A DNA stretch of 2,827 nt from Enterobacteria phage CUS-3. Numbering within the stretch: position 1 is the stretch's first letter; each line of letters starts with the position of its first letter. Both the position numbers and the translations under genes were made by a program. Location: the sequence record FN394986.1, one strand, 5' to 3'. A model generated the notes under the pieces. The model searched no databases and was not told the origin of the DNA. It saw only the letters and a program-made list of their open reading frames with translations. Shown here in pieces: positions 1 to 2,827 of the stretch.

Positions 1-438
1 ATGGCGCGCCCAACAAAGTATCAAGAGGCGTATGCCGAACAGGCACGCAAACTGTGCTTGCTGGGCTACACCGATGCAGAGCTTGCTGATTTCTTCGAAG
101 TCAGTGAGTCAACTATTAACAAGTGGAAGCTTGATTATCCTGAGTTTTCGGAGTCCATAAAAAAGGGTAAGGCCGTCGCTGATGCAGAAGTTAGTGACCG
201 TCTTTATCAACGCGCTATGGGCTTCGTGGCTCCAGACATCGATATTCGTGTTATTGAAAACAGAATTGTCGAAACTCCTCTTGAGAAGTATTACCCGCCT
301 GATACAACAGCTGCCATCTTCTGGCTTAAGAACCGACAGAAGGATAAATGGCGCGACAAGGTTGATCACGAGCTAACAGGCAAAGACGGCGGCGCAATCC
401 AGATTGAAACATCACCGATGAGTACTCTATTCGGAAAA
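1..438 (+). CDS. Terminase small subunit (P22/Sf6-like), 3' end lost in N-run
   Basis: ATG at 1-3; frame 1 open through 438 and into the Ns; about 47% GC. N-terminal stretch TDAELADFFEVSESTINKWKLDYPEF has the helix-turn-helix pattern typical of small-terminase DNA-binding domains. Visible 146 aa is close to the full length of such proteins. The TGA at 541-543 that closes the track ORF lies beyond the gap and is not a reliable stop. Confidence 0.7.
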
Positions 439-538
439 NNNNNNNNNNNNNNNNNNNNNNNNNNNNNNNNNNNNNNNNNNNNNNNNNNNNNNNNNNNNNN
501 NNNNNNNNNNNNNNNNNNNNNNNNNNNNNNNNNNNNNN
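439..538. other. N-run, exactly 100 nt (conventional unknown-length assembly gap, or mask)
   Basis: Counted directly: Ns from 439 to 538. The flanking genes are not normally adjacent in this phage family. Confidence 0.95.
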
Positions 539-1762
539 TCTGAGCCATGTGTAAAATATTATGATGGCATTCTGTATCTGACGACCAGGGGGACATTAAG
601 TACTCAACCCGGTAGTTCATTGCACAGAAGCTCTGATTTAGGTACATCATGGAATTCTCTTCGCTTCCCAAATAATGTTCATCACTCAAACCTTCCTTTT
701 GCCAAAGTTGGCGATGAGCTGATTATTTTTGGCAGTGAGCGCGCATTTGGTGAGTGGGAAGGAGGAGAACCTGATAACCGTTATGCAGGAAACTATCCAA
801 GAACATTTATGACCAGAGTTAACGTCAATGAGTGGAGTCTGGATAATGTAGAGTGGGTTAATGTTACTGATCAGATTTATCAGGGCGGAATAGTTAACTC
901 TGCGGTTGGTGTTGGTTCAGTTTGTATCAAAGACAACTGGCTGTACTACATTTTCGGTGGGGAAGACTTTCTAAACCCATGGAGCATAGGGGATAACAAC
1001 AGAAAATATCCTTATGTTCACGATGGTCACNNNNNNNNNNNNNNNNNNNNNNNNNNNNNNNNNNNNNNNNNNNNNNNNNNNNNNNNNNNNNNNNNNNNNN
1101 NNNNNNNNNNNNNNNNNNNNNNNNNNNNNNNNNNNNNNNNNNNNNNNNNNNNNNNNNNNNNNNNNNNNNNNNNNNNNNNNNNNNNNNNNNNNNNNNNNNN
1201 NNNNNNNNNNNNNNNNNNNNNNNNNNNNNNNNNNNNNNNNNNNNNNNNNNNNNNNNNNNNNNNNNNNNNNNNNNNNNNNNNNNNNNNNNNNNNNNNNNNN
1301 NNNNNNNNNNNNNNNNNNNNNAGCGGCGGTGAAACAACGTCTTCAGCAGATGGTGCAATGATAACGTTGCATGGTTCCAGAAGCAGTACTCCACGTCGCG
1401 CGGTATATAACGCACTCGAACATCTTTTTGAGAACGGAGATGTTAAACCTTATCTTGATAATGTAAATGCTCTTGGTGGTCCGGGAAACAGGTTCTCGAT
1501 AGTTTATCTTGGCTCCAATCCTGTGGTTACCAGTGACGGAACATTAAAGACAGAGCCGGTCTCTCCTGACGAAACATTGCTGGATGCCTGGGGTGACGTC
1601 AGGTATATCGCTTATAAATGGCTGAACGCTGTCGCTATAAAGGGGGAAGAAGGGGCGAGGATACATCATGGTGTAATCGCGCAGCAACTTCGTGATGTTC
1701 TTATTTCTCACGGACTCATGGAAGAAGAAAGCACAACATGCCGCTATGCCTTTCTTTGCTAT
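539..1762 (+). CDS. Endosialidase-type tailspike (endo-N-acetylneuraminidase), internal and C-terminal fragment; 5' end absent, 3' end lost in N-run
   Basis: Frame 2 open across 539-1030 and 1322-1762 with no stop; the same frame on both sides of the 291-nt N-run. Translation 542-1030 begins EPCVKYYDGILYLTTRGT and contains a sialidase Asp-box SSDLGTSW. Translation 1322-1762 contains a peptidase-S74 chaperone domain. Not in the ORF track because frame 2 lacks a stop. Adjacent to a NeuO-like gene, as in CUS-3-type K1 prophages. Confidence 0.75.
629..652 (+). other. Sialidase Asp-box motif (S-x-D-x-G-x-T/S-W) within tailspike
   Basis: Codons AGC TCT GAT TTA GGT ACA TCA TGG encode SSDLGTSW, matching the bacterial/phage sialidase beta-propeller Asp-box consensus with Ser in place of Thr. 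Confidence 0.6.
1031..1321. other. N-run, 291 nt (97 codons), inside tailspike ORF with reading frame preserved
   Basis: Counted directly. Length is a multiple of 3 and frame 2 is coding on both sides, so this looks like a length-preserving mask or sized gap rather than an arbitrary join. Confidence 0.9.
1532..1762 (+). other. C-terminal intramolecular chaperone domain (peptidase S74) of tailspike, with predicted autoproteolytic Ser|Asp site at 1532-1537
   Basis: Translation VVTSDGTLKTEP...VRYIAYKWLNAVAIKGEEGARIHHGVIAQQLRDVL. Ser (1532-1534), Asp (1535-1537) and Lys at +5 (1547-1549) match the catalytic Ser-Lys dyad spacing of the endosialidase/tail-fibre chaperone domain. The R-x-H-x-G-V-I-A-Q block is characteristic of this family. 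Domain is cut off by the N-run at 1763. Confidence 0.75.
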
Positions 1763-2179
1763 NNNNNNNNNNNNNNNNNNNNNNNNNNNNNNNNNNNNNN
1801 NNNNNNNNNNNNNNNNNNNNNNNNNNNNNNNNNNNNNNNNNNNNNNNNNNNNNNNNNNNNNNNNNNNNNNNNNNNNNNNNNNNNNNNNNNNNNNNNNNNN
1901 NNNNNNNNNNNNNNNNNNNNNNNNNNNNNNNNNNNNNNNNNNNNNNNNNNNNNNNNNNNNNNNNNNNNNNNNNNNNNNNNNNNNNNNNNNNNNNNNNNNN
2001 NNNNNNNNNNNNNNNNNNNNNNNNNNNNNNNNNNNNNNNNNNNNNNNNNNNNNNNNNNNNNNNNNNNNNNNNNNNNNNNNNNNNNNNNNNNNNNNNNNNN
2101 NNNNNNNNNNNNNNNNNNNNNNNNNNNNNNNNNNNNNNNNNNNNNNNNNNNNNNNNNNNNNNNNNNNNNNNNNNNNNNN
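1763..2179. other. N-run, 417 nt; must hide the tailspike 3' end, the intergenic/promoter region and the 5' end of the acetyltransferase gene
   Basis: Counted directly. The chaperone domain is incomplete at 1762, and the acetyltransferase is already coding at 2180. Confidence 0.9.
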
Positions 2180-2827
2180 ATGTTGTTTTCCGTTGATGAT
2201 AATGGGTCAGGTAATGTTTTTGTATGTGGAGATCTTGTAAATAGCAAAGAGAATAAAGTTCAGTTCAATGGAAACAATAACAAACTTATTATAGAAGATG
2301 ATGTTGAGTGTCGATGGCTTACCGTAATATTTAGGGGTGATAATAATTACGTAAGAATACATAAAAACAGTAAGATTAAAGGTGATATTGTCGCAACAAA
2401 AGGTTCAAAAGTTATTATCGGTAGAAGAACGACAATAGGTGCAGGTTTTGAAGTCGTCACTGATAAGTGCAATGTTACAATTGGCCATGACTGCATGATA
2501 GCAAGAGATGTTATTTTGCGTGCATCAGATGGGCATCCTATATTTGATATTCATAGCAAAAAAAGGATTAATTGGGCAAAAGATATCATTATATCTAGTT
2601 ACGTATGGGTAGGGAGAAATGTCTCTATAATGAAAGGAGTATCTGTTGGAAGCGGATCTGTCATTGGGTATGGGAGTATTGTAACTAAAGATGTGCCATC
2701 TATGTGTGCAGCAGCCGGTAATCCAGCAAAAATAATAAAAAGAAATATAATATGGGCAAGAACGGATAAAGCGGAGCTAATTAGTGATGACAAGAGATGC
2801 TCCAGCTATCATGCGAAGCTCACGCAA
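2180..2827 (+). CDS. neuO: Polysialic acid O-acetyltransferase, NeuO-like (hexapeptide-repeat / left-handed beta-helix acyltransferase); 3' end beyond window, true 5' end possibly within upstream Ns
   Basis: ATG at 2180-2182 immediately after the Ns; frame 2 open for 216 codons to the window end with no stop. Hexapeptide repeats are visible: IGRRTTIGAGFEVVTDKCNVTIGHDCMIARDVIL and VWVGRNVSIMKGVSVGSGSVIGYGSIV. About 36% GC, lower than the phage genes. His at codon 119 and Trp at codon 143 (counting from this ATG) match my recollection of the reported NeuO catalytic residues. Sits directly downstream of an endosialidase tailspike, as in prophage CUS-3. Confidence 0.8.
   Translation, partial: MLFSVDDNGSGNVFVCGDLVNSKENKVQFNGNNNKLIIEDDVECRWLTVIFRGDNNYVRIHKNSKIKGDIVATKGSKVIIGRRTTIGAGFEVVTDKCNVTIGHDCMIARDVILRASDGHPIFDIHSKKRINWAKDIIISSYVWVGRNVSIMKGVSVGSGSVIGYGSIVTKDVPSMCAAAGNPAKIIKRNIIWARTDKAELISDDKRCSSYHAKLTQ

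Follow-up and report, generated by a model that had tools for sequence, protein, structure and literature searches.

The small terminase-tailspike junction in a CUS-3 prophage record is a join made by its depositors

The window, that is, the whole stretch of 2827 nucleotides that was analysed (FN394986.1, Enterobacteria phage CUS-3), carries a small terminase gene and the interior of a tailspike gene only 100 N apart. It is almost certainly a curated multi-locus genotyping record of the Escherichia coli K1 prophage CUS-3, belonging to a 'genotype GT_n' series, in which four pieces are joined by runs of N. The apparent break of synteny does not reflect the structure of any genome, and no phage biology follows from the layout of the window. 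It was the depositors who made the join, not an assembler, and a deletion is unsupported. A preliminary description had offered two explanations for the junction, either a scaffold join of two contigs or a real deletion leaving a defective prophage. The first was right in that the join is artificial but mistaken in attributing it to an assembler, as the window is the depositors' four-block typing record; the second finds no support in the evidence presented below.

Four codon-trimmed blocks

Three runs of N, at positions 439-538, 1031-1321 and 1763-2179, divide the window into four sequenced blocks of 438, 492, 441 and 648 bases. The preliminary description had placed a 100-N run exactly at 439-538, where it was indeed found, but had treated it as a lone event, which the two further runs contradict. 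The length of each block is divisible by three, with phase 0, and frame 0 is the sole open frame in every block. The terminase and neuO blocks begin with the ATG and finish with the last sense codon, their stop codons (TGA for the terminase, TAA for neuO) lying just outside. The ends of the blocks were placed by pattern search on the complete CUS-3 genome (CP000711; prophage of E. coli RS218, P22-like, Lederbergvirus), which was used as the reference and where all blocks are on the minus strand. The terminase, tailspike and neuO are on one strand, and their order and orientation in the window are the natural ones; the distance is false only at 439-538.

The first block (1-438, plus strand) is the small terminase open reading frame of 146 codons without its stop, and corresponds to CP000711 22705..22268. 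It matches the CUS-3 small terminase coding sequence (CP000711 22265..22705, minus strand) with 100% identity at both ends. A comparison with PHROG 309, 'terminase small subunit', gave an E-value of 2e-68, the Pfam search of the block returned no family, and other records of the series annotate 1-438 as 'phage terminase small subunit'. The gene had thus been correctly recognised beforehand, but not as to its extent: what had been taken for the 3' end of the gene abutting the gap is the whole reading frame minus the stop.

A likeness to a protein of solved structure was noted in the same block. In a PDB search, residues 109-146, the last 38, proved similar to the C-terminus of gp1, the small terminase of phage Sf6 (3HEF and 4DYC). 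As the likeness is confined to these residues, it suggests that the small terminase may be a mosaic protein, with an N-terminal DNA-binding part unlike that of Sf6 gp1.

The second and third blocks belong to siaK1, which encodes the endosialidase tailspike and has 981 codons; both are 100% identical to the siaK1 gene of CP000711. The second block (539-1030, plus strand; CP000711 4013..3522) comprises codons 487-650 in frame. These codons encode part of the catalytic beta-propeller and match positions 192-355 of 367 of Pfam End_beta_propel (E = 1.6e-104). The following 291 N (1031-1321) stand for codons 651-747 (CP000711 3521..3231). The third block (1322-1762, plus strand; CP000711 3230..2790) comprises codons 748-894 and covers the end of the stalk (Pfam End_tail_spike, 91-160 of 160), followed by the C-terminal intramolecular chaperone (Peptidase_S74, 1-58 of 58). 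The full reference SiaK1 protein has a Pfam Head_binding domain at residues 1-113, which is absent from the window. The earlier statement that the tailspike begins in the middle of a domain and lacks its N-terminal capsid-binding part is therefore accurate: the sequence resumes after the 100 N at codon 487, inside the beta-propeller.

The last run of N (1763-2179) represents 417 bases (CP000711 2789..2373), consisting of the last 264 nucleotides of siaK1, the coding sequence of which ends at CP000711 2526, and the 153-nucleotide intergenic region between siaK1 and neuO, the ATG of which is at 2372..2370. The intergenic region hidden by this run holds the promoter region of neuO. The fourth block (2180-2827, plus strand) is neuO, encoding the polysialic acid O-acetyltransferase, and matches Pfam Hexapep. 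It corresponds to CP000711 2372..2368 (ATGTT) followed by 2234..1592. The previous assignments of the tailspike, upheld by Pfam and by CP000711, and of neuO were likewise correct.

The block ends bear on the idea that an assembler or scaffolder linked two draft contigs and inserted a standard gap. One hundred N is the convention for a gap of unknown size, and the order and orientation of the two flanks relative to each other are correct. However, contig ends would not coincide with an ATG, last sense codons and codon boundaries in all four blocks. The records of other strains also speak against a scaffold join, which is regarded as very improbable.

Records with the same layout

A megablast search against a phage collection retrieved at least 17 GenBank/ENA records (FN394218 and FN394987-FN395002), each of exactly 2827 bases. 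All 17 bear the name Enterobacteria phage CUS-3, come from as many different E. coli K1 strains, and match the window in four pieces with 98.1-100% identity. Their titles announce partial proviral terminase, siaK1 and neuO, together with a genotype designation such as GT_1, GT_4, GT_6 or GT_7; they thus describe partial genes and a genotype, and not whole-genome shotgun (WGS) sequence, which speaks against a scaffold join. The four records that were inspected, GT_1, GT_4, GT_6 and GT_7, carry identical partial coding sequences at 1-438, 539-1030, 1322-1762 and 2180-2827. The three runs of N were confirmed at the coordinates of the window in the public records GT_6 and GT_1.

Independent assemblies would not produce the same coordinates in the four inspected strains' records, nor the same length in 17, which argues further against a scaffolder. 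A WGS scaffold gap was accordingly rejected, as the flanks coincide with codon or CDS boundaries and are identical in the records of other strains.

The possibility was also considered that the N runs result from a pipeline having masked a longer natural sequence. In favour, two of the three runs do have exactly the natural length. Yet the public record GT_6 shows the runs at the same coordinates, the length of the window is that of the record itself (2827), and the 100-N run falls 18,154 bases short of the stretch that it replaces. The probability of masking is considered negligible.

The window is best compared with its sister records, as a member of the same typing series. The series extends from GT_1 to about GT_18, has the same length of 2827 as the window and, in the four records inspected, the same layout of coding sequences. 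The window differs from GT_6 by one base (T/C at 423) and from GT_1 by one base (C/T at 572). These two are the closest, and none of the 17 matches from the phage collection is identical to the window. The window thus probably represents a genotype that the collection lacks; as GT_2 was absent from the genotype names that were seen, it may be the GT_2 entry.

Distances in complete genomes

In CP000711, the flanks of the 100-N run are at 22268 and 4013, and the true gap between them is 18,254 bp. The natural separation of 15-20 kb that had been expected between small terminase and tailspike in P22-like genomes was thus borne out, both in CUS-3 and in UTI89. The stretch that is behind 439-538 encodes the large terminase, portal, scaffold, coat, head completion and ejection proteins, followed by mnt/arc, ant and codons 1-486 of siaK1. 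The 291-N and 417-N runs, in contrast to the 100-N run, equal the distances in CP000711 exactly (291 bp and 417 bp).

The UTI89 chromosome gave the same result. The terminase block ends at position 1746 of the locus and the siaK1 block starts at 20001, again 18,254 bp apart. Blocks 2 to 4 are 100% identical to the window, and the sequence on either side of the 100-N run matches exactly. Genes annotated in this interval encode the large terminase, the portal, a P22-type major capsid protein, the gp4 and gp10 packaged-DNA stabilisation proteins, DNA transfer proteins, Arc-family regulators and Ant.

A gene for a YafO-family type II toxin-antitoxin toxin was observed in the same UTI89 locus at 15434-15853, beside Arc/Mnt-type regulators. 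It has the ejection genes on one side and the tailspike on the other, in the region that is behind the 100-N spacer, and is a possible accessory (moron) gene.

A real deletion would mean that the source strain lost about 18 kb, from the terminase to the middle of siaK1, and kept a defective prophage whose tailspike is truncated, together with neuO. Such losses are not foreign to this group of prophages, since CUS-3-like prophages that have decayed and lost large parts are reported in some strains, among them CE10 and SCU-175 (PMC9659370). Moreover, the record has no sequence across 439-538: only N is found there, and the window contains no continuous sequence over a novel terminase-tailspike junction. 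A deletion would, however, have had to end on the last sense codon of the terminase on the left and on a codon boundary on the right, both exactly. It would have had to give the same 100-N layout in GT_1, GT_4, GT_6 and GT_7, which come from different strains, and it leaves unexplained the two further runs of N of exact reference length. Two complete sequences, CUS-3 and UTI89, which are identical to the window at every block end tested, both keep the full 18,254 bp.

The adjacency was finally sought in 5426 complete E. coli genomes, with a search that joins pieces up to about 1.9 kb apart. The best-ranked places cover only 539-2827, so that none of the 5426 genomes has the two blocks within that distance of each other. 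With codon-exact ends, a layout common to several strains, the interval intact in CUS-3 and UTI89 and no such adjacency in that collection, the proposal of a deletion and a defective prophage is abandoned; its probability is considered minute. Just as improbable is a variant in which the source strain does carry a CUS-3 remnant without the morphogenesis module, a loss that the typing record would hide.

Proposed origin of the join

A typing record assembled by hand remains the preferred reading. That the join was built by people is shown by the trimming to codons, the layout common to different strains, the mixture of spacer lengths and the genotype titles. The features of a hand-built typing record were all found: the layout is reused, the blocks are trimmed to codons, the 100-N spacer does not represent a physical distance, and the titles give genotypes.

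The record was almost certainly prepared as follows. Four pieces, namely the small terminase open reading frame, two internal pieces of siaK1 and neuO, were sequenced separately, cut to whole codons, set in their natural order and orientation, and linked by runs of N. Short gaps, whose length the reference supplied, were filled with their true number of N (291 and 417). For the long one, the approximately 18.25 kb from the terminase to the tailspike, a conventional 100 N was used, so that the spacer at 439-538 has an arbitrary length, 100 N for 18,254 bp. The pieces were presumably separate PCR amplicons. We infer the typing scheme and the design of the amplicons from the records themselves.

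The source of the series is presumed to be, very probably, Mordhorst et al. 2009, Environ Microbiol 11:3154-3165 (doi 10.1111/j.1462-2920.2009.02019.x). This attribution rests on the fit of the strain names (the IMT_ and Delta- series) and of the gene set; the paper is cited in publications on CUS-3 and neuO.

The window resembles MLST-style entries in that short loci of one element are trimmed to frame and concatenated in a fixed layout with allele or genotype numbers. It is unlike the usual MLST-style entries in that the loci are held in one record with N spacers, two of which have their true length. Compared with CP000711, the window has the same gene order and strand and blocks 2 to 4 that are 100% identical. 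It differs from CP000711 in having 100 N for 18,254 bp and in the absence from neuO of a 133-bp AAGACTC tract (19 copies).

As the 100 N are a matter of bookkeeping, they carry no information on how the prophage is organised in the source strain. More generally, typing records in which distant loci are joined by N can pass for contiguous genome sequence. Signs of such records are several runs of N, blocks of whole codons and many records of equal length, and they should be set aside in scans of raw sequence.

The neuO block and its missing repeat

The excision of a repeat was recognised because the first 32 bases of the fourth block, when sought in CP000711, gave no match. In CP000711, neuO begins with ATG TT, continues with 19 copies of AAGACTC (annotated as a poly-psi repeat, 2235..2367, 133 bp), and then reads GTTTTCC. 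The window runs from ATGTT straight into GTTTTCC at 2184/2185. Outside the repeat, neuO is 100% identical to the reference; the AAGACTC tract is gone at this position, with no N to mark its removal.

The variable repeat of neuO sits two nucleotides past the start codon, and 2-93 copies are reported. For neuO to be 'on', the number of copies has to be a multiple of three (PMC3046976; PMC13001214).

With reported natural copy numbers of 2-93 and a tract that is cleanly missing relative to the reference, the in-frame neuO of the window, with zero repeats, is an in-silico construct. A clean excision of the repeat is not the product of an assembler, which again goes against a scaffold join, and its unmarked removal is something that only a person preparing sequences for alignment would do. 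As the repeat was taken out of the record, the window reveals neither the copy number nor the phase of neuO in the source strain. The false results that such a record yields here are a synteny break, gene truncations and a zero-repeat neuO allele, a form that by the published copy numbers is not met in nature.

As a check of consistency, the spans that match 539-2827 were compared in 18 complete sequences. Each is longer than in the window by an exact multiple of 7, from which 8 to 49 AAGACTC copies are calculated. The copy number so obtained was divisible by three (phase on) in 3 of these 18 sequences, those of DSM 30083, MS7163 and W224N. In the RefSeq entry of UTI89, neuO is annotated merely as a 336-nt 'acyltransferase' fragment (22097-22432 of the locus), and CP000711 is annotated without any neuO coding sequence; both annotations seem to stem from the off phase.

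Follow-up and report, generated by a model that had tools for sequence, protein, structure and literature searches.

Gene content of the window

The window, by which we mean the whole stretch of 2,827 nucleotides that was analysed, consists of PCR fragments of three genes (small terminase, the tailspike gene siaK1 and neuO as cargo) that were concatenated and separated by runs of N. Its features are as follows.

1-438, plus strand: terminase small subunit of CUS-3, full coding sequence minus the stop codon (CP000711 22705-22268, 100% identical)
439-538, no strand: arbitrary spacer of 100 N, standing in for the 18,254 bp between the flanking pieces in CP000711
539-1030, plus strand: siaK1, amino acids 487-650 of 981, part of the catalytic six-bladed beta-propeller (Pfam End_beta_propel, E 1.6e-104)
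1031-1321, no strand: 291 N for 291 unsequenced siaK1 bases, equal to the gap in CP000711
1322-1531, plus strand: siaK1, amino acids 748-817, end of the stalk domain (End_tail_spike profile positions 91-160 of 160)
1532-1762, plus strand: siaK1, amino acids 818-894, start of the C-terminal intramolecular chaperone (Peptidase_S74 from fragment residue 71)
1763-2179, no strand: 417 N for the final 264 nt of siaK1, stop codon included, and the 153-nt siaK1-neuO spacer with the promoter region
2180-2827, plus strand: neuO, polysialic acid O-acetyltransferase by sequence match; whole coding sequence except for the stop codon and (AAGACTC)n (Pfam Hexapep)

The window equals GenBank FN394990.1 base for base, N runs included. 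The source of that record is labelled as phage CUS-3 of the serovar K1 strain E. coli Delta-56, and the record is annotated with siaK1 and neuO. All four readable pieces were also 100% identical to CP000711, the complete CUS-3 genome from host E. coli RS218, and every one of the 2,019 readable bases matched. Judged on its letters, the window had already been deposited as a typing record for CUS-3, a prophage of E. coli K1, and has nothing novel in its sequence; the original prediction was right to regard these known genes as not a new system. Its closest known relatives are CP000711 and the CUS-3 typing records FN394218 and FN394987-FN395002. CP000711 additionally contains the repeat array, which is 19 copies long in RS218, as well as the junctions and some 37 kb of phage that the window record omits. 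Going by the strain names, the typing records are probably those of Mordhorst et al. 2009; the accessions FN394990, FN394218, FN394987 and FN395002 gave no match in a full-text literature search.

The terminase piece, a small subunit by its annotation in the record, matched PHROG 309 (E 2e-68) and gave no match in a Pfam search. Terminase and tailspike lie physically apart and have only the typing record in common. The N run at 1031-1321, on the other hand, preserves the true length and the reading frame, which is the same on either side. Gene neighbourhoods that span N in a stitched record of this kind are untrustworthy without a reference. A scan of the whole window against Rfam returned no family at the gathering score. 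Open reading frames on the minus strand of 1532-2827 were all 64 amino acids or shorter and lay inside plus-strand genes, and were not taken as genes.

Tailspike fragments and the neuO product

Both siaK1 stretches, 539-1030 and 1322-1762, match the CUS-3 endosialidase tailspike (GH58) with a strength far beyond chance and are assigned to it as fragments on that basis. The upstream fragment also matched the endosialidase structures 4HIZ, 1V0E and 3GVK, and the K1F endoNF chains aligned with it without gaps. Its active-site residues are Glu488 (542-544), Arg503 (587-589) and Arg554 (740-742), the equivalents of Glu581, Arg596 and Arg647 in K1F numbering (PMC2955717). They occupy fragment positions 2, 17 and 68, and the spacings of 15 and 51 are the same as those of K1F in the ungapped alignment.

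The 147 codons of 1322-1762 cover Pfam End_tail_spike (amino acids 1-70) and Peptidase_S74 (amino acids 71-132) and match 3GW6, a construct of the K1F endosialidase chaperone (E 9e-61). The product of 1322-1531 matches the C-terminus of the mature K1F endoNF chains, and the readable chaperone comprises its first 77 residues only. Ser818, encoded at 1532-1534, lines up with the autocleavage position and faces the mutated position of 3GW6, where 'VTSDG' in the window product stands opposite 'VTANG'. The domain that starts at 1532 is released from the mature spike, so that 1532-2827 holds no catalytic tailspike sequence. The original prediction had set the pair of tailspike and acetyltransferase at 1532-2827; these limits do include neuO, but the tailspike part within them is the chaperone domain and contains no enzyme. 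Along with this chaperone-only tailspike part, the concatenation and the absent VNTR had been missed.

The full CUS-3 tailspike comprises Head_binding, End_N_terminal, End_beta_propel/End_beta_barrel, End_tail_spike and Peptidase_S74. Its P22-type head-binding N-terminus lies outside the window and was detected in the reference protein, to which the readable parts are identical (Head_binding, E 5e-66). Propeller, stalk, chaperone and the Glu/Arg/Arg triad are shared with K1F endoNF (1V0E, 3GVK, 3GW6) and with the phi92 endosialidase (4HIZ). The N-terminus differs, being of the P22 head-binding type in CUS-3 and a T7-type adaptor in K1F (PMC5380687). K1F is moreover a lytic phage without neuO, whereas CUS-3 is temperate and carries it.

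The open frame at 2180-2827 has 216 codons, with a TAA directly past the window end in CP000711, and is predicted to encode NeuO. Residues 3-216 of its product were 100% identical over 214 amino acids to the crystallised NeuO, PDB 3JQY (E 3.4e-142, 474 bits). In zero-repeat numbering the catalytic residues His119 and Trp143 are encoded at 2534-2536 and 2606-2608. All basic residues named in the structure paper, which describes the roles of the two catalytic residues and of the basic platform, were found in the window product (PMC3046976). The identical protein O-acetylates alpha-2,8-polysialic acid of at least 14 residues in an acetyl-CoA-dependent reaction (PMC3046976). The 3JQY crystal construct has four N-terminal RLKTQDS heptads, which shifts its numbering by +28, whereas the form in the window has none, the repeat having been removed from the record.

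Other structures scored far lower. The polysialic acid O-acetyltransferase of Neisseria meningitidis (2WLC; 111 bits, E 3e-31), named OatWY, comes next after NeuO among solved relatives and has the hexapeptide fold and substrate type in common with it, but the similarity is only distant. The meningococcal enzyme is chromosomal and encoded in the capsule locus rather than carried as prophage cargo, and it is not known to have the heptad repeat domain. Galactoside and maltose acetyltransferases (LacA/Maa) reached at most 71 bits, with E values of only 1e-19 to 1e-15.

At the 5' end of neuO in the window, ATGTT is joined straight to GTTTTCC at 2184/2185 and the heptanucleotide repeat is missing. 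CP000711 reads ATGTT, 19 copies of AAGACTC and then GTTTTCC, and UTI89 has 20 AAGACTC copies at the same place. From base 6 onward neuO matches CP000711 at 100% identity, and among the E. coli genome matches listed all begin at base 6 of the open reading frame. Given these matches and the 19 and 20 copies in the references, the absence of the repeat is a feature of the deposited record and not of the gene. The ATGTT/GTTTTCC junction was made by the record, and the repeat belongs between 2184 and 2185. With the repeat removed, the 216-amino-acid open reading frame is an artificial zero-repeat form that hides the ON/OFF state.

Gene order and host capsule

In CP000711 the order is siaK1, 153 nt, neuO, int and attL/tRNA-Arg (argW). 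The same succession of tailspike, neuO, integrase and tRNA-Arg was found in UTI89 and FY26. This order agrees with the original prediction, which placed a cargo gene at the prophage's tailspike end. FY26 retains neuO with 27 repeats (ON), and an IS3 element interrupts the tailspike of its prophage. Deletions of neuO may be flanked by ATGACAAGA.

The siaK1-neuO spacer contains a promoter-like ATGACA-17-TAAAAT, a 10/12 match. The number of such sites was no higher than in shuffled sequence, and this one, not being above chance, serves only as a pointer.

The host capsule locus lies outside the window, and the K1 status of the record's host is given by the label 'serovar:K1'. UTI89, as a carrier of neuO, holds kpsFEDUCS, neuS/E/C/A/B/D and kpsTM. 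Among 5,426 complete E. coli genomes, counted per gene, neuO was present in 161 and neuS in 329, in line with the published occurrence of neuO in 43.5% of K1 genomes (PMC13001214).

Two alternatives would undo the pairing of a receptor-cutting tailspike with a capsule-modifying enzyme, and they fail on different evidence. The adjacency of siaK1 and neuO might be an artefact of joining unlinked PCR fragments from genes that are not neighbours in the strain. The record is indeed concatenated, the 100-N spacer hides the whole distance between terminase and tailspike, and the junction itself is masked by 417 N, so that the statement that the tailspike is 'followed by' NeuO could not be read in the window. 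Those 417 N nonetheless equal the CP000711 distance to the base (264 nt of siaK1 plus the 153-nt spacer, repeat excluded). Moreover, neuO comes directly after the tailspike gene in all three neuO carriers inspected (CP000711, UTI89 and FY26), a 41-nt neuO remnant occupies the same location in GPEC172, and a 2021 paper amplified neuO from primers in siaK1 and int (PMC8653822). We consider such an artefact very improbable, and we infer adjacency in strain Delta-56 from the reference order and the depositor's N lengths; to that extent 'followed by' stands. The other alternative holds that 2180-2827 is a generic hexapeptide-family sugar O-acetyltransferase of the maltose, galactoside or colanic-acid type. 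Labels lend it some colour: Pfam returned only the generic Hexapep, RefSeq says 'acyltransferase', one phage record says 'general stress protein' and the PHROG family is of 'unknown function'. The complete match to 3JQY refutes it, however, the scores of 2WLC and LacA/Maa fall far behind, and none of the NeuO-specific residues, catalytic or of the basic platform, is missing, which leaves a generic enzyme with practically no chance.

Nothing contradicts the identification of CUS-3, tailspike and NeuO. The original prediction had named all three, and the names are upheld by identity to the CUS-3 reference genome and by the siaK1 and neuO annotation. The comparisons gave tailspike fragments 100% identical to those of CUS-3 with propeller and chaperone matches in K1F, and NeuO itself as the best match of 2180-2827.

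Function of the pair and its selective benefit

Taken together, the window most probably derives from the P22-like temperate phage CUS-3 in E. coli K1 and pairs a receptor-cutting tailspike with neuO behind it, a phase-variable cargo gene for capsule acetylation; we put the probability of this reading at about 0.97. Identity, domains, catalytic residues, the reference gene order and the K1 locus of a single carrier were computed in this analysis. Statements on enzyme activity, on phase variation and on resistance to phage come from the literature, and the sources for mechanism and phenotypes were PMC3046976, PMC9659370, PMC13001214 and PMC8653822.

The trimeric endosialidase binds and cuts the alpha-2,8-polysialic acid K1 capsule and so brings the phage to the cell. 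The C-terminal chaperone, from window base 1532 on, aids folding of the trimer and is then removed by a cut at the serine. NeuO, as a trimeric left-handed beta-helix enzyme, transfers acetyl from acetyl-CoA to O7/O9 of sialic acids in long polysialic acid chains. Published work describes NeuO as switched on and off by strand slippage, which alters how many AAGACTC copies stand two bases past the start codon; full-length protein arises only where the repeat number is divisible by three, and more encoded RLKTQDS heptads give higher NeuO activity. Acetylation of the capsule lowers susceptibility to lytic K1 phages (superinfection exclusion), and it also alters the action of host immunity and of the surroundings on the cell.

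The literature has not settled on phage exclusion as the chief selective benefit of NeuO, and describes desiccation, neutrophil, Siglec and serum effects too. NeuO might mainly benefit the bacterium, through immune evasion, survival of neutrophils and resistance to desiccation, with protection of the prophage secondary and the slot behind the tailspike simply the usual cargo site of P22-like phages. Escape from Siglecs (PMC8653822) and the link of neutrophil survival to neuO (PMC13001214) are consistent with this, as are desiccation resistance and an association with ST95, both cited in the structure paper (PMC3046976). FY26, moreover, retains its ON neuO beside a broken tailspike gene. Two independent studies, however, found that deletion of neuO raised killing by lytic K1 phage (PMC13001214, PMC9659370), and O-acetylation increased serum susceptibility and left bladder colonisation unaltered (PMC13001214). 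The two benefits can also coexist. On balance, a mainly bacterial benefit appears unlikely, although it is the strongest of the alternatives.

A further idea builds on phage exclusion. The acetylated capsule might block rival K1 phages while the CUS-3 endosialidase still binds or cuts it, so that exclusion would favour CUS-3 itself. We regard this as improbable. Since the readable letters nowhere depart from the reference, a property of this kind would be one of CUS-3 generally and would not be specific to the window. If it were true, phase switching would control which phages enter a lineage.

Serotype-converting acetyltransferases and glucosyltransferases of P22-like and Shigella phages, such as Oac of Sf6, are situated near the tailspike or integrase end, and through them a temperate phage alters the polysaccharide that its tailspike recognises. 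Oac, an acyltransferase integral to the membrane, has another fold and acts on O-antigen, whereas NeuO is a soluble hexapeptide enzyme that acts on the capsule and is phase-variable. The essentials of the present case are already known from the deposited record, the crystal structure of NeuO and a phenotype reported repeatedly in papers up to 2026. The pairing of tailspike and neuO is a classic instance of a prophage that edits its own receptor by means of a phase-variable cargo gene, and it bears on phage therapy against E. coli K1 and on virulence.

Structure and editing of the record

Megablast of the window against phage records returned a set of 2,827-bp GenBank entries titled 'Enterobacteria phage CUS-3 partial proviral terminase gene, siaK1 gene and neuO gene'. 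One of these, FN394990.1 (host E. coli Delta-56, serovar K1, genotype GT_6), is identical to the window, and its four partial coding sequences coincide exactly with the four readable pieces:

1-438, CUS-3 small terminase gene (by record annotation and mapping to CP000711)
539-1030, a section of the catalytic beta-propeller of phage endosialidases (Pfam E 1.6e-104; PDB 4HIZ, 1V0E and 3GVK)
1322-1762, end of the stalk domain, then the Peptidase_S74 chaperone domain
2180-2827, neuO, a 216-codon frame

Each piece was 100% identical to CP000711, the complete CUS-3 genome from strain RS218. As all four match CUS-3 and are separated by runs of N (100, 291 and 417 bases), the window is a stitched typing record and not contiguous genome. 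When mapped onto CP000711, the terminase and first tailspike pieces lie 18,254 bp apart; the 100-N run that conceals this distance is therefore an arbitrary spacer, and the terminase-tailspike neighbourhood at 1-538 is artificial. In CP000711 the two tailspike pieces are separated by 291 nt, exactly the length of the second N run, which preserves the reading frame. The 417 N correspond to 264 nt of the tailspike gene siaK1 plus a 153-nt intergenic spacer before neuO. We also considered whether the tailspike-neuO adjacency was an artefact of concatenation, and rejected this on the exact length of the N run and the arrangement in every genome inspected. The gene order in CP000711 is mnt, ant, siaK1, neuO repeat region, int and attL, and UTI89 has the same order followed by tRNA-Arg and yfdC.

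At the start of neuO, CP000711 has ATGTT followed by 19 AAGACTC copies and GTTTTCC, versus ATGTTGTTTTCC in the window, indicating that the variable repeat was taken out by the depositor. The removed phase-variable (AAGACTC)n array corresponds to the window junction 2184/2185 (4864-4996 in the inspected locus L002), and its removal leaves an in-frame, zero-repeat neuO ORF that ends one codon short of the TAA stop of CP000711. The listed matches of the neuO piece in E. coli genomes started at ORF base 6, and none of them contained the 2184/2185 junction. With the repeat stripped, the window carries no record of whether neuO was ON or OFF in its strain. Expression of neuO is ON only at AAGACTC copy numbers divisible by three (PMC3046976); with 20 copies, UTI89 neuO is therefore out of frame, as is that of RS218 with 19.

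Tailspike and NeuO proteins

The original prediction placed an endosialidase-type tailspike beside a NeuO-like gene at 1532-2827. The tailspike assignment was borne out by the propeller at 539-1030, in which Glu, Arg and Arg are spaced as in the K1F triad Glu581/Arg596/Arg647, and by the stalk and chaperone at 1322-1762. The Ser818 codon begins at base 1532, and Ser818 aligns with the mutated cleavage position of the K1F chaperone structure 3GW6; within 1532-2827 the tailspike is thus present solely as the chaperone domain, which is lost from the mature spike. The full CUS-3 protein comprises, in order, a P22-type head-binding domain, an endosialidase N-terminal extension, the propeller with an inserted beta-barrel, the stalk and the chaperone. 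The 1322-1762 fragment was also found at ~99% DNA identity in several other E. coli phage records (39-46 kb; lytic phages such as MW722083 and ON470605) that had no neuO match, which fits the view that phage types recently swapped this 3' module of the tailspike gene.

That 2180-2827 encodes NeuO was verified by sequence comparison, as residues 3-216 of the product were 100% identical to crystallised NeuO (3JQY, E 3.4e-142). Matches were weaker to the meningococcal polysialic acid O-acetyltransferase 2WLC (E 3e-31) and to galactoside and maltose acetyltransferases (E 1e-19 and weaker), and a generic acetyltransferase was ruled out by the identity to NeuO. Comparison with PMC3046976 showed that His119 and Trp143 (numbered without repeat-encoded heptads) are present, together with Arg109, which is Arg137 in the crystal, and the basic residues proposed to form a platform for polysialic acid. 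The G+C content of neuO is 36%, lower than that of siaK1 (44%) and of the phage as a whole (47%). Such a gap is typical of acquired cargo, and the low G+C of neuO points to a foreign origin of this cargo gene.

Distribution among E. coli genomes

Of 5,426 complete E. coli genomes, 161 carried neuO, always on the chromosome (identity at least 99% in 160 and 95-99% in 1), and 329 carried neuS. This ratio of approximately one half agrees with the published presence of neuO in 43.5% of 8,659 K1 genomes (PMC13001214). The tailspike propeller fragment was present in 185 genomes at 245 places, with up to 4 places per genome; its excess over neuO indicates that some strains have additional endosialidase copies or CUS-3-like prophages that lack neuO. 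The expected K1 capsule cluster was complete in the carrier UTI89 (kpsF-S, the alpha-2,8-polysialyltransferase gene, neuE/C/A/B/D and kpsT/M), and the record host is labelled serovar K1.

Two prophages depart from the usual arrangement. In the CUS-3-like prophage of GPEC172 (NZ_CM142814.1, L006 5893-6041), the tailspike is intact and neuO is deleted to its last 41 nt. The breakpoints lie within a pair of 9-bp direct repeats, ATGACAAGA, of which one copy is in the neuO promoter region and the other near the neuO 3' end, and the loss looks like a microhomology deletion. In FY26 (NZ_CP101741.1, L007 3230-8481), an IS3-family insertion splits the tailspike gene, and directly 3' of it neuO is an intact CDS of 840 nt, implying 27 in-frame repeats. 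This prophage thus retains its cargo though unable to make the spike.

Automatic annotation serves neuO badly. RefSeq calls only a 111-aa 'acyltransferase' in UTI89 (L004 5861-6646), CP000711 has no annotated CDS for it, the feature under the match in phiv205-1 (MN340231) is labelled 'general stress protein', and PHROG 30105, which contains NeuO, is listed as 'unknown function'.

Function of the tailspike and NeuO

The mechanism is taken from the literature on identical proteins. The tailspike depolymerises the polysialic acid capsule that it recognises, and its modular build shows that one catalytic module was exchanged between P22-like CUS-3 and T7-like K1F (PMC5380687). NeuO works as a homotrimeric, left-handed beta-helix enzyme; in chains of 14 or more sialic acid residues it places acetyl groups from acetyl-CoA on O7/O9, and the increase in its catalytic efficiency with RLKTQDS heptad number is linear (PMC3046976). 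The host regulator DsdC controls neuO (PMC9659370).

For CUS-3 generally, the main benefit of NeuO may be either phage exclusion or host-related fitness. Loss of neuO increased killing by lytic K1 phage in two independent studies (PMC9659370, PMC13001214), one of which proposed superinfection exclusion outright (PMC13001214). Further effects reported are Siglec escape (PMC8653822), neutrophil resistance and serum sensitivity (PMC13001214), and desiccation tolerance, as cited in PMC3046976.

The observation of tailspike and neuO in the window was confirmed and its interpretation supported. This content is already known in full detail and adds nothing to the known mechanism or effects of NeuO and the tailspike; the chief worth of the check was to bring to light the stitched, edited character of the record.

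Follow-up and report, generated by a model that had tools for sequence, protein, structure and literature searches.

Simple-sequence contingency loci, such as the intragenic repeats in surface genes of Haemophilus and Neisseria, vary by slipped-strand mispairing, and the tract of 7-nt units in neuO changes its copy number by the same process. Natural neuO alleles resemble such loci in that the copy number differs between genomes and sets the reading frame. They stand apart from the others in the 7-nt unit and in the translation of unit triplets into heptads that raise activity, neither of which is visible in the window analyzed here (the window being the whole stretch of 2827 bases). When in frame, triplets of units encode RLKTQDS heptads, which increase catalytic efficiency (PMC3046976). 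The same paper gives the number of copies as 2-93 (citing Deszo 2005 and Mordhorst 2009) and, for natural isolates, as 3-93 (citing Mordhorst 2009), and a survey of 64 complete genomes recorded 3-53 repeats, with 65.6% out of frame (PMC13001214). A protein without heptads, NeuO+0, has been treated as an engineered construct (PMC3046976). The neuO gene is a known one, its phase variation through AAGACTC units has been on record since 2005, and the window adds nothing to this; its oddity, a neuO start that lacks the tract, is a database artefact.

The window consists of four readable pieces, one from the terminase gene, two from siaK1 and one from neuO (2,019 readable bases in all), and three N-runs, located at 439-538 (100 N), 1031-1321 (291 N) and 1763-2179 (417 N). 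Megablast matched it to 17 phage entries in GenBank (FN394218.1 and FN394987.1-FN395002.1), each 2827 bases long with neuO at 2180-2827 and each with a different E. coli K1 strain behind it. Their titles read 'Enterobacteria phage CUS-3 partial proviral terminase gene, siaK1 gene and neuO gene, genotype GT_n', the genotypes being GT_1 and GT_3 to GT_18. These records share with the window the length, the four pieces, the three N-runs and the zero-repeat start of neuO; FN394218.1 (GT_1) differs from it only at base 572 (C in the window, T in FN394218.1), where the window agrees with the complete CUS-3 genome of strain RS218 (CP000711). The window is therefore a typing record of prophage CUS-3 in GenBank, a composite that belongs to the series GT_1 to GT_18. 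Its own genotype is probably GT_2, the only label of the series without an entry in the phage collection searched. Judging by the strain names and genotype labels, the study of Mordhorst et al. in 2009 is the probable source of the FN accessions.

The reverse complement of CP000711 (L002) served as the reference. Every readable piece of siaK1 and neuO in the window was an exact substring of CP000711 (100% identity). The siaK1 pieces correspond to L002 1222-1713 and 2005-2445 and the terminase piece to CP000711 22268-22705, and window 2185-2827 corresponds to L002 3001-3643, which starts right after a 19-copy tract at L002 2868-3000. In CP000711, neuO lies directly downstream of siaK1, the gene for the endosialidase tailspike, near int and attL in a P22-like prophage; the order siaK1-neuO is kept in the window, with a spacing that matches CP000711. 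The second siaK1 fragment (1322-1762, plus strand), which is annotated as siaK1 in FN394218.1, matched Pfam End_tail_spike and Peptidase_S74 and covers the end of the catalytic domain of the tailspike and the start of its C-terminal chaperone domain. This C-terminal part of the endosialidase (window 1322-1762) was also found, at 99.3% identity, beyond CUS-3 prophages in the phages vB_EcoP_ZX5 (39.6 kb) and vB_EcoP-720R6, in keeping with the modular way in which K1 tailspikes are known to be exchanged.

Two of the N-runs have exactly the length of the reference sequence that they replace. The 291 N equal the bases skipped at L002 1714-2004, and the 417 N equal L002 2446-2862, from the last sequenced siaK1 base to the ATG of neuO. 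Unlike these two, the 100-N run is not sized to the reference and is a conventional gap of unknown length. It joins a terminase small-subunit fragment to siaK1, and the two lie ~17 kb apart in CP000711 (22268-22705 versus 2526-5471).

Four of the genotype records (GT_1, GT_7, GT_12 and GT_18; FN394218.1, FN394991.1, FN394996.1 and FN395002.1) were read directly. They derive from different strains and differ in flanking SNPs, and their N-run coordinates are identical to those of the window. Because the coordinates agree in all five copies read, the N-runs are spacers rather than assembly failures; they represent a fixed template of the depositors, with no later masking step. Tandem repeats generally break short-read assemblies, and it had been hinted in the earlier note on this DNA that the repeats caused the gap at 1763-2179. 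Collapse or failure of an assembly at the tract was nevertheless rejected and has next to no probability: by their labels ('partial ... genotype GT_n') the records are concatenates made for typing, the gap has the size of a reference distance rather than an arbitrary size at a repeat, and the tract site itself lies outside the N-run.

Starting at 2180, the reading frame of neuO runs without a stop through 216 codons and reaches the last base of the window (2180-2827, plus strand), and this deposited coding sequence, formally a NeuO+0, is 100% identical to CP000711 over 2185-2827. In CP000711 a TAA directly follows the base matching window 2827, which puts the neuO stop just past the end of the window. 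Residues 3-216 of the translated protein equal residues 31-244 of the polysialic acid O-acetyltransferase structure 3JQY in PDB (E = 3.4e-142). The offset of 28 residues corresponds to the four RLKTQDS heptads of the crystallised construct, which sit between NeuO residues 2 and 3. The protein also matched Pfam Hexapep PF00132 (42.5 bits; cut-off 27), and its next-best relatives in PDB were OatWY and galactoside and maltose O-acetyltransferases. By these sequence matches, NeuO is a hexapeptide-repeat (left-handed beta-helix) O-acetyltransferase, an enzyme that modifies the K1 polysialic acid capsule, and its identity to a characterised enzyme (3JQY; PMC3046976) argues for O-acetylation of alpha-2,8 polysialic acid. 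The window shares with the neuO of CUS-3 (Deszo 2005 and King et al. 2007, as cited in PMC3046976) the identity to CP000711, the ATGTT head, the identity to 3JQY outside the heptads and the siaK1 neighbour. It also resembles the engineered NeuO+0 (Bergfeld et al. 2007, as used in PMC3046976) in that, without the VNTR, the protein begins directly at the left-handed beta-helix body. That protein is a laboratory expression construct whereas the window is a database sequence, and the likeness is one of layout.

In the window, TTGTTTTCCGTT comes directly after the ATG at 2180. The 5' end of neuO in CP000711 reads AGGATACTAAT ATG TT (AAGACTC)x19 GTTTTCCGTTGATGAT; the tract, annotated as 'poly(psi) domain; contains 19 copies', comes directly after ATGTT and is followed by GTTTTCCGTT. 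The same ATGTT, comprising the start codon and TT, stands at 2180-2184 (plus strand) of the window and abuts GTTTTCC (GTTTTCCGTTGATGAT) from 2185, the first base after the tract in CP000711. The insertion site for (AAGACTC)n is thus intact at 2184-2185 (plus strand) and holds zero copies. AAGACTC and its reverse complement had zero occurrences in the 2,019 readable bases, and no tandem short repeat was present in the readable coding region of the window. It should be noted that only about 0.25 occurrences of one 7-mer on both strands of 2 kb would be expected by chance (by arithmetic), and its absence alone is unremarkable; the telling point is that neuO, a gene in which a tract is normally present, lacks it here. 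A direct count thereby bore out three statements of the earlier note (Ns at 1763-2179, an ATG at 2180 and no readable AAGACTC), and its assignment of the gene to neuO, with an AAGACTC tract expected at the 5' end, agrees with the 19 copies in CP000711 and with the identity to 3JQY.

The earlier note had further proposed that the tract and the true start are hidden in the masked bases, which would make the ATG at 2180 an internal codon. Apart from the fact that the bases there are unreadable, nothing speaks for this arrangement. ATGTT at 2180-2184 is exactly what precedes the tract in the reference, the N-run matches the corresponding distance there to the base, and the depositors annotated the coding sequence as 5'-complete at 2180 (FN394218.1). 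The position of the heptads in 3JQY, between residues 2 and 3, likewise places the tract behind this ATG. Moreover, the 417 reference bases (L002 2446-2862) contain no AAGACTC on either strand, and they hold the siaK1 stop and, 7 nt ahead of the ATG, an AGGA. The absence of AAGACTC together with an ordinary ribosome-binding site in front of the ATG at 2180, which the note itself had named as evidence against a hidden tract, is therefore what the reference CP000711 displays. A tract inside the N-run was rejected and has a vanishingly small probability. The ATG at 2180 is the true neuO start, with the tract site between 2184 and 2185 in readable sequence, outside the N-run.

Sequences from other sources gave a similar picture of the junction. 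In nine IMG/VR contigs the tract is preceded by ATGTT or ATGTC, the latter followed by 8-12 copies. GT_7, GT_12 and GT_18 have zero AAGACTC and the junction ATGT(T/C)-GTTTTCC, and the alignment coordinates of all 17 FN records fit a zero-copy junction. Because the T/C polymorphism also precedes the tract in IMG/VR contigs, ATGTT and ATGTC are genuine pre-tract sequence and not primer-derived. The polymorphic position is window 2184 (neuO base 5); natural ATGTT yields TTA (Leu) as codon 2 and natural ATGTC yields TCA (Ser), and the tract-less records have TTG or TCG at this codon.

The likely content of the 417-N placeholder (1763-2179), which stands for unsequenced DNA between two amplicons, was obtained by projecting CP000711 onto the window coordinates (offset 683), and the features named here are those of the reference, not bases of the source strain. 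By this projection, the last 264 bases of siaK1 would occupy 1763-2026 (plus strand), with TAA at 2024-2026, and the siaK1-neuO intergenic region of 153 bases would occupy 2027-2179 (plus strand). In projected coordinates, the AGGA Shine-Dalgarno sequence of the reference lies at 2169-2172, and two sigma-70-like sites, which are consensus matches only, lie at ~2092-2120 and ~2135-2163. A consensus scan of the reference for regulatory features in the masked intergenic region found nothing beyond these promoter-like sites. Binding of DsdC has been reported mainly within and downstream of neuO, with a modest peak at the promoter (PMC9659370), a pattern that has no bearing on the missing tract. 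As judged by length and projected content, the 417-N run is a ruler-length placeholder without a repeat tract.

To characterize natural alleles, a synthetic zero-repeat query was built by joining the 205 bases upstream and the 200 bases downstream of the tract. Matches were found in 176 of 5,426 complete E. coli genomes, and the best 60 rows, after removal of UTI89 duplicates, represented 57 distinct genomes. In these best 57 of the 176 matching genomes the flanks were 100% identical but split by inserts of 35-371 bases (5-53 copies), and the inserts were whole multiples of 7 in all but one of the 57. An acyl/acetyltransferase coding sequence was annotated exactly when the insert was a multiple of 21 bases (57/57 concordant; 19 such genomes), and a simulation with n copies after ATGTT kept the frame only at n = 0, 3, 6 and so on. 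This agrees with the repeat survey mentioned above (PMC13001214), and the rule quoted in the earlier note, that neuO is in frame only at multiples of three units, holds. A copy number that varies and sets the frame, as in a slipped-strand contingency locus, was thus observed in related genomes and not in the window. In addition, the junction from tract to GTTTTCC was present in 11 IMG/VR viral contigs with perfect runs of 3-32 copies.

The single exception among the 57 genomes was E. coli UM146 (NC_017632.1, 1042495-1043038), where 139 bases, a length not divisible by 7, separate the neuO flanks. This amounts to a tract of ~20 copies that is one base short, within the tract or next to it, owing to either a true frameshift or an error in sequencing. 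E. coli ExPEC XM (NZ_CP025328.1) and a few others had up to three neuO-flank matches per genome; some strains may thus harbour two or more CUS-3-like prophages or neuO copies.

Compared with these natural CUS-3 alleles, which have 2-93 copies according to PMC3046976 or 5-53 copies in the 57 genomes, the window has zero. Among 5,426 complete E. coli genomes, none gave a spanning match to the zero-repeat junction in either its ATGTT or its ATGTC form, and the exact ATGTT form had 0 matches in IMG/VR, in GTDB genomes (one per species) and in JGI metagenomes, with probes that require near-exact matches and that a divergent zero-repeat allele could escape. The contiguous junction ATGTTGTTTTCC was accordingly not found as a natural sequence in the 5,426 E. 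coli genomes or the three contig collections. As a positive control, the ATGTT probe detected the FN records, and the natural tract-to-GTTTTCC pattern was recovered from viral contigs.

These results bear on the possibility that the source strain truly carries a neuO without AAGACTC, that is, a natural NeuO+0 that would be locked on, unable to phase-vary and lowest in catalytic efficiency. The record as written does lack every copy while its 216-codon frame is intact, a heptad-free NeuO is active (PMC3046976), and loss of repeats by slippage or deletion is conceivable, with copy numbers down to 2-5 on record. However, the same zero-copy junction occurs in all four records read, despite their different strains and flanking SNPs, and 17 coordinate sets agree with it. 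An insert of 35-371 bases was present in 57 of 57 best-matching complete genomes, the junction was absent from the E. coli genomes and from the viral, genome and metagenome collections, and the published range in PMC3046976 starts at 2 or 3 copies. A natural zero-repeat allele is therefore very improbable. Since none was found among the genomes searched, zero copies in every genotype are not credible as a natural state, and the tract was almost certainly omitted from the deposits. The earlier note had also named a zero-repeat allele as an option, and this is literally what the record shows; as a description of the strain it most probably does not hold, since the depositors most likely omitted the tract and the zero would then set this neuO apart from natural alleles on paper only.

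The explanation that best accounts for the whole record, to which we assign a probability of roughly 0.93, is that of a typing composite in which N is a placeholder and the tract was omitted between 2184 and 2185. Four sequenced pieces of CUS-3 are joined by N-runs, with 1763-2179 standing in for the end of siaK1 and the intergenic region that would contain the neuO promoter and ribosome-binding site. The tract would have been left out by the depositors, probably in order to align all genotypes at one fixed length, and its omission would have created a reading frame that is formally a zero-repeat 'NeuO+0'. The living strain almost certainly does have the tract, and neuO there would be switched by slipped-strand mispairing, on at values of n divisible by 3 and off at all others. 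The identity of the record, the meaning of the N-runs, the place of the tract, the frame rule and the lack of natural zero-repeat junctions in the sequences searched are shown directly; a deliberate omission and a tract in the source strain are inferred. The tract copy number of the source strain is not recoverable from the record.

Such composite typing records are of some consequence for the use of databases, in which N-runs can be rulers and hypervariable tracts can be silently dropped. A 'zero-repeat, always-on' neuO read from a typing record would be a false inference on the phase state of the strain. Copy number is not recorded in FN394218 and FN394987-FN395002, and caution is needed when neuO on/off states are mined from these entries. 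A natural NeuO+0, if true, would mean that wild strains can dispense with the contingency switch.

Two of the viral contigs carry unusual tracts. In IMGVR_UViG_3300007747_000060 (minus strand, ~983), 13 copies run straight into ...GTAGGA without the 12 bases TACTAATATGTT, among them the start codon; the allele is either dead or an artefact of assembly. In IMGVR_UViG_2537562173_000011 (minus strand, ~4207), the tract has 15 units, some of which are the variants AAGCCTC and AAGTCTC; they recur regularly, in the order of three perfect units, a variant, a perfect unit and a variant, and such variant units would be expected to dampen slippage.
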